In this document: positions 1 to 64,000 of the stretch, one piece after another | Numbering within the stretch: position 1 is the stretch's first letter | Layout of the letters: each line of letters starts with the position of its first letter | Origin: a virus | Virus record (IMG/VR): IMGVR_UViG_3300010401_000001 | Location: 1-64,000 of that record | DNA: 64,000 nt | Reading direction: 5' to 3' (one strand) | Notes under the pieces: model-generated | The model's input: the letters and a program-made list of their open reading frames with translations, nothing else | Database searches by the model: none | Told to the model about the DNA's origin: nothing | Made by a program: the position numbers and the translations under genes

Positions 1-668
1 AGCGATCCCGCGAGTGGCCGACCGCACGCGATGGCACCGCCGTGCGGCTCTGTCGGATCCGGTCGGCACCGCCCGCGGTGACCGGCCGGCAGCGGGCACA
101 GGTCGGTGCGCGGCATCGGCCGCTGGTTGTACTCGCTGGCCCACCTCACCGGCTTCGCTTCCAGCACCTCGTGGCACTCGATCAACGCGCACAGGCCACT
201 CGCTCCTCCAGAGATGTTGATGCTGGCGACGGTTACCCGGTCAACGATCACCGTCGGCGTGTACAGCCGACGTACGATGCCGTGACTGACCTCGATCCGA
301 TCGAATACGTCAACATCACCGACGCAATCGATCCGGACGTAGCGAGGTCCCGATGACTTTCCGTAGGCATACTTCACGTCCGGCCAGGGAAACGGCTCGC
401 ATAACTCATCAATGGTACGCATAGCGAGCGCGACGTCACCGAGCACGACCATGCCGCGGTCCCCGAGGTTCGCTCGCAGCGCTCGCTTCGCGCGATCAAT
501 CTCGAGGTCGAGCCGCGCACCGGTCGCGGCGTCGGTCATACCGTCCTCTCGCCAGTCTCCGAGCACCGCCTCGCACGCGTGCAGGTCGTCGAGCAGGGCC
601 TGCGTGTCGGGCGGGATCAGGCGCCCAGCCTGCAGCTGGGCCGCGTTACAGTAGCGTGCGCCGGTCAC
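1..668 (-). CDS. Hypothetical protein, runs off left edge
   Basis: Hand translation: open frame from GTG at 668 (GTGA overlap with a small upstream ORF) to position 1 with no stop. Confidence 0.55.
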   Translation of the reverse strand, partial: MTGARYCNAAQLQAGRLIPPDTQALLDDLHACEAVLGDWREDGMTDAATGARLDLEIDRAKRALRANLGDRGMVVLGDVALAMRTIDELCEPFPWPDVKYAYGKSSGPRYVRIDCVGDVDVFDRIEVSHGIVRRLYTPTVIVDRVTVASINISGGASGLCALIECHEVLEAKPVRWASEYNQRPMPRTDLCPLPAGHRGRCRPDPTEPHGGAIACGRPLAGS

Positions 669-773
669 GAGAACTTCCTCGGGCGCCAGCCGTGACGTGC
701 GAACCACACACGGGCGATCTGCCGCCACAGATATGCGAACGCCGACCATCTCTCGTGGTCGTACACGTCCACC

Positions 774-893
774 TCAGCCCTCCTCGTCATCACGCCCGCT
801 CCGCGACCACGGGACGACCGCGCTCAGCGTGCTGAGCATCGCTACCACGATGAGCAGCGTAACGATGGGATGCTCGAGAGCGAACTCCTGCAT
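774..893 (-). CDS. Small membrane peptide (39 aa)
   Basis: MQEFALEHPIVTLLIVVAMLSTLSAVVPW..., one hydrophobic helix. Confidence 0.45.
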   Translation of the reverse strand: MQEFALEHPIVTLLIVVAMLSTLSAVVPWSRSGRDDEEG

Positions 894-934
894 CCGCCCA
901 CCGTAGCCGAGCGCGGCGCGGCGCGCCAGAGCGA

Positions 935-1130
935 TCATCCAGCAGCGGGTGCGGACGGCGGGCTCAGCGTAGCGATCGCCGCATCGACCTTGGCCGCCTC
1001 GGCGCTAGCCGCGTCGATGGTAGCCTGCAGCGTAGTGGCCGCCGCGGCGTCGCCGGCCTGCAGCGCTGCGACCTGGTTCTGCGCCGCCTTGAGCTGGTCG
1101 CGCAGCGTCTGGATGGAGGGCGGCAGTCTT
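935..1130 (-). pseudogene. Start-less C-terminal remnant of an Ala/Gln-rich coiled-coil protein
   Basis: Frame SIQTLRDQLKAAQNQVAALQAGDAAAATTLQATIDAASAEAAKVDAAIATL has protein-like codon use, but an upstream in-frame TGA and no ATG/GTG/TTG start. Confidence 0.4.
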
Positions 1131-1578
1131 CCGGGGGCGTCGCCGGTCAGCCGGCGGCGATTTCGCTCCCGCGTATGTCCGATGTAAAATCACCGCGTTA
1201 TCAGTTTTTCCCCGTATTTCGCTCCCGCCCACCACGGCGATGCCGTCCTCGATAATGCCTGCTCTAACCTTCACGCCGTAGATGGTCACGCCGTGCTCGT
1301 CGCTCCGCACGCGGCGCGCGTCTGCCCCGAGGCACTGGCTGCAGCTGGACGGAGAGCTGTTCCGGCCGTGCGGGGCTTTGCACGTTTTTCGGTTTCTCGA
1401 CGGGAAAACCGTGCAGCGCTTAGCAAAAACGTGCAGCCGAGCGCCGGGTGGTGTCCTAATTTGGCTCGCGAGCTCTTTTCTCGTCGAGCTCCCCTACCTT
1501 GGAGAGCATGGATGAAGCAGCAAACGCGACGCTCAGAACCCCATCCCTGATCACCATCGCCGCGCGGGCGGTGGTTCC

Positions 1579-1887
1579 ATGAGCCGCACCCGGGCGATCA
1601 CGAAGGCCATGCCGAAGCGGCTACCGTCGCGGGCGGACTTCGACACCCACGTGGGCGGGGCACGCCTCGCCATCGGCCGCGCCGAGGCCATCACCTACGC
1701 CTTGCACAGCTACTTCGACGAGCGGCACGTCACCACCGCCGATGACGCCGTAGCCGAGCGTCGCGTGTCCCACCTGATCGACATGGCGGCGGTGGCCACC
1801 GTCGAGGCGTTCGAGGAGCTCGACCGCGCGGCCGATGCCCTCGGGCGCGGGGATGGCGTCCCGGACGCGGACTGGGGCGACGCGTGA
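1579..1887 (+). CDS. Hypothetical protein
   Basis: ORF with good codon bias; GTGA overlap with next gene. Confidence 0.55.
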   Translation: MSRTRAITKAMPKRLPSRADFDTHVGGARLAIGRAEAITYALHSYFDERHVTTADDAVAERRVSHLIDMAAVATVEAFEELDRAADALGRGDGVPDADWGDA

Positions 1888-2102
1888 GCAAGCGTCGCAA
1901 GGCCAAGGCCCGGCCATCGAAGCCGGCCGAGGGAGAGCTCATCGTCAGGGCGCGGACGTTCGCCCTGCTCTGGCGCGTGGCGCACGCGGCCCGCGCCGCG
2001 CTGTGGGCGCCCGAGATGGAGGACTGCGGCGCGGCGGCGTACGTCGTCCTCGACGACGCGATCGACGACCTCGACGCTCACGTCCGGTCGGGAGGTGCGT
2101 GA
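1884..2102 (+). CDS. Hypothetical protein
   Basis: Coupled ORF. Confidence 0.5.
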   Translation: MSKRRKAKARPSKPAEGELIVRARTFALLWRVAHAARAALWAPEMEDCGAAAYVVLDDAIDDLDAHVRSGGA

Positions 2103-2176
2103 TGTCGGCCAGGCACGGGCGGAATTTCAGTGGGCTGTTCTCCGGATCGCGCCCGCGCTACCCTGGCGCGGAGATC

Positions 2177-2479
2177 ATGGACGAAGCTGGTAACGCAGCG
2201 CTGCAAGAAGCGATCAGGCACATGCACGGCTGCGCATCGACCTGGGTGGAGTCGGTTCCGGTGCACGAGACGTTCAACGGCGAAGTCGTCTGGGATGGCG
2301 AGGTCCAGGTCTACGACCTGGTCGGCCACCCGACCGCCAAGCGCGCCTACGCCTGGTCCCACGCCACCGAGGGCACCAAGCGCCGGTTCTACGCCGTGCT
2401 CGGGATCTCGCCCATCGTCGATGCGCTTACCGCGGTCCGTGCGTCGATCGTCGCTGCCGTCGACCGGGGTGTGCTGTGA
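2177..2479 (+). CDS. Conserved hypothetical protein
   Basis: HGC..ESVPVHETF.GEVVW.GEV.V.DL.GHP.AKRAYAWSH pattern recognised as a widespread uncharacterised family. Confidence 0.75.
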   Translation: MDEAGNAALQEAIRHMHGCASTWVESVPVHETFNGEVVWDGEVQVYDLVGHPTAKRAYAWSHATEGTKRRFYAVLGISPIVDALTAVRASIVAAVDRGVL

Positions 2480-2565
2480 TCCAGCGCGCTTCGTCCGATG
2501 AGATCTGAACAGGTGAGCCACGTCTGGCGCGCGTTGCGCGGCACGCGAGCAGATGATACAAGGTA

Positions 2566-2665
2566 GGCGGAAGGCGAGGGACTCGAACCCAACCGGTGGT
2601 ATCAGCACCGGAACCTCATGGGGATGTAAAAACCTCACGCGTGACCTACACGCGGATCGCCTTCC
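2566..2665 (-). tRNA. tRNA-Sec-like / allo-tRNA-like RNA (9-bp acceptor, 3-bp T stem), apparent anticodon UUA, imperfect anticodon arm
   Basis: GGAAGGCGA/TCGCCTTCC acceptor; CGCGTG/CACGCG D stem; CCGGTG/CACCGG variable arm; GGG-TTCGAGT-CCC T arm; G discriminator; ends GCC without the terminal A. Confidence 0.7.
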
Positions 2666-2787
2666 CGGACCGACGCCCCCACCTCGCTTACCCCGCAAGA
2701 GTTTCCGGGGTGGGGGCGCCCACCGATATTTAGAAGCGCCTCGGGCACGGGCGCATCGCTACTACTTTTCCCATAGTCGTCCTTTCG

Positions 2788-3117
2788 TCACTCAGCCTCG
2801 CTGGTTGCCCGATGCAACCCACGGATCAAGTCGACCAATTGCTTTGAGAATCGCGCGTGGGCGTTTTCCAAGATTTCCTTGAAGCCGACCATCGCGCGCG
2901 TGTCCCACTCCCACCAGTCGATAAACGCCTGCGCTTGAGCGGCGTCTTGATTCTCTCCCGGCTTGCTATAGATCTGGTTGTAACTGCGATCTGAATTGAA
3001 CGGCGGGTCCATGTAGCAGAGGTCGACTGACTCGTCGCGAAGGTACTTCCTCATCACTTCCAGGTTGTCGCCATAATAGAGTGCGTTCGACGGCTTCGGC
3101 TTCGAGTCCTTACCCAT
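2788..3117 (-). pseudogene. Truncated N6/N4 DNA methyltransferase
   Basis: LYYGDNL..., VDLCYMDPPFNS catalytic motif; stops at about 110 aa, before any SAM-binding motif. Confidence 0.8.
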
Positions 3118-3247
3118 GGAAAAGATCGTAGTAAGTGCGCTCATCGCGGATCCACTTTCCTCCCTTGCGCTGCGGACGTGCGTGTACATGTGTTCAGATC
3201 TTATAGAAGCGCACCTTGCGCAAGTCCCCGGCCCCGCGTGCGACGGC

Positions 3248-3598
3248 TCACCGCCCCAGGCGACAGCGCCCAGTGCCGCCGCACGTGGGACACCGCTCGC
3301 CGGGCCACCTGCCCGAGAGCACGGCCTCGAGCTTGACCTCCGCCACGAACGCGACCAGCACCGCGACGCGCATCGTGGGCGGGCGCTTGAGCGTCTTCCG
3401 CAGCCCGTCGTAGGTCAGCCCCATCCGACGCGCCAGCTCGCCACGGCCGAGGCGCATGCGGAGGTAGCGGAGCGCGATCCGGACGTGCTCGCGCTGGTCC
3501 TGCGTGAGCACCTCGGGTCGGTGCCGGCGCTCGGCCTCGGGCCGGCGCCACGTGAACTTCTGCTCGAGGATCGACATGGCGACCATCGCGGCATGCAC
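3248..3598 (-). CDS. HTH regulator with C-terminal CxxC
   Basis: ELARRMGLTYDGLRKTL helix-turn-helix; CPTCGG. Confidence 0.6.
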   Translation of the reverse strand: MHAAMVAMSILEQKFTWRRPEAERRHRPEVLTQDQREHVRIALRYLRMRLGRGELARRMGLTYDGLRKTLKRPPTMRVAVLVAFVAEVKLEAVLSGRWPGERCPTCGGTGRCRLGR

Positions 3599-3719
3599 GG
3601 GCGGGATCTGTCCAGGACGGGCTCAAATTAGGACACCACCGAGCGCCGAGCACCGGGATCACTCCACCACGGTTTCCTCGTCCACGAAGTCGTCCGGCGG
3701 GTGGCCGCCTAGTGCCAGA

Positions 3720-3981
3720 TCAACGCGACGGTTTCTGCCCACCGCGCCGGCCCGACTCCGTAACCACCGTGATCCCATTGCTCGACACCGTGGCCAGAAA
3801 CGGCGTGTTACGGGTCGCCACAAAGTTGGACATCTTCCCGTAGCTGTCCTTTGCCAAGGCATACAGCTCGTCGAATTTTAGGTGTCACCACTCGGCCTCC
3901 CGCATCGGTTATCCCCCGCGCGACATGCGGCCCCGCATCCTCGTCGATGACGAAAACGATGCTGGCTTCAGGCAGCCGCAC
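3720..3981 (-). pseudogene. VapC45-type PIN toxin remnant with internal deletion and frameshift
   Basis: N-terminus IVFVIDEDAGPHVARGITDAGGRV overlaps the antitoxin stop; C-terminus ELYALAKDSYGKMSNFVATRNTPFLATVSSNG is in another frame; the middle is missing. Confidence 0.6.
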
Positions 3982-4675
3982 GATGCCATTCGACTGCCTG
4001 ATTAACGATGGACTGCTTCACTACGAACTCCCTGGCCACGCGCGCAGGTGTCTCGCCGGATTCGATGAGGTCGGCGACGATATCGACCGCGACCCCAGTG
4101 CCGGCCATTGTCAGGCGGCCGAACGAGAGATCGGGATCTAGCACCACCGATCGCGGCTCCCCTGCGTCTTTGAGGTACGGGAACAGTCGCTCGGCGAGAC
4201 CGTCAGCATCGCACTCGATACGCTGCAGGCTGTCATCGATCAACTCCTTCATCGCCCGTTGCCCGCCGCCGGCGGTCATATCCACGAGAGCGCCTAACTG
4301 CTTGACGTAGATGTGATACCCGTCGGTGAGGAACTGGTTGGTGAGGAGCGGGCGTGGCATGTCCAACTCCGCGCGCATGTTGTCTATGGCGCGGCGGACA
4401 GCCGTGAGCGGCACCTCGCGAACTCGGCGCAGCGTGTGGAGGACGTACGCCTCGATCAAGTCGTTGAACGTCAGTCGAACCGGATTGCCGTCTGGTAGGT
4501 CGATCAGCGGCCGGAACCGGCCGCTCCGGTTTTGCGCGACCGGATAGTCCATCCCGACGGTCCAGGTCCGAAGCGTCGACGCCGGCATTCGCAGATACGC
4601 CGCCGCCCGCGCCACTGTGTATAGCGGGACTTCGCGCGGATCAGAGTCGCCAAAGATGCTACGAACGCTGCTCAT
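3968..4675 (-). CDS. DUF433 / VapB45-like antitoxin
   Basis: PLYTVARAAAYLRMPASTLRTW HTH; LTFNDLIEAYV; C-terminal VVLDPDLSFGRLTMAGTGV DUF433 motif. Confidence 0.85.
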   Translation of the reverse strand: MSSVRSIFGDSDPREVPLYTVARAAAYLRMPASTLRTWTVGMDYPVAQNRSGRFRPLIDLPDGNPVRLTFNDLIEAYVLHTLRRVREVPLTAVRRAIDNMRAELDMPRPLLTNQFLTDGYHIYVKQLGALVDMTAGGGQRAMKELIDDSLQRIECDADGLAERLFPYLKDAGEPRSVVLDPDLSFGRLTMAGTGVAVDIVADLIESGETPARVAREFVVKQSIVNQAVEWHRAAA

Positions 4676-4807
4676 GGTGGATGCCTCCGAATGGTACCAG
4701 GCGCGCGAGCCTGTGAGCGACTCGGCCCTGGCGATTGCTGACAGCCTAGTGTCAGGTTCGTCAGATCTGAGGAAGTGTCAACGTGCAAAGCTGCCGTGCG
4801 GGCACAT

Positions 4808-5002
4808 CTACGTCGGCACCGATGCCCGCGCGTCGGCGGCTGCGAATGCCTCTTCCCATGTCGCTCCTGACCCGATCGTGCTGGACACGCCGACCGTGCC
4901 GACCACGAACCTCCGCTCGCGCGCAGGGCGACGCAGTCGCATGACCCAAGCTCGCGCACCCCATCTGCGCCGCGCCTCTTCGAGCGCCTGCGCTCTGGTC
5001 AT
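4808..5002 (-). CDS. Hypothetical protein
   Basis: ATGA-coupled to the SNF2 gene. Confidence 0.6.
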   Translation of the reverse strand: MTRAQALEEARRRWGARAWVMRLRRPARERRFVVGTVGVSSTIGSGATWEEAFAAADARASVPT

Positions 5003-6735
5003 GGCGCGAACCCCGCGGGCTGCAGCCCAGCACGCGCCAGCACGTCAGCGGCGAGCCGCCGCATGTGCTCCTCGGCTGCTCCGGTCAGCACCGGCTCGCC
5101 GGCTGCGTCCGGATCGACGATGCCCGTCGCCTGGGCGTCTTTGATTCCCAGCACGTCGGCGATCACCGGATCAGAGCCCTCGTCCGCCACCAGGTAGTAC
5201 GCCGTGACCGGCTCGACCTGGCCGTCGCGATAGGCGCGGCCGATGTCCTGCTCGTGAATCTTCGGAGACCAGTCTAGTTCTCCGATCACGACCGTGTGAC
5301 ACACGTCCTGTAGACCGTCGAGCCCGGCGCCGGCCCGCAGCGACATGACCAGCACGCGCACCTCGCCGGCCACGAACCGGCGCACGCTCTCGGTCTTCTC
5401 GACCTCCGACTCCTCGCCCGTGTACCGCGCCCAGGTTACGCCGTGCTGGTCGAACGCGGAGCACCACAGAGCGTAGACATCGAGGTGCCAGCCGAACAGG
5501 AGCACGCGTTCGCCGGCGTCGACCAGCAACCGGACGTGATCGACCACTGCCGCCGCCTTCCCGATCCCGGTGGCTTGCCGCAAGCGCCAGTCGATCTCCC
5601 CCGACCAGCGCATCAAATCAAAGTTCGTCCCGGACCGCGCGAGCACGCGGCTCGCCAGCTCGGCGACGCTGCGGACAGCCTCGTTGATCCGGCCATGGTC
5701 GACCTCGACATGGAGCCGCACGATCGTCAGGCCGGGCAACTCACGACCGACGTCGCGGCGCGTGCGCCGGATCATCACGCCCGTCGATCGGAGGTACGTG
5801 CCGAGCGCAACCGGATCACGCACGCGATGCTTCTGGCCTTCATAGGTGCACCACTCGCGAAGGAACTCGCTTTCCGCGCCGAGCACGTCCGGTGCGAGCA
5901 CGTTCAGGATCGGCCAGATCTCGTCACCGTAGTTGTACACCGGGGTGCCGGACAACCCGATCCGCAGGTCGGACGCATCGGCGATCGCCTTCGCCGCGAT
6001 GTACTTGTTGGTCCCGCTGCGCCGGAGCTCCTGAACTTCGTCGAAAACGATCGACTTGACGAGCCCGGCGAGCTGCTCCACCCAGCCGTCGAGCTTGTGG
6101 TAGTTTATGATCAGCACGTCGGGTACGTATCCGGCGACCTTGCGGCGCCGGCCGTCCGAGTCGGTCTCGAATCTGGGCTTGTCGAACCGGTACGGCGCGC
6201 GCGTGCGGATCCGGTGCGTCCGCAGCGTGGGCGCGAACCTGGCGAGCTGCGCCTGCCACTGGCGAGGAAGGTATGTCATCGTCACGACCACCGCTGGAAG
6301 CGCGCCAGCAGCGGTCAGCGCGCAGATCGCCGTGACGGTCTTGCCGAGGCCGAGCTGATCCGCAACTAGCAGCCCGCGCGTGCGGAGCGCCAGGTCGGCT
6401 GCGGTGCGCTGGTATTCGCGCGCCGGCTCCGCGAGCTCGAACTGTCGCGGCACGTAGCCCTCGTGCTCGACCTCGCCGACCGCCGCGTTCCGGCGTGCCT
6501 CGTGGTCTACCAGGTTGGCGAAGTCAGCCGCGCACGCCGGGTCAACCTCGAGCGGATACCGCTGCCGGAACCACTCGAGCTCATGCGCCGCGGATGCTGT
6601 CGCCTTGACCTCGAACACGCCAGCGGCGACGCGCTGCGATCCAGCGAACACCCGTTGCAGCTTGATCGCCACGTGCGGCGCGCACTCGATGTGGAACCGG
6701 CGATCGCGGATGGTGATGAGCCCGGCCCGCATCAA
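4999..6735 (-). CDS. SNF2-family helicase
   Basis: LVADQLGLGKT, FDEVQ, LSGTPVYN, QDIGRAYRDGQ motifs. Confidence 0.92.
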   Translation of the reverse strand: MMRAGLITIRDRRFHIECAPHVAIKLQRVFAGSQRVAAGVFEVKATASAAHELEWFRQRYPLEVDPACAADFANLVDHEARRNAAVGEVEHEGYVPRQFELAEPAREYQRTAADLALRTRGLLVADQLGLGKTVTAICALTAAGALPAVVVTMTYLPRQWQAQLARFAPTLRTHRIRTRAPYRFDKPRFETDSDGRRRKVAGYVPDVLIINYHKLDGWVEQLAGLVKSIVFDEVQELRRSGTNKYIAAKAIADASDLRIGLSGTPVYNYGDEIWPILNVLAPDVLGAESEFLREWCTYEGQKHRVRDPVALGTYLRSTGVMIRRTRRDVGRELPGLTIVRLHVEVDHGRINEAVRSVAELASRVLARSGTNFDLMRWSGEIDWRLRQATGIGKAAAVVDHVRLLVDAGERVLLFGWHLDVYALWCSAFDQHGVTWARYTGEESEVEKTESVRRFVAGEVRVLVMSLRAGAGLDGLQDVCHTVVIGELDWSPKIHEQDIGRAYRDGQVEPVTAYYLVADEGSDPVIADVLGIKDAQATGIVDPDAAGEPVLTGAAEEHMRRLAADVLARAGLQPAGFAP

Positions 6736-7106
6736 AACGACCTCAGGGCGATCACGCCGAACGGCTTGCCGCCGAGCTCGTCGGATCCGGCTCGGCGAAG
6801 TTCATTGGCCAGCCGCTGTGACGTGGTAACGACCACCACAGCGGCGACGTCTGGCGATGCCGCGTACCGCTGGGCCTGGCGCTCGACCGACGGCGCCGAC
6901 GCCGCAAGCTTGAGCTCGATGACGACGCGCCCTGTCCCGGGGACCGCAACGAGCAAATCGTACCGGCCATTGCCTGCCTGGACCTCGCGGTCGACGCCGA
7001 GGTCAGCGCGGACCAGGACCGTGGCGATCATATCCTGCAGCTGCCGCTCGTCGGTCGGGCGGAATACGTACTGACCGAGCAACTCGGCGATGCTCGCGAT
7101 CGTCAC
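6732..7106 (-). CDS. PD-(D/E)xK restriction-endonuclease-fold protein
   Basis: E...GRYDLLV...VIELK...QAQRY. Confidence 0.7.
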   Translation of the reverse strand: MTIASIAELLGQYVFRPTDERQLQDMIATVLVRADLGVDREVQAGNGRYDLLVAVPGTGRVVIELKLAASAPSVERQAQRYAASPDVAAVVVVTTSQRLANELRRAGSDELGGKPFGVIALRSF

Positions 7107-7399
7107 GGCTCGAACCTCGCCAACGAGCTCGGCCGGCCGGCGTAGCCACGCGCCCGGGTCGCGCTGCGCAGGTCGTCCTCTGTAACGCCGAGCCCACTGG
7201 CCAGCTCGCGCAGCGGCGTTCCGCACTGTAGGAGCGCGACGGCGACGTCGGCGCCGTAGCTATCGAGCCTGCGCGCCGGCACGGCCTGGACGTGGCACAG
7301 GAACACGCGCTCGTCGGTGACGACGAACAACTCGCTGGTGCCCAGCGCGCGGCCGACCTCGAAAACGCCTTCGTTGCGGAGATCGCTTGTCCTAATCAT
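7103..7399 (-). CDS. Hypothetical protein
   Basis: Coupled ORF in operon. Confidence 0.55.
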   Translation of the reverse strand: MIRTSDLRNEGVFEVGRALGTSELFVVTDERVFLCHVQAVPARRLDSYGADVAVALLQCGTPLRELASGLGVTEDDLRSATRARGYAGRPSSLARFEP

Positions 7400-7907
7400 C
7401 GGAGTAGCCGTCCCATCCGATGCCGCGCAGCTGCTCCTCGGTCCACTTGGGGCTCGGAAGCGCTTTGATCTCCGCGTCGGTCATCGTGCAGACGAAGCGC
7501 CGCCCGCCCTCGGGCTTGACCTCGTGGATCTTGCACGCGTTGCCGTGCTCGACGTCGAGGAACACGCACGGCGTGTCGATGTCGTAGGTCTCGCGCGCGG
7601 TGAGGTACCGCCCGCCGTCCTGCTGGCCGCGCCGAGGGAGCAGCCGGTAACCGTTGCCGTCCTGGATGTCGTCAACAACCAGCGATGACGCGAACAGCTC
7701 ATGCACCGTGACGCCGAGGTGAACGGCAATCCGCCGCTCGTCGCCCGGGAAGAGGTCACACGGGCGTGTCCAGCAGCAGACCCCGCTCTGCTGGCATGTC
7801 GCGGCGCCGCTGACCTTGGCTCGCTGTGGGGATGCGTTATCGGCGATCTGCTGCAGCCGCGCGTGCGTTCGCATTCGGATCATGTGCACAGAGATGAAGT
7901 CCATCAT
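7392..7907 (-). CDS. YkgJ-family cysteine-cluster (Zn/Fe-chelating) protein
   Basis: CQQSGVCC...PCVFL...CKIHEVKP. Confidence 0.75.
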   Translation of the reverse strand: MMDFISVHMIRMRTHARLQQIADNASPQRAKVSGAATCQQSGVCCWTRPCDLFPGDERRIAVHLGVTVHELFASSLVVDDIQDGNGYRLLPRRGQQDGGRYLTARETYDIDTPCVFLDVEHGNACKIHEVKPEGGRRFVCTMTDAEIKALPSPKWTEEQLRGIGWDGYSDD

Positions 7908-8479
7908 TTCCGTTCTCCTATCCTTGTCACCTCATCCGGCCGAGCCGCCGCGAACACCCCGACGCCGACCGCATCGAGGGCGTGGTTGCGGCGCGCCGCC
8001 GGAATCGCCGCGAGCTGCACGCTTGCCTCCCAGCTACCGCCATCGCCCACGTACGCCGCCACGCGACGAAACACCTCGTCGTAGTCGATCTTACCCTTGG
8101 CGTTCGGCTCACGCCCGAGGATTGCCGCCTGCCAGCGCTTCGGCGGCAGCTCGTACAGCTCGAGCTCCAGCGCCGCGGCAGCGCCGGTCAGCGCGCCGAT
8201 CGACATGCACAGCCCGACGGCCATCGTGAAACGGCGCGGGTTGAAGCTCGCCGCCTCGGCCACGACGCCGCGGACCTGGTGCCGGCGCACCAGGTCACGG
8301 ATGAGCGCGGATTGGACGTGTACGCGCGCCTGGCGGTCCGTGGACTTGGCGAAGCTATCGTCGCGCTCCTGGTGAACTACGCCGAGCTCGAGCACGCGGC
8401 AGCTCGGCGAGATCACGGCCCAGCCGAGGTCCCGCGTGCCAGGGTCGAGACCTAGGATATTACCGCTTGACGCGGTCAC
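7904..8479 (-). CDS. ruvC: RuvC-like Holliday junction resolvase
   Basis: ILGLDPGTRDLGWAV, VVAE, HALDAVGVG. Confidence 0.85.
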   Translation of the reverse strand: MTASSGNILGLDPGTRDLGWAVISPSCRVLELGVVHQERDDSFAKSTDRQARVHVQSALIRDLVRRHQVRGVVAEAASFNPRRFTMAVGLCMSIGALTGAAAALELELYELPPKRWQAAILGREPNAKGKIDYDEVFRRVAAYVGDGGSWEASVQLAAIPAARRNHALDAVGVGVFAAARPDEVTRIGERK

Positions 8480-8754
8480 CGGAATGCTCCCGACGCCCGG
8501 ATGCGCCTAACGATCGCCACGAACGCACTTCGGTCGCACTCGTGCGCACCGGCCTTCACCGCCAGTGCTCGCTTACCCTTAGAGATGTCGTAGTGCGGCG
8601 TATTGACGTCCATCGTCCTCGGATCCTGGAACCACTTGCGCGCGACACCGATCTTGTCGGCCATCGCATGAAGCTCATCTGGCGTGTCGGCGATCATGTG
8701 GCACATGACCATCCTGCCGTAGCCCCAAATCAACTTGTCGACGTAGACGCTCAT
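8476..8754 (-). CDS. DUF4031 protein
   Basis: MSVYVD...MCHMIADT.DELHAMA..IG...WFQ...HYDI. Confidence 0.85.
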   Translation of the reverse strand: MSVYVDKLIWGYGRMVMCHMIADTPDELHAMADKIGVARKWFQDPRTMDVNTPHYDISKGKRALAVKAGAHECDRSAFVAIVRRIRASGAFR

Positions 8755-9011
8755 GCCGCCGACCTCGCGGCGCGCCGGCCAAGCACCGCAGCCATACTGG
8801 ATCGCGACTGCTCGACGCGCAGGCACCCGCACGACCTGGTCATTCCACCGGTTAGGTCCGTGCCGCGGACCCGACACTTGTCGCCGCACGTACAGCGGCA
8901 GCGCCACATCGCCTTGCCGTACTGGTCGCTACCTTCGCGTGCGATCGCCATGAGCCGGCCGAACGCGCGTCCGGCAAGGTCAGTGGCGGGACGGCCACCG
9001 GCGTTGCTCAC
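8751..9011 (-). CDS. Stand-alone Zn-binding domain like the N-terminus of HNH/AP2 homing endonucleases; no nuclease domain
   Basis: DLAGRAFGRL...WRCRCTCG...TRSCGC. Confidence 0.7.
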   Translation of the reverse strand: MSNAGGRPATDLAGRAFGRLMAIAREGSDQYGKAMWRCRCTCGDKCRVRGTDLTGGMTRSCGCLRVEQSRSSMAAVLGRRAARSAA

Positions 9012-9190
9012 GACGCCAACACCCCAGGCGCGCTATCACGCATCCGCACGAGCTTGTCGAGAAGCCAGAACTGAGCAGCTGTCCCTTGTGGTAGGAGCCC
9101 GTCCGGCGGACGCGCGATGGACGCTTCGAGGAGTTTGACCAGCACGTCAAGCTCCTCGCGATACAGGATTTCGCGAGCCGGAGCGGTCAC
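9008..9190 (-). CDS. Hypothetical protein
   Basis: Coupled ORF. Confidence 0.55.
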   Translation of the reverse strand: MTAPAREILYREELDVLVKLLEASIARPPDGLLPQGTAAQFWLLDKLVRMRDSAPGVLAS

Positions 9191-9885
9191 TTACCATTGC
9201 CCTTCCGGACGCCACGCCGCGCCTTCCTCGCCGCAGCTGACTCGCTCGCCGCCTTCTGCGCCGGCGTCAGCTCGGCGATCCCGTCGTCTTCGGGCGCGTC
9301 GTCCTCGTCGTTATCCTCGTCGTCCGCCGATTCCGCGTCGCCTGCCCGTTCCGCTGCTTGGACGGCAGCGGCCTGGTCGAGCAGCGGACCGCGGCGTTCT
9401 TCGGCCACGCCCTCTACGCCCGGCAGGTACCGCTGCGCTTCTGTCGGCGTCGCCGGGCGGCGCTCGACCTCGGCCGCTTGCGCCGCCTGTGCCCTGGCAT
9501 CGTCATGAGTAGCACCCATCCCGATCGCGACGGCGAATGCGGCGCTGAGCTTGTCCGTGCGCAGCGTGTGGATCCACCCAGTTCCGTCATCGGCGCGGCG
9601 GAAGACCTCGACGCACAGCACGGTGCGATCCTGCTCGCCAGTGTGGAGCTCCCTACGCATCGTGCCGATTTCTCCCTCGAGCTCCTCGACCTGCGCTTTG
9701 TGCTTGGCCTTTAGCTTGTCGAAGTCGCCTTGCACCTGGTCGAGCAACGCCTCCTTGTCGACGCGCTGCCGGGCGATCTGCATGAATTCGGCATCGGTGA
9801 GCTCACACGGCAAGGTGCGCTTGATGCCGCGGCGCACGATGTCGCCGTCGAGGTCGATGTCCTGGAACTTGGTAGCGGTAGCCAT
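9187..9885 (-). CDS. Hypothetical coiled-coil protein with acidic tail
   Basis: AAAGGA ribosome-binding site, good codon bias. Confidence 0.75.
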   Translation of the reverse strand: MATATKFQDIDLDGDIVRRGIKRTLPCELTDAEFMQIARQRVDKEALLDQVQGDFDKLKAKHKAQVEELEGEIGTMRRELHTGEQDRTVLCVEVFRRADDGTGWIHTLRTDKLSAAFAVAIGMGATHDDARAQAAQAAEVERRPATPTEAQRYLPGVEGVAEERRGPLLDQAAAVQAAERAGDAESADDEDNDEDDAPEDDGIAELTPAQKAASESAAARKARRGVRKGNGK

Positions 9886-9906
9886 GGTCGTTGTCCTTTC
9901 GATCGG

Positions 9907-10524
9907 TCAGTGAATACAGCCGTTGGTGACGCAGCCGAGCTCGGCGCCGGCCGCTGCGAAGGTTTCGATCTGCCGCTGGTCGCGGCTGAGCAGCGTGATG
10001 AAGCTGGCGTGGGGTGGATCCTCGCCGAGCTTGGTGAGCGTGCGGCGATAGGCGATCCGTTCCGATGGGACACAGGTCGTGTGACGCAGCGGATGTGACC
10101 GCGCGCCGACGCGCTGCAACCGACTGAGCTGCTCGACGTTGAAACCGACCCAGACTGCCGCCGTTACCCAGCCCCCCAGGTAGTACTCGACGAGCACGCG
10201 CCAGAAAGCAGCGACTAGCCCCCCGCGCGGATCGCCCGGCGGGTTGATCCCAACCGTCATGGCGTGGCCCGGCGGCGCGGATCTCCGATCTGTCTTCAGC
10301 CGGTTAGGCGCTGGTGCATCGGGGTGCCACGGCGTCACCAGCGCGTCCTGGTCCGCGGTGATGATCCGTCGCGCCTGCATCAAGTCGTTCCATGCCGGCG
10401 AGGTGGCTGGGTCGAGATCAGGCGGGCCACTGAGCGTGAGATGGATCAGCGTCACGACCTCGATCGGCGTCCCGTGCTGATCGGTCTCTGCGCTGTGCTG
10501 GGACGACCTCTTGGCTGCCTTCAC
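9907..10524 (-). CDS. Phage N6-adenine methyltransferase-like protein
   Basis: TP...DLDPATS...INPPG (variant of NPPY/F). Confidence 0.65.
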   Translation of the reverse strand: MKAAKRSSQHSAETDQHGTPIEVVTLIHLTLSGPPDLDPATSPAWNDLMQARRIITADQDALVTPWHPDAPAPNRLKTDRRSAPPGHAMTVGINPPGDPRGGLVAAFWRVLVEYYLGGWVTAAVWVGFNVEQLSRLQRVGARSHPLRHTTCVPSERIAYRRTLTKLGEDPPHASFITLLSRDQRQIETFAAAGAELGCVTNGCIH

Positions 10525-12335
10525 GCGGCACCATCCACGAGTTCGTGGTTTGCGCTGTGCGCGATTGGGGACCCGTAGGACGGCGGCGCATCGCCGGATT
10601 CGTCCTGGCGCAATCCAGTGGCCTTTTCGGCCACGCCAGCGGGTGCGATTAGCCGCTTCGTATCGTGCGCCCTGGCGTTGGCAGCCGATATGTATTCCGG
10701 AGTACAAAACAACGCCTGTGGCCTCCACGACCCATGGCGAAGCATCGTGCACAGCTCCTTCGCGCGCTCGAACGTCATGGCGCGGGTGTCGATGTTCGTC
10801 CCCTGGGCGATCCGCTTCGCCTGCGCCAACGAGCAGAGCCCGCGGGCCCGGCGCGCGGCGTGCCGGCCGAGCAGCCGTGATGCGTCCGCCATCGAAAACG
10901 CCGCCGGCAGCTGCTTAACGGTCACGCCGATCTTGTCGAGCGCCCGGAGCTGCGCGTCGCTCGGCGGGCGCGTGAACATGCCCGGCTCGGGCCGCGTCGT
11001 GACGTGGAGCGCGCCCTCGTGATCATCGTCGCCGATAAACGGGTCGATCTCGGCGGCGTGGAACCGCACCATGGCGTCTTTGGCGATCTGCGCGCGACGC
11101 TTGGCGACCTCGGCGTCGGCGCTCGCGAACACGCGCTCGAGCTCGAGCTGCTGCGTCCCCAGGAGTCGATCGATTTCCTCGCGCACGTCGTCGGCCAGCG
11201 CATCTGGGCCGTGCTGGCTGCCCGCCAGGCAGTCGGCCGGGCCGATCAGCCGGTGCTTGCCCGCTGCCCCGGTGAAGTGCAGCAATAGGCAGTCGCGCTT
11301 GCCGGTCTCCGGCGATAGCCTCGTCCCGCGGCCGGCCATCTGGCAGGCGAGCGCCCAGGACTTCGTCGGCCGCGCGATCGCCACGCAGCTCGTGTGCGGC
11401 GCGTCCCAGCCGCGGCAGAGCAAGGCGCAGTTGCAGAGGAACTGGAACTCGCCTCGCTCGTACGCTTCGAGCAACCCGCGGCGATCGTCCTGCGCGGTGT
11501 CGCCGCTCACGGCGCGGGCGCATCCCGGTCGGCGATCGTTCAGCGCATCCGCGAGCGCCTCGGCGTGCTTGATGTCGACGCCGAACACAACCGTCGGCCG
11601 ATCCCTGGCTAGCTCAAGCAGCGGAACGACTACGCCGCTGATCGCGCGCTCGGTCTCCAGGATCGCCGCGAGCTGGTCCTGCGCCAGGTCGCCGCCGCGC
11701 GTCTTCACGGCCGACAGGTCGATGCCGTCAAGCACGACCCGGCGCGCGACGATCGGCGCGAGGTAGCCGTCGCGGATCGCGTCGCGGATCTCGTACCGGT
11801 ACGCGACGCTCTCGAAGATCTCGCCGAGTGCCTGCCCGTCGGCGCGGATCGGCGTTGCAGTCACGCCGAGCAGCTTTGCCGTGGCGAAGTGGTCGATGAT
11901 CGCGCGCCAGCTCGGCGCCATCGCCAGGTCGGCCTCGTCGGCGATCACCAGGTCGAAGTGGTCACGCGGGAAACGGGTCAGCCGGGCGCCGCGCAGGGAC
12001 TGCACCGACGCGATCACGACCTTGGCGCTCAGGCCGGCGCGCTCGCGGGCCTTCTCGATGTCGGCGACGATGCCAATCGCTTCGAGCTTGCGCTGCGGCT
12101 GGCGGATTAGCTCGTCGCGGTCGGCGAGGATCAGCGTGCGGCCGCCGTTGAGCTTGCAGCGCCGGGTCCGCTCGACGAACGACGTCGTCTTGCCCGTCCC
12201 CGTCGCCATCACGAGCAGGGTCGAGCGCACGCGCGCCAGCTCGCGATCGATCGCCGCATCGGCCGCAAGCTGATAGGGCCTTAGTTGTGGTCTGTAGCCC
12301 CCAACTTCTGACTGTGGTCTGTGGCCCCCAGTCAT
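10521..12335 (-). CDS. DEAD/DEAH-box SF2 helicase
   Basis: LRPYQ, MATGTGKT, DEAD, TATP, QMAGRGTR. Confidence 0.92.
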   Translation of the reverse strand: MTGGHRPQSEVGGYRPQLRPYQLAADAAIDRELARVRSTLLVMATGTGKTTSFVERTRRCKLNGGRTLILADRDELIRQPQRKLEAIGIVADIEKARERAGLSAKVVIASVQSLRGARLTRFPRDHFDLVIADEADLAMAPSWRAIIDHFATAKLLGVTATPIRADGQALGEIFESVAYRYEIRDAIRDGYLAPIVARRVVLDGIDLSAVKTRGGDLAQDQLAAILETERAISGVVVPLLELARDRPTVVFGVDIKHAEALADALNDRRPGCARAVSGDTAQDDRRGLLEAYERGEFQFLCNCALLCRGWDAPHTSCVAIARPTKSWALACQMAGRGTRLSPETGKRDCLLLHFTGAAGKHRLIGPADCLAGSQHGPDALADDVREEIDRLLGTQQLELERVFASADAEVAKRRAQIAKDAMVRFHAAEIDPFIGDDDHEGALHVTTRPEPGMFTRPPSDAQLRALDKIGVTVKQLPAAFSMADASRLLGRHAARRARGLCSLAQAKRIAQGTNIDTRAMTFERAKELCTMLRHGSWRPQALFCTPEYISAANARAHDTKRLIAPAGVAEKATGLRQDESGDAPPSYGSPIAHSANHELVDGAA

Positions 12336-12363
12336 AGCGCCACACACTTACCCGGGATCTTCC

Positions 12364-12504
12364 ATCCGTTCCCGCATCCGTTCCCGTTCTGATCCGTTCC
12401 CGAGACTGTCATCCGTTCCCGCCTTCGGCGGGAAACAGACGGGAACGGATGACGCGGGAACGGGTCGGATGAGCTAAGTCCTTTGGGAACGGATGGGAAC
12501 GGAT
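12364..12504. repeat. Iteron-like array, probable replication origin
   Basis: ATCCGTTCCC at 12364, 12376, 12392, 12411; inverted GGGAACGGAT at 12441, 12456 (1 mismatch), 12485, 12495; central CCCGCC-TTC-GGCGGG hairpin. Confidence 0.8.
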
Positions 12505-12507
12505 GGG

Positions 12508-14160
12508 TCAAGATCCACCTCCAGTGATGGGCACGAATATTGCCCGTGTTCGCCACGAACCACCTTCGTGGCGCCGGACACTGTCCGCGCGCACCCTGCC
12601 GGCATGGATCAGCCGGTCAAGCGCGGGGCGGACTTCTAGCCGACGGACGTTGCATGAGGTCTTGAGCTGCTCGAGCGTGCACAGATCACCCGCGCCACCG
12701 GTGTGGAGCTCGATGAGCTTCGCATGGACGCGCTCATCCACCGAATTACCCCCCTCGCCACCGCTGGACGTGGCTCGGGCAGCCTTGCGCTCGGCCTGCT
12801 TTTCGCGACGCTTGGCGGCGATCTCGTCGTGAATCGCCTCGGTCTCGCCGCGATATGAGAGCTGCGCCGTCCAGCGGTTATCGACCTGTGCTCGGTCGAA
12901 CCCAATCACGAAGTCTTCGCGTTGCAGGTCGAGGTTTCCGCGCATGCGGACGTCGCTGAGCTTCGTGGCGTCCGGGCTCTCGAGGGGCCGCATCAGCACC
13001 AGGTGACGCGCCGACGCGACCAGGTCGCCGCTGCCGCGGATAAGCTCGAACGGATCGCCATCGCTGCGCTTGCCGGGCGCGATCGGCCCGACCTTGTTCG
13101 TGTGGTGCAAGAACTCGATGGACGCGCCGACGTCGGTGCATAGCTTGCACCACATGTCGCCGAATCGCTTGGCGTCTTTGATCGCGTTCTGGTCGCCCGC
13201 CATGACGCGCGTCAAGTTGTCGATCAGGACGAGAGTGGGCTTCCACGCCTTGAGCTCGGCGGCGAACGCGCGCTCGTCACCCGGCAGCGAAAGTGGCTCG
13301 CGACCTACCGATAGGTGTGCGCGAAGCGTCGAGTCGTTTGGCGTGATGCCGCGGGCCCGCGCGAGCTCCCAGACGCGCTTGCGCAACCGGCGCTGACCGT
13401 CCTCGAACGCAAGGCACAAAACCCGCGCCGGGCCGCCCATGGTGTTCGCGAACCGGTCGAGCCAGTCCCGCCCCAGCGCGACGTCGATGCCGAGCCCGAG
13501 CATCGCCCACGTCTTTCCGCACTTGGGTGGCCCGGCGAACAACCCCGCTTCGCCGCGGGGGATGATGTCGCGGATGACCCAGTCCGCGGCATCGTCGTCG
13601 TCGGGCTCCTCGTCTCCCAGGAACGCATCAAGCGGCAAGATCCAGCGCGCCTTGGGAGCCGGCGGTACCACTGGTTGCGCCGGCTCTGCGTCGCGCAGCG
13701 CGAAGTCGTTGATCTCGTGCTCGGCTCGGATCGCCTCGTCAGCCGCGGCGATCGCGTCCTCCCGGCGCGCGGCGAGACCGAGCAGCTGCGACGCCCAGCC
13801 GATGATCGGAAGCTCGCCATCAGGGAGCGGAGTGGCGACGATCCGATCGAACCAGGCGAGGTCGCCTAGGTGCGGATGGTCGCTGAGCTTGCGCGTCGGA
13901 TCCGTCTCGTAGTCCAGCCAGGTCTCCGCGAGCTCGGCGCGGACCGCGGCCGCGGTGACCGGTACGCGGCGCGCCTGTAGGTTGCGAATCGCGCCGAACG
14001 CGGCATAGGCATGCGGATCGGCGAGGTCGCGCTGCGCAACATCGACGGAGCGATCGACGAACTCGAGCCGCGTCGGGTCGGATAGCACCGCGGCGACGAA
14101 GAGCCGCTCGAGCTCGGCGTCCACGAGATGGACGGCGTGGCCGTTCGTCTCGGCGGTCAC
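12508..14160 (-). CDS. RecA-family (AAA_25) replicative helicase with DnaB-like N-terminus and probable C-terminal wHTH
   Basis: DAELERLFVAAVL; AGPPKCGKT Walker A; LVLIDNL; FLHHTNK; RGSG. Confidence 0.85.
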   Translation of the reverse strand: MTAETNGHAVHLVDAELERLFVAAVLSDPTRLEFVDRSVDVAQRDLADPHAYAAFGAIRNLQARRVPVTAAAVRAELAETWLDYETDPTRKLSDHPHLGDLAWFDRIVATPLPDGELPIIGWASQLLGLAARREDAIAAADEAIRAEHEINDFALRDAEPAQPVVPPAPKARWILPLDAFLGDEEPDDDDAADWVIRDIIPRGEAGLFAGPPKCGKTWAMLGLGIDVALGRDWLDRFANTMGGPARVLCLAFEDGQRRLRKRVWELARARGITPNDSTLRAHLSVGREPLSLPGDERAFAAELKAWKPTLVLIDNLTRVMAGDQNAIKDAKRFGDMWCKLCTDVGASIEFLHHTNKVGPIAPGKRSDGDPFELIRGSGDLVASARHLVLMRPLESPDATKLSDVRMRGNLDLQREDFVIGFDRAQVDNRWTAQLSYRGETEAIHDEIAAKRREKQAERKAARATSSGGEGGNSVDERVHAKLIELHTGGAGDLCTLEQLKTSCNVRRLEVRPALDRLIHAGRVRADSVRRHEGGSWRTRAIFVPITGGGS

Positions 14161-15140
14161 GGTGTGGACCCCAGCGGGAGATCGGCCTGCGATGCGACAC
14201 CCAGGCAGTGCGGCGAGAACCAGATACGTTCCTTCGCGGACGACCACGCAGAGCTGTTGCCCTTCCACGCGACGCACGTCCACGTCGCCGGCATGTGTTG
14301 GCCGTGCTCGGTGTCCCAGCCGCAGAGCGCGATCCGCAACGCCGGGTTGTCGCCGTTCTCGAGTGCCCAGGCACGGACCGCGGCCGACAGGTCCGGGTCG
14401 TCCTCGCGGTAGAGCCGCTTCTCGCGCTCGTCGTGGGCGTAGGGCGGATCGAGCAGAACGCCGCACGGGGTCATCCCGTGCGCGGTGTCGATGCCGAGCG
14501 TCGACCGGCCAAGCACGCGGGTCCAGTCGCCGCAGCAGATCCGGACGCCGCGCAAGCGATCGGCGAGTACTCCGAACAGCTCGGCGAGCGGAAGCGCGCC
14601 GGTGCGGTGCACGCCCTTGCCGCGGTGGGTGAGCGGTTTTTTTCGGCTGGGCGCGTTGATGCCACGCCCCGGAGTTCCAACCTCTGGCATCGAGCGATGC
14701 AACGGTCGGCCGATCCGCTCGTCGGCCGAGCACCACCCGTTGCCGATCCATGTGGAGATGCCCCAGACCCACCACCCGGCGATCTTCGGGTCGGAGTACT
14801 CGGGGTCGGCGATGAGCTTCTCGAGCAATGCCGGCACCTTAGCCACGAGCCAGCGGTGGCGAGCATGAAGGTCGGCCTCGTTGACCGGCCAATCCGTCCA
14901 CCGCGCCACCTCGTCAGGTGTCGAGCGTGTCGCGCGCCAAAAGTTCGCGATCAGGCCGTCCTTGTCGTTGGCGGTCTCCACCTTGCCGGCGCCGCCGGGC
15001 CGAGCGAGCAACACAGCGAGGCTACCGGCGAACGGCTCGACGTAGTTTGGGACGTCGCCGAACGCGCGCCAGATCAGCGCAGCCGCGCGGCTCTTTCCGC
15101 CGAACCATGGGAACGGCGCTCGAAGCTGTCCTGGTGTCAC
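14157..15140 (-). CDS. DNA adenine methyltransferase (Dam/D12 class)
   Basis: PFPWFGGKS, YVEPFAGS, LLDPPY. Confidence 0.9.
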   Translation of the reverse strand: MTPGQLRAPFPWFGGKSRAAALIWRAFGDVPNYVEPFAGSLAVLLARPGGAGKVETANDKDGLIANFWRATRSTPDEVARWTDWPVNEADLHARHRWLVAKVPALLEKLIADPEYSDPKIAGWWVWGISTWIGNGWCSADERIGRPLHRSMPEVGTPGRGINAPSRKKPLTHRGKGVHRTGALPLAELFGVLADRLRGVRICCGDWTRVLGRSTLGIDTAHGMTPCGVLLDPPYAHDEREKRLYREDDPDLSAAVRAWALENGDNPALRIALCGWDTEHGQHMPATWTCVAWKGNSSAWSSAKERIWFSPHCLGVASQADLPLGSTP

Positions 15141-15940
15141 GCGACCCCCAAAAACTTCGGGTACGGCTGCGCGGCAGCGGTGAGGACCTCTCGCCGCCGG
15201 CGGAGATCGAGGCACCACAGGTAGCGGTGGTTGCCGTGGTGGCGCATCGGTCGAGTCAGCCGAGCGCGCCACAGGCGAAGCCACGCGAGCGCGTCCTCGC
15301 CGGGACGCAGCGGGTCGGCGCCCCACCGCTCGAGCTCGGCCGCCGCGTACCGCCTGCCCTGCTCGCCGCGCACCAGCTTGCCGGCGGTCCGGTTGCTGTA
15401 GCAGGTGCCGTCTGGCAGTAGCCGAAGCGTCGCCGGGTTGGTGCGGCCGACATACCGGCCGTTGGTTGCCTGGTAGACGATTCCGAGGTGCCCGCGGTGG
15501 ACCGCGGCGCCGGCCAGGGTGGTTCGCGGCTGCGGGTCGGCGCAGGACTCGACGGCGACCACGCCGCGGGCGCGCAGGAACTCGAAGCATCGAGCCACGA
15601 AAAAGCTCTCGCCGTTGCCGGGAACGTCGTCGACCAGGACAAGCCGGCCGAGCGTTACGGCCTGGCCGATCGCCAGCGTGGGCCACACGGCGCGATGCGC
15701 GTTCATCGACGCCGGCGGACCGAACAGCGCGACGCCAACAAGGTCGGCGCGGAGGTACAGTCCGAAGCGGTGAGCGGTCGAGCTGGCCCGGCCGGCGTAG
15801 TGGTGTCGCTCGACGAACGCGCGGGCCTCGGCGGCGCCAGCGATGGGCGCGACGTCGTAAGCTGACGTCCGGACCGTCTCGCCGGCGGGACGCCGCGACT
15901 CGCGGCGCTCGGTCCAGCGCTGGACGAAGTCGACGATCAC
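15137..15940 (-). CDS. mom: Mom-family adenine modification protein (GNAT fold)
   Basis: AFVERHHY, LVGVALFG, LGRLVL...NGESFF, ADP, HLGIVYQATN. Confidence 0.8.
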   Translation of the reverse strand: MIVDFVQRWTERRESRRPAGETVRTSAYDVAPIAGAAEARAFVERHHYAGRASSTAHRFGLYLRADLVGVALFGPPASMNAHRAVWPTLAIGQAVTLGRLVLVDDVPGNGESFFVARCFEFLRARGVVAVESCADPQPRTTLAGAAVHRGHLGIVYQATNGRYVGRTNPATLRLLPDGTCYSNRTAGKLVRGEQGRRYAAAELERWGADPLRPGEDALAWLRLWRARLTRPMRHHGNHRYLWCLDLRRRREVLTAAAQPYPKFLGVA

Positions 15941-16209
15941 TCGCCAGCCTCCATGGTGCGACGGAGTCGTTCGCGATCTCGCTCAGCTGAGTTGACTTCT
16001 CCGGACACCGCGGTCGGCAAGTAGTAGGTCGGTACAGACCCCCAGAATGGCGATCTCCGCATCGCGCGAGCGATCCGTGAGAAACGCGCGTCCTCGGGTT
16101 CTCCGTCGAGGTGATCGAACACCCGCGCCGGGCGTTGCGGGCATGACCGCTGGTGGCCGCCGTTGCCGGATCCCGGATCGCCACAACACGCAGGAGATGT
16201 CACGATCAC
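15937..16209 (-). CDS. Hypothetical protein
   Basis: GTGA-coupled on both sides. Confidence 0.5.
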   Translation of the reverse strand: MIVTSPACCGDPGSGNGGHQRSCPQRPARVFDHLDGEPEDARFSRIARAMRRSPFWGSVPTYYLPTAVSGEVNSAERDRERLRRTMEAGE

Positions 16210-16412
16210 GGCCTCCACCGCGCCGGCAGCTTCGATGCGCACCACGCCGCTTCGGCGATGCCGACCACGGCGATCGCCGCGACCCACCACCATCCAAGCC
16301 AGCTGCCGACCGCATAGAGCATCACGGCTCCGGCGATCACGGCGCGAACCGGGCCGCCTACGGTCGCAGCAAGCAAGGCATTGCCGACGAGGTCGAGCGC
16401 GCGGCGGATCAC
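16206..16412 (-). CDS. Small membrane protein
   Basis: Hydrophobic helices; coupled ORF. Confidence 0.55.
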   Translation of the reverse strand: MIRRALDLVGNALLAATVGGPVRAVIAGAVMLYAVGSWLGWWWVAAIAVVGIAEAAWCASKLPARWRP

Positions 16413-16627
16413 GGCTCGACCTTCCAGACCAGGTGCCAGTACGCCTCGGTCTGCTCGTACGCCGCGACGTCGAGAGCGATCACCGCCAGCGCCGCGGCGA
16501 GCTGCGGCACATCGCTGAGCTTGGCGGTCGGCGATGCGACGCGCGCGGCCGGCGCGGAGCCGGATCCCGCGCGCGCTGCGGGCGCCAAGCCAGCCGTACA
16601 GCCATGTCCGGCTCGGCGCGACCTCAC
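16409..16627 (-). CDS. Hypothetical protein
   Basis: Coupled ORF. Confidence 0.45.
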   Translation of the reverse strand: MRSRRAGHGCTAGLAPAARAGSGSAPAARVASPTAKLSDVPQLAAALAVIALDVAAYEQTEAYWHLVWKVEP

Positions 16628-16821
16628 CTCGAGCACCGCACCACGAAGATGGTTCCGATCCGTGCTCCGTCATGGTCGACCGAGCCGGACGCCCCGCACT
16701 GCCAGCATTCGAAGCTCCGTCTCTGCCGGAGCGGAACGTGGCCGAGTGCCCGCGCCGCATCAGCGCCAGCGATGACGGGGTCGACGCCCTGCTCGAGTCT
16801 CCGTTTCGCCGTCCGGGTCAC
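16624..16821 (-). CDS. Small CxxC protein
   Basis: GH...CWQCG...C; coupled ORF. Confidence 0.5.
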   Translation of the reverse strand: MTRTAKRRLEQGVDPVIAGADAARALGHVPLRQRRSFECWQCGASGSVDHDGARIGTIFVVRCSR

Positions 16822-17114
16822 GGGTCGACTCCGACGTAGAAATCGCCGTAGCGGCGAAGCTGGCAATCGCGCATCAGCACGCGAAGCGCGTGGCCGATGC
16901 TGGCATCCGAGCATGCACCCCAGTCCTCGCGGAGCCCCCTGGAAATCTGGTCGCGCGTCAGAGCGGCGGCTCCGACGATATCGAGGATGGCCGCTCGCAT
17001 ACTTCCGAGCTCGCGAGCGCGGCGCTCCTCGGGTGTTGCGATGCTTTCCCCGTACGGCTTGCGCCAGCTGGGAAGTGCGGCGTAGGCCCTGGCTGAGGCG
17101 GTCGGTTCGCTCAT
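16818..17114 (-). CDS. Winged-helix DNA-binding protein
   Basis: LTRDQI...SDASIGHALRVL; similar motif in the 26861-27298 product. Confidence 0.55.
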   Translation of the reverse strand: MSEPTASARAYAALPSWRKPYGESIATPEERRARELGSMRAAILDIVGAAALTRDQISRGLREDWGACSDASIGHALRVLMRDCQLRRYGDFYVGVDP

Positions 17115-17383
17115 GCTGGCACCGCCCAGCCTTGCGCAGAATCAGCTCCGCGCCTGGCGCGCTCGATCGCAGCAACGATGCGGCGGTCGGCGATGCGGCG
17201 ACCCGTCGAGTCCCAGAGCCAGAGTCGTCCGCCGGACGGAGCCGCGGTAGCGCACGCCAGGCCATCGATCAATCGAGCACCGAACAGCATGCGGTCTATC
17301 CAGCTCGGTGCGCTCCAAACATGGGCGAGAGCCATCGCCTTGTCGATGAAGGTCACGGTGATCGTCATGCGAACCTGAACCAT
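17111..17383 (-). CDS. Hypothetical protein
   Basis: First gene after the terminator; coupled. Confidence 0.55.
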   Translation of the reverse strand: MVQVRMTITVTFIDKAMALAHVWSAPSWIDRMLFGARLIDGLACATAAPSGGRLWLWDSTGRRIADRRIVAAIERARRGADSAQGWAVPA

Positions 17384-17509
17384 TCCTGAATGGGCCAGAT
17401 GCGGTGCAGCGCTTGGTGGTTTGGAATATCATCGAGCATGTCGGTGCCAATCCTGCGCAGCATCAGACGTGATTACTAGTCGATGCTTTGTCGTAACTAT
17501 TTGGAACAC

Positions 17510-17536
17510 AAAATAAATCGTCCGTATTGCGGACGA
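17510..17536 (-). terminator. Rho-independent terminator after the cro-like gene
   Basis: TCGTCCG-CAATA-CGGACGA hairpin followed by TTTATTTT on the minus strand. Confidence 0.7.
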
Positions 17537-17578
17537 GTCAGTAGTGCTCTATGACTGCTGGGATGGGAGATGGAGAGT

Positions 17579-17800
17579 TCACGACGCCCCCTGATGCAGG
17601 GCGTCGATCGTGGTCCCGAGGTACTTGGCTAGGGCGCGCTGATGCGGCGCGCTCGGGAATTTGTGGCCGTGCACCCAGTGCCATACCGCGCCGCGGGTAA
17701 CCTCTAGGTCGTTCGCCACCTTCTGCTGGCTCAGACCCTCGGCCTCCATCTTCCGGAGCAGCAGCTGTCCAAGCGTTGGAGGAGGTCGATTCGTCGCCAT
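17579..17800 (-). CDS. Cro-like XRE HTH protein
   Basis: GLSQQKVANDLEVTRGAVWHWVHG...P. Confidence 0.85.
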   Translation of the reverse strand: MATNRPPPTLGQLLLRKMEAEGLSQQKVANDLEVTRGAVWHWVHGHKFPSAPHQRALAKYLGTTIDALHQGAS

Positions 17801-17808
17801 CGTCCGAT

Positions 17809-17859
17809 GTCTACCTTTCGTAGACCTTTACCGTCAAGCATGGTCTACGAGAAGTTCAC
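17809..17859. promoter_or_regulatory. Operator pair in the divergent immunity region
   Basis: GTCTAC-CTTTC-GTAGAC (17809-17825) and GTCTAC-GAGAA-GTTCAC (17843-17859) flank a leftward TTGACG. Confidence 0.75.
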
Positions 17860-17886
17860 AACTACCTGTGTTAACAGGGATTCATT

Positions 17887-18264
17887 ATGTCACGAGCCAG
17901 ACACCTCAGACCGTTCCCGAAGGGCCAGCGCTGGCAGATGACCGAGGCTTGGAAGGCCCAGGTTCGATCCCAGCTCCAGGAGCGAGGCGTCGGCCAGGAC
18001 TGGTTGGCGCAGCAGGTAGGAGCAGCTGGCCGTGGCACAATCTCGAAGCTCCTCAAGCGCACCGCAGAAGGCGCCCCTGCTCAGGTTGGAAGTTCTCTCG
18101 TACCTCGCATCTGCGAAGTACTCGGCCTTCCACTTCCACTCGTTGCAGCTCCCGACGAGAAGACTTCACGCGTCATCGATTTGATGGCTAAGTCTTCGGA
18201 AGAAATGAAGGACGCGATCATCAGGATGCTTGAAGCTGCCGTGAAGACGTCTAACTCGCGTTAG
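17887..18264 (+). CDS. CI-like XRE repressor without peptidase domain
   Basis: GVGQDWLAQQVGAAGRGTISKLL; divergent from the cro-like gene. Confidence 0.7.
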   Translation: MSRARHLRPFPKGQRWQMTEAWKAQVRSQLQERGVGQDWLAQQVGAAGRGTISKLLKRTAEGAPAQVGSSLVPRICEVLGLPLPLVAAPDEKTSRVIDLMAKSSEEMKDAIIRMLEAAVKTSNSR

Positions 18265-18460
18265 AGCTTGCGCGCCGACGCACGGGGGTGGCAAATTGGG
18301 CCGATGTTCGTTCGATCGGCGTGTGGGGATAGCAGATCCGCGCAGCGCGATGACCGCCTGCTTGCCCTGGTATCTCGTCTCCGGGTCGACAACCCAGACG
18401 CGCTTGAAGCGTTGATTGCTCTATGGTCTCGGTTGGTTGAGAAAAAGTAGACGATTCTTC

Positions 18461-18493
18461 TTGCAGATCACGATGCGTCTACGCATAGTAGAC
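18461..18493 (+). promoter_or_regulatory. Rightward early promoter with operator
   Basis: TTGCAG-17-CATAGT overlapped by GTCTAC-GCATA-GTAGAC (18477-18493). Confidence 0.75.
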
Positions 18494-18495
18494 GC

Positions 18496-18726
18496 ATGAG
18501 CGACACCGAGCTCCTCGAGCAAGCCAGGAAGAAGCTACGCGGTGTGGCGCGCGCCTACGGTCGCGCCGCTGACGGGCCAGGCCGCGATGCGGCGATCGTC
18601 GAGCTCGAGTGCGCCGCACTGGTCATGATTCTCGCAGCCGCTCGGAAGCGTCTCCAGCTGCCGCGAAGCGTCGAAGGACATCTTGCCGAGGCGTTTACCG
18701 CCGCCAAGACGGAGCTCGGGCTGTGA
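18496..18726 (+). CDS. Hypothetical protein, probably leaderless
   Basis: ATG 6 nt after the -10 box. Confidence 0.65.
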   Translation: MSDTELLEQARKKLRGVARAYGRAADGPGRDAAIVELECAALVMILAAARKRLQLPRSVEGHLAEAFTAAKTELGL

Positions 18727-19151
18727 GCCGACGTCGGCTATCCTCGGCTTCATCCGCTGCCGAAAGTGCGGCTCGGATCTTCGGCGGAGGCATCTCGCGG
18801 CACGGAGCATCGTGCGGATGCCAGTACTGCAGGCAGCCGAAGCCGGCGCAGAAACCACATGCCCCGCCGGCGCATAGCTCGCCGGACCGCGAGCATCTGC
18901 TCGACGTCGCCGCGGCCGCGCAGCACGATAGCTGGGATCTCGCTGGCAACCGCGGCCTCATCGAGGCCATCTGCCGCGACTACGTGATGCTCGGGGCTCA
19001 GGCCGAGCGCGACGCGGATACCATCGACGACCTCAAGCGCCGGATCGCAGATCTCACGGCGACGGCGCAGGAAGCGAACCGCGATGCCGCAGCTGCGTTG
19101 GAGCGAGAACGCATCGCGTACCGCAACGCTGACTCAGGAGGTGCACGATGA
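18723..19151 (+). CDS. Hypothetical coiled-coil protein
   Basis: Coupled ORF. Confidence 0.6.
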   Translation: MSRRRLSSASSAAESAARIFGGGISRHGASCGCQYCRQPKPAQKPHAPPAHSSPDREHLLDVAAAAQHDSWDLAGNRGLIEAICRDYVMLGAQAERDADTIDDLKRRIADLTATAQEANRDAAAALERERIAYRNADSGGAR

Positions 19152-19558
19152 CGTGCCCGTGCTCAATCCATCCTATGGAAAGCTCGTGCGGCGTATGGGC
19201 TAACAATGAAAGTGCATGTATCTGCGTTGATTATGCCCTGATGGGAAGACTTCCGTCTTGATTCACAATTCTGCCATGCCGTGCGTGTGGCTGTGGAGAT
19301 GATACCGTGATCACAGAACCCCCAGACCTAGCCGCGATGCGGTGGACGATTGGCGCGGCCATAGCTGACGCTCGGCGCGACATCGCCGACGACATTAAGG
19401 CGCAATGCAAGCGCGAAGGAATCACCGATCCGGACGAGGCCGTCCGGCGGTTTCGCGCGGTTCCCATGCCGAGGTTCGTTGCGGTGGAGGTCGGCATCGG
19501 AGACGAGCTGGATGGTGACGACGTCACGCACGAGCTCGGCGGGGAGTCCGGGCTGTGA
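19148..19558 (+). pseudogene. Cys-rich protein interrupted by an in-frame TGA (19259-19261), or two small genes
   Basis: AGGAGG plus ATG at 19148 is in frame with ORF 19307-19558, with a single TGA between them. Confidence 0.45.
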
Positions 19559-19712
19559 TCTTGCTGTGTGTCTACGCCGTTGCCGCTGCGTTCGCGGCCG
19601 GCGTTGCTGTCGGGGGAAGGACAAGGCAGCCGAACAACGTACCGGCGCGGGCTGACCGCGCGTGGCGACGCAGGCGGCGGGAGCTGCGCGCGAGCGTACA
19701 GAGGATGGCAAA

Positions 19713-19982
19713 ATGAACCGCTCAGAATTCTCCGCCTTACTCAGAAAGCTCGCCGACGCTGTCGAGTCCGGCGACTCCGCAGAAGGTTGCGTGGTATACG
19801 CGCTATCCGACCGCGGTCCCGGTGAGATCGACCTCGACATCCGAGTCAGAACTGGAAACGTCGAAGGTCAAGGCGGGTACCACATCGTCGACACCATGCC
19901 GAAGGGCGCCGAGTCGTCTCGGTGTAATTGCGCGGGTGGTGAATTCGGCGGTCACGACCTGGATTGCGAGCGACGGCAATGA
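19713..19982 (+). CDS. Hypothetical protein
   Basis: Coupled ORF. Confidence 0.6.
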   Translation: MNRSEFSALLRKLADAVESGDSAEGCVVYALSDRGPGEIDLDIRVRTGNVEGQGGYHIVDTMPKGAESSRCNCAGGEFGGHDLDCERRQ

Positions 19983-21181
19983 CCGAGCTCTACACCCATA
20001 GCCGTCTCCGCGTGCTGCGCCAGTGCCGCCGGCTGCATCAGCTCCGTTACGAGCTCGGCATCCAGACTCCGTCGACTCCGGAGTCCGTGTTCGGCACGGT
20101 CGGACACGCGGCACTCGAGGCGTACTACCTCGCGTGGAAGGACTACTGTCCTACCTGCGATGGATCCGGTGAGCGGCCGTTCGCCGACACCTGCGATAGG
20201 CCAGCTCCGTCCTGTGCGAACTGCGGCGGAATCGGCGAGTCCACGTCGCTAGACGATCGCCTACCCGCCGCGCTAGCCGTCGTAGACGCCTCCGAGCTTG
20301 CTCCGTTCGACCGCTGCAAGATTCGCTTGCTCCTCATCGCCTACCACGAGCGCTGGGGCGCGGAGAACTGGGAGATCATCGCCGTCGAGCAGGAGTTCCG
20401 CTACCATCTCGGCGACCACCTCATCGGCGGAAAGATCGACGCAATCATCCGCGACCGGGCGGATGGCCGCGTGTACGTGCTCGAGCACAAGTTCACCGGC
20501 TCGGAGACCTCGATCGGCGGGCCGTACTGGGAGCGGCTCACGCTCGACAGCCAGGTCAGCATCTACATCGACGGCGCGACGATGCTCGGCTACGACGTCG
20601 CGGGTTGCATCTACGACGTGATCAAGCGGCCGCAGCATGACCAGCTGTCGGCTACGCCGGAAGCCGCGCGCAAGTACACGCTCGGCAAGGGCTGCAAGCG
20701 ATGCGGCGGCAGCGCCGGCGGCAAGGCCGGAATCGTCCAGGGCCGCGGCCATTACGACGTCGTCTTCGCCTCGGAGGTCAAGCACATCGACTGCGACGAA
20801 TGCAAGGCGACCGGGTGGAAGTGCGACGGCGACGGCGTCCCTCAGGCTCCACGGCTGCACGCGAACCAGCGCGACACCGACGAGACCATCGAGCAGTTCG
20901 AGGAGCGTCTGCTCGAGGTCATCGCTGAGGACCCCGACGGTTGGCTGCAGCGCAGCAAGGTGGTCCGGCTCGAGGACGAGCTGCCCGAGATGCGGCGTGA
21001 CGTTGTCGCCGATATCGAGCAGGCCGAGGACTGTCGCCGGCGCGAGTACTGGCCGCGCAACCCAGACGCGTGCTCGAAGGGGCGCTACATGTGCTCCATG
21101 TTCGAGGCGTGCTGCGGGCGTGCCAACATCAACGATTTTCAGCGCGGACCTGCTCATCCCGAGCTGGCCAGCGCGACGTAA
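19979..21181 (+). CDS. PD-(D/E)xK (RecB/Cas4-like) exonuclease with DnaJ-type Zn-finger insertions
   Basis: FGTVGH, VEQEF, GKID, LEHK, Q...Y, C-terminal Cys cluster; CxxCxGxG inserts. Confidence 0.85.
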   Translation: MTELYTHSRLRVLRQCRRLHQLRYELGIQTPSTPESVFGTVGHAALEAYYLAWKDYCPTCDGSGERPFADTCDRPAPSCANCGGIGESTSLDDRLPAALAVVDASELAPFDRCKIRLLLIAYHERWGAENWEIIAVEQEFRYHLGDHLIGGKIDAIIRDRADGRVYVLEHKFTGSETSIGGPYWERLTLDSQVSIYIDGATMLGYDVAGCIYDVIKRPQHDQLSATPEAARKYTLGKGCKRCGGSAGGKAGIVQGRGHYDVVFASEVKHIDCDECKATGWKCDGDGVPQAPRLHANQRDTDETIEQFEERLLEVIAEDPDGWLQRSKVVRLEDELPEMRRDVVADIEQAEDCRRREYWPRNPDACSKGRYMCSMFEACCGRANINDFQRGPAHPELASAT

Positions 21182-21213
21182 CCCATGCATGCCCGAGAGA
21201 GGGGCAATCACCG

Positions 21214-22311
21214 ATGACGACAGCACCGACACCGAGACCAGCGCCGACACAGGCGCCCGCACCGCGCCCGTCCGGCGCGAGACCTCCGGCGCATCCTTCG
21301 CAGCCTCAAACACCGCGTGCGTCGCGGCTCAGCGCCGTATCGCGCGGCATTCTGCACGTCCCTCTGCGTCACCTGTTCTACGGTCCCCGCGGCGTCGGGA
21401 AGACTAGCCTTGGAGCCGACGCTCCGGCGCCGCTGTTCCTCGACATCGAGGGCGGGTCACCGTTGGTAAACGTCACGCGGTACACGTTCCGCGACGAGCC
21501 CGGCGGACACATTCCTCGATCGTACGAGGAAGTGCTCGCCGGTATCGATGATCTACTCGCAAACCCTGGTCACGGATACCAGTCGCTCGTGATCGACACG
21601 CTCGACGCGCTCGAGACCCTGCTCCACGACTTCATCTGCCGTAGAGACGGAAAGGCAAACATCGAGGCGTACGGCTACGGTAAGGGCTACAAGGTGGCGG
21701 TCGCTGAGATCCGAGTCCTCAAGGAGCGGCTCGATCGTCTCATCCATTCCGGGATGGCGATAGTCATTCTTGCTCACAGCGACGAGAAGACGTACAAAAA
21801 TCCCCGCGGACCGGACTACGATCGGTTCCTATCCGAGATGCACGAGCTCGCATGGGCAAAGGTCGCCGCCTGGTGCGACGTCGTCGGATTCGTCAACTTC
21901 GAGGGCGGCGGAGCCGCGCTCAAGGGCGACGAATCGCAGGTCAAGCGCGCGCGTGGATGGTCGACTGGGCGCCGGATGATCCAGCTCGTCCCAGACGCAG
22001 CTGCTCCCGACGTGAAATGCCGGCTATCTCTACCGACAGAGCTCGAGCTAGGTGAGGCCCATCCGTGGGCTCCGTTCGCTAACGCGAAGCTCAAGGCCGA
22101 GTGCGCAACCGTCGATACGCTGGCCGCAGACATCATTTCCGAGATCGACCGCATCACCGGCGGCGACCGAGCTGTCGAGTTCACCACCGACGCTGGCACG
22201 CTTACTTCGTACACCGCTATTCAGGATTTGATCACAGTTGGCGACACGAGCGTGCTAACGCGCGTGCTCGCCGGGCTCAAGGCAACCACCGCAATGCAGG
22301 AGACGCCATGA
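21214..22311 (+). CDS. Sak4-like AAA_24 ATPase/recombinase
   Basis: YGPRGVGKT, FLDIEGG, LVIDTLD, GYGKGY, ILAH. Confidence 0.85.
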   Translation: MTTAPTPRPAPTQAPAPRPSGARPPAHPSQPQTPRASRLSAVSRGILHVPLRHLFYGPRGVGKTSLGADAPAPLFLDIEGGSPLVNVTRYTFRDEPGGHIPRSYEEVLAGIDDLLANPGHGYQSLVIDTLDALETLLHDFICRRDGKANIEAYGYGKGYKVAVAEIRVLKERLDRLIHSGMAIVILAHSDEKTYKNPRGPDYDRFLSEMHELAWAKVAAWCDVVGFVNFEGGGAALKGDESQVKRARGWSTGRRMIQLVPDAAAPDVKCRLSLPTELELGEAHPWAPFANAKLKAECATVDTLAADIISEIDRITGGDRAVEFTTDAGTLTSYTAIQDLITVGDTSVLTRVLAGLKATTAMQETP

Positions 22312-22865
22312 CACTACCGATGCAAAAGGATTACTACGCAGCCCGCGCGAGCGGCGCCCCGATCACGTTCGGGAGGTCCGCGAACGGTAACACGCAGATC
22401 GCTGTCGAGTTCGATATCGTCGACGAGCGATTCCCTGGCGACTCGATATCGTGGGTTGGCCATTTCACCGATAAGACGGCCGAGCGCACAGTCGAGTCCC
22501 TGCAGATCGCCGGATGGCAGGGCGACGACCTGTCTGAGCTAGATGGCGTGCCAGCTTCGCAGGTCCTCACTGAGGAAGTATCGCTGACGTGTGAGCCCGA
22601 AGAGTACGATGGCGAATGGAAACTAAAGGTGCAGTGGGTCAACCGCCCAGGGGGAGGACGGTTCAAATTCAAAGAACAGATCAGCGGTAACGAATTGAAA
22701 GCGTTCGGAGCCCAACTTCGCGCAACCGTGAAGTCAGTACGGGCAGCCGGAGGAGCGACGCGCGCCCCGCGGCAGCAGAGCGCTCCTTCGCGATCGGGAG
22801 GAGGAAGAGATCAGCATCCCAACGCGCCTGGTGGTCCGCGCGACCGAGACGACATTCCGTTCTGA
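22308..22865 (+). CDS. ssDNA-binding protein-like
   Basis: Follows Sak4-like gene; DDIPF C-terminus. Confidence 0.75.
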   Translation: MTLPMQKDYYAARASGAPITFGRSANGNTQIAVEFDIVDERFPGDSISWVGHFTDKTAERTVESLQIAGWQGDDLSELDGVPASQVLTEEVSLTCEPEEYDGEWKLKVQWVNRPGGGRFKFKEQISGNELKAFGAQLRATVKSVRAAGGATRAPRQQSAPSRSGGGRDQHPNAPGGPRDRDDIPF

Positions 22866-22897
22866 TAGCCTTAACCAGCCGGTATCCCGGCTGACCC

Positions 22898-22969
22898 GTC
22901 TCGATAGCTCAGCGGCAGAGCGGTCCGATTGCACCGGAATGGTCGCGCGTTCGAGTCGCGCTCGAGACA
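22898..22969 (+). tRNA. tRNA with UGC (Ala) anticodon but non-Ala acceptor stem
   Basis: GTCTCGA/TCGAGAC; GCTC/GAGC; loop ATTGCAC; GCGCG-TTCGAGT-CGCGC; no encoded CCA. Confidence 0.8.
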
Positions 22970-23071
22970 CGAATTTTTTAAGGAGCTCAAAGTGAAGTAC
23001 GAATTCCGTCACACCGGCGGCGAGCTGAGAATCGCACCGATTCCGATGGTTCCGGTCGGGGATGGGGCGCT

Positions 23072-24958
23072 GTGACGCGACCACCGATCATCCGCGCCTT
23101 CATCGGCGACGACGAGCTCGTCGTTGACCTGTTCGCCGGCGGTGGCGGAGCGAGCACCGGGATCGAGCGCGCGATCGGCCGCTCGCCCGACATCGCTATC
23201 AACCATAGCCCGGAAGCGATCGCGATCCACGCAGCGAACCACCCCACGACGAAGCACTACATCGAGAACGTCTACAAGGTCGACCCGCGGCGCGCCACCG
23301 GAGGTCGTCCGGTTGCCCTCCTGCACCTGTCGCCAGACTGTAGCCACCACAGCAAGGCCAAGGGCGGCAAGCCGAGACAACAGAAGATCCGCGGTCTGGC
23401 ATGGGTGGCGGTAACCTGGGCGCAGCGCGCCCGACCGCGCGTGATCACGCTCGAGAACGTTGAGGAGTGGCTCGACTGGGGTCCGCTCGATCGCTCCACC
23501 GGGCAGCCGATCAAGGCCCGCAAGGGTCAAACGTTCCGTGCCTGGCGCCGGAAGCTTGAGCGGCTCGGCTATGTCGTCGAGCACCGTCTGCTTCGCGCGT
23601 GCGACTTCGGGGCCCCGACGACGCGACGCCGGCTGTTCTTGATCGCGCGTTGCGACGGCCGTCCGATTCGGTGGCCGGCTCCGACGCATGGACCGGCGAA
23701 CACCGGACGCCCGAAGCCGCACCGCACCGCGGCCGAGATTATCGACTGGTCGATCTCGTGCCCGTCGATCTTCGATCGCGACCGCCCGCTCGCGGGCAAG
23801 ACGCTTGCCCGGATCGCCCGCGGGATCCGCAAGTACGTGCTCGAGGCGGCCCGGCCGTTCGTGATCGCCGTCAACCACGGCGGCGTCGGGCGCACCGACC
23901 ATCGCGTGCACGACCTCGATTCACCGATGCCGACGATCACCGGCGGTCAGCGCGGCGGCCACGCGCTGGTGTCGCCGCTCGTCGTCAAGGCGAAGACGCA
24001 CGGCGGTGGCGGCAACGACGCGATGCGAGCGGACGAGCCGCTGCGCACGGTGACCGCATCGAAGCGCGGTGAGTTCGCGCTGGTCGCGCCGACGTTCGTG
24101 CGGACCAGCATGCACCAGAGCAACGCCGGGTGTGCCTATTCACCCGAGGAGCCATTGCGCACGATCACCACGGACGGCGGACTCGCGCTCGCGGTGCCGT
24201 ACCTGGTGCACCGCAGCAACGGCGAGCGCGAGGGCCAGGCCCCGCGAATTTACGACGTCGCGCGGCCGCTCGGCACCATCGTCGCCCAGGGTCAGAAGCA
24301 CGCCATCTGCGCCGCCTTCCTCGCCAAGCACTACTCGGCGCGCGACACCGGCGGTTGGAACGGTGGTAGCCCGGCGGATTCGCCGGTCGGAGCGGTCACG
24401 GTGCGCGATCACCACTCGCTCGTCGCGGCGCACCTGACGAAGCTCTACGGCACGAGCACCGGTGCGGACGTGCTCGAACCGGTGCCAACCGTGACCGCGG
24501 ATGGCCAGCACATCGGCGCGGTGGCCGCGCACCTGGTCAGGTATAACGGAGACCGGCCGGGCGCCGAGCGCGTCGCGGGCCTCGATCAGCCGCTCGGAAC
24601 GCAGGACACGAGCAACCGGTTCGCGCTCGTCGCCGCGTTCCTCGCCCGCTACAACGGACAGAGCACCGGCCAGCGGCCGGACTCGCCGATCGGAACGCTC
24701 GACACGACCGACCGATACGCGCTGGTGACCGTAACGATCGGCGGCGAGGAGTACGCGATCGTCGACATCGGGATGCGGATGCTCACGCCGCGCGAGCTGT
24801 TTAGAGCGCAGGGCTTCCCAGACAGCTATGTGATTGATCCAGTCGGCCCGAACGGCAAGCCGCTCACCAAGACCGCCCAGATTCGCGCGTGCGGTAACGC
24901 TGTCCCGCCGGACTTCGCTGATGCCATCGTCTCGGCTGCGTTCTCGAGGGCCGAGTGA
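23072..24958 (+). CDS. C5-cytosine DNA methyltransferase with repetitive variable region
   Basis: DLFAGGGG, SPDC, LENV, RRRLF, RELFRAQGFP, GNAV; repeated PLxT units. Confidence 0.92.
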   Translation: MTRPPIIRAFIGDDELVVDLFAGGGGASTGIERAIGRSPDIAINHSPEAIAIHAANHPTTKHYIENVYKVDPRRATGGRPVALLHLSPDCSHHSKAKGGKPRQQKIRGLAWVAVTWAQRARPRVITLENVEEWLDWGPLDRSTGQPIKARKGQTFRAWRRKLERLGYVVEHRLLRACDFGAPTTRRRLFLIARCDGRPIRWPAPTHGPANTGRPKPHRTAAEIIDWSISCPSIFDRDRPLAGKTLARIARGIRKYVLEAARPFVIAVNHGGVGRTDHRVHDLDSPMPTITGGQRGGHALVSPLVVKAKTHGGGGNDAMRADEPLRTVTASKRGEFALVAPTFVRTSMHQSNAGCAYSPEEPLRTITTDGGLALAVPYLVHRSNGEREGQAPRIYDVARPLGTIVAQGQKHAICAAFLAKHYSARDTGGWNGGSPADSPVGAVTVRDHHSLVAAHLTKLYGTSTGADVLEPVPTVTADGQHIGAVAAHLVRYNGDRPGAERVAGLDQPLGTQDTSNRFALVAAFLARYNGQSTGQRPDSPIGTLDTTDRYALVTVTIGGEEYAIVDIGMRMLTPRELFRAQGFPDSYVIDPVGPNGKPLTKTAQIRACGNAVPPDFADAIVSAAFSRAE

Positions 24959-25578
24959 TCGACGAGTACAGCGCCGACGGAACAGGCTGGGCTCGGTTCT
25001 CCGACGACCGCCAGATGCGGTACCGGCTCGCGCGCAGGCTGACTGATCGACCGGGTGCCGCATTGTGCTTCATGAACCTCACGGAAGCAGCGTCCTTTCG
25101 CGTGTCTGACCCGATTGAGTCAGAAGCGAAGCGCTATGTGTTCCTGATGCTGAACCCGTCCACGGCAGACGCGTTCGTGCTCGACCCGACGGTCAAGCGC
25201 TGCGTCGCGTTCGCGACTTCTTGGGGCGCCGACGTACTCGAGGTTGTCAACATCTTCGCGCTGCGCTCCACCGACCCGCGTGAGCTGTACAAGCGGGCGT
25301 TCACGTTCCGCGGTGACGACCAGGTAGCGAACGACCAGATCATCCTAGCCTGCCGCGGCGCGCATCGCGTGATCGCCGGCTGGGGAAGGCACGGCGCGCT
25401 CGACCACCGCGGCAATATCGTGCGCTCCATGCTCGCTGAGCATGGAATCGCGCTCTACCACCTCGGGCTCAACAAGGACGGAAGCCCGAAGCATCCGCTG
25501 TATATCGAGGGCGGCACGGCGCCGCAGGAATGGAACGTGGACGTTCAGCACGCCGCGTTCCCGGGGGTAATCAAATGA
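24955..25578 (+). CDS. DUF1643 protein
   Basis: YRL, FLMLNPSTAD, DPT, AGWG, PKHPLY. Confidence 0.9.
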   Translation: MIDEYSADGTGWARFSDDRQMRYRLARRLTDRPGAALCFMNLTEAASFRVSDPIESEAKRYVFLMLNPSTADAFVLDPTVKRCVAFATSWGADVLEVVNIFALRSTDPRELYKRAFTFRGDDQVANDQIILACRGAHRVIAGWGRHGALDHRGNIVRSMLAEHGIALYHLGLNKDGSPKHPLYIEGGTAPQEWNVDVQHAAFPGVIK

Positions 25579-26090
25579 CCTACGCAGCAAACACCGTCGT
25601 ATCCGTCGACAAGTCGCGCGCCGAGATCGAGGCGACGCTCGTGCGCTACGGCGCCTCGATGTTCTTATCTGGCTGGGACGACGATCACGCGTTCGTCGCG
25701 TTCAAGCTCCGCGACCGGCACATCAAGCTGACCTTGCCGCTTCCGAAGCAAGGAGAGCAACGATTCACGCACCACAGGGACCGCAACGGGTTACTCCGCG
25801 CGAACACGCCCGCCAAGGCGATCGAGCTGTACGAGCAGGCGAAGCGATCGCTGTTCCGCGCGCTGCTGCTGGCGATCAAGGCAAAGCTGGAATCCGTCGA
25901 GTCTAAGATCGAGACGTTCGAGCAAGCGTTTCTCGCGCACATCGTGCTGCCCGACAACACGCTCGTCGGCGACCGCGTCAAGGCGCTGGTCGCCGAGGCG
26001 TATCGAACCGGGCGCATGGGCAACCTCGCGCTCGCGCCCGGCGACACGACCGGCGATGCCGACGTTGATGATGCGGAGCTGGCGCCATGA
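25575..26090 (+). CDS. Conserved phage protein
   Basis: YA.NT.VSVDKSRAEIE..L.RYGA...KAKLE.VE..I.TFEQAFL. Confidence 0.8.
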   Translation: MTYAANTVVSVDKSRAEIEATLVRYGASMFLSGWDDDHAFVAFKLRDRHIKLTLPLPKQGEQRFTHHRDRNGLLRANTPAKAIELYEQAKRSLFRALLLAIKAKLESVESKIETFEQAFLAHIVLPDNTLVGDRVKALVAEAYRTGRMGNLALAPGDTTGDADVDDAELAP

Positions 26091-26422
26091 CCGCGCTCGA
26101 CGCATTCCTGAGCGTTGCGCCGCTCATCGACGACCATCGCGATGAAGCCGCGCGCGTCTGCGAAGAGACCGCCCGCTATGAGCGCGGCGAGCGCCAGCCG
26201 TTGCGGCTCGACCCGAACGATATCTCCAACCACGAGTTCAGCGACGCCGCCGCGGGCATCGCCGCCGAGGTCGCGATGGAGGTCAGCGACGCCTTGAAGG
26301 CTGCGCGCGTGCGTTGCCCGCCGGCCGACGTGTGGGCCATGGCCGCGAGGCTCCTCCGCTCGGGCTGGCAGCGCGGTCACCGGCTTCAGCCGATTGTGAC
26401 CGGACGAGGAGCACCATCATGA
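26087..26422 (+). CDS. Hypothetical protein
   Basis: Coupled ORF. Confidence 0.6.
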   Translation: MTALDAFLSVAPLIDDHRDEAARVCEETARYERGERQPLRLDPNDISNHEFSDAAAGIAAEVAMEVSDALKAARVRCPPADVWAMAARLLRSGWQRGHRLQPIVTGRGAPS

Positions 26423-26796
26423 GCGATCTTGTTGCCCACATCAACCGCATCCACCGAGACCTCCGCGACGGCGCCTTCTATACGCTCACCGCCGCCGCGC
26501 CCGGCTACACGACCATCACCGCACGCGATGCCGATGGCGACACCTCCACGCCATGCCTGGACCGCGCCGACGTTCGCCGGCCGATCGAAGACCTCGAGCA
26601 GATCGCCGGACTTGTTCCGAGCGCGCCGGCTGTCGGACGCGCCGCGGCGCTCGCCGGATCGGTGCGGCGCATCTTCGATCTGCTCGGCGAGATCGAGAAG
26701 ACGGACGGCGCCGCCGCCGATGAGATCGTCGCCGCCATCGCGGCGCACCTGCGTTCGTGGCGCCCGCTGGCGCTTGCTCCCGGAGGCGTGCTGTGA
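26419..26796 (+). CDS. Hypothetical protein
   Basis: Coupled ORF. Confidence 0.6.
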   Translation: MSDLVAHINRIHRDLRDGAFYTLTAAAPGYTTITARDADGDTSTPCLDRADVRRPIEDLEQIAGLVPSAPAVGRAAALAGSVRRIFDLLGEIEKTDGAAADEIVAAIAAHLRSWRPLALAPGGVL

Positions 26797-26860
26797 TGGC
26801 AGTCGTTGCGCTGGCGCTGCTCGGTGCCGTCTACGCGATGCGCCGGGCGTTGAGGTCGGC

Positions 26861-27298
26861 ATGAGTGGACAGCCGAGCATCAACGTGGCGGCCCGCGCTC
26901 ATCTCGCCGTCGTGCTGCTCGAGACCACGCCGGCAACGGTCGCAGCTGTCGCTGACCTCGTCCGTATTAGCGAGTGCCAAGTGTATCGCGCCTGGCGCGC
27001 CGCTCACCCTGAGCGCCCGCCGCGTGGCCGGCGGATCACCGAGGCGATGCGCGCGGCGCAGATCGAGCCGTTCGCCGCGCTCTGCGACGTGATGGTCGCG
27101 CAGCTGACGGATCGCCCGCAGCGAGCCGCGCAGATCTTCGCCGCAACGCGCGCGCTGCATGGAGATGTCGGAGATCGCCGGCTATGGCGAGCGCTACGCC
27201 GGCTGGTCGACACCCTGAGAGTGGCACGCCATGGCATGCGCTGCACCGGAGCAACGTACACAAGGATCATAAACGGAGGTGGCATTTGCGAGCGTTGA
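26861..27298 (+). CDS. HTH/wHTH DNA-binding protein
   Basis: TVAAVADLVRISECQVYRAW. Confidence 0.55.
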   Translation: MSGQPSINVAARAHLAVVLLETTPATVAAVADLVRISECQVYRAWRAAHPERPPRGRRITEAMRAAQIEPFAALCDVMVAQLTDRPQRAAQIFAATRALHGDVGDRRLWRALRRLVDTLRVARHGMRCTGATYTRIINGGGICER

Positions 27299-27798
27299 CA
27301 CTCACTCAGCCATGGGCGGGTCTCGTCGCGTCCGGGATCAAGCGCGTTGAGAACCGGCCCCGCGCGATGATCAAGCGCACCGACTTTGGAGCGCTGTTCG
27401 CGATCCACGCGAGCCGCGAGATCGATTCGGCGGTGTACTCACGAATCCGCGACCTGGCGCCTGAACTTTTCCGCGGGCCAGGTTGCGCTGAGATTCGCAC
27501 CGAGATGCCGTGGTATGCGCTGTCCAGGGTGACGAGCGCCGTGATCGGCGTGGCACGCATCGACAAGGTGCTCGAAGGCGGCTGGAACGCCGAGTCGATT
27601 CGGGAGTTCGCGGACACGATCAGCTTCTCGGATGGATCGCTGCTCGGCCATGAACAGCTGCGTTGGTTCTTTGGCCCCGTCGGTTACCTGACGCGCGAAG
27701 CGGTCGCCATCGCTAAACCGGTCCCGTGTCGCGGCCAGCTCGGGTTCTGGACCTTGCCGGATGACGTGTGCAATTCGGTAACTGCGCAGCTTGGTTAA
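27286..27798 (+). CDS. ASCH-domain protein
   Basis: ALTLTQPWA.L...GIKRVENR...IHA...PCRGQLGFW. Confidence 0.85.
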   Translation: MRALTLTQPWAGLVASGIKRVENRPRAMIKRTDFGALFAIHASREIDSAVYSRIRDLAPELFRGPGCAEIRTEMPWYALSRVTSAVIGVARIDKVLEGGWNAESIREFADTISFSDGSLLGHEQLRWFFGPVGYLTREAVAIAKPVPCRGQLGFWTLPDDVCNSVTAQLG

Positions 27799-27800
27799 GT

Positions 27801-28052
27801 ATGAACTATATGAACCATATTAAACACATCACTCTGCCAGACGGTTGGTCCATCGAAAGCGAAGATGCGTCCACTGTCGTGATCAAGGCTACAAAACTCC
27901 TTTTAGTTACGGTTGACTTGAATATGCGGGTGTATCGAGCAGATTTCGCAACCACCGGGCGACCTCTCATCCCGAAGTCGTACGGAGGAAGAGGATGGAG
28001 AGACGAACTGATCGCCGACGCCATTACGTGGCTGAAAGGCATTGCCAAGTGA
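27801..28052 (+). CDS. Hypothetical protein, lower GC
   Basis: ORF with YGGRGWRDEL motif. Confidence 0.6.
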   Translation: MNYMNHIKHITLPDGWSIESEDASTVVIKATKLLLVTVDLNMRVYRADFATTGRPLIPKSYGGRGWRDELIADAITWLKGIAK

Positions 28053-28375
28053 CTCCAACGCAATCCCAGACCTTCGCGATGCTCGCGCTCGACCGCGGGG
28101 CATCACCGGAACACCTGCCGCCGCGCACGCGCAGGTCGCTTCTGCAGTGCGGGTGGATCGACCGCGTATCGCGGATCCTGAACGACGCTGGCCGCGACGC
28201 GATGCTCAGGTCGTCGCACTTCTCGGCCGCGCTCAAGGAACTCGACGCCGCCGGCGACCCCGACAAGGCTCTCGCGCTCCGGGTCATCGTCACCGGAAGT
28301 TCGCTGGAGACGCGGCAGCGGAACCGGCGCCGGGCCGCGATCGCCAGCGCGGCGATGCGGATGGCGGCGCGATGA
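28049..28375 (+). CDS. Hypothetical protein
   Basis: Coupled ORF. Confidence 0.55.
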   Translation: MTPTQSQTFAMLALDRGASPEHLPPRTRRSLLQCGWIDRVSRILNDAGRDAMLRSSHFSAALKELDAAGDPDKALALRVIVTGSSLETRQRNRRRAAIASAAMRMAAR

Positions 28376-28650
28376 TCCTGGCCTGGCTCCTGGTCCGCGC
28401 GTCCGCCCGGCTGCTGGTCGCGATCGCTGATGACCTGCTGGTGATCGCCCGCCTGAAGTGGCGAGACTCTATGGGAGGCGCGAAGTGGCGATGGTCGCGA
28501 GAGCGGATCGCCTGGTGGGCGGTATGCATTGTTCCGCATGCTGTCGCTCGATGGTTGATGTGGGGCGGTGGCGAGCGAATCCCGCTGCCAGCCAGCTGGG
28601 TCCCGTACCTGTTCGGGCGCGCGCTCGGCGTCGAAGGGCGCAGGCGATGA
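28372..28650 (+). CDS. Hypothetical Trp-rich protein
   Basis: Coupled ORF. Confidence 0.55.
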   Translation: MILAWLLVRASARLLVAIADDLLVIARLKWRDSMGGAKWRWSRERIAWWAVCIVPHAVARWLMWGGGERIPLPASWVPYLFGRALGVEGRRR

Positions 28651-28811
28651 CCAGAGAAGAAGCGAAACGCAAGCTACACGAAGCGCTGGCGAGCGATGAC
28701 CCAGAGAAGAACCACAAGGATGCCGACGATGTGCTGTGCGCGTTGTTGGTTTCGTTGGGATACGGAGACGTGGTTGAGCTGTACCAGCGATTGGAGAGGT
28801 GGTACGCATGA
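28647..28811 (+). CDS. Small conserved phage protein
   Basis: D.E..H..AD.VLC.LL..LGY.DVV.....WYA. Confidence 0.7.
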   Translation: MTREEAKRKLHEALASDDPEKNHKDADDVLCALLVSLGYGDVVELYQRLERWYA

Positions 28812-29548
28812 CCGCGCCACGCGAGCGAGGGATCATCTTCAGCGCGCCGATGGTGCGAGCCATATTAGAAGGTCGCAAGATGCAGACTAGGCGCGTGCTG
28901 ACGCCGCAACCACTTTACACGCCGAGTTCAGGGCTGATTTGGAATGGTGTCGCGTACGGTGTGACGACTGACGGTCGACCATTTACAGGAACGATCGTAA
29001 ATAAGTGCCCGCATGGCAGGCCGGGAGATCGAATGTGGGTCCGCGAGACGTGGACCCACGACGCGCCAGACCTCGAGACGTGTCGTGCTGCCTATGAGGA
29101 TGCGAGTCCTGGTATCGGCTACGGTCCGTACTACCGCGCCACCGAGGTCGCTCAAGATACGCTGAAATGGCGACCAGCGATCTTCATGCCGCGCTGGGCA
29201 TCTCGCATTACGCTCGAGATCGCCAAGGTGCGCGTTCAGCGCCTGCAGGAGATCAGCGATGACGACGCGCGGGCAGAGGGCGTCGATCCGTACACGCCGC
29301 CGACCGGTCATATCTCGCCGGACCAGCGCGTCCCAGGGCCGGGATTCGAAAACTGCCGGCTCGGCGACCAACCGCACCGGCTACCGTTCGCTGACCTATG
29401 GGACTCCATCAACGGCAATCCGCGCGCCATGCTCGACGACGACGGCAATCCCGTGCTCGACGATAACGAGCGCCCGATTATGCACCCACCGAAGTCGTGG
29501 GCGAGCAATCCTTGGGTGTTTGCGATCACTTTTCGGAGGATCCAATGA
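28808..29548 (+). CDS. ASCH/PUA-like phage protein
   Basis: ERGIIFSAPMVRAILEGRK.QTRR...GDR.WVRET...MPRWASRITL...W..NPWV. Confidence 0.85.
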   Translation: MTAPRERGIIFSAPMVRAILEGRKMQTRRVLTPQPLYTPSSGLIWNGVAYGVTTDGRPFTGTIVNKCPHGRPGDRMWVRETWTHDAPDLETCRAAYEDASPGIGYGPYYRATEVAQDTLKWRPAIFMPRWASRITLEIAKVRVQRLQEISDDDARAEGVDPYTPPTGHISPDQRVPGPGFENCRLGDQPHRLPFADLWDSINGNPRAMLDDDGNPVLDDNERPIMHPPKSWASNPWVFAITFRRIQ

Positions 29549-29934
29549 AGCCAGTCGATCAAAGCACTTTTGGTTTTCCCGGCGGAAACTGCTTCTCAGC
29601 GTGCGTAGCGTCGATGCTAGAAATCCCGCTTGCCGACGTTCCATATTTCATGGCCGATGACCGATGGTTCGAGAAATTCAAGCGCTGGCTTGAGCAGCGG
29701 GGATTCTGGGCGGTGTGCTTCAAGCTCGACGGCGACTGGCTGCCTGATGGGTTACACATCCTGTCCGGAAATAGCCCGCGCGATCCAGAAAACCCAGATG
29801 CGCTGCACAGCGTGGTGGCGCGCGGAAACGCAATCGTCCACGACCCACATCCGAGCCGGTCCGGTCTGTTATCGCGCGATGACGTCGTGCTGCTGATCCC
29901 GCACGACCCAGCGCAGATCGGAGCACGGTCATGA
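29545..29934 (+). CDS. Conserved phage protein, possibly papain-like (Cys-His-Asp)
   Basis: GNCFSACVAS...HSVV...VHDPHP. Confidence 0.7.
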   Translation: MKPVDQSTFGFPGGNCFSACVASMLEIPLADVPYFMADDRWFEKFKRWLEQRGFWAVCFKLDGDWLPDGLHILSGNSPRDPENPDALHSVVARGNAIVHDPHPSRSGLLSRDDVVLLIPHDPAQIGARS

Positions 29935-30094
29935 CCATCGCCTGCTCAACGTCACGCCTTCCACATGTACAGAGTATTCCTCGAACTTTGTCCGTCACAC
30001 GCACTGCCACATCCGACATCCGACCCCACGTCACCGACGGCATCCCGCGAGCAACCGGCGGGTGACACGTCACACACGCCATCGAGGTTCAGAG

Positions 30095-30253
30095 ATGACG
30101 AACTGTCATTACGCCGCTACGACGCTCGGCTTCCTGGCCGCGCTTTACCTGGCAACCGGCCACCCCGAGCACAGCGAGCTCGTCTACGTCCGGCTGCTCA
30201 CGCACATCGTGCTGCACGAAGGTACCGGCGCGGAATGGAGCTACGCGTCGTGA
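30095..30253 (+). CDS. Hypothetical small protein
   Basis: ORF only. Confidence 0.35.
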   Translation: MTNCHYAATTLGFLAALYLATGHPEHSELVYVRLLTHIVLHEGTGAEWSYAS

Positions 30254-30296
30254 ACGGTCAGCGAAGCATCTGACACTGGTTCGGTACGATGCTGCA

Positions 30297-30737
30297 ATGA
30301 CCCCGTCAACTCAAGTGAGCCGCTTCCTCGACACCGCCGCCGCCGCGGTCTACCTCGGGTTCCGCACCCGGGCAGGGATCCGCTCGCTGGTCTACTCGGG
30401 CGAGCTCGTACCCGACGGTCGCGGCTACCGAGGCGGCTACGTGTTCCTACCCGAGACGCTTGACGCGTGGACCCGCTCCCGCATGGAGTCGATGCATGGA
30501 CGACGAGGGCATCAAGCAGCTCGGCAAGAACCTGTGGGCGGTCCGCGTCAAGCGGATCAGCGCGGCGACGGGCAAGACGGTGAACCGCAAGGCGACGGTG
30601 AGCGGGAGCAAGGCCGACGCGCGGCGCAAGCGCGACGAGCTTCGCGCGGAGCTCGCCTCAACGCAGGCGGCGCGACCGCGGACGCAGCTCAGGTCATACG
30701 CGACATCGTGGCTCGGGCGCAGAGCCGACGACCCTGA
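30297..30737 (+). CDS. Excisionase-like MerR-type HTH; tail overlaps int out of frame
   Basis: FLDTAAAAVYLG...IRSLVYSGEL...LDAW. Confidence 0.75.
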   Translation: MTPSTQVSRFLDTAAAAVYLGFRTRAGIRSLVYSGELVPDGRGYRGGYVFLPETLDAWTRSRMESMHGRRGHQAARQEPVGGPRQADQRGDGQDGEPQGDGEREQGRRAAQARRASRGARLNAGGATADAAQVIRDIVARAQSRRP

Positions 30738-31602
30738 GACGAAGGCGACCACGGTCCGCAAGTATGGCTACGGGCTCCAGCACATCCTACCCGTGCTCGG
30801 CGACCTGTACCTGGACGCGATCGCGCCGGCGGACATCGAGCGCTACGTCGCGTTCCGCATGCGCCAGGTCGGCCTCAAGGGCGGCAACACCGTGCTCAAC
30901 GAGCTGCGGCTGCTGCGCACGCTCGCGCATGATGCGCACCGCAACGGCTACTGCGACCGGGTCTGGACCGACGGCGTGCGCCAGCCCAGAGTCCGCGAGT
31001 ACGACGAGACCAGGCCGAACCTGCTGACCGGCGAGCAGTGCGACCGGCTCCTCGCCGCGATCCCGACGCAGTGGCGCGCGCTGGTTCTGTTCCTGGTCAC
31101 CACCGGCCTGCGGTTCGGCGAGGCGTCGGCGCTGCACTGGGAGGACGTCTCGGGCGGGCAGGCGACGATCCGGTACACCAACGACCGTGGCAGGCTGACG
31201 ACCGTCAAGACGCACAAGAGCCTGCGCCGCGTGCCGATGCTGCCCGTGGTGATGGAGCTGCTCACCGTCAAGTCGAGCGGGCTGGTGTTCCCGTCGCGGA
31301 AAGGGACGCTGCACAAAGGGTCGCCGCTGAAGAAGGTGCTCGACGCGGCGTGCGCGGCGGTGTTCGGGCCGGGCGGGCTGCGCGTTACGGCGCACGGGAT
31401 GCGCAGGACGTTCAATAACGAGGGCCGCTTGGTTGCGAGCACGCTGGTGCTGCAGTCGATCACCGGCCACGCCACGGACGCGATGACCGCGCACTACTCG
31501 ATGGTCGGCGCCGAGGAGAAGGCGGCGGTGAGTCGGGCGGTCGCGGAGCGGGTCGGGGCGGTGGAAGGCGCGGCGAGGAAGGGGCCAGAGCAGGTGAACT
31601 GA
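30496..31602 (+). CDS. int: Tyrosine integrase
   Basis: TGLRFGE, K, HGMRR, TGH, HY catalytic residues. Confidence 0.95.
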   Translation: MDDEGIKQLGKNLWAVRVKRISAATGKTVNRKATVSGSKADARRKRDELRAELASTQAARPRTQLRSYATSWLGRRADDPETKATTVRKYGYGLQHILPVLGDLYLDAIAPADIERYVAFRMRQVGLKGGNTVLNELRLLRTLAHDAHRNGYCDRVWTDGVRQPRVREYDETRPNLLTGEQCDRLLAAIPTQWRALVLFLVTTGLRFGEASALHWEDVSGGQATIRYTNDRGRLTTVKTHKSLRRVPMLPVVMELLTVKSSGLVFPSRKGTLHKGSPLKKVLDAACAAVFGPGGLRVTAHGMRRTFNNEGRLVASTLVLQSITGHATDAMTAHYSMVGAEEKAAVSRAVAERVGAVEGAARKGPEQVN

Positions 31603-31606
31603 GCGC

Positions 31607-31635
31607 TTGACGGCGCGGCCGAGTATGTACATAGT
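31607..31635 (+). promoter_or_regulatory. Sigma70-like promoter
   Basis: TTGACG-17-CATAGT; ATG 7 nt downstream. Confidence 0.65.
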
Positions 31636-31642
31636 ATGGACA

Positions 31643-31849
31643 ATGAAGGCTGAGCCCGCAGAGATGGCGACCGCGGACAACCTGACCGACGCGCAGATCG
31701 ACGAGTTCCGGTATTCACTACCGCGAGGTCATTTCGCGCTGCAGTGGACCATCGATTCGATCGTCGATCCGCCTGGCAACCGCCGCAATAATGCGCGGCG
31801 AGAAGTCGCTGCGCTCATCAACGCCCGCGCGAAGGCGGTGCGGAGATGA
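31643..31849 (+). CDS. Small protein, paralog of the C-terminus of 35514-35840
   Basis: 59-codon shared segment. Confidence 0.75.
   Translation: MKAEPAEMATADNLTDAQIDEFRYSLPRGHFALQWTIDSIVDPPGNRRNNARREVAALINARAKAVRR
31667..31843 (+). repeat. Direct repeat copy 1 (177 bp)
   Basis: Aligns codon for codon with 35661-35837. Confidence 0.95.
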
Positions 31850-32064
31850 CCGGCCGACCTCGATCCACCGCGCCCAAGCGCGACCAGCTCATCAAGATCC
31901 TCGTGACGCCCGAGCTCTGCGCGCTGGTCACCGCTGCCGCAAAGCGCGAAGGGCGCTCAGTCAGCGACTGGGGTCAGCGGCTGTTCGAGCGCGAGGTGAC
32001 CGCGATGGCGGATCGGGATACCGCGCGCGCGGCGCCCGGCAGGGCGCGGCGAGGTGGACGATGA
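31846..32064 (+). CDS. Ribbon-helix-helix regulator
   Basis: IKILVTPE....V.AAAKREGRSVSDW. Confidence 0.7.
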   Translation: MTGRPRSTAPKRDQLIKILVTPELCALVTAAAKREGRSVSDWGQRLFEREVTAMADRDTARAAPGRARRGGR

Positions 32065-34408
32065 GCACACCGTGGGACGACTGCAAGATCGCGATCGGCG
32101 TCGACAACGACGAACCGTTCAACGACAGCCAGATCTTCGACAACCTTTGCGCCGGTCGCGGCCTTCCGCGTGGCTGGGTACTCGATGAGGTAGACGGTCG
32201 CGGCGCGCGCTGGGTTGCCGTGTTCCGCGTTGCGGGCTTCCCGACCGCGTACGCCGGCAAGCGCGTACGCTCCACGCTGCGCGCGATCGGAGCGCTCACG
32301 TGAACGCTGCGCCTTCTACGTCAGCAGCGAATACGCTGCGCGCCGTGAAGCTCAAGAGCACCGAGCTGCGCGCCCATCTACGCAACCTGACCGCAGTCGT
32401 CACGCGTGCGATCGCGGATATCGACGCCGAGATGCGGACCCCGTCGACCGCTGATCGTGGCAAGCGAATCGCGCAGATCTGCAATAGGATGCAGCTCGCC
32501 AACGATATGGCCAAGCGGTTCGGGCTGTCGCGGCGTCGGCCGGCGAAGCCGAGGGGCTCGCGATGAAGACGGCGTCCAAGTACGAGCGAGGCGATCGCGT
32601 GGTCAGCATCGCTAGCTGGAACCGCCGGACGGCAGGTACCGTTTCGCGCGCTGGACGCGGCGTATCCGTCACGGTCCGCTGGGACGGCGGAAATAATGAC
32701 GAGCGCGTTTTTCTGGACAACATCCGCATTGAGACACCTGATGATGTCGCCAAGCGCGAGCACGAAGCAGCGCTGCGCGCGTGGCGAGATCGCCGGCCGC
32801 AGACCACGGTCGCGCGCGTAGACCTCGATGGTAGATGGGGCAGGGGCGGCAACGAAGAGATCGGCGCTACGGCGGTCACGCGGACGCCAGCCGAGATGCG
32901 CACTGCAGCCGAAGAGCTCCGCGCGCTCGCGGACTGGTTTGAAGCGCGACCCGCGGTGGTTGTTGTCGCGCAAGGAGGCAAAGGACGATGAGCGACTGGA
33001 AGGAACCCAAGCGCGGCGAGATGGTCACCTGCGAGACCGTCGCGGCGATCGTGCTTCACGCGCGCCTCATCACGGACCGCGAAGTCCGTCTCAGCGGCCA
33101 CCGAACGCCAAAACCGCTAGCCTTGTGCGGATCACCGGTCGACTGGGACACGCAGCGTCCAGTTAGCGCGGTGCATTGCCGGTCGTGCCTCGCAGCCCTG
33201 GCAGGGAGCAGCCGATGACTACTGATCACGAAGCAACTGAGGCAACTGAGGACGTAGCAACGCCAGAGGACCAACGTGTCTGCGACTGCGGCGCCACGCC
33301 CGACCCATCGGAGTCGCCGACCGCCGGCGACTACACCGAGAATGGCATCGAGAAGTACATCTGTCTGCGTTGCTGGGCACGCGAGAATGGCAGCGATGGC
33401 GGAGTGATACCATCATGACCGTCACCAGACCAACCGCCGAGGAGACCGGCGCCACCGCGCGCCGTTACCTCGATAGCGCGAACCGCGAGGTCGCCCGCAT
33501 GGCGGCTGGCGTGCTGCTGCTGGCCGAGCGCTGTCTCTGCCGGGGTTCGTTCCGCTGCACGCCGTGCCTGGAGGAGATGGAGGCCGACGGGATGCACGAT
33601 CTCGACATCGAGGCCGCGCGCGGCGACATGCTGCTCACGCTCGAGCTGCTGCGGCTGCTCCCACCGGGCACGCTCATCACCTGCCACAAGTGCGGAGATT
33701 CGTCACCGGCTCCAGGTGACGCAGAGTTCTGCGGGTGCGGCGGAAAGCAGACCGTGAGCGAGGCGATTCGCTGGTACGAGAGCCAGCTGAAGGTTCTGAG
33801 CAAATGAGCGTCGACACCGCTGAACGCGATCGGCTCGTAGCTGCGATCCTCGCGATCGTCGAGGATTGCGTGCCATGAAGCTGTCCGTTCCGCATCCCGG
33901 CGAAGGGTCGCCGGCCATCGGAGACGAGATCGCGTGGCGCCGCGAGCTGAAGCAACTGCGGGTTCGCGTTGCCCAGCTTGAGGCAGAGCAAGGAGTCCGC
34001 CAGGCGCCATCGATCGAGGTCAGGCGCGGCGAGGTTCACGGCCCACGATGTGGGATTCCATGCGGAGTGGTCGTCAGCGAGGAACAGCCGCGCGTTGAAT
34101 GCGCGGCGTGTGGCACGAAGCTCGACCCGATCGAGGTGCTGCGCGACTACGCCAGGCATGAGCGGAACTTCTGCTACTCGCTTGAGCACCTCCGCAAGGA
34201 GCAGCGTGACCTGACGTCCAAGATCGAAAAGCTCAAGGCATTGTGGCTTCGTCTACGCGGCAAGGTACGGATGCAGATGCCGGAGCTTCCTGATCGCGAG
34301 GGCTCCCGGAAATGGGACCGCGACCAGTGGATGAACTGGCTCGTTGAGCGGGTCCTCGCGTATGCGACCGCGGATGATGTGACCAGCGAAGTAGGTGGCG
34401 AGCTATGA
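32061..34408 (+). other. Run of coupled small hypothetical genes: 32061-32303, 32300-32566, 32563-32991, 32988-33218, 33215-33418, 33415-33807, 33875-34408; several with CxxC
   Basis: ATGA/GTGA overlaps and codon bias. Confidence 0.7.
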
Positions 34409-34439
34409 AGGGCCACCGGGGCGATGTCCGGCCAAGTAG

Positions 34440-34664
34440 GTGTCCTGAATGTGTCCCGATGATGCTCGTCATGTTCGAGTCAACTTAGCAAGGTATCATA
34501 ATCTTTGAGGAGCCACCCAGATTTGAACTGGGGAATGGTGGTTTTGCAGACCACTATATTACTGAACTAAGTACTGAACAACACAACCTAACCTATGAAC
34601 ATCACGCAAGCACGGGAACGACAGGGCAACATCGGAATGGGCCGGATGTGTCCTTGAGGTGTCC
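34440..34664. mobile_element. attP: core is the 3' half of tRNA-Cys(GCA) (about 34508-34555, minus strand), with arm-type repeats
   Basis: Minus strand GTGGT-CTGCAAA-ACCAC...CCCAG-TTCAAAT-CTGGG-TGGCTCCT with no 5' half; GTGTCC pairs at 34440/34451 and 34648/34659; TACTGAAC twice. Confidence 0.85.
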
Positions 34665-34687
34665 CGTGCGGCGCGAGGAGAACGCCC

Positions 34688-35320
34688 ATGACCAAGAAGA
34701 TCACGAACACGACCCAAGAACTCGTCGATCGCCCCGAGATGATGCTGGTGGATATGCTCGCCGGCGGACCAGGGGCGATCGAGCGCTCAGAGGCGCGCGG
34801 ACAGCGCGAGCTTGTCTGCGCCGCCGTCCTGCCGACCGATGGGCTCGGTCTTCAGTACCCGCCACAGCGCGCCGTCTGGGAGGCGATGGGCATCAAGCTC
34901 GGCGACCAGGTCGCAGGTGACGAGATGTTCACCAACGTCTCGCTGCCGGTTGATTGGCTGAAGCGACCGACCGACCACTCGATGTGGTCGGAACTGATCG
35001 ACGATCGCGGACGGGTGAGGGGCCGCATATTCTACAATGCCGCGTTCTACGATCGATCGGCCAGCATCACGCCGGTAACGCGGTTCACGGTCAGACGGGA
35101 CTTCGACCGCGTCGACTACAGCAAGGTCATGCAGTACCGGGTGCTCGACTGCGGCAAGGTGGCGTTTGCCAGCTCGGAGCATCCGATCCCTATCGTCAAC
35201 GGCAAGCAGGACTGGGAAGCGACAGATCGTCTCGAAGAGCAAGCGGTGGCCGAGTGCAAGGCGTGGCTCGAACAGCACGGGTACCCGGACTTCGCGAACC
35301 CCGCGGCGTACTGGGCGTGA
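34688..35320 (+). CDS. Conserved phage protein
   Basis: GAGGAG site; IE.SEARGQ.EL...LP..W....TDHSMWS...D.RGR.R..IFY.AAFYDR. Confidence 0.8.
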   Translation: MTKKITNTTQELVDRPEMMLVDMLAGGPGAIERSEARGQRELVCAAVLPTDGLGLQYPPQRAVWEAMGIKLGDQVAGDEMFTNVSLPVDWLKRPTDHSMWSELIDDRGRVRGRIFYNAAFYDRSASITPVTRFTVRRDFDRVDYSKVMQYRVLDCGKVAFASSEHPIPIVNGKQDWEATDRLEEQAVAECKAWLEQHGYPDFANPAAYWA

Positions 35321-35513
35321 TTCTGTCCCAGCATCGCAACAACGAGCCGCGACGAAAGCGCGGCGCATGAAAGGACGACGAAAGTGAACATCACAAAAAC
35401 CGAGGTAACTGGCGAACGGTTGAGATCGAGGTGTCATTCTCTGCCGCGCTCGTCTTTCCGCGCTCGACGAGCGCGAAGCTAGCGGAACCTCCACAGCAAG
35501 CGGAGCCAGTACC

Positions 35514-35840
35514 ATGACGACGACCCACGCCAGGCCACGTCACCTCTATCGCCTTCCCGACGGTCGCGAAGTAGCGATCATCTTCGACCATGGCGAAGTC
35601 CCGCCGCAGACGTCGGCGTTACAGATCGAGAGCGGTGAGGTCGTCCCGATGACGCTCGTGGCGACCGCTGACAACCTTACCGACGCACAGATCGACGAGT
35701 TTCGCGAGTCGCTACCGCGAGGTCATTTCGCGCTGCAGTGGACCATCGATGCGGTCGTCGATCCACCGGGAAACCGCCGCAACAACGCGCGACGCGAAGT
35801 CGCCGCGCTCATCAACGCCCGCGCGAAGGCGGTGCGGTGA
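35514..35840 (+). CDS. Hypothetical protein with duplicated C-terminal domain
   Basis: Contains repeat copy 2. Confidence 0.7.
   Translation: MTTTHARPRHLYRLPDGREVAIIFDHGEVPPQTSALQIESGEVVPMTLVATADNLTDAQIDEFRESLPRGHFALQWTIDAVVDPPGNRRNNARREVAALINARAKAVR
35661..35837 (+). repeat. Direct repeat copy 2 (177 bp)
   Basis: Aligns with 31667-31843. Confidence 0.95.
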
Positions 35841-36193
35841 TGCTGCAGGACGACTCGGTTTCACTCGCCGCACAGCCGACCACCATGACCGAGCAAGACT
35901 GGCGCGCCCTTGGCGAGCGCCTCTTCGGCGCGAGCATGGACCAGTGGCGCTTCAAATGCCCGACCTGTGGGCACGTCATGTCGATGGAGAAGGCCCGCGC
36001 CATGCCAGAGGAGGCCAAGGCCAAGCTGCGCAATCGCTGGTCAATCGAACAGGAATGCGTCGGTCGCTACCTCACCGATCAGGGCTGCGATTGGTGCGCG
36101 TACGGCCTGTTCAGCGGCCCGTTTTTCGTCACGCGTGGCGATAAAACGACGCCAGTGTTTGGGTTCGACACCTCACCTGCAGAGGCCCCATGA
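35837..36193 (+). CDS. VVA0879-like Zn-binding protein
   Basis: WRFKCPTCGHV...ECVGR....GCDW.AYGLF. Confidence 0.7.
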   Translation: MMLQDDSVSLAAQPTTMTEQDWRALGERLFGASMDQWRFKCPTCGHVMSMEKARAMPEEAKAKLRNRWSIEQECVGRYLTDQGCDWCAYGLFSGPFFVTRGDKTTPVFGFDTSPAEAP

Positions 36194-37564
36194 AGATCGA
36201 AGACGGCATGACCACCGAACAACGTGCGGTGCAGGATAGCCTGGAGGCCAAGGCGCGCGACCTTGCCAGGACGCTCGACAGGTCGCTCAACCCGGCGATG
36301 CGGAATCCTCGCGACAAGGAGAAGCGCACCGTCGGGTTCGCGCTATTGATCTTCGCGTTCGGCGACGCGCCGCAGCCGGCGACCTGGATCAGCAACGCGG
36401 ATCGCGGTGACATGATCCATGCGGTCGAGGAGTGGCTCGAGCGCGCGAAGGCGCGGACGTGAGCGCCGCCTTCCACCGCGCGGTAGCGCTCGACACCCGC
36501 ATCAGCGTTGCGGTCGCCGAGCTCAGCGTCGGGATGCTGATCGACCCGCGGCTGTGCGCGCGGCTCGGCATCGGCGCCGAGCTCGACCAGGTCGTGGCGA
36601 CGCTGCAGCGTAACCTCGACACGCTGCGGGCCGAGCTGCGCCGCATGACCGACGACCCGTATCCGCAGCAACCAGGCGAGAGAGGACCGACGACATGAGC
36701 GACGATAGACCGAGCATCGCGGAGCTGAAAGCGAGCATGGACGCCGCAGACCCGGCGCCATGGTACTCGAGCACAAGCCGATACCAGTCAGACTGCGTGT
36801 TCACCGGCGGACCCGATGCGGCAGTCAACGGAGATGCCCGCGTTGTGGTTCAGGCCAACCCAAACTTCCCGTATCGCGGCAACCTGGATGGCATCGTGGC
36901 AATGCGGAACGCCGCGCCGGTGCTGCTCGAGATCGCAGCGGCTGCGCTGGCGTTGAAGCAGGCTGGTATCGAAGGTGACGAGGTGATTCGTCTGATGAAC
37001 GCCGCAACCACGGCGGATGAATATAGTGCAGCCTGCGCGTTGGCTCCGCGCGTCGAAGAGAAAAGACGTGACGCGCTGCGCGCTCTTGATGTTGCACTGT
37101 CCAAGGTGCGACCGTGAACTCGGCGCCGCTCACCAAGTCGTCGGCCGAGACCGTTCAGACGGTTGAGCACCATCACCTGAGCCACCGGCGCAACGTGGCC
37201 GCCGAGCCGTGCGATTTCTGCGGCGCAGAGGTAGGCCGTTCATGCCGACGGAGGCAATGGAACGCAGCCACCCGTAGCTACAAGCCGGTGATTGGCAGCC
37301 GGGTGCGCGCGCCGCACATGACGAGGTCGGCCCAGTGAAGGTCGACCTCGACGACCTCGAGCACAAGGCTCGATTGCAGAACCACGGCGTGCTGTGCGCT
37401 GAGCCGCCTTGTTGTTGCTGCGCGCCAGTAACTATTGCGCTGATCGCTCGCATCCGCGAGCTCGAGGCCGCTGCGCGCGAGGTCGCAGATGCTCCTCACC
37501 GACATGCTCAGGCCGGCCGCATCGGAATCATGCGGTCGGTGCTCGACAAAGGCGTGGTGTTGCC

Positions 37565-37568
<4 letters not shown>
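36190..37568 (+). other. Run of coupled small hypothetical genes: 36190-36462, 36459-36698, 36695-37117, 37114-37338, 37335-37568
   Basis: Overlapping start/stop codons. Confidence 0.7.
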
Positions 37569-40972
<3,404 letters not shown>

Positions 40973-40982
40973 GGTAGGGTAA

Positions 40983-41156
40983 ATGATGAAGCAAAAACCG
41001 AAACAAAAACTAGCACTTCGACACGAAACCATCCGCCAGCTGGAGGCGCTCGACCTGCGCCGCGCCGTCGGTGGTGACGGCGCGCCGCTGGCGTTCGACA
41101 CCGGGCAGATCCACTGTGGGACGAGCGTCGCGGCAGCGACGGCCGGCGGAGGGTGA
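40983..41156 (+). CDS. RiPP-precursor-like peptide (57 aa; below the ORF-track cutoff)
   Basis: MMKQKPKQKLALRHETIRQLEALDLRRAVGG|DGAPLAFDTGQIHCGTSVAAATAGGG: KLxLxxETIRxL leader plus double-Gly site. Confidence 0.8.
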   Translation: MMKQKPKQKLALRHETIRQLEALDLRRAVGGDGAPLAFDTGQIHCGTSVAAATAGGG

Positions 41157-41167
41157 GGCATCGACCG

Positions 41168-41220
41168 ATCTAAATTCGCCATGCGAAACTTGTTGACATT
41201 TCGCATGGCGAATTTAGATT
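41168..41220. promoter_or_regulatory. 21-bp perfect inverted repeat enclosing a promoter
   Basis: ATCTAAATTCGCCATGCGAAA (41168-41188) and its complement (41199-41219); TTGACA in the spacer; TAGATT 16 nt downstream. Confidence 0.8.
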
Positions 41221-41226
41221 AAGGGA

Positions 41227-41685
41227 ATGACGAACACGAACGCCGGTACCACCGTAAATGAGTCCACGATTGCCCGCGTAGCGAAGTACATCGCCCAACC
41301 GTACGGCGCCCTTTGGGCGTCCATCGCCCACGATCTCGTCGGGGCCCGTCTCTCCGAGGTCGCAGCCGAGCTTATGGATTCCGCCGAGGGCGATCCCGAC
41401 CCCGATGTCAGCGCGACCTGGCGCGCCTGCGCGTTCGTGTTAGCCGAGGATGCGCGTCAGGCGGCTCCGACGCAACCCGTGGCGCGCGGGCTGGCTGACG
41501 TTGCGCAGATCGTCGGCGAGGTCAGCGTGGTCGCCGGCGCGGCACGCTGGGCCGCCGGTGCAGTCGCACTCCACGTCCGCCGCGCCCTCGACCGGCGCCG
41601 CCAGGAGCAACTCGCCGGTATCGAGCCGAGCTCGCTGATCGAGCTTGACGAAGTTCCCACGGCTGGCAAGCAGGTGTCGCGATGA
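41227..41685 (+). CDS. Hypothetical protein
   Basis: ATG 6 nt after the -10 box. Confidence 0.65.
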   Translation: MTNTNAGTTVNESTIARVAKYIAQPYGALWASIAHDLVGARLSEVAAELMDSAEGDPDPDVSATWRACAFVLAEDARQAAPTQPVARGLADVAQIVGEVSVVAGAARWAAGAVALHVRRALDRRRQEQLAGIEPSSLIELDEVPTAGKQVSR

Positions 41686-42899
41686 TCGCCGTCGACGCCG
41701 CGCGTGGCATGCACGTCGGAGAATTGCGCCGTCTCCGCGATGACCCGGTCGCGCGCCGACAGGTCGAGCTCCGTGATGCCGGAACGGACATCGTGCTCGG
41801 CGTGCTCGACGGACTTGGCTACCGCTACAGTGGCACCGGCGGCTGGCACATCACCGCGTACGCCACGCCCGAGCATATGCTCGGGCTCGTGAATATCGCC
41901 AAGGGGATCGCGGTGCTCACGTCCGTGCCACTTGATTCGCACATCGTCGAGGCGTTGACCGTACCGGCTCAGGCCACCGGACCGCAGGTGAGTGGCGCCG
42001 CGGCGTGGACATCGCCCGACGCCGGCGAGGGGCACCGGGCGAGCGCTCCCGAGGGATGGGTGCAGCTGTTCGTCGACGTGAGAGCCTCAGCTCGTGGGGA
42101 GCCCTACACCGCCGCGCGGCGAACGCCGGCGCCGCGGATCACCTGCCGGGCTCGCGTCGTGCGATGGGGGCTGGCCACGTGCTACGAGGGCCGGCCCGGC
42201 GACCCTGGGCCGCGGTCCCTTGCGCCGCGGGAAGGCGACGAGCTGGAGCCATTCGCCGACTGGCCACTGGACCGCGAGATCCGCCGGCGAATGGCCGCCG
42301 TAGCCGATGACCGCCTCCGCGCGCTGGCTAGGCGACTCGCCGTCGTCGCTGGAGTTGATCTGGAGCCGTACCTCGCGCGGCCGCACTCGCCGGGTCTGTC
42401 CAGTGCCTGGCGCGCGGCTGCGCTCCCATACCACCCGTTAGGATACGCCGGGGCGCGCGACGTCGCGACCTCGGTCACGTCCGCCGCGCCACATCGCCTG
42501 CTCCGCGAGCACGGCGTCACGTGGTGCGCAGCCTGGGAGACGAACCATGTGGCCGGGGCGAGCTACCACAGCCTGCTCGAGCAGCTACTGCGGCGCATCC
42601 TCGTGCAGCGCCTCGAGCCGATCGCCGCGGCGATCCGCGAACAGCTCGAACCGCTCAGCGACATGACGCCGGCGCCCGGCCAGCAGGAGCACATGCCGCT
42701 GCATGCGCTGCACGCCGCGATGGAGCCTGCGGTCGCCGCGTCGATCGATCCGATCGCCAAGCGGCTGCTCGGCTACTTCGACTTAGATACTAGGAAAATG
42801 ACCAGGCCGGTGCGCGCCGAGCTGCTGGCGATCTACTACTCAGCCGGGCCGGTCGTTGTCGACATCCCGCACGACCAGTCCGGCCGGAGGGATTCGTGA
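41682..42899 (+). CDS. Hypothetical protein (405 aa)
   Basis: Long coupled ORF. Confidence 0.65.
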   Translation: MIAVDAARGMHVGELRRLRDDPVARRQVELRDAGTDIVLGVLDGLGYRYSGTGGWHITAYATPEHMLGLVNIAKGIAVLTSVPLDSHIVEALTVPAQATGPQVSGAAAWTSPDAGEGHRASAPEGWVQLFVDVRASARGEPYTAARRTPAPRITCRARVVRWGLATCYEGRPGDPGPRSLAPREGDELEPFADWPLDREIRRRMAAVADDRLRALARRLAVVAGVDLEPYLARPHSPGLSSAWRAAALPYHPLGYAGARDVATSVTSAAPHRLLREHGVTWCAAWETNHVAGASYHSLLEQLLRRILVQRLEPIAAAIREQLEPLSDMTPAPGQQEHMPLHALHAAMEPAVAASIDPIAKRLLGYFDLDTRKMTRPVRAELLAIYYSAGPVVVDIPHDQSGRRDS

Positions 42900-43237
42900 G
42901 CTACGGGGCCCGCGTCGACGCGTTGCTTGACCGCCTCGGCGGCGACCTCACCGAGGCGGACTTTCGCGCGCTCGCGCTGGCCTGCATCGACCAGGCTGGC
43001 GTAGGCACGCGAGACCAGGATGCAATCCGTGGGATCCTGCAGGCGGATGCCTTCGCGCGGGATGCGATCGCCGCTCGGATCGCCGACCTCGATACTATTG
43101 ATCCGGCGCCGGGCTGGGAGGACCGCGCGGTCGCCCGGGCGCGTCGCGAGGGCGTGCTGCGACCGGTCGCCACATGCGCGCTCTGCAGCCGCGATGACGG
43201 CCGCCACGAGCCGGGCTGCGAGGCGCCGCTGGTATGA
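42896..43237 (+). CDS. Hypothetical protein
   Basis: Coupled ORF. Confidence 0.6.
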   Translation: MSYGARVDALLDRLGGDLTEADFRALALACIDQAGVGTRDQDAIRGILQADAFARDAIAARIADLDTIDPAPGWEDRAVARARREGVLRPVATCALCSRDDGRHEPGCEAPLV

Positions 43238-43608
43238 CTCGCCGAATCACACCATGGACGCTCTACGCGAGCGTCGAGCTCCCATCTCACTGGATCGGCA
43301 CGGATAAGTCCAAAGCGCTCTATCAGTGGCCGCGGTCTGGCAAGTGGTCGCAGCGCGAGCTGTACTCCGGACACCTGCCCGACCTGTATCCGGTCGCCGC
43401 CGCACTCGCCCGCGGCACAGGGTGGCCAGGGGCCGGCGTTGGCCGGCGCCGATCGGCCGGCGATGTCTCCGGCACGAACCGCACGATCCGCATCCCTGAC
43501 CGCGACTGGAAGGCGATCGGCGACATCGCCGAGCGGCAAGGACAGCAGACCAGCGAGACCGTGCGCGAGGCCATCAAGCTGGCGATCGCCCGCGGCAGTA
43601 CGCGGTAA
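43234..43608 (+). CDS. Protein with C-terminal ribbon-helix-helix
   Basis: NRTIRIPDRDWKAI...AERQGQQTSETVREAI. Confidence 0.7.
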   Translation: MTRRITPWTLYASVELPSHWIGTDKSKALYQWPRSGKWSQRELYSGHLPDLYPVAAALARGTGWPGAGVGRRRSAGDVSGTNRTIRIPDRDWKAIGDIAERQGQQTSETVREAIKLAIARGSTR

Positions 43609-44460
43609 TCACCGGGCCGGAACGTCGCGCCACCGCGCTATGCCGAGCAGCCGGGCACGAGCCAGCGAGGCCGGGCCCACGAAGCCATCGGTGACGAGCG
43701 GCGAGTTCGTCAGCCCGCGCCGGCTCGCCTCGGCGTTCAGCCATGTTTGCCGCGCGCGACCAATGTGAAGGTCCTCGTCGGCCGAGTAGTCGAGCGCCTC
43801 GGCCCCGCGCGCGTGGAGCGCTCCGTAGATGGCATCTCCCGGATCGCCGCGGCCGCGCGCGCTGGTATTGTCGCGATGGCCGAACACGCCGACGCAGTCC
43901 GGGCCCCCGAGGTTGTGCCGATGCCCGCCGTCGCTCACCTCCATGCGGAGCAGCGGCGCGTTGCGGTACGGCGCGCAATGGAACTGGAACGGGATGCCGA
44001 TGGCGTCGCAGAGCCCGGCGGCGATGAGCGCCGTGGCGTCGATCGTCGCCTGGCGGATCGCGCCGTCCTTGGCCACGAACATCTCGATCCCGACGCTCCA
44101 ATCGTTGCTGCCCTCGGCGTGGTAGGCGCACGTGTACGCCAGGTCGCATAGGCACACGACCGTGCCGGCGCTGTCGACGAGGGCCTGCGCCGCGCTCGAG
44201 GTCGGATCCGTGCGCCAGATGTCGGCGTATCGCGCCGCTTCGCCGCCGGGCCCCGCGCCGGGTACGACGTGCTGATCATCGCCGGTGACGCTGTGGATGA
44301 TGACCTGGCGTACCCACAGCGTCTTGCGCGGCCGGTAGTCGCGGATGTCGAGGTACGCCCAGTCCGGACCGTTGCCGGGCGGCAGCCGCGGCGGGATCAC
44401 GGTGACACCGGTGACGGGAACGATCAGGCCGGCAATGAGCAGGCCGCCGGAGGTCGTCAT
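43609..44460 (-). CDS. Endolysin, N-acetylmuramoyl-L-alanine amidase
   Basis: VIIHS, AYHA...NDWSVGIE, FGHRD...RG.GDPG; C-terminal L.TDG.VGP peptidoglycan-binding motif. Confidence 0.85.
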   Translation of the reverse strand: MTTSGGLLIAGLIVPVTGVTVIPPRLPPGNGPDWAYLDIRDYRPRKTLWVRQVIIHSVTGDDQHVVPGAGPGGEAARYADIWRTDPTSSAAQALVDSAGTVVCLCDLAYTCAYHAEGSNDWSVGIEMFVAKDGAIRQATIDATALIAAGLCDAIGIPFQFHCAPYRNAPLLRMEVSDGGHRHNLGGPDCVGVFGHRDNTSARGRGDPGDAIYGALHARGAEALDYSADEDLHIGRARQTWLNAEASRRGLTNSPLVTDGFVGPASLARARLLGIARWRDVPAR

Positions 44461-44852
44461 TTGCTGTCTCCGCAGAACACGATCTGCCCGTTCTGGATGA
44501 AGCCGTGAAACGCGCAGAAATGGCTCTCGTTGAGGTACTCGGGTAGCGCGCCGGCGGCGAGCGCGGCTTCGCGGCTCGCGTAGGTCGGGATCCTCCGGAT
44601 GCTCGGCGACAGCGTCAGCGTCTCGAACGTGTCTCCGGTGCGCTGCCAGACCGCGCCGTTCTGCTGCCACCCCGGGGTCGGCGAGCCGTCGAACGCCGGG
44701 GAGAACGGGATCACGTGCGAGCAGCCCTCGTGTCCCTCAGGGCAGTCGAAGTGCACGCCGCGCGGTACGTCGTCACCTGCCGGCTGGCCGGCATACCGCC
44801 CGGTCACCCACCGCGGGTGGCAGTCGACCAGCCGCGTTAGGCGCTCGCTCAC
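44457..44852 (-). CDS. DUF6527-like protein
   Basis: FDCP...H...W...TLTLSPSI...C.FHGFI.NG. Confidence 0.65.
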   Translation of the reverse strand: MSERLTRLVDCHPRWVTGRYAGQPAGDDVPRGVHFDCPEGHEGCSHVIPFSPAFDGSPTPGWQQNGAVWQRTGDTFETLTLSPSIRRIPTYASREAALAAGALPEYLNESHFCAFHGFIQNGQIVFCGDSK

Positions 44853-45088
44853 GGCTTGGCCAGCGCTGCGCGGACCGCGGCGTCCTTGGCCTCGAGCAGC
44901 TTCCTCAGCGCGACCGTGCGCTCCGGGTTGCGCGGCAACGGGAACTGCACGGGCGTTCCGGCCGGCATCTCACCGGCCGCAACGATGATCCGGGCGAGGT
45001 CGCCGAACGGCTTCGACACGGCCTGCAGCGCCGGCGGCAAGTGCTCGTAGGCGAAGAACTGGATGATGTGCTCGACGGGCTCCATCAC
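44849..45088 (-). CDS. Conserved small phage protein, possibly Acb2/Tad1-like helical hairpin
   Basis: FFAYEHLP..LQ.VSKPF..LA...PERTVALRKLLEAKDAAVRA. Confidence 0.7.
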   Translation of the reverse strand: MMEPVEHIIQFFAYEHLPPALQAVSKPFGDLARIIVAAGEMPAGTPVQFPLPRNPERTVALRKLLEAKDAAVRAALAKP

Positions 45089-45381
45089 GCCGCTCCGTCC
45101 GCCGGGTACTTCGCCAGCTCGGCCGCGTTCGCTGCCGCGGCCGCGGCATCGTCAGCCGCTTCGCCCGGGGCCAGCTTGTCGAGCTCGGCGATGATGTCGG
45201 CCGGCGAGAGCTGCGACGAAACACCGGCCTCGAGCGTGCGCAGGATGGCGTCGACGGTCTGCAGCGCGGTGGCCGCGCCGGCTCCGCCCACGCCGGTGAG
45301 CGACTGGACGAGCTCGAGCGCGCGAAGCACGGGCTCGCCGTACTTCGCGAGGTCAGCCTTGATGGTGTTGGTGAGGCTCAT
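45085..45381 (-). CDS. Hypothetical lysis-region protein
   Basis: Coupled ORF. Confidence 0.65.
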   Translation of the reverse strand: MSLTNTIKADLAKYGEPVLRALELVQSLTGVGGAGAATALQTVDAILRTLEAGVSSQLSPADIIAELDKLAPGEAADDAAAAAANAAELAKYPADGAA

Positions 45382-45382
45382 G

Positions 45383-46216
45383 TTACTTGCCCCCGGCGAT
45401 GAAGGGCTTGACGCCGGCGATCAGCTGGCCGAGCGCGGCCTGCATGCTCGCGAGCGACTGGTCGTCTTTGGCGATCCATGCCGCGGCGATGGCGCGATAC
45501 ACGAGCGCGAACAGCGGATCGATCTTCGCCCGCTGGGCCTGGTACGACGCAAGCGCGGCGCCGGACGCGGCGACCTTCGCGGCACACTGGTCCTTCGTCT
45601 CAGCCGCGGGGTCGCAATGCGCGGTCAGGCCGAGCTCGTGGGCACGGTCATAGGCCAGGAAGCCATCGCGCGCGGAATCGGCAGCGATGAGCGCGGACCT
45701 GATCGTGGTCTCGCGCTGCGAAGCGCCGCACCCCATCACGGAGAACAGCGCGACGCCGGCGGCGGCCAGCATGAGCATCACCTGGGGGCGAGTGTACCCG
45801 GCCTGGCTGGACCTCGGCGGCGTGACCTGGGCGTCGGCGATGTGGAGCAGGCCGAGTACAGCCGTCGCGACCACGCCGCTCAGCGGCGTGCCGCCTATGT
45901 AGGCTTGCAGCGTCGTTCCGGCCACGCCGACGCCGGCCGTGATCCACGCGAGCCGCTTGCCTTGGGCGATCCAGTGCGTCGAGGCGTTGAGGCGCAGCAA
46001 GTAGCCGACCAGCACGTACATCAGCGTCAGGATGCCGACGAATGGCCCGTGGACGGCCAGGTAGCTGGCGATCGCGTCTGGCGTCGGCGGCGGAACGGCC
46101 GGGGCCTCACCGGTGGCGGCGCGCGCCACGCCGAGCATCCATGGGACGGTGATGAGCACCAGGGCGCCTGCGATGCAGTGCATGGCGAGTCGGATTGCAA
46201 ATCGTATCGATTTCAT
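45383..46216 (-). CDS. Multi-TM holin/spanin-like protein
   Basis: 4-5 hydrophobic helices, internal lipobox-like VMGC, position upstream of the amidase. Confidence 0.55.
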   Translation of the reverse strand: MKSIRFAIRLAMHCIAGALVLITVPWMLGVARAATGEAPAVPPPTPDAIASYLAVHGPFVGILTLMYVLVGYLLRLNASTHWIAQGKRLAWITAGVGVAGTTLQAYIGGTPLSGVVATAVLGLLHIADAQVTPPRSSQAGYTRPQVMLMLAAAGVALFSVMGCGASQRETTIRSALIAADSARDGFLAYDRAHELGLTAHCDPAAETKDQCAAKVAASGAALASYQAQRAKIDPLFALVYRAIAAAWIAKDDQSLASMQAALGQLIAGVKPFIAGGK

Positions 46217-46791
46217 GGTCTTTCCTTGAGCTGGTTCGGTGTCCTGAGCTGGTCGAGCTGGCCTTGGAGGCGATCGACCTGACGGCTAAGGGTCTGGATC
46301 TCGTCGGTGACGTGCTGCTCGTCGCCGCCGCGGTGGTAGAGGAAGGCAGCGGCCGCGAGCACTGCCACGACGGTGCCGCGCAGGGCCCAGCTGGCGGCCT
46401 GGCGCGCGGGGCCCACGACCTGGGCGTGAGCCGCGACGGTCTCACCGATCTGGCCGACCGTGCCTCCGAGTAGCTGGACCGTGGTCCCGAGCTCGCGGTG
46501 CTGCTTGAGCAGGCGCCGCTCGAGACGTCGGATCACCGCGCTGAGCTCCATCGGCATGACCGGAGCGCTCGGGTCCCGGTCGCTGCGATGGATCGCGTCC
46601 CAGTCCCGTCGGGTCGCGACGAGTGGCTCGTCATAGGGCGACGCCGTGTCGTCGCCGTCGTCGGCTTCAGGCAGTTCGTTCTGGGCCGCGACCACGGGGA
46701 TGCCGCGGGGCCAGGTCCGCATGTGCCTCCGACGCTCCGCGTCGGTCGGCAGCCGCCTGGTCGGGTGGTCTGGGTCATCCGGATCGTCCAC
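46213..46791 (-). CDS. Coiled-coil/TM protein of the lysis region
   Basis: TM helix followed by coiled coil. Confidence 0.6.
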   Translation of the reverse strand: MDDPDDPDHPTRRLPTDAERRRHMRTWPRGIPVVAAQNELPEADDGDDTASPYDEPLVATRRDWDAIHRSDRDPSAPVMPMELSAVIRRLERRLLKQHRELGTTVQLLGGTVGQIGETVAAHAQVVGPARQAASWALRGTVVAVLAAAAFLYHRGGDEQHVTDEIQTLSRQVDRLQGQLDQLRTPNQLKERP

Positions 46792-47022
46792 TCCGGACAG
46801 GTTCGCCGGGGCTGATGAAACGGTCGAGTCGGCGGACTTGCTCCGCAGCCCGGCGCTATCATGTCTCGGAGGTGCCTGCCCTGCGGTGCAGGAGCGCGAT
46901 GCGGTCGATCACGTTTGGCGACCCCGGTCACCGGTCCGAACCGATCCGGAGCACTCCGGATACGCCGGGCGGTCTCGCCACGCGCGCCGGCGCCCGCCCT
47001 GGTTACATCCAGCCCACCCCCG

Positions 47023-47259
47023 TCACGAGACGCGCCGGCCGCGCCGCTCGCCATCGGCCGCAGCGATCGCGGCGTCGAGCGCATCCTGCTCGATGAGCAG
47101 CGCCCTGACGTGCGCCCGGCCCGAGGTCAAGCACAGAAACCGCGGCAGCAACCGGCGCGTCTCCGCGCACGCTCGGCAGTGCTCCGCCTCGACGTCTATG
47201 ATCTCAGCAGCGCAATCCTTGCACCGGCGGGTGAGCGGTCGCGACCTTGCAGTGGCCAG
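47023..47259 (-). CDS. Small Zn-finger protein (CTG start, or read-through from ATG 47277)
   Basis: CKDC...CRAC; preceded in frame by ATG-GAG-CAG-GAC-GAC-TGA. Confidence 0.45.
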   Translation of the reverse strand: MATARSRPLTRRCKDCAAEIIDVEAEHCRACAETRRLLPRFLCLTSGRAHVRALLIEQDALDAAIAAADGERRGRRVS

Positions 47260-47536
47260 TCAGTCGTCCTGCTCCATGGCCCGCTGATCGTACAGCTGTC
47301 GGGAGCGGCGCGGTTCCCTATTGCGTAGGTGAGAGGAATCACGCACCGTCGCACGCCGCGCCGCCCTCCCGACCTTTGCATCGTGGCATTACGGCTCGGG
47401 GTGTCCACTCCGGAAGATCTGTCTCACCGCGCGCATTGCGTGAGGTCACAGATTTTGTTGTAGTGCGCTACGGCGCTATGTCGCCTTACAACATGACGGT
47501 CTTCCCTGGCCGTCCTCACAAGAAAGGTATCGATAG

Positions 47537-48490
47537 ATGAGGAATCAGTATTTTGCGTTGTTGATGTGCTGTGCCGTGACGTCTGCGTGCGAGCTATCGG
47601 ACCGCCCGGACGATCGGTCGTCGCAGGCGCAAGCGGTCCTGGCCGCGCCGACCACGATCGCGCCCACGAGCGGGTATGGTGACCCCGGTTCCGTCACGAC
47701 GGTCGACGCCGCGGGCAACGTGAACTGGGTCGGCGGCAACTGGCACGTCCCGCTTCCGGTGTCCGTCGGCGACGTGATCGGTTCGGTCTCGGCGATCGTC
47801 CGTGACAACGGCGCAGCGAACGGCCACACCGCGGACGGCAACGTCATCGTGATGCAGCTGATCTCGCACACGTCGTTAGGCGACAACGCCCGGGCTACGA
47901 TCATCAGTTCGGGCAGCGGGTCGCAGCAGACGTTGACGCTCGCTCCGAGCGGAGGATACCGCGTGCAGAGCGGTGAGGATATGCTCGTGATGTTAGTTGG
48001 CTTCCGGGCCCTCGTGCCGTCAATGGCCGGCCTCGTCACCGTGTCACCGCTCGCACCGAGTGGCACAGCGACAATCGGGACGTTAATCCTGTCATCGGGT
48101 GGCGTAGCCCTGAAGCCGGCGGGCGTTACATTCGTCGGGGATGCAGCAGGTTCGGTGTCCTGGACTGGAGGCGCGTGGAGCGTCCAGATCCCGTGCAACT
48201 TCGGTGACACGATCGATCAGCTTACGACCATCGTAATAGATGGTATCAGTAGCCCGATCACTGCGAGCGTTGTGGTGGTAGGTCAGAGCGGAGGTCCAGT
48301 AGCCCCTGGAGGCGTTCCTCCGTTGAGAACGATCGCGACCCTCACGACGGCTGGGGACGGTAAGTCCCATCCAGTCGTATTCACGCCGGGTTATGTCGTG
48401 CAACCCGGTGAAGGCATAATAGAAACATTCACCCCTACCGCGCCATCTATACAGTCTTCTGTAGGCCAAATACTGATGACCAAGAACTAG
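47537..48490 (+). CDS. Lipoprotein moron with two repeated beta-rich domains
   Basis: Signal peptide ending VTSA-C; AGNVNWVGGNWHVPLPVSVGDVI vs AGSVSWTGGAWSVQIPCNFGDTI. Confidence 0.75.
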   Translation: MRNQYFALLMCCAVTSACELSDRPDDRSSQAQAVLAAPTTIAPTSGYGDPGSVTTVDAAGNVNWVGGNWHVPLPVSVGDVIGSVSAIVRDNGAANGHTADGNVIVMQLISHTSLGDNARATIISSGSGSQQTLTLAPSGGYRVQSGEDMLVMLVGFRALVPSMAGLVTVSPLAPSGTATIGTLILSSGGVALKPAGVTFVGDAAGSVSWTGGAWSVQIPCNFGDTIDQLTTIVIDGISSPITASVVVVGQSGGPVAPGGVPPLRTIATLTTAGDGKSHPVVFTPGYVVQPGEGIIETFTPTAPSIQSSVGQILMTKN

Positions 48491-48495
48491 ATCGA

Positions 48496-49533
48496 TCAGT
48501 TATTCTTTGCGATTAGCCTCCATAGGCTTGAGGTACCGTCATATAAGAACGTAAAGGCAACGTGGGTAATCATTGTCAGCGAAGCTAGTGAAGGGTTAAA
48601 TAAGCGGTTAGCTGCCAAGCTATTAGAGTCGTTGTGCGTAAACGTGACCGTATCCCCGGTCTCGTTGTAAATGATTAGAATCCTCCCGTCGGATGGCGCG
48701 CTGGGTGCTGCAATACCGGTCACTACTGGTGCACCGCCGGAAGCATTTGTGAACCGAATGATCACAGATGTCGAAAGTCCTGTAGGGTTGTAATTATTAT
48801 TGTTTCCGGTGGATAGCGCGGCCGGAGATATACTTGTGTACGATAGAGCACCGCCTACACCACCGCTAAATGTAGCGCGACCGCTAACGGCAAGTGTACC
48901 GCTGACGATTTCATTTCCTCCGACGGTCAGGTTTCGCGTTACCGTAGCATCGCTACTCCGTTTTGTAGTTGCTTGGTGATTCAGCGTCTGCGTACCAGTG
49001 CCATTACTCGTGATGTCAATGGCAATTCCAGCGAATGCATTTGAATCCGATGATATCGCCAACTTTAAGTTGTTCGCGTCGACCTTGATTACCCAGTAGT
49101 CCGTACCGGCTGTCAGCCCTCCGGGCAGCGCTCCGCCGCTATTCGAGGTCCGCACGGGACCGTCGCCGGTCTCGAGACCGTGCGCCGTCTTCGTCAGCTG
49201 GTCGGTCGTACTGTCAGCCGTGAAGGTGAAGTCGGTGAATGCGAGGAGCTGCCCGCCGATCGTGATCGCCCCAGCTACTACGGCCGCTGCATCGCAGGTC
49301 AGCGTGTTTGCGACCTCCAGCGTACCCGCGATGCTGTGGTTGCCCGATAGCGCGCCATCGTTTAGGTACTGAGCCCATAGGAAGTTCTCGTGAAATAACG
49401 AGTTGACCCGGCCAGCGCTCGCTGGCGTTCCGGATTGGAAGCCTCCGTCGCGCTCTCCACTGGTGGGTACGACAAGATTCGCCCCTCCGACATCGGCCCA
49501 GCGCACGTTCGCAATTGTCGGCTTAGTGCTCAT
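48496..49533 (-). CDS. Tail fiber / receptor-binding protein
   Basis: Follows baseplate genes; N-terminal RWA...P......G motif; Thr/Gly/Asn-rich; AT-richer tip. Confidence 0.8.
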   Translation of the reverse strand: MSTKPTIANVRWADVGGANLVVPTSGERDGGFQSGTPASAGRVNSLFHENFLWAQYLNDGALSGNHSIAGTLEVANTLTCDAAAVVAGAITIGGQLLAFTDFTFTADSTTDQLTKTAHGLETGDGPVRTSNSGGALPGGLTAGTDYWVIKVDANNLKLAISSDSNAFAGIAIDITSNGTGTQTLNHQATTKRSSDATVTRNLTVGGNEIVSGTLAVSGRATFSGGVGGALSYTSISPAALSTGNNNNYNPTGLSTSVIIRFTNASGGAPVVTGIAAPSAPSDGRILIIYNETGDTVTFTHNDSNSLAANRLFNPSLASLTMITHVAFTFLYDGTSSLWRLIAKNN

Positions 49534-49537
49534 ATCC

Positions 49538-50248
49538 TCAAAGCTCCTGATCTGCGGCGTTGAACCACACCGCGGTGTCCCAGACGCCCGCCGTGTCCCA
49601 GTACAACGTTCTCGCCGGGTCTTGCCCGGTCCACTCGACGATGCGGCGCACACCGTCGCTGGTCGCGCGCAGCACGAGCTCGACGAGCACGGCCGCGACC
49701 GCATCGGACAGCGCGATGCCGTCGACACGCAGCACGGATGCCGCGACGCCGGTGATCACCGTGGTGATGGTGCCGGCGTCTCCGATGACGAGCCGGGCGA
49801 CCTTCTGCACGTCGTTGACCGATCCGTTGCTCTTGTTCGCCGAGATCTGCGCGCGCACGTATCGGCGGTAGATCTCGTCATCGCTCACGCCATCGCGCGC
49901 GCGGCCCACGATGACCCCGATCACGTCGAGCTGCACCCCGACCGCCGTGTCCACGTTGCGCTGCGTCAGCACGGCGAGCATCGCCGCCGCGAGGTCGTTG
50001 GCCGGCGCGAGTAGCGCCGTGATCGCCTTCTCGGTGTTCGTCAGGTGCGCGGGGTCGGTGCTCCGGTACATGCTCGGCAGCCGCGACAGGGCCCGCGCCA
50101 CGTAGTCGCGCGGGGGTAGCGTGCTCGTGATGGCCACGGCCGCGGTCGGCAACACCACCACCGGGGCGCTGTCGGCCGGCGCCGCCCAGCGCAGGGCCGC
50201 GGCCGAGCCGGCGATCGCGGGCGCGCTCGGCTGTTGCTCCTCGATCAC
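49538..50248 (-). CDS. Baseplate wedge protein (DUF2612 / tail protein I-like)
   Basis: AVGVQLDVIGVIVGR.R....D..YRR. Confidence 0.8.
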   Translation of the reverse strand: MIEEQQPSAPAIAGSAAALRWAAPADSAPVVVLPTAAVAITSTLPPRDYVARALSRLPSMYRSTDPAHLTNTEKAITALLAPANDLAAAMLAVLTQRNVDTAVGVQLDVIGVIVGRARDGVSDDEIYRRYVRAQISANKSNGSVNDVQKVARLVIGDAGTITTVITGVAASVLRVDGIALSDAVAAVLVELVLRATSDGVRRIVEWTGQDPARTLYWDTAGVWDTAVWFNAADQEL

Positions 50249-51618
50249 GGGACCCCGGTGCTCGTCGCCACGGCCACGCGGCTTGTGTCGTACACGGCAC
50301 GCTCGAACAACGAGATGGGGATCGTCGTCGACAACGACGGCGATGCCGTGGTGCCGATCAGCGGCAGCGCGACGTCGAGCACGCCGGAAACCGTGAAGAC
50401 CTGCGCCGATACCCGCGCCGCCACCACGTTGGTGCCGTCATCGAGCGCGTTGCCGCTCGTGGCGATCGCCGCGGCGATCTGCGCTGCGCCGTCGACCGGA
50501 AACGCGCTCGGATCCACTACGACGGTTACCGAGACCCAGACCGGGATCTCCGTCACCCGCGAGAATGCCATGGTCTGCGGCGTTCCCTCGCTGTCAAGCG
50601 CCGTGCCGATCACCGTCCCGAACGTCCTGATCCCGTCCGCGACGTTGTCGAGCAGCGCGTCCCAGATGTCCTGGTCCGCGCCGCCTTTCACCATCGCCAG
50701 CACGGAGTGCGGCGGGATCCCGTTCGCGTCGGTGCCGTCGGTGACGTTGCTGAACACGGTGCAGCTCGTGACCGGCGTCGGGCCGTCGGTCAGCCCGAGC
50801 AGCGCCGCGCGGATCGCTCCCTTCGTGGACGTGCCGGGCTGCTCGAGCTCGATCTCGCGTAGGGCGCGCAGCTGGGCATTGGTCATCACCGGCGAGCCGA
50901 CCGCGGCGTCCAGGATGTTGATGACCCCCGACCACCCGCCGACCGGTGTGTCGATGCTGACGATGTCGCCGCTCACCGCGACGATCGGTCCGGACACCGT
51001 AGCGCGCGTCAGCACGTCGACGAAGCCGGTCCCGGCTCCGAGGAAGCGCCACGTCGCGCCGCCGTCGGTGATGTCCACGCCGCGCGTCGTACCGCTCGGC
51101 CCCCCGCTCGGCGCCGACGGCCCGCCGACGGTGCAGAGGTAGATGTTGCCGGCGTTGGTGCGCTTATCACCGGCCACGTAGACCGTCGAGCCGAGCCAGG
51201 CCGTGGCCGCGGCGATGACCTGGTCGCCGGCGTCCTGGGTCGTGAACTGCTGCCCGGTGCTCGAGGTCGACGCCAGGGAGCCGGCCGTGATTGGCGTGGT
51301 CGGCGTGCCGGTGAGCGTCAGCGTGACGCTGCTGAACGTCGCCGCGCGGCGCTTCGTGCCGGTCAGCGCGCAGATCGCATCGAGCGCGGCGTCGAGCGCC
51401 TTGTTCGGGTCCTGGCTCGAGACGATCGCCTCGAGGAGCTCGTTCAACAGCGCGAACAGCTCCGCCACGATGCCGATCTGCTGGCCGTCCGGGGAGCGGT
51501 CCGAGACGTCCATCGAAGCCCCGAAGAAGCCCCGCCACTTCGCGTTGATCTGGTCGCGGACGTCTGCGAGCGTGGCGATCTGCAGTCCCTGGGTAGTCAG
51601 CGCCGGTATGGGCACCAC
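50245..51618 (-). CDS. Baseplate J/gp47-family protein with CBM-like insertion
   Basis: SPDGQ, ALDAICALTG..R, I.TPV.GW, IPPHSV...V.GG. Confidence 0.9.
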   Translation of the reverse strand: MVPIPALTTQGLQIATLADVRDQINAKWRGFFGASMDVSDRSPDGQQIGIVAELFALLNELLEAIVSSQDPNKALDAALDAICALTGTKRRAATFSSVTLTLTGTPTTPITAGSLASTSSTGQQFTTQDAGDQVIAAATAWLGSTVYVAGDKRTNAGNIYLCTVGGPSAPSGGPSGTTRGVDITDGGATWRFLGAGTGFVDVLTRATVSGPIVAVSGDIVSIDTPVGGWSGVINILDAAVGSPVMTNAQLRALREIELEQPGTSTKGAIRAALLGLTDGPTPVTSCTVFSNVTDGTDANGIPPHSVLAMVKGGADQDIWDALLDNVADGIRTFGTVIGTALDSEGTPQTMAFSRVTEIPVWVSVTVVVDPSAFPVDGAAQIAAAIATSGNALDDGTNVVAARVSAQVFTVSGVLDVALPLIGTTASPSLSTTIPISLFERAVYDTSRVAVATSTGVP

Positions 51619-51711
51619 ATCATCGTCGGTGTCGCGACGGTAACGGTCGAATCGGTGCTGGCCGCCGGCCGATGTCAGGATCGTCAGGGCCTCGGATTAT
51701 GGTGGGCGTAC

Positions 51712-51909
51712 ATGAGCACGCGCTGGCACATCCACTGCCTCCGCTGCGCTGAGTCGCGCACGATCACTGGCGCCGGCAACGCGGCCCTGACCCGGCCACG
51801 TATCAGCGAGCTCGCCGCCGCCGGCAACGGCGATGCGGTGTGGCTGGCGCAACACGCGGCGCATCGGCTCGTGCCGGTCACCGAGTACGGGGCGGTTGTC
51901 GCCTGCTGA
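51712..51909 (+). CDS. Small opposite-strand CxxC protein
   Basis: WHIHCLRC...H..H..EYG. Confidence 0.5.
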   Translation: MSTRWHIHCLRCAESRTITGAGNAALTRPRISELAAAGNGDAVWLAQHAAHRLVPVTEYGAVVAC

Positions 51910-51947
51910 TCGGCTGCTCACGCTGCGCCGCTGGTCACCCGATCGGC

Positions 51948-52292
51948 GTGTTCGCGGTAGGCGACCAGGTGGTTCTCGTCTCGAGCCGGCCCCGAGCCGA
52001 CGGCCTTCAGCCCGGCACAAAAGGCACCGTGGTATCGTGGTCAATCCTGGCCGGCGCACAACACCAGGAGGTGCGCGTGCGGCGCAAGCGCGGCCAGGTT
52101 GCCGCGTTCGCCCCGTGCGAGCTCGCGCCAGCTGCCGCGCCAGCGACCAAGTCGATGTCGGACTACCGCGCGATGTCGCGCGAGGAGTTCAGGGCGCGGT
52201 TGCGCGAGCGCCGCGTGGTCGTGCATGTGCTGTCCGATGCAGAAGCCGCTCTCGCCGAGCGCAGCGCCCGGCGGATCCAGGCACGCCGATAG
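51948..52292 (+). CDS. Small opposite-strand SH3-like protein, start uncertain
   Basis: FAVGDQV......L.PGTKGTVV. Confidence 0.5.
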   Translation: MFAVGDQVVLVSSRPRADGLQPGTKGTVVSWSILAGAQHQEVRVRRKRGQVAAFAPCELAPAAAPATKSMSDYRAMSREEFRARLRERRVVVHVLSDAEAALAERSARRIQARR

Positions 52293-52535
52293 CCACCCTT
52301 GCGGGCCCCTCTTACCGCCCGGACATCGCTGCAGCGCGCCGGGTTGACGGTCTCGTAGGCCAGGTTCGATCGGCAGCCCACACGCTCTGGGTGGACCGTC
52401 TTGCTGGCGAGGGCTACGACGTTGGCCTTGCGGCCCAATATGGCGTACCCCGCCGCGTCGGGGTCAGAGAGGCTCATGAAGCTTGCAAGTCGGCATTGAA
52501 CCGAGGTGGTGCGGCCACCGAGTCATGAGTATCCG

Positions 52536-52609
52536 TTGCGCGGGCAGGATTTGAACCTGCGACCTCCGGGTTATGAGCCCGGTGAGCTACCTGGCTGCTC
52601 CACCGCACG
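52536..52609 (-). tRNA. Initiator tRNA-fMet (CAU)
   Basis: C1:A72 mismatch, three G:C pairs in the anticodon stem, CTCATAA loop, TTCAAAT T loop; no encoded CCA. Confidence 0.92.
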
Positions 52610-52639
52610 CAGCAACCATGCCCTACGGGGATTCGCGCG

Positions 52640-53101
52640 TCAAGGATCGCCTCGCCCGGCTCTCAGCATCGATAACGGCACAGCATCGAGCCTCAGGCGC
52701 GGGCGATCGTCCTGGATCGGCAGGCCGGTCCCGTCGCTGAATAGCGCGCTCTGAAACTGGAAGTCGATCCGCCGCGCTACCTTCGCGCCGCGCCGCCAGC
52801 GCCGGGTCATGCGTCTGCTCTGCTTGAGCTCCTCGCGGCACTTCGCGAACGCGGCCGGCGACCAGTCCGAGCCGATACCGTCCCAGTCCGGACCGAACCA
52901 GAGATCGAGATCCTCGCGCTCAACCAGCACACGGATGTCGAGGTCGCCGGGCTCATCGGCAGTCAGGTACGAGCCGACCAGGTAGACCGGGCCGCCGTAC
53001 GCGAAGGCGATGTGGTTGGCCTGGCCACGAAACGCGGCCGCGAACGACTCGGCGCGCTCACGCGGCGTCGGAGCTGCCGGCGAAGCGTCGGTACCGATCA
53101 T
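52640..53101 (-). CDS. Pol-beta-superfamily minimal nucleotidyltransferase-like protein
   Basis: VYLVGS......DLDIRV...IDFQFQ. Confidence 0.65.
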   Translation of the reverse strand: MIGTDASPAAPTPRERAESFAAAFRGQANHIAFAYGGPVYLVGSYLTADEPGDLDIRVLVEREDLDLWFGPDWDGIGSDWSPAAFAKCREELKQSRRMTRRWRRGAKVARRIDFQFQSALFSDGTGLPIQDDRPRLRLDAVPLSMLRAGRGDP

Positions 53102-53508
53102 GTTCCGGGCACGATCTGCACCTGGCCGTCGCCGAACCTGGTGATGATCGTCGCGCTCACGGTCAGGTTGCGTGTCGTGCCGTCAAAGCTTGACTTGAAC
53201 TCCGCGACGTCGAGCACGCCGGGCACCGCGAGCGCCTCGCCGCGCAGGACCCGGGCGATCTTCGCGGCGTCGTAGGGCTGCCCGAGGATGGCGTCCTGCT
53301 CGGTAACCACGCCGTCCTCGGTCTCGAGCCACGGCGTGCCCAGGTCGCGATTGAGGAACCACTCGTCGCGCCACAGGAGCCACGCCGTGCGCACCAAGAT
53401 GAGCACGGCCTCGAGGCCGCTGGCCTTGCGCAGCGGCACGATGAGGTCGTTGTTCTGGTCGCGCGCGAACACGACCGGATCGGTTGATAGCGCGGTGGTC
53501 GCGGGCAT
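53098..53508 (-). CDS. gp25-like baseplate wedge / sheath initiator
   Basis: EWFL....G.PW...ILG...VPGV..V. Confidence 0.8.
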   Translation of the reverse strand: MPATTALSTDPVVFARDQNNDLIVPLRKASGLEAVLILVRTAWLLWRDEWFLNRDLGTPWLETEDGVVTEQDAILGQPYDAAKIARVLRGEALAVPGVLDVAEFKSSFDGTTRNLTVSATIITRFGDGQVQIVPGT

Positions 53509-54164
53509 CAGAGAACCTTGACCTTCTGCGAGGTGTAGCTGGCGACCGCGGCGTTGAAGCTGTTGAGCGCCGCGGTGATCGCGCTGCCCGCCGCCGTCCC
53601 TCCGGTCGGGATGCCGCTGACCGCTGACGCGATGGCGGTTACAAGTGTGGTCAGCTGCGATAGGAAAGCGTTGCCGAGCAACACGGGTTCCGTGGCCGGC
53701 GAGCCGCCTAGGTTGAGCACGTCTTGGTCGTCGACCTCGGCGAACGTGCCAGCGGGGTCGTCGCCATCGAAGAACAGCCCGGTGATCGCGATCCCGTCAG
53801 CCTCGTGGTGGTGCCGGTCATCGTCCGGGTCAACCACGTCGTCAACCGACTTCAGCTTCGCGATGCTCGACGACGAGAACACGACGAGGCAGCGGTCGCC
53901 GACGCGCACCGGGTACTTGAACCGCTCGATGCCGCTGCCGATCCGCATTACCGGGACGTCGGTCAGCGGCGCGATCACCGTGGTCTGGCGCTCGCCGTCG
54001 CCGTCGACGTGCGCATCCATGACCAGGAGCTACACCGTAGCGCGCCGGGTCGCCTTGTCGTAGGACTCGATCCGGCCGGGCAGAGCGGCGCGGAGCCCAT
54101 CGAGCCGGTCATCGAGCGCGGCGTCGATTACCTCGTTGAGTAGCGGCGTCAGCGAGTCGCTCAT
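53508..54164 (-). CDS. Gp138-family baseplate spike with in-frame TAG at codon 45 (54030-54032)
   Basis: ATG 54164 overlaps the upstream stop; ALPGRIESYD...ATV*LL...DVPV...PV..GD.CLVVF...RHHH..DG. Confidence 0.85.
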
Positions 54165-55087
54165 ACCGATCTTCCTTCGATGTGAGTGGTCCACTCCGCT
54201 CCCCAGAAGTCTCCCTCGTGGGTCACGGCATCAATACGAAACGTGCCGTTGATGGATTGGGTCCGCACTTCGATGCGCTCGCCTGGCGTGAGCTCGGGGA
54301 ATAATGTGTGCTTGATCTTGAGCTTCGGGACCTTGAGCTCACGGCCCTTGCCAGTTCGGCGGCCTCGCTTGCGCGGCGCGCGGATCTTCGGCGGGTCAAT
54401 CGTCGGAGCGCCGATGATGCCGCCATCGGGCGGCGACGACAGCACGCGCCGCACGCCCGGAACGACGTCGTCGTAGCGCATGATCTGCATGCGGCCGTCC
54501 TGAAACGACCAGTCCATGCCGAACTGCGCCAAGATGCGCGTCAGCTCGTCGGCGACCCAGCCCGTGACGACCTCGCCCGTGGAGAGGCGCGTCTGCAGCT
54601 CGGACAGCCCGCTGAGGTCAGGAAGCGCTGTGCCGAACTTTTTGCACAGGTCGCTGACGATCGTCGTGACCGGGATGCCCTTGGCGTAGCTGCGGTTATG
54701 CCGGGCCTCGGCATAGGCCCGCGCCCCATCGCCGAGCTGGAGCTTGGTCTCCCATTCGGTGCCGGTGTGCTCGTTACTGGCGAAGCGGCAATCGCCGATG
54801 AACAGCAGCCGAGGCGTGTTGTCGTATCCGGCCTCGATCCGCACCTTCGACGGCCCCCCCACGATGTTCTCGCGTGATACCTGGTTCAGGTTGATGAGCG
54901 TGAGCTCGGCCTGGTTCGGGGTCTTCTGCAGGTGCTTCTCGATCTTGAACTTGATGCCCTGCGGCTGCGTGATCTCGTCGATGGTCTCGAGCTCCTCGAA
55001 AAACGACCGGTTGAGGCCTTCGATGTCGATGAGCTCGGGCGCGCGGATCACGGTGAGCTTGTAGACCCGGTCGAGCTCGACGCTCAT
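54161..55087 (-). CDS. Baseplate hub protein
   Basis: IKFKIEK...PN.A...NL...IEAGY...LF.GD...WSFQDG. Confidence 0.85.
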   Translation of the reverse strand: MSVELDRVYKLTVIRAPELIDIEGLNRSFFEELETIDEITQPQGIKFKIEKHLQKTPNQAELTLINLNQVSRENIVGGPSKVRIEAGYDNTPRLLFIGDCRFASNEHTGTEWETKLQLGDGARAYAEARHNRSYAKGIPVTTIVSDLCKKFGTALPDLSGLSELQTRLSTGEVVTGWVADELTRILAQFGMDWSFQDGRMQIMRYDDVVPGVRRVLSSPPDGGIIGAPTIDPPKIRAPRKRGRRTGKGRELKVPKLKIKHTLFPELTPGERIEVRTQSINGTFRIDAVTHEGDFWGAEWTTHIEGRSV

Positions 55088-55425
55088 GGTTGCTCCATGA
55101 TGATCGCGTCGGCCGCTGTGAGGTGCACCATGACGACCCGGCCCCCCAGGTCGTTGAGGCCGGCCTCGACGCCGCTGCTGTCGTTGTCGATCAGGAACAG
55201 CCCAGCGGTGAACAGCGGGTTCAGGTACGTCGAGCCGAGCCGCACGCCCAACACGAGCTTGATTCCGAAGGCGATCGGTGTCGTCCCGTCCCGCTCCCAC
55301 ACGTCGAGGTACCACGCCAGGTCGTCGCTGTTCCAGCGCGCGCGCATCACATACGGCTCGGTGTCGAGCGTGATCGCGATCAGCTGCAGCGGGTCGCCGG
55401 GGACGAATGGGACGATGGTCGGCAT
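55084..55425 (-). CDS. Baseplate plug-like protein
   Basis: RWNS...WYLD...GIKLV.G. Confidence 0.8.
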   Translation of the reverse strand: MPTIVPFVPGDPLQLIAITLDTEPYVMRARWNSDDLAWYLDVWERDGTTPIAFGIKLVLGVRLGSTYLNPLFTAGLFLIDNDSSGVEAGLNDLGGRVVMVHLTAADAIIMEQP

Positions 55426-55428
55426 CGT

Positions 55429-56409
55429 TTATTGCCCTGGAAACGTCGGCGGGAAGTTGCGCTGGAAGCGCTGTAGGTCCTCGTTGCTGATCGAGTTGTC
55501 GATTGTGTCAGGTAGCGACTGCTGGAAGCGTTTTAGGTTGAGCCCGGCCGGCAAGTTGTTCACCTCCGACGTCGGGATCGGCGCGCCGACTCGTGCCTGG
55601 CGCGCCTGCTCGCGCAGGTCGTCGGTCATCTCTGTGCGGCGTTGTCCGGTAAACTTTTCGCCGGTTGTCAGGTCGGTGTACTCTGTCCATGGCATGGCCG
55701 GGTCCTTCTTGCCAAGAACGATGGCCTCGTCCTTGGACAACCCTGGTGGCCGGTTGTATCTGACCTCAACCTGAGTAACTACTCCAACAAATCTCCCCTT
55801 GGCGATGTCGTGTTTCCATTCGACGACGGCATCGGCGACGGCGGCCTTACCGATCGCCGCCTTCGCCTTCGCTTGTCCGCCGGCTCCGGCCATCGAGGTC
55901 CGGACGCGGACCTTGGTGCGCGTGTTCGTGATGACCACGACCTTGCGGAACTTCGCGGTAAAAAACAGCGCGCCTGGTCGCTGCTTCTTGGGATCTGGGT
56001 CGCTGCGGCCGGGGGACTTGTCCTTGTTCACCGGTACGGTCAGGTCGATGAAGGCCATCGAAGTGAACGTCCCCAGGGTCGTCTCGATGCGCACGGGCCG
56101 CCGGGCCGCCTTGAGCTCGCGGAGCCGCTGTAGAGCTTCGGCGGAGGGAAGCGCCGTGCTGGTCGTGCCGTCCGGTCCCGTCTCGGGCTGCCGCGTCGGA
56201 TCGGTGGCAACGTCGCCGATCGGCGTGTCCGAGACGATGCACTCGAGCGTGACCTCGTCGGGAAGCTCGCGGATGTGGTCGGTGAAGTCGACGCCTTTCT
56301 CGACGGGGAACTTCGTGGCTTCTCCGGGAAAGCTGAACTCCTCGGACAAGGCGAGGTCCATCAGGTAGCTCGGCAGTGGCGGAGGCCCGCCGATGCGTAC
56401 GAGGCTCAT
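55429..56409 (-). CDS. Dit-like tail/baseplate protein
   Basis: T.FPVE.G....DH....P. Confidence 0.8.
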   Translation of the reverse strand: MSLVRIGGPPPLPSYLMDLALSEEFSFPGEATKFPVEKGVDFTDHIRELPDEVTLECIVSDTPIGDVATDPTRQPETGPDGTTSTALPSAEALQRLRELKAARRPVRIETTLGTFTSMAFIDLTVPVNKDKSPGRSDPDPKKQRPGALFFTAKFRKVVVITNTRTKVRVRTSMAGAGGQAKAKAAIGKAAVADAVVEWKHDIAKGRFVGVVTQVEVRYNRPPGLSKDEAIVLGKKDPAMPWTEYTDLTTGEKFTGQRRTEMTDDLREQARQARVGAPIPTSEVNNLPAGLNLKRFQQSLPDTIDNSISNEDLQRFQRNFPPTFPGQ

Positions 56410-58094
56410 CCGTACACGTCCATGGTCTGGCGCAACACGCCGCCGAGCTCCTCGTGGAAGACCTTGCGTACCTGGTCGCCGACCGCCACCGGGTCGGCGT
56501 TCGGGCTGTGCACGTTGATGTCGCCGACGTTGATGTTCATGGCGGTCGGTCCGCGTTGTCCGCCGCCGATGCTGCCTTGCGGAAGCCGCGGAGCATCGAG
56601 GTCGTCGGGCAGGTTGTACTTCTTGTTGAACTCCTCGGGAGGTAGCTCAGTCGAGTCCTGGAGCATCTCGGCGTGCTCGCCGGATGGCAGCACGGCGGCG
56701 CCGGTTATTACCTTGCCCGCCACACCAGGTAGGTCGGCGACTGCCTTCACCAGAGCGATCAGGCCATGAATCACTGGCAGGTTGGCTACGAAATCAAACG
56801 CCGCCGAGAACCCGCTTTTGATCGCCTCCCATGCCGTTCGCGCAGCTCCGGCGATCGCATCGAAGGCATCGTGAAACGCCTTCTTCACCTTCTCGGGGTG
56901 CTGCATCACCCAGCGAATGGCATAGACGAGCGCGGTCAGCGCCAGCACGATGAGCGTGATCGGATTTGTCGCGAAGGCGATCGCCGACTGGATCGCGAAC
57001 ACGCCGAGCACGATGCCGAGCGCGATGAGCAGCGACTTCACGAGCTCGCCGCCGTCCACGAACTGGCTCATCCAGTCGAGTAGCTCGCCGCCTTGCTCGA
57101 CGACGAAGTCGATCGCTATGGCAAGGCCATCGAACGCATCGCCAAGCCATTCACCGATGGCCTTGCCGACACGCTCGATCGTCTCCTGGTTTTTGTCGAG
57201 CCACTCGTTGAAGCGCCCGACGGCCTCGGTGATGCGCTCGAACAGCGGCACGCCGACCTTGCCGAGCGCGATCTGCAGCTTGTCCTTGAGCGTCGAGGTG
57301 ACTCCCGAGAAGCTCTGCCCGAACGCCTGGGCGGCGTCCTTGAACGCCTCGCTGCCGAGGGCTTTCTTCACGACGGCCAGGCGCCCCTTGGCGTCGAGTT
57401 CGCGGAACTGATCCTCGGTCATGTGCACCATGCCGAGGAGCTGCTTCACGAACATCATCCGGTTCGAGACGTTGCCCTGCAGCATCTCGGAGATCTCGAG
57501 GGCTGCGTAGCCGGCGCCGCGACCGCCCGCGAGCACCTTGGCGGCGATCACGCCTTGCTCGGTGATCTGCTTCAGGTCCTCGAGCTTGCCGCCGGTGTTG
57601 AACGTGGCCGCCGCGAGGCCCTTGCCGAACTCGAGGATCTCCGCGGTAGTGACCGGCGTCTGCGTCGAGAACTTCTGCCACTCAGCGTAGAGCTCCTTGG
57701 CCTGACCTGTCGCATGTTCGAAGCTTCCGCCGAGCTGGCCCTCGATCATCGCCGCAAGCGAGATCGTCGAGTCTTGGACCTCCTGGTTGAACTTGACGAG
57801 GTGCTCGTAGCCGAAGTCGGCAGCGAGGTAGGTCAGGTACCCCTTGATGGCGGCGCCTGCGGCGTCGAAGGAATGCGCGGCCTGGTCGCCGGCGCGCGCC
57901 GCGGCGTTGCCAGCTCCCGCCGCGGCTGGTGCGACCCCGCCGAGCAGCTTGCTCAGGGTCCCGGCCCCCGCGCTGAGCTGGCCGAGCGCGGCCTGCGCCT
58001 GGCCCATCTGTCCCGTGCCCTGCGCCCACTGCGCCGTGTTGACCCGGAGCCCAAGCGTCGCGAACAGCGCTGCGATTTCTCCGCCGTCAGCCAC
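56406..58094 (-). CDS. Tape measure protein (about 560 aa)
   Basis: Position after the chaperones; Ala/Gly-rich helical with TM segments. Confidence 0.85.
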   Translation of the reverse strand: MADGGEIAALFATLGLRVNTAQWAQGTGQMGQAQAALGQLSAGAGTLSKLLGGVAPAAAGAGNAAARAGDQAAHSFDAAGAAIKGYLTYLAADFGYEHLVKFNQEVQDSTISLAAMIEGQLGGSFEHATGQAKELYAEWQKFSTQTPVTTAEILEFGKGLAAATFNTGGKLEDLKQITEQGVIAAKVLAGGRGAGYAALEISEMLQGNVSNRMMFVKQLLGMVHMTEDQFRELDAKGRLAVVKKALGSEAFKDAAQAFGQSFSGVTSTLKDKLQIALGKVGVPLFERITEAVGRFNEWLDKNQETIERVGKAIGEWLGDAFDGLAIAIDFVVEQGGELLDWMSQFVDGGELVKSLLIALGIVLGVFAIQSAIAFATNPITLIVLALTALVYAIRWVMQHPEKVKKAFHDAFDAIAGAARTAWEAIKSGFSAAFDFVANLPVIHGLIALVKAVADLPGVAGKVITGAAVLPSGEHAEMLQDSTELPPEEFNKKYNLPDDLDAPRLPQGSIGGGQRGPTAMNINVGDINVHSPNADPVAVGDQVRKVFHEELGGVLRQTMDVYG

Positions 58095-58745
58095 CGCTGC
58101 GCTCCTTGCGCCGCTTCTCGGCGCGCTCACGGGTCTCGTCGCGCGCGTCGAGCAGGAGGTTCAAGAGGTCGACCTCGTTGAGCGACATGGCCTTGACGTT
58201 GGTCCATGCCTGCGCCGGGTCATCCGACTCCAGCACGAGGCGGTACCCTAGCCAGTAGCGCTCGTGCTCTGGCTGGAGTCCTCGGAGGGCGAGATCTTCG
58301 CCATCAGCGCCTTGGGGTCGAACCCGATCAGGCCGAGTCCGTCCAAAAAACCCGAGAACGACACCTCCAGCGCGAGCGTGACGGCGGGGAAGATGTACTT
58401 CTGCCGACCCGTGAACGCGTTGTTCAGCGCGTCCTTGCCCTTCAGGTCGTACGTCCCGGCGCCATCGCCACGCGCGATGAGCGTCGTCCTCTTGAGGAGC
58501 CGCTCGAGGTACGACGTGAGCTTGCCGCTCATCAGCTCGCGCGCGAACATCGCCAGCGCGTCGCCGACCATGACGCGGCCGCGCTGAGCCGCCCCGCCCG
58601 CCGGTGCGACGATTGCCGTCATGTCGGCGAGCAGGTCGGTTGCGTCGCAGAACAGCAGCTCGGTGGAGATGATTTCCACGGAGCCGTCGTCGGAGCGCCA
58701 GGTTTTCTGGCCGGCGGTCGTTCCCATGTTCTTCGCCGCGCTCAC
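58087..58745 (-). CDS. Tail assembly chaperones: G (58248-58745) and -1 frameshift product GT (to 58087)
   Basis: Slippery G GGT TTT TTG at 58345-58353; the -1 frame is open to 58087. Confidence 0.85.
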
Positions 58746-59146
58746 TGGTCACCTCCGGCCTGCATCACCATCTGGTCGGTGATGAAGGTCCATTCCATAC
58801 CGATGATCTTGTTGCCGCGCTTGACGGGCGCGTGCTTCTGGATCGCCGTGTTCACGCCAATGACGAGCGTGCCGTCGTTGAGATCCTCGAGCTGAAACGG
58901 CGCGATGACGCGTGCGTTGTGCGCGATGGATAGCTCGCGGTTTGTCGGCGACTCCTGCGATAGCGTGATCTTGAACGTCCCGCTCTCGTTGGCGTTGAAC
59001 ACGAACGTCGCGAAGCCCTGACTTCCGACGTGCAGATCCACTGCGTTCTCTTGGCGCTCGGCGCCCGCGAACTCGCCATCCATCACGCCCTGCATGCGGA
59101 TCGGCCCCCAGCTCGAGGCCGTCTGCTTTGGATCGAAGGTTGGCAT
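58742..59146 (-). CDS. Tail tube protein (DUF3277-like)
   Basis: TFDPK...SGT..ITL.Q.SP.N..L...EW.F. Confidence 0.85.
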   Translation of the reverse strand: MPTFDPKQTASSWGPIRMQGVMDGEFAGAERQENAVDLHVGSQGFATFVFNANESGTFKITLSQESPTNRELSIAHNARVIAPFQLEDLNDGTLVIGVNTAIQKHAPVKRGNKIIGMEWTFITDQMVMQAGGDQ

Positions 59147-59158
59147 CTGCGGGCGCTC

Positions 59159-60802
59159 CTAGAAGGTGAGGTTGACGTCGACGGGAATGACTGTGTGGAT
59201 CGCACCCGCAAAGGACCCGCTCACCACGAGGCCGGGCAGGTTTCGGTTGTCGAGGTCGGCCTGCGGAATGTCGTCGAAGGCCGGCACTGTCACCGTTGCC
59301 CCGGCGCGCAGCACGCCCTGCGTGATGGACTGCGCCACGAATCCGCGCGCGGCCTGCGCTAGCTGCGAGGCCCCCTCCGGCGTCTGGGGCACGATGTCAT
59401 TGCCGACCAGCACGCCGAGGAGTGCCTTCTGCAGCCCGTCCGACAGGAAGTCGGCGTTGCGGCGGATGTCGATGAACTTGTAGACCGCCGAGAAGACGAA
59501 CGACTCCCAGAAGAACGGCCGGTCCGTCGCGACCTGCTCGTAGCTGTTCATGCGCCGGCCGCCGGGCGTACCAGGGATGCCGCGTAGCCTGACCTTATGC
59601 GAATCGGTCAGCGTGACGGGCGTGACGAGCTCGAGCGTCTTGAACTTCGCGGTCGCCTTGCCAGGGTCGGTCGGTAGCCAGCGCCCCATGATGCCGGCGG
59701 CTAGGAAGTTCGCCGGCGATGGGTGGTAGCATCCCATGCTCGCCGCGTACCCGGCCGACAGGCTCTGCGCGCCGACATCGGTGCCGCCGCTCACATCGGT
59801 CGTTACGCATGCCGAATCGCACGTGTCCCACGCGTAGGTGCGCCCGTTCACCTCCACCCACGCCTCAGCATCCTGAACATACGCCGAGCTATTGTAGTTC
59901 GTGAGCAGCGTGTACCAGCCCTGGTCGGCCTTGAGGATCGCGTCGAGGTCGGCGGTTAGCAGCACGTTGCTCGGCGATGCGTGGGTCTGCGCGATGCTCA
60001 TGACGTCTGGGTCGTCGATGGAGAGCGATGCCCACGACGTTCCGGCCGTCGCCACCGCGCGGAGCTTGTCGGTCTGCCCGGCCCCAGCGATCTGCGACAC
60101 CGTGAAGTTCGAGCCCAGCACCGTGGCGAGTCCGGCCACGAGCTGCGCGATGATGACGTCGTTGACGCCGCGCTGGAGCGTGTGGGTTCCCGAGCCGGCC
60201 GCGGTGATGTCGATCGCGGTGTTCGCGAGCGCGTTGGCCTTCGAGGTCGCTAGCTTATAGCTGTTGACGTCGACGGCGATGATGAAGACGTTGGTGTCGA
60301 CGGCGATCCCGGTGCCGGTCGGCAACGTGCCAGTGGTTGACAGCCTGAACGGCCCATCCCCCGTGGCCATGCCGTGGCCGGGCTCGGAGATGGTATCGGT
60401 CGCCGTGTTGACGTCGCCCACCGCGAACGGCAGATCGGCAAGCGCGAGGTAGCTCGCAACGCCATCGGCGAAGCCGCGGCCCTTGGCCGTGATCTCGTAG
60501 AGCTGACCGACCTGTACGGCCGAGATCCCGATGTCGTACTGCTGCAGCACCGTGCCCGCGGCGCGCCCAATCGCGATCAGTCGCGGGTGCGGCTGTTGCG
60601 CGAAGATCACCGCCGCGGCGCGCGCCTCCGGGCCATCGACCGGGAAGTCGGCGATGACCGCGGCGAGGGAGCTGTAGTAGCGGATCCGCTGCACGAACGA
60701 CGCGGTGTGGCTCAGGATGAGCGGGATGCCGAAGCCCTGCCGCGCGAGCCCGGAGCTCTGGATCGTCAGGTTGATGACTACGTGGTCGGTCGCGGCGCCC
60801 AT
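59159..60802 (-). CDS. Tail sheath protein (DUF3383-like) with inserted domain
   Basis: GFG.PLIL, IFAQ.P.P....IGR, KFKTL, FIDIRR.AD, AGAIH. Confidence 0.9.
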   Translation of the reverse strand: MGAATDHVVINLTIQSSGLARQGFGIPLILSHTASFVQRIRYYSSLAAVIADFPVDGPEARAAAVIFAQQPHPRLIAIGRAAGTVLQQYDIGISAVQVGQLYEITAKGRGFADGVASYLALADLPFAVGDVNTATDTISEPGHGMATGDGPFRLSTTGTLPTGTGIAVDTNVFIIAVDVNSYKLATSKANALANTAIDITAAGSGTHTLQRGVNDVIIAQLVAGLATVLGSNFTVSQIAGAGQTDKLRAVATAGTSWASLSIDDPDVMSIAQTHASPSNVLLTADLDAILKADQGWYTLLTNYNSSAYVQDAEAWVEVNGRTYAWDTCDSACVTTDVSGGTDVGAQSLSAGYAASMGCYHPSPANFLAAGIMGRWLPTDPGKATAKFKTLELVTPVTLTDSHKVRLRGIPGTPGGRRMNSYEQVATDRPFFWESFVFSAVYKFIDIRRNADFLSDGLQKALLGVLVGNDIVPQTPEGASQLAQAARGFVAQSITQGVLRAGATVTVPAFDDIPQADLDNRNLPGLVVSGSFAGAIHTVIPVDVNLTF

Positions 60803-60879
60803 GAGGACAGGGTCGCCGTGGGGCGCGGGGCGGTCGAAAAGCGCTCATCGTGTCGAGGCGGTGCGGTATGGTGGAGCGA

Positions 60880-61104
60880 ATGGATCCCAAGCTCCGTGCA
60901 CTTCACTACCGAGCGCTCGCGATCGGCGAACGCGTCGACCACTTCGTCAAGATTCTGCTCGATGACCGAATGCCGAACCGCGTACCCGGCAAGCCGGTAC
61001 CACAAGAAATCGTGGTCGCCGTCACCGGCCAGGCGCTGCTCATGGCGCTACTAGAGCGAGAAGATGATCAGCTTAGGCTTGCCATGGAGGCGCATAACCG
61101 ATAA
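60880..61104 (+). CDS. Opposite-strand moron gene
   Basis: ORF with good codon bias. Confidence 0.6.
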   Translation: MDPKLRALHYRALAIGERVDHFVKILLDDRMPNRVPGKPVPQEIVVAVTGQALLMALLEREDDQLRLAMEAHNR

Positions 61105-61175
61105 AAGCCAGCCCGATAAAAAAGCCCGGCACGGCGTCAGCGGTCCGGGGTATCGTGGCTGGAATGCAACCACGT

Positions 61176-61463
61176 ATGCTCGCAAAGCTCCTGGTGACGT
61201 CCGGAAATCCTGCGCCGAAGCCCGGCGATCTCGTAGTAGTCGAAGTCCCGGCCAACTGCACTATTCACAGCACGGATGCCGCGCGGCTCACTCGCCTGCG
61301 TGTCATGGCTCGCGAGCTTCGCGACGCCATCAAGACCGGGCAGAGCGAGGCGGTCATCCTCCGTCTCGCCTATGGCGTGTCCGAGTTCGCCGACGTCACC
61401 GACGCCGATGCCGGCAGTATCGTCGACGTGCGCATCAGCTCGACTATGGAGGCGTCCCGATGA
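61176..61463 (+). CDS. Opposite-strand moron gene
   Basis: Coupled to the next gene; ends SIVDVRISSTMEASR. Confidence 0.6.
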   Translation: MLAKLLVTSGNPAPKPGDLVVVEVPANCTIHSTDAARLTRLRVMARELRDAIKTGQSEAVILRLAYGVSEFADVTDADAGSIVDVRISSTMEASR

Positions 61464-62065
61464 CGCGCTGCAACTACATCCCGCCCGATGGCCTGTCCGT
61501 CATCGCGATCGCCAAGGAGCGCGGCAGCACGACCGACGGAGACATCCAGGCGCTGGTCGACAGGTTCGGGTGCAAGGCGGAAGCGGCGTACCAGATGACC
61601 GCCGAGGAGGATTCCGACCGCGAGCAGTTCTCGTGCATCGACCACGTCGGTCATCTATGCGGCGACGAGTACTGGCTCGTGGAGCCGGTGTACAGGCCGC
61701 CCGGCGATGTTGCGATCTCGATCGTCAACACGCAGGGCATCGCGCGCGCGGGGTTCGGATCGCCGATGATCCTCGCGCCGGTCCCGACCACTACGCCCAT
61801 CGTTGATCTCGGCACCAACCCGACCCGCGAACAGATACACGCCGCCGGGTTCAACGACGACAGCGATGAGTACCGCAGGGCTCGCGCCGCGAACACGCAC
61901 CGGCCGCCAAACAGTACAGGATTCGATCCCAATCTCGTCGCCGACGCAACCTCCGCTGGTGGCTACATCGCGTCATGCCAGTTCTGCGGCAGCCGACAGG
62001 CCATCGACGCCCTGGACATCACCATGTGCTGCCCGAGCTGCCGGGCGAAGCATGGGTTACCGTAG
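61460..62065 (+). CDS. Chimeric protein containing a sheath N-terminus-like segment and Zn motifs
   Basis: VAISIVNTQGIARAGFGSPMILA vs sheath VINLTIQSSGLARQGFGIPLILS. Confidence 0.65.
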   Translation: MTRCNYIPPDGLSVIAIAKERGSTTDGDIQALVDRFGCKAEAAYQMTAEEDSDREQFSCIDHVGHLCGDEYWLVEPVYRPPGDVAISIVNTQGIARAGFGSPMILAPVPTTTPIVDLGTNPTREQIHAAGFNDDSDEYRRARAANTHRPPNSTGFDPNLVADATSAGGYIASCQFCGSRQAIDALDITMCCPSCRAKHGLP

Positions 62066-62119
62066 ATCGACGCTCTGCTCGATGCTGTCCGGTACGAGCG
62101 TCACCTCCTGGAAGCCATC

Positions 62120-62671
62120 ATGCGCGCGCTGACCAGCGACGACCCAACCCGGGCAGCACCATACGCCGTCGGTGACGAAGTCCGGTGGCGCACCGGTCCG
62201 TGCGACTTCGTGTGGCACCTCGGCCGCGTGACCTCCATTGTCGATGACCGACCCAACGATGGCATCGACAAGCCGTTCTGGATCGTGCGCGTTGACACCG
62301 CGGGCGAGCGGCGCTTCTCCGGTCCGGTCATCCAGACGTGCCTGCGAAGGGAATACCCGGCCGACGACAGCCTACGGTCGTCAGCCGCCGCCACGGCATC
62401 CGGGCTCTGCAAAGCCGTGATCGCCGTACCCGGCGTCAACGCCGTCACCGTGGTTGAGTACGACCGCGGCGAGGTCGAAGTCTTCGCTGACGGCGGAGAT
62501 CCGGACGCGATCGCGCGCTGCATCTACGACAACACGTGGCCCGGGGTCGTGCTCCGCGGCCAGGAAACCGGCGACATCGGCAACGGTACGCGAGTCGCGT
62601 TCTCGCGCGGAGCAGCGAGCCGACACCCGGGCACCGGCGGCATTGTCCGCATCACGTTCGTAGAGCGCTGA
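62120..62671 (+). CDS. Chimeric protein containing a baseplate-J C-terminus-like segment; in frame with the previous ORF across one TAG
   Basis: VFADGGDPDAIARCIYDN...GV...G...VAFSR vs J MVKGGADQDIWDALLDN...GI...G...MAFSR. Confidence 0.65.
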   Translation: MRALTSDDPTRAAPYAVGDEVRWRTGPCDFVWHLGRVTSIVDDRPNDGIDKPFWIVRVDTAGERRFSGPVIQTCLRREYPADDSLRSSAAATASGLCKAVIAVPGVNAVTVVEYDRGEVEVFADGGDPDAIARCIYDNTWPGVVLRGQETGDIGNGTRVAFSRGAASRHPGTGGIVRITFVER

Positions 62672-62677
62672 TTCGGC

Positions 62678-64000
62678 CTACGGCTTGACGACCGTCTGCT
62701 CGCCGCCACCCGGAGTCGTCGCATCCACGCTCACGAACTCTCCGCCCGGCTCGCTCACGTCGATCTTGATGTGCAATTGTACCTCGACCATCGCCAGCGG
62801 ATCGAGCATTCCCGAGCGCGTGCCCGGCATGACGCGCACCTTGCCGAACGTCCCGACGCCGACATCGCCCTTGCGCAGCACCTTCCCGACGCTCGGCAGC
62901 TCCAACGCTGCCGTGACCCTGGCAAGCACGAGCTCGGCGCGGCGCGCGCCAGTCGCCTCGCCGGCGAAGCACCGCAGTTCGAGCGTGGGGTGACGGGTCC
63001 CGCGGGCGTGGCTCACGACGCCGCCGTTCTCGCGCCGCGAGATCAGCCAGTCGTCGCTGACCGAATCGACGTCCACGATCCGCATCGAGATGTACAGCCC
63101 TGCCGGCGCCGGGCCGGCGACAGAGCCGCCAACATTCGCCCAGATCACCTGGCTGGGCGCGAGCCCGGATCCGATGACCACCCACTGGTAGATCGCATCC
63201 TCCCACGCCGTGGTCGGGTCCACCGGTACAACCGGCAGGTCATCATCCGGCGCCAACGCGATGACCGGACACGCCGCGCCAGGGACAGCCGGCGCCCACG
63301 GCTGATCATCGTCCACCGGCAGCGGCGGAGGCGGTGGGGCGGCGTTCCAGCTCGGCAGCGCCTCGTCGTCCGGATCGAGCTCATTGGGCCCGCGCGGCGC
63401 CCAGCTGATCGCAAAAGACCAGCTCTGTTCCTCTGCCCCCGGCATCAGCGGAAGCCCGTCTTCGACTGGGACGGCGTACAGGACCGCGCCGATCGGCGCT
63501 CCGCTCGCCACGGCAACCTGCGTACCTTCATCGAGCACGGTCACGGCAGGCGGCGTGAACTCGTCGGCTGGGGTCGCATAGACTACCGCGCCGACTCGGA
63601 CCACCCCCATCGCGACAGCCGGCATGTCTTCATCGAGCGCGACCACAGCCGTCGTCGCCAGTTCATCGACCTGGCCGCCAGCCGCAGGCGCCGCACCAAA
63701 CAGCGGCATGGCGCCCGCGCCGGTGGCAACGTCATCAACGATGCTTGCCGTAAGCGGTAGCTCATCTACCGCGCCGGTCACTGCGAGCGCGGCGAGCTGC
63801 CCAGCCGCCAGTGACCAGCCGGCCGCCGGATCGTCGGATGTGACCACTACCGGCAGCTCGTCCGCCTGCGCCGCCGGCGACGGAGCCGATGTCGACCAGG
63901 ACATCAACGCGCCAACGTTGATCGCGCGTACCACGTCGTCGTCCACGCCGATCGACGGCGTCGACAGGTCCTCGAAAGCGATCGTGACGAGCTGAGCGCC
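62678..64000 (-). CDS. Neck/tail-terminator protein fused to long acidic repeats; starts beyond right edge
   Basis: C-terminal WEDAIYQWV..GSGL...VIWAN...YISMRI; recurring DELP/DDLP units; frame open to 64000. Confidence 0.7.
   Translation of the reverse strand, partial: GAQLVTIAFEDLSTPSIGVDDDVVRAINVGALMSWSTSAPSPAAQADELPVVVTSDDPAAGWSLAAGQLAALAVTGAVDELPLTASIVDDVATGAGAMPLFGAAPAAGGQVDELATTAVVALDEDMPAVAMGVVRVGAVVYATPADEFTPPAVTVLDEGTQVAVASGAPIGAVLYAVPVEDGLPLMPGAEEQSWSFAISWAPRGPNELDPDDEALPSWNAAPPPPPLPVDDDQPWAPAVPGAACPVIALAPDDDLPVVPVDPTTAWEDAIYQWVVIGSGLAPSQVIWANVGGSVAGPAPAGLYISMRIVDVDSVSDDWLISRRENGGVVSHARGTRHPTLELRCFAGEATGARRAELVLARVTAALELPSVGKVLRKGDVGVGTFGKVRVMPGTRSGMLDPLAMVEVQLHIKIDVSEPGGEFVSVDATTPGGGEQTVVKP

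Follow-up and report, generated by a model that had tools for sequence, protein, structure and literature searches.

The virus record analyzed here is complete, measures 89,855 bp and has terminal repeats of 123 bp and a G+C content of ~66%; its first 64 kb form the window. On the minus strand of the window lies a gene for a tRNA-shaped RNA in which the acceptor stem has 9 bp and the T stem 3 bp, and whose apparent anticodon is UUA (Table 1). A leader hairpin and a fragment of a DNA methyltransferase gene lie upstream of it, and a second hairpin separates it from a convergent gene (2099-2479, plus strand). The phage genome codes for a tyrosine integrase, a Mom-like protein, DNA methylases, helicases and a contractile-tail module, and the source record is therefore that of a temperate tailed soil phage. 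The other tRNAs of the phage are Ala(UGC) and Met(CAU), the latter being of the initiator type, as indicated by a C1xA72 mismatch and GGG/CCC in its anticodon stem. In G001, a related phage, the equivalent site close to the spike gene is occupied by a tRNA-Val(UAC), and a tRNA-Ile(UAU) is found at another locus.

Table 1. Positions of the features discussed in the text, numbered along the window.
Feature	Position	Strand	Basis or remarks
(9/3) allo-tRNA gene	2566-2665	-	Sequence, fold, Rfam tRNA-Sec, arm order and lengths of published (9/3) species
Acceptor stem, 5' strand GGAAGGCGA	2657-2665	-	Pairs with 2569-2577 (UCGCCUUCC)
D arm, 6-bp CGCGUG/CACGCG, 5-nt loop UAGGU	2638-2654	-	Pair probability 0.90-0.96
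Anticodon arm UGAGGU-UUUUACA-UCCCCA	2619-2637	-	Rfam alignment; pair probability 0.04-0.28
Variable arm CCGGUG-CUGAUAC-CACCGG, perfect 6-bp stem, 7-nt loop	2593-2611	-	Sequence and fold; pair probability 0.95-0.97
T arm, 3-bp GGG/CCC, loop UUCGAGU	2578-2590	-	Pair probability 0.91
Conserved leader hairpin, 10-bp outer stem CGCCCCCACC/GGUGGGGGCG	2674-2718	-	9 nt upstream of the tRNA
Hairpin between convergent gene 2099-2479(+) and the tRNA	2519-2547	.	Fold and comparison with X3
N6/N4 DNA methyltransferase, N-terminal fragment of ~100 aa, DPPF motif present	2788-3117	-	Homology ends at ~2797-2809
HTH_66 + DUF433 protein	3968-4615		Pfam
Phage tRNAs, tRNA-Met(CAU) among them	52535-52609 and 22898-22970	- and +	Window
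In-frame TAG, codon 45 of the baseplate spike gene (53508-54164)	54030-54032	-	Pfam PF18352; 18 relatives; G001
In-frame TAG between ORFs 61460-62065 and 62120-62671	62063-62065	+	G001, L024, coding score

Fold and classification of the RNA

The mature body of the RNA spans 2568-2665 (98 nt). The discriminator G73 lies at 2568 and is followed by CC (2566-2567); the full CCA is not encoded. The acceptor stem consists of nine Watson-Crick pairs (RNA positions 1-9 with 89-97, pair probability 0.86-1.0), of which G1-C72, G2-C71 and A3-U70 match bacterial tRNA-Ser, and ordinary phage tRNA-Ser genes have GGAAGGC...GCCUUCC in common with it. A 2-nt linker, UC, joins the acceptor to the D stem. A 7/5 register would leave the T stem with three of five pairs; the RNA pairs instead as a 9/3 branch. 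Pair probabilities exceed 0.85 in all helices but the anticodon stem, in which an A.C and a U.U pair interrupt four Watson-Crick pairs and account for the low value. This stem occupies six positions, follows the D stem with no spacer and carries a 7-nt loop, UUUUACA, with U32 and C37; tRNA position 37 is almost always a purine. The anticodon UUA, as placed by the Rfam tRNA-Sec alignment, lies at 2627-2629 (TAA on the plus strand). Two nucleotides, UU, separate the variable arm from the GGG of the T stem, and the linker on its 5' side is unusually long. The heptamer UGAGGUU occurs twice in the RNA (29-35 and 48-54; window 2631-2637 and 2612-2618, respectively), the first copy being the anticodon stem's 5' strand and the second lying right before the variable arm.

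Searching with the Rfam tRNA-Sec covariance model (RF01852), a check suggested with the original prediction, aligned the whole molecule (2569-2665, minus strand) at 36.5 bits, below the gathering score of 47, with E values of 1.3e-5 in a 601-nt search and 4.7e-7 in the whole genome. The fold had a z-score of -2.63, and none of 200 shuffled sequences folded as well. ARAGORN and the general tRNA model did not detect the RNA, and relaxed ARAGORN runs gave inconsistent calls. The acceptor, T, D and variable arms named in the original prediction were all recovered on the minus strand, read from 2665 to 2566, by sequence and fold; the Rfam alignment and the pair probabilities likewise bore out its UUA anticodon, two anticodon-stem mismatches and C37.

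Its long acceptor, 6-bp D stem, long variable arm and G73 are shared with tRNA-Sec (selC, RF01852), its best Rfam match. Unlike tRNA-Sec, however, the RNA is 9/3 rather than 8/5 and has UUA rather than UCA, and SelA and SelB had no match in the phage genome. The anticodon, the sub-threshold score and a phage without SelA and SelB together ruled out tRNA-Sec identity.

Allo-tRNAs were first found as sub-threshold tRNA-Sec matches; they take 8/4 and 9/3 forms, mostly of serine identity (G73, long variable arm) (Mukai et al., Nucleic Acids Res 2017, PMC5389517). In the natural 9/3 forms the anticodons correspond to Arg, Leu and UAA codons, and amber variants suppress strongly in E. coli; the original (9/3) species came from short reads and were assigned to Acidobacteria (PMC5389517). 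We compared the phage RNA with published (9/3) sequences (PMC7590224 supplement; S001, S012, S020, S026, S032 and S055). They are alike in a 9-nt acceptor starting with GGA, a 2-nt linker, a 6-bp D stem followed straight away by an anticodon stem of six positions, a variable arm that has a loop of 6-7 nt and stands immediately 5' of GGG-TTCRAYT-CCC, and G73. A sub-threshold tRNA-Sec match and soil origin are also common to both, and natural species with a UUA anticodon for UAA are among the published ones. The phage RNA differs in having a D loop of 5 nt rather than 4, A.C and U.U in the anticodon stem (S012 has a mismatch there too), a loop that reads UU-UUA-CA (U32, C37) where the published ones read CU-NNN-AA (C32, A37), and five extra nucleotides 5' of the variable arm (a linker of 5-7 nt rather than 0-2), which repeat the anticodon-stem strand.

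On the strength of its architecture, its arm lengths and the sub-threshold tRNA-Sec match, we assign the RNA to the known class of (9/3) allo-tRNAs; its doubtful feature is the anticodon arm. The arm-by-arm match to the published allo-tRNAs and the tRNA-Sec alignment thus support the class originally proposed, that of RNAs with a 12-bp branch, here with an ochre-type UUA. Most knowledge of allo-tRNAs comes from short metagenomic reads and engineering work; the present case is a (9/3) species with a stop anticodon in a complete phage genome.

Conservation in other soil samples

Contigs from three other soil or rhizosphere studies (X3, X4 and X5) cover the allo-tRNA. One X3 contig spans 2422-2715 and has four third-position changes in the end of gene 2099-2479, which still adjoins the tRNA in this diverged relative. 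The 72-nt spacer that follows has 13 substitutions and two indels relative to the phage (18% diverged). By contrast, the trailer, tRNA and leader (2552-2715) have one change in 164 nt (Fisher p 9e-7 against the 13 of the 72-nt spacer). The sole polymorphic base of the RNA, at 2602, is in the middle of the variable-arm loop and changes GAU to GGU in X3 and X5. The X4 contig is identical to the phage over 2611-2755. The leader hairpin is identical in the contigs from the other studies except for 2699 G>A in X5. In the hairpin 20-45 nt downstream of the tRNA, a double change from U-A to C-G keeps the pairing in X3; this hairpin is probably a bidirectional terminator that lacks a U tract. A second X3 contig matches 2727-2809 and then departs, exactly where the homology of the truncated methylase ends.

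The allo-tRNA and its leader thus form a block that has been kept while its surroundings vary. We asked how this bears on a decaying gene, which was one reading in the original prediction. Such a gene would be without function, a degenerate copy of an allo-tRNA or tRNA-Ser that the phage had acquired. Two anticodon-stem mismatches, C37 and the 7-nt duplication UGAGGUU would suit decay, as would the truncated methylase gene next door, the frameshift in the portal gene and the two nonsense codons of this genome (see below). The RNA is nevertheless near-identical in three other studies beside a flank that is 18% diverged, its remaining arms are all perfect, and the flanking hairpin shows a compensatory change. 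We therefore disfavor the decaying gene and hold it to be highly improbable. Conservation of the block argues against a pseudogene and would fit purifying selection or recent spread of a mobile block alike; the allo-tRNA is conserved and probably functional.

The single polymorphism also bears on which loop would decode. In one alternative, the anticodon is not UUA: either UUU (Lys, with A37) is read one base earlier in a 9-nt loop closed by G-C, or the second hairpin is the anticodon arm of a five-arm tRNA (Ile GAU, or Thr in the GGU allele) or a pseudo-anticodon that recruits a synthetase, and the RNA would be a missense tRNA. The second hairpin, unlike the first, has a canonical 7-nt loop, CUGAUAC, with U33-like and A37-like bases and a pair probability of 0.95-0.97, and the only polymorphism in 164 conserved nucleotides is the middle base of this loop. 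Five-stem-junction allo-tRNAs and tRNAs with GGU anticodons have been described, and most natural allo-tRNAs bear sense anticodons (PMC5389517); in addition, a pseudo-anticodon engineered in the variable arm recruits a synthetase (PMC7590224). Yet the published (9/3) species place their variable arms, with 6-7-nt loops, exactly where the second hairpin lies, right before GGG-TTCRAYT-CCC, and their anticodon arm right after the D stem. If the second hairpin were the anticodon arm, it would leave a 2-nt variable region and 26 nt between the D and anticodon arms, and neutrality equally predicts a change in the variable-arm loop. The arm positions relative to the published species favor the UUA reading, and we consider a different decoding loop decidedly unlikely.

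Exact and degenerate DNA patterns found no allo-tRNA homologue in viral contigs, where acceptor and T arm were shared only by ordinary phage tRNA-Ser genes (L005 and L006). In genome contigs they gave no match, and in metagenome contigs one unrelated match that is not a tRNA (L015). BLAST of the allo-tRNA against phage and plasmid records found no useful homologue, and neither did searches of the relatives G001-G004 with the element DNA and RF01852.

The accessory island around the tRNA

The related phage G001 (65% complete) lacks the region corresponding to window 943-4811, an island that includes the allo-tRNA, and its available sequence has no tRNA-Sec-like match. The two phages are otherwise close, with 92-93% identity in the spike protein and 89-96% in the other shared genes. 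The island holds small genes that have no assigned function, the methylase fragment, a zinc-ribbon protein and a protein with HTH_66 and DUF433 domains. The break in the methylase fragment coincides with the start of the block shared with the other studies, and no C-terminal part of the methylase was found in the rest of the phage genome.

On the other side of the tRNA, the protein encoded at 2099-2479 belongs to a family of ~100-aa proteins that is widespread in soil bacteria (Myxococcota, Verrucomicrobiota and Acidobacteriota). It had no match in Pfam, PHROGs or PADLOC, and its predicted model (pLDDT 78) had no fold match in the PDB. The neighbor proteins P0005 and P0127 are 84-90% identical.

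A PIN toxin-antitoxin remnant had been proposed about 1 kb from the tRNA. Pfam searches of every frame of 3500-4150 gave no PIN domain; the protein found there instead is the HTH_66 and DUF433 protein (Table 1). DUF433 proteins are often the antitoxin partners of PIN-like toxins. With Pfam, PHROGs and PADLOC, no nuclease, toxin, transposase or defense gene was identified near the allo-tRNA.

We also considered how the island might have been acquired. An attachment-site (attP) origin is unlikely because the integrase lies 28 kb away. Carriage by a transposon was rejected as well: no transposase was found, the zinc-ribbon protein being only a weak match, and a 23-nt inverted repeat in the island looks more like a promoter or operator. 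This repeat (1441-1463/3624-3646, core GGTGGTGTCCTAATTTG) lies upstream of both of the gene sets converging on the tRNA, and may be a shared promoter or operator or mark the ends of a 2.2-kb module. A search for a sigma-70-like promoter of the allo-tRNA found none.

In-frame TAG codons and possible roles of the RNA

Two genes of the phage are interrupted by in-frame TAG codons. The first TAG falls within the spike N-terminal domain (PF18352), which covers residues 28-129. At this codon, 17 of 18 relatives have Gln and one has Leu; G001 has CAG, from which a single C-to-T change gives TAG. The second TAG divides a gene of the tail operon (61460-62671) that is a single 469-aa ORF in G001. The 18 codons past this TAG score as coding in the same frame, and the linker that they form has homology to sequence of L024, a third phage, in which the ORF runs on without a break. 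The gene's middle segment is a swapped cassette, 86 codons shorter than that of G001. Among 60 ortholog pairs with G001, just these two genes are split at a stop in the phage, both at TAG. In the one comparison genome, G001 (65% complete), sense codons at both sites go together with the lack of the tRNA island.

Stop usage in 129 genes called with a self-trained codon model was 106 TGA (82%), 15 TAG and 8 TAA, and the genetic code of the phage is standard. Genome-wide stop recoding was dropped as an explanation, as TAG and TAA still terminate genes and just two in-frame TAGs were seen. Recoded phages such as the crAss-like phages in which TAG is Gln (PMC9523058, PMC7886860) are similar in that the phage supplies a tRNA whose anticodon matches a stop and that late structural genes contain in-frame stops; they have many in-frame stops, however, whereas the present phage has two, with standard stop usage and its natural TAG and TAA stops kept. 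These natural stops are unchanged between the phage and G001, and stop usage accordingly gives no sign of adaptation. Read-through tails after TAA stops were not significantly shortened (n = 8), and dN/dS upstream of the spike TAG was uninformative. Three further candidates (TAG at 72675, TAG at 59159 and TAA at 55429) proved to be ordinary gene boundaries rather than recoding.

The comparison with G001 also brought out a frameshift. The portal gene (Pfam Phage_portal_3) has a 1-nt deletion inside the portal domain (~81241-81244 of G000, minus strand, outside the window) that splits it into two frames. It is continuous in G001 and L026, and no slippery site was evident at the deletion; a gene call at 81238-81558 (plus strand) was a shadow ORF over the frameshifted gene. 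Such a frameshift is beyond any suppressor tRNA. The record may therefore represent a defective phage or include errors of assembly, and the same decay may have produced the TAGs. As the portal gene cautions, in-frame stops in a phage assembled from a metagenome should be checked at the level of reads before recoding is claimed.

In a rival reading, the conserved, tRNA-shaped RNA would take no part in decoding, and the two TAGs would be lesions of no relevance to it; the portal frameshift shows that the genome carries lesions that have nothing to do with suppression. The RNA could act as a decoy or sponge for anticodon nucleases or as a regulator, or it could be the selfish cargo of a small module that recombines. 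Defenses that cleave tRNAs are known to be countered by phage tRNAs (PMC10264068, PMC11555353). Allo-tRNAs with destabilized stems were inactive in E. coli and lay near toxin-antitoxin or transposon genes (Mukai et al., PMC5389517). The inactive allo-tRNA(UAU) and the five-stem-junction RNAs of that study resemble the phage RNA in their destabilized stems, possible fifth helix and accessory or mobile setting; they differ in that only the anticodon stem is weak here and no transposase or toxin gene was identified nearby. With a pair probability of just 0.04-0.28, the weak, U-rich anticodon arm would be bait or irrelevant, and a second reading of its loop, UUUUUACAU, is UU-UUU-AC, which would mimic the loop of tRNA-Lys(UUU). 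Known anticodon nucleases target that tRNA-Lys loop. The setting agrees with such a role, as the accessory island is missing from G001 and lies at the recombination junction that truncated the methylase gene. Against it, the whole tRNA body is kept, including the acceptor, T arm and G73 that charging and use on the ribosome require; the RNA retains every feature of allo-tRNAs shown to be active; and the databases searched named no nuclease, toxin or transposase in the vicinity. We regard a non-decoding role as possible, at clearly less than an even chance.

Suppression is the other role that we considered: the allo-tRNA would be a suppressor serving the two TAG-bearing genes. Classical E. coli ochre suppressors (supB, supC and supG) have the same UUA anticodon, which reads UAA and, by wobble, UAG at low efficiency. 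Unlike the phage RNA, they are point mutants of ordinary tRNAs with a 7/5 body, an intact anticodon stem and a purine at 37. For the phage, we propose that transcription would run leftward through the leader hairpin, after which host RNase P and 3' processing enzymes would trim the RNA and CCA would be added. Host seryl-tRNA synthetase would charge it through G73, G1-C72/G2-C71/A3-U70 and the long variable arm, not through the anticodon. The UUA anticodon would pair with UAA and, by U.G wobble, with UAG, as in the classical ochre suppressors, and the loosened anticodon stem may favor stop reading; in a recent study, weakened 4-bp anticodon stems raised near-cognate stop reading (PMC13092985). 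Low-level read-through would then yield some full-length baseplate spike and some full-length product of 61460-62671, and most natural stops (82% TGA) would be untouched.

Several observations bear on this suppressor reading. The weak nonsense suppressor of the original prediction gained circumstantial backing from the two in-frame TAGs; the frameshifted portal gene, which a suppressor could not mend, weighed the other way. In its favor, the single change in 164 nt sits in the variable-arm loop, where a tRNA of this kind is least constrained. Counted against it are the A.C and U.U pairs in the anticodon stem, U32 and C37 where published allo-tRNAs have CU-NNN-AA, and the fact that the in-frame stops are both TAG, which UUA would read by wobble, its cognate target being UAA. 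The 5-7-nt linker 5' of the variable arm may also disturb recognition by SerRS; in allo-tRNA engineering, serylation was reportedly blocked when one bulge was introduced into the stem of the variable arm (PMC7590224). Taken from comparison of sequences, a suppressor acting on these two genes is a tentative explanation, and we put it somewhat short of an even chance.

A stronger form of the suppressor reading, which we think unlikely, is that the allo-tRNA is an active ochre/amber suppressor supplied by the phage and that the lineage depends on it, such that an accessory tRNA would gate or dose the spike and the 61460-62671 protein in a phage with the standard code. If this is true, both full-length proteins would be made solely when the tRNA is expressed. 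In a bolder variant, the variable-arm loop, in its GAU or GGU allele, would be a natural pseudo-anticodon that chooses the synthetase charging the suppressor. The present phage makes stop suppression by natural allo-tRNAs in vivo directly testable, with two concrete candidate targets: the TAG at a conserved spike Gln and the TAG within 61460-62671, which relatives have as a single ORF.

One further TAG lies among the tail genes: within 58742-60802 (minus strand), TAG terminates the sheath gene and the tube gene follows in the same frame after four codons, and any amber read-through there would fuse sheath and tube.

What the first reader, a model, noticed from the sequence alone, without database searches (positions are those of the whole stretch)
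60880..62671. Opposite-strand cassette inside the tail operon carrying fragments of the phage's own structural proteins
Seen: four plus-strand ORFs between the terminator and sheath genes. One contains a sheath N-terminus mimic (about 61706-61777, GIARAGFGSPMILA, then GFNDDSDEYRRARA vs sheath DFPVDGPEARAA). The next contains a baseplate-J C-terminus mimic (about 62413-62610). Another ends in SIVDVRIS, which resembles typical sheath starts (weak). The fragments are diverged at protein level, so they are not recent copies. Inference: lysogen-expressed dominant-negative pieces that poison tail assembly of related phages, or decoys for host sensors of structural proteins.
Basis: partly seen in the sequence, partly recalled or inferred. 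Interest (0 to 1): 0.75.

Follow-up and report, generated by a model that had tools for sequence, protein, structure and literature searches.

The report
Accessory gene built from tail-protein fragments
A temperate soil phage carries, backwards inside its tail operon, a fast-changing accessory gene partly built from old copies of pieces of its own tail sheath and baseplate proteins; selection has kept the gene, and it may act on tail assembly, but its function is untested.

Summary
ORF C (61460-62065) contains a homologue of tail-sheath residues 7-82 (hhalign 97% probability, E 5e-11). ORF D (62120-62671) contains a homologue of baseplate-J residues ~262-353 (hhalign 97%, E 5e-11; its best four PDB sequence hits are all baseplate wedge proteins). 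The "SIVDVRIS" resemblance in ORF B is not supported.

C and D are one ancestral gene. They lie in the same frame and only a TAG (62063) separates them. That codon is CAG in the nearest relative, and a second close relative also has one unbroken ORF.

The gene belongs to a rare modular family of about 25 members, all from metagenomes. The constant part is a 75-aa CCCH zinc domain (AlphaFold pLDDT 92). The variable part is made of shuffled modules: sheath-like, J-like, a Tudor-like barrel, zinc ribbons and others. Three phages whose structural genes are ~90-95% identical each carry a different module set.

The gene is under purifying selection (dN/dS 0.25, p 4e-7), so it is not debris. The fragments are anciently diverged and are no closer to the resident phage's own J protein than to others.

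No expression or functional data exist. The best guess, at about 35%, is interference with tail assembly as in Tab and Tai. The scan had already noted this stretch and the amber codon in another reading of the same genome.

The parts
60850..61104 (+). ORF A (84 aa from GTG 60850, or 74 aa from ATG 60880). This is a variable slot.
   Evidence: Composition GC1 0.75-0.77, GC2 0.33-0.37, GC3 0.67-0.68. No Pfam, PHROG, NCBIfam or PADLOC match. Deleted in L002 and in the X2 contig. L012 has an unrelated ORF at this position.
61108..61162 (.). Stable hairpin in the A-B intergenic region. Its right half is a conserved block just upstream of the ORF B slot.
   Evidence: Plus strand -31.9 kcal/mol, z -3.8. 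On the minus strand it is a hairpin followed by U6. The pairing is not kept in L002 or L012, but 28-39 nt (CAGCGGTCCGGGGTATCGTGG) are conserved. A promoter or ribosome-binding block is more likely than a conserved terminator (inference).
61155..61463 (+). ORF B (102 aa), joined to C by an ATGA overlap.
   Evidence: The N-terminal half is conserved in L012 (LLxTxGNPAPxPGDLVxxEVPxNCTIHSxDAxRLxRLR) and the C-terminal half is not. In L002 it is replaced by a 76-aa Cys/His ORF that resembles the short form of the family's zinc domain. No family match.
61460..61690 (+). ORF C aa 1-77: the constant CCCH zinc domain of the family.
   Evidence: C38, C59 and H62 are invariant and C4 is conserved in at least 90% of 24 sequences. 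AlphaFold2 pLDDT 92.5, pTM 0.77. Only weak fold matches, to B-box, ZZ and RING zinc modules (Z <= 4.0). Foldseek against PDB found nothing. The domain also exists as stand-alone 70-140 aa proteins.
61706..61930 (+). ORF C aa 83-157: module derived from the sheath N-terminus.
   Evidence: phrog_205 E 3.4e-4. hhalign against sheath N-termini 97.1%, E 5.2e-11. In-genome HMM search finds only the sheath, E 8e-4. Over aa 83-125 there are 5 synonymous and 0 non-synonymous differences from L012.
61976..62041 (+). ORF C aa 173-194: CxxC...CCxxC zinc ribbon.
   Evidence: Read directly from the sequence. dN/dS 0.11 against L012. In P0005 the same ribbon sits at the N-terminus.
62063..62065 (+). In-frame TAG that splits the ancestral gene into C and D.
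   Evidence: This codon is CAG in L002 and in the X2 contig. L012 has an unbroken ORF. The Logan contig of the source run X1 matches this stretch with no differences, TAG included; that run may be the source of this DNA, so it is not independent.
62066..62119 (+). In-frame linker between C and D.
   Evidence: Translated as part of the single ORF in L002. The window's ATG at 62120 is CTG there.
62150..62368 (+). ORF D aa 11-83: Tudor/SH3-like beta-barrel.
   Evidence: This is the only moderately confident part of the C-Q-D model. VIA-align Z 5-6.7 to Tudor, chromo, CarD and KOW barrels. 61% identical to P0008 aa 245-315. dN/dS 0.18 against L012.
62378..62611 (+). ORF D aa 87-164: module derived from baseplate J (wedge protein).
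   Evidence: It keeps the J family's conserved GG.D..I, G....G and FSR positions. Absent from L002 and the X2 contig. The junction with the barrel is bridged by near-identical contigs in two further soil or rhizosphere runs, X3 and X5.
60557..60784 (-). Tail sheath gene (59159-60802), the part encoding aa 7-82: the parent-type region of the C module.
   Evidence: DUF3383 at 1.5e-17 and phrog_205 at 4.6e-60. This N-terminal region is the best conserved part of the sheath among distant phages.
50560..50835 (-). Baseplate J gene (50245-51618), the part encoding aa ~262-353: the parent-type region of the D module.
   Evidence: Baseplate_J and phrog_6 at 1.7e-43. This is the best conserved stretch among distant J proteins. 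PDB relatives are wedge or 'triplex' proteins.
2569..2665 (-). tRNA-Sec-like RNA with an apparent UUA anticodon, a candidate stop-codon suppressor that could join C and D.
Evidence: Rfam tRNA-Sec 36.5 bits, below the gathering score of 47. ARAGORN does not call it.

Best explanation
Anatomy, shown here. ORFs C and D are one accessory gene of a rare, fast-evolving modular family. The constant head is a small CCCH zinc domain. The body is assembled from shuffled modules. Two of these are old, diverged captures of the conserved N-terminal region of the tail sheath (aa 7-82) and of the conserved middle region of baseplate wedge protein J (aa ~262-353). In this genome an amber codon splits the gene, and a new ATG could restart translation for the second half. 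The gene follows a small coupled ORF (B) and runs against the late tail operon, starting from the region divergent from the sheath gene.

Function, inferred. The protein uses its sheath-derived and J-derived modules to bind the natural partners of those regions in tail-assembly intermediates. In this way it interferes with tail assembly of related superinfecting phages while the phage is a prophage, as the unrelated proteins Tab and Tai do. Convergent late transcription and/or a partner protein would keep it from harming its own phage after induction.
For: Both fragments are homologous to the structural proteins:
- Sheath.
- Baseplate J.

C and D are one gene. They share a frame, the TAG is CAG in L002, and L012 has a single 459-aa ORF.

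The gene is under purifying selection. Window against L012: C has dN/dS 0.25 (33 non-synonymous and 36 synonymous changes, p 4e-7) and the barrel 0.18 (p 5e-4). The J-like modules keep the J family's conserved residues.

The gene changes quickly and by modules, as conflict genes do. Three phages with ~90-95% identical structural genes carry three architectures: N-Sh-Zn-TAG-Tudor-J, N-Sh-Zn-Tudor and N-Sh-Zn-mod6-Tudor-X. More distant members permute the same modules.

The two captured regions are the best conserved parts of sheath and J across distant phages. A broad-range binder would be expected to target such regions.

The phage is temperate. The gene lies antisense within the late structural block, the arrangement reported for Tab (PMC10884400, section 8) and Tai (PMC11364771, section 13). 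Antisense 'noncontiguous operon' switching is also reported for Tha (PMC11087260).
Against: - There is no evidence on expression. No RNA run holds the stretch.
- There is no binding or phenotype evidence.
- PADLOC gives no match, though that library predates Tab and Tai.
- The most conserved part of the family is the zinc domain, not the structural fragments. The zinc domain also exists alone, so the activity may lie there and have nothing to do with tails.
- The sheath-derived piece has its own invariant motif (VVDLGTNPTREQ) that sheaths lack, so its binding surface may have changed.
- The modules do not track the resident phage's J protein.
- Other family modules (mod5-7) match no structural gene of this phage.
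- In this genome the gene is interrupted by a stop codon.
- The hairpin that could end late antisense transcripts is not conserved in relatives.
Confidence: 0.35

Rival explanations
1. It is an assembly factor or minor virion or tail component of the phage itself. The sheath-like and J-like modules would let it dock on the sheath and wedge during the phage's own tail assembly, for example as a cap, chaperone or decoration.
For: It lies in the tail module directly next to the sheath gene. It carries homologous pieces of two tail proteins. The barrel fold also occurs in neck and tail proteins (8qkh_S, Z 5.9; a generic fold). It is under purifying selection.
Against: It is on the opposite strand to every structural gene. 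Its module content differs among phages whose sheath and J proteins are ~90-95% identical: the J-like module is present here, absent in L002 and replaced in L012. It is split by an amber codon here. dN/dS is higher than for the sheath (0.25-0.34 against 0.17).
Confidence: 0.17
2. It is a sensor-type defence protein in which the structural fragments act as baits ('integrated decoys'). The captured fragments would co-assemble with an invading phage's sheath or wedge proteins and so switch on an effector, either the zinc domain or a partner such as ORF B. This would resemble CapRel or Tha sensing of structural proteins.
For: The architecture is a constant head with a variable, shuffled, target-like body. 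A small upstream ORF is translationally coupled to the gene in all three close relatives (ATGA overlaps), as in toxin-antitoxin pairs. Prophage systems triggered by tail proteins exist (Tha, PMC11087260).
Against: No toxin or enzyme domain is detectable in any member (Pfam, NCBIfam, PADLOC). The 75-aa zinc domain looks like a binding module. ORF B has no antitoxin family match.
Confidence: 0.13
3. It is a zinc-finger regulatory or other accessory protein whose function has nothing to do with tails. The sheath-derived and J-derived modules would simply be re-used folding units picked up by illegitimate recombination from neighbouring DNA.
For: The zinc domain is the only universally conserved part and also stands alone. 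Several modules have no structural-gene counterpart. The sheath-derived piece has evolved a new invariant motif.
Against: Two different structural proteins contributed modules, and in each case the piece is that protein's most conserved region. The modules keep the parent families' conserved residues after long divergence. Sheath-like and J-like modules also occur together without the zinc domain (P0098).
Confidence: 0.25
4. It is an anti-defence decoy. The phage would make harmless copies of sheath and J epitopes to occupy host immune sensors that recognise structural proteins.
For: The captured pieces are the conserved parts that a pattern-recognition receptor would be expected to read. Many bacterial STAND receptors sense core phage proteins (PMC13581612).
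Against: No sensor of sheath or baseplate J is known; that paper lists the tail sheath and baseplate hub only as possibilities. A faithful epitope would be expected to trigger such a sensor rather than block it. The pieces are only about 25-38% identical to real sheath and J proteins.
Confidence: 0.06
5. It is non-functional recombination debris, or the resemblances are chance.
For: The gene is interrupted by a stop codon in this genome. Pairwise similarity to the phage's own proteins is weak.
Against: Profile-profile probabilities are 97% for both modules. Unbiased searches of the genome and of PDB point to the same two families. dN/dS is 0.25 with p 4e-7. The family is spread over about 25 diverged members.
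Confidence: 0.04

Closest known systems
Tab, the tail assembly blocker of Pseudomonas phage JBD26 (Patel et al. 2024, PMC10884400)
   Same: An accessory gene of a temperate phage that sits on the opposite strand inside the late structural region (Tab has its own promoter). A neighbouring small gene is involved. The proposed effect is on tail assembly of related phages.
   Different: Tab lies between the terminase genes and acts through the tape-measure protein. The sections read here do not describe it as built from pieces of structural proteins. No sequence comparison with Tab could be run here. Function here is untested, and no anti-Tab-like partner has been identified.
Tai/Ati tail assembly inhibition systems (He et al. 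2024, PMC11364771)
   Same: A defence gene carried as a moron in prophages, in divergent orientation so that it interrupts the late operon ('noncontiguous operon'). Its expression drops when late transcription runs through it. It blocks tail assembly.
   Different: Tai targets the central tail fibre or the tail needle of siphoviruses and podoviruses. It is not reported to be homologous to its targets. It is found in Proteobacteria. Here the family carries homologous fragments of sheath and wedge proteins, sits in a myovirus, and nothing has been shown experimentally.
Tha/Ith of Staphylococcus aureus prophages (Rostol et al. 2024, PMC11087260)
   Same: A prophage-encoded system keyed to tail proteins, whose on/off state is tied to antisense transcription in a noncontiguous operon.
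   Different: Tha is a HEPN RNase in the cI operon that is activated by minor tail proteins. No HEPN or other enzyme domain is present here.
Tail sheath proteins (DUF3383 / phrog_205) and baseplate J wedge proteins (Baseplate_J / phrog_6; e.g. PDB 9ndy_H, Pam3 gp22)
   Same: ORF C aa 83-157 is homologous to sheath aa 7-82, and ORF D aa 87-164 to J aa ~262-353. The conserved family residues are retained.
   Different: Only about 75-80 residues of each parent protein (547 aa and 457 aa) are present. They are embedded between unrelated domains, so these proteins cannot be a sheath or a wedge protein.
Plant NLR 'integrated decoy' receptors (from my own knowledge, an analogy only)
   Same: A constant signalling or binding part is fused to variable domains copied from the proteins that matter in the conflict.
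   Different: A different kingdom and different protein families. No effector domain is recognisable here.

Membership tests
Tail sheath protein (DUF3383 / phrog_205) | Full-length protein with both the N-terminal and the C-terminal conserved regions of the sheath core | tested here: not met
   Only profile positions ~15-84 of 455 are matched. There is no C-terminal sheath region in C or D. P0084 has a weak DUF3383 C-terminal hit, E 0.058.
Tail sheath protein (DUF3383 / phrog_205) | Sequence homology to the sheath N-terminal region | tested here: met
   hhalign 97.1%, E 5.2e-11, over sheath aa 7-82. phrog_205 E 1e-5 to 5e-4 in 10 members.
Baseplate J / wedge protein (PF04865, phrog_6) | Full-length J architecture, including the N-terminal Baseplate_J motif | tested here: not met
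   The phage's own J matches Pfam Baseplate_J at aa 77-134. D has no Pfam hit, and only J aa ~262-353 has a counterpart in D.
Baseplate J / wedge protein (PF04865, phrog_6) | Sequence homology to the conserved middle region of J | tested here: met
   hhalign of A4 against A2 gives 97.2%, E 4.8e-11. The top four PDB hits are wedge proteins. Shuffle control 0 of 1,587.
Tab / Tai-type prophage tail-assembly blockers | Encoded by a temperate phage, antisense to and inside the late structural operon | tested here: met
   Integrase present. The plus-strand cassette lies between the minus-strand sheath and neck genes.
Tab / Tai-type prophage tail-assembly blockers | Expressed from the prophage and switched off or neutralised in the lytic cycle | not testable with these tools
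   No RNA run holds the stretch. No sigma-70-type promoter was found.
Tab / Tai-type prophage tail-assembly blockers | Blocks tail assembly of incoming phages | not testable with these tools
   This needs plating assays and electron microscopy.
Tab / Tai-type prophage tail-assembly blockers | Sequence homology to Tab or Tai | not tested
   No Tab or Tai sequence was available from a tool. PADLOC (2023) gave no hit, but it predates both systems.
Tha (HEPN) tail-activated system | HEPN RNase domain | tested here: not met
   No Pfam or NCBIfam domain in A-D or in relatives.
Toxin-antitoxin pair | Recognisable antitoxin and toxin families in the coupled ORFs B and C | tested here: inconclusive
   ATGA coupling is present, but there are no family matches.
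B-box / ZZ / RING-like zinc-binding modules | Conserved Cys/His metal ligands and a cross-brace or treble-clef type fold | tested here: inconclusive
   C4, C38, C59 and H62 are conserved. The model is confident (pLDDT 92.5). The best fold matches reach only Z 4.0-3.0 (B-box, CYLD, ZZ, RING), and Foldseek is not significant.
Programmed amber read-through / suppressor-dependent gene | An in-frame TAG with coding sequence continuing, plus a cognate suppressor tRNA | tested here: inconclusive
   The TAG is in frame, and it is CAG in the relative. A second TAG-for-CAG lies in the baseplate spike gene. The tRNA-Sec-like RNA with a UUA anticodon is below the Rfam threshold. TAG also ends 11 of 57 normal genes, including the sheath.

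The most novel reading that the evidence does not exclude
This clade of temperate soil myoviruses maintains a hypervariable 'collage' gene. A zinc-domain head is fused to exchangeable modules copied long ago from the conserved interaction regions of tail sheath and baseplate wedge proteins. These homotypic pieces would act either as dominant-negative poisons of tail assembly or as baits that sense a competing phage. That would be a defence principle based on captured fragments of the target itself, comparable to integrated decoys in plant immunity.
Probability: 0.3. Interest if true: 0.85.

Novelty: new variant of a known kind. Interest (0 to 1): 0.62.

Why it matters
Known phage-encoded blockers of virion assembly (Tab, Tai) have no reported relation to their targets. 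How they recognise conserved structural proteins is largely unknown.

A family that visibly recycles the conserved interaction regions of sheath and wedge proteins would give a readable, testable rule for target recognition: like binds like. It would also be an example of structural genes being turned into conflict genes by domain capture and shuffling.

The module swaps among phages that are otherwise ~90-95% identical make it a natural experiment in specificity.

Even if the tail link proves wrong, three results stand and none has a described relative:
- a new, confidently folded CCCH zinc domain family;
- an unusually clear case of module permutation;
- a gene split by an amber codon in a phage that also carries a candidate suppressor tRNA.

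Tried and rejected
- Pfam, PHROGs, NCBIfam and PADLOC gave no function for A, B, the zinc domain or the barrel.
- ESM Atlas gave only chance-level neighbours.
- AlphaFold2 of the 403-aa read-through protein was useless except for aa 230-300 (pLDDT 39).
- Foldseek of the zinc domain against PDB found nothing with E <= 0.001.
- The whole-family profile A1 against PDB sequences found no sheath chain.
- Family modules 5, 6 and 7 were tested as possible further structural fragments. None matched an ORF of this phage significantly; the best was the Dit-like protein at E 0.34. The idea that every module is a structural fragment is dropped.
- I tested whether the J-like module tracks its own phage's J protein. 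It does not: ranks 39 and 13 of 64.
- A conserved minus-strand terminator between A and B is rejected, because the pairing is lost in L002 and L012.
- No related DNA or protein was found in GenBank phages. Scans of viral contigs and genome contigs with N-domain patterns also found nothing.
- A scan for the NPTRE motif gave one true relative (L012) and five unrelated loci.
- No RNA holder was listed for the stretch.
- The genome search could not reach the L002 record, so I could not check whether it carries the tRNA.
I stopped that step. The sheath-segment comparison was done instead in the script box from stored files.
Full report
CONTEXT

The window is bases 1-64000 of a complete 89,855-bp IMG/VR virus record with direct terminal repeats. 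GC content is about 65%. The record encodes a tyrosine integrase at 31024-31503, so the phage is temperate.

The tail module runs on the minus strand:
- Dit-like protein, 55432-56409
- tape measure, 56409-58130
- chaperone, 58251-58745
- tube, 58745-59146
- sheath, 59159-60802 (DUF3383 1.5e-17; phrog_205 4.6e-60)
- after the cassette, a giant neck gene starting at 62678 whose C-terminus resembles a neck terminator

Baseplate J is at 50245-51618.

THE ORFS

Four plus-strand ORFs fill 60850-62671. C and D have the codon-position GC pattern of real genes in this genome (GC3 0.85 and 0.82, against 0.90 for the sheath). A and B are weaker (0.67 and 0.74). B and C overlap by ATGA.

C and D are in the same frame. 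Only TAG 62063-62065 and an 18-codon linker separate them, and reading TAG as Gln gives a 403-aa protein.

CLOSE RELATIVES SHOW ONE VARIABLE GENE

L002 is a metagenome contig about 90% identical in DNA. In L002:
- A and B are replaced by a 76-aa Cys/His ORF.
- The TAG is CAG and the window's ATG at 62120 is CTG.
- The result is a single 307-aa ORF that ends just after the barrel domain and lacks 62378-62676.

An independent soil run (X2) holds the same form. Two other runs (X3, X5) hold near-identical contigs that bridge the window-type junction between the barrel and the J-like module.

L012 is an IMG/VR contig of 58.6 kb. A J protein 95% identical over the searched region (aa 225-400) comes from a contig of the same length (P0012). 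L012 has one unbroken 459-aa ORF with the order zinc domain - sheath-like - zinc ribbon - 'module 6' - barrel - another C-terminal module. It also has an ORF B homologue coupled to that ORF by the same overlap, and an unrelated ORF A.

So three nearly identical phages carry three different architectures of one gene.

IS THE SHEATH RESEMBLANCE REAL? YES, AS HOMOLOGY

- phrog_205 matches ORF C aa 83-144 (profile positions 20-78) at E 3.4e-4. It matches 8 of 9 first-found relatives, P0086 and the L012 version (1.1e-5).
- An HMM of the family segment, searched against all 1,092 six-frame ORFs of the phage, finds only the sheath (E 8e-4), at its N-terminus.
- Against an alignment of nine sheath N-termini from distant phages, hhalign gives 97.1% probability, E 5.2e-11, 75 columns, sheath aa 7-82.
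- A search of PDB sequences with the whole-family profile did not retrieve sheaths, so the signal is moderate, not overwhelming.

IS THE BASEPLATE-J RESEMBLANCE REAL? YES, MOST CLEARLY THROUGH RELATIVES

- ORF D against its own J protein is not significant by BLASTP.
- D aa 86-165 is 40% identical (E 4e-11) to a module of relative P0008.
- That P0008 module scores 22.9 bits over about 100 positions of an HMM built from 64 lineage J proteins. D itself scores 9.6 bits, which none of 1,587 shuffles reached.
- Five family members carry the module (A4). Its profile has baseplate wedge proteins as its four best PDB hits: 9ndy_H at 6e-4, Phi92 gp145 at 1e-3, 9zd7 at 4e-3 and Pam3 gp22 at 0.08.
- hhalign against the J alignment gives 97.2%, E 4.8e-11, J aa 262-353.
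- The modules keep the J family's conserved GG.D..I, G....G and FSR residues.
- They are 30-38% identical to J proteins and no closer to the resident phage's J than to others (ranks 39 and 13 of 64). They are therefore old captures, not recent copies and not co-evolving mimics.

The ORF B 'SIVDVRIS' resemblance has no support.

THE FAMILY

A profile search of 1.84 billion representatives found 40 proteins, about 25 of them true family members. All come from metagenomes and none has a name.

The constant element is a ~75-aa domain with C38, C59 and H62 invariant and C4 conserved in at least 90%. It folds confidently (pLDDT 92.5). It resembles B-box, ZZ and RING zinc modules only weakly (Z <= 4). 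It also occurs as stand-alone 70-140 aa proteins.

Behind it, modules are shuffled:
- sheath-like;
- J-like (window D, P0008, P0085, P0087, P0098);
- a Tudor/SH3-like barrel (Z 5-6.7, a generic fold);
- zinc ribbons, C-terminal here and N-terminal in P0005;
- three further modules with no significant counterpart among this phage's genes.

The order of the barrel and the J-like module is reversed between the window and P0008. BPJ proteins from contigs of the same lengths as those of three family members (114,797, 87,199 and 15,346 bp) are 74-77% identical to this phage's J over the searched region, so the family probably travels with one phage clade.

SELECTION

Window against L012:
- C has dN/dS 0.25 (33 non-synonymous and 36 synonymous changes where neutrality predicts about 3:1; p 4e-7).
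- The zinc ribbon has 0.11 and the barrel 0.18 (p 5e-4).
- The sheath-like segment alone has 0.49 (p 0.07), but its 43-aa core shows 5 synonymous and no non-synonymous changes.

Against L002 the values are 0.34-0.36 on fewer changes, and the sheath gene gives 0.17. The gene is therefore functional but evolves faster than the structural genes. 'Debris' is rejected.

THE AMBER CODON

The TAG between C and D replaces CAG. The baseplate spike gene (53508-54164) also has a TAG where L002 has CAG.

The phage encodes a tRNA-Sec-like RNA with an apparent UUA anticodon at 2569-2665. It scores 36.5 bits, below Rfam's gathering score of 47, and ARAGORN does not call it.

TAG is also the normal stop of 11 of 57 confidently coding ORFs, including the sheath. 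Genome-wide recoding is therefore excluded, and partial suppression is possible but unproven. Either way C, and perhaps D from its own ATG, can be made.

REGULATION

No sigma-70-type promoter or standard terminator was found.

The A-B spacer folds into a stable hairpin, which on the minus strand is followed by U6. The pairing is not kept in relatives. What is kept is a 28-39-nt block directly upstream of the ORF B slot, which is more likely a promoter or ribosome-binding block.

The stops of D and of the neck gene are 6 bp apart, with no terminator between them. Late transcripts probably run antisense into the unit; this is inference.

WHAT IT MOST LIKELY DOES

Shown: an accessory, selected, fast-shuffling gene carrying homologues of the best conserved regions of sheath and wedge protein J, antisense within the late operon of a temperate phage.

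Inferred: it binds partners of those regions and interferes with tail assembly of related phages. This would be analogous to:
- Tab, on the opposite strand between the terminase genes, with its own promoter and an anti-Tab partner (PMC10884400);
- Tai, in divergent orientation interrupting the late operon, with lower expression when late transcription is on (PMC11364771).

Antisense switching of a tail-triggered prophage defence is also documented for Tha (PMC11087260).

I give this reading about 35%. The rivals are:
- a function centred on the zinc domain and unrelated to tails (25%);
- an assembly factor for the phage's own tail (17%);
- a bait-type sensor coupled to ORF B (13%);
- an anti-defence decoy (6%);
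- debris or chance (4%).

LIMITS

No expression data exist. Most of the protein could not be modelled.

Noticed in passing
window 47537-48490 (+): A 317-aa ORF on the opposite strand inside the baseplate/tail-fibre block. Its N-terminus has a lipoprotein-type signal (MRNQYFALLMCCAVTSAC). It is a second antisense moron and could be a surface or superinfection-exclusion lipoprotein.
   Followed up: no
window 53508-54164 (-): The baseplate spike gene has an in-frame TAG at codon 45 where the ~90% identical relative L002 has CAG. This is the same kind of change as between ORFs C and D.
   Followed up: partly
window 2569-2665 (-): A tRNA-Sec-like RNA with an apparent UUA anticodon. Rfam scores it 36.5 bits, below the gathering score of 47, and ARAGORN does not call it. 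It is a candidate suppressor for the two TAG-interrupted genes.
   Followed up: partly
window 62678-64000 (-), continuing to 66121 in the full record: The neck/terminator gene is a giant ORF of about 1,147 aa (1,107 aa in L002 and 1,145 aa in L012). Only its last ~150 aa resemble a neck terminator. It carries a W..Y..G....G..Y.C motif like CBM5/12. The same motif is present in baseplate J and occurs as an insert in family member P0007.
   Followed up: no
L002 7774-8004 (+): In the nearest relative, the ORF A/B slot holds a 76-aa Cys/His ORF (..C..EHLGKML..). It looks like a short paralogue of the family's zinc domain (compare P0109) and is also coupled by ATGA to the main gene.
   Followed up: partly
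window 61460-62065 compared with its flanks: Between the window and L002, ORF C is far more similar at synonymous sites (dS 0.055) than the sheath gene (0.34) or the linker-barrel part (0.22). This suggests a recent exchange of just this segment between the two phages.
   Followed up: no
proteins P0094, P0097, P0104 (distant relatives of the ORF D barrel): Large proteins made of many repeats of the barrel match Pfam Gp18_dom_I (T4 sheath domain I) at 1e-14 to 3e-21, along with many SH3 and Tudor families. This is probably a generic SH3-like signal.
   Followed up: no
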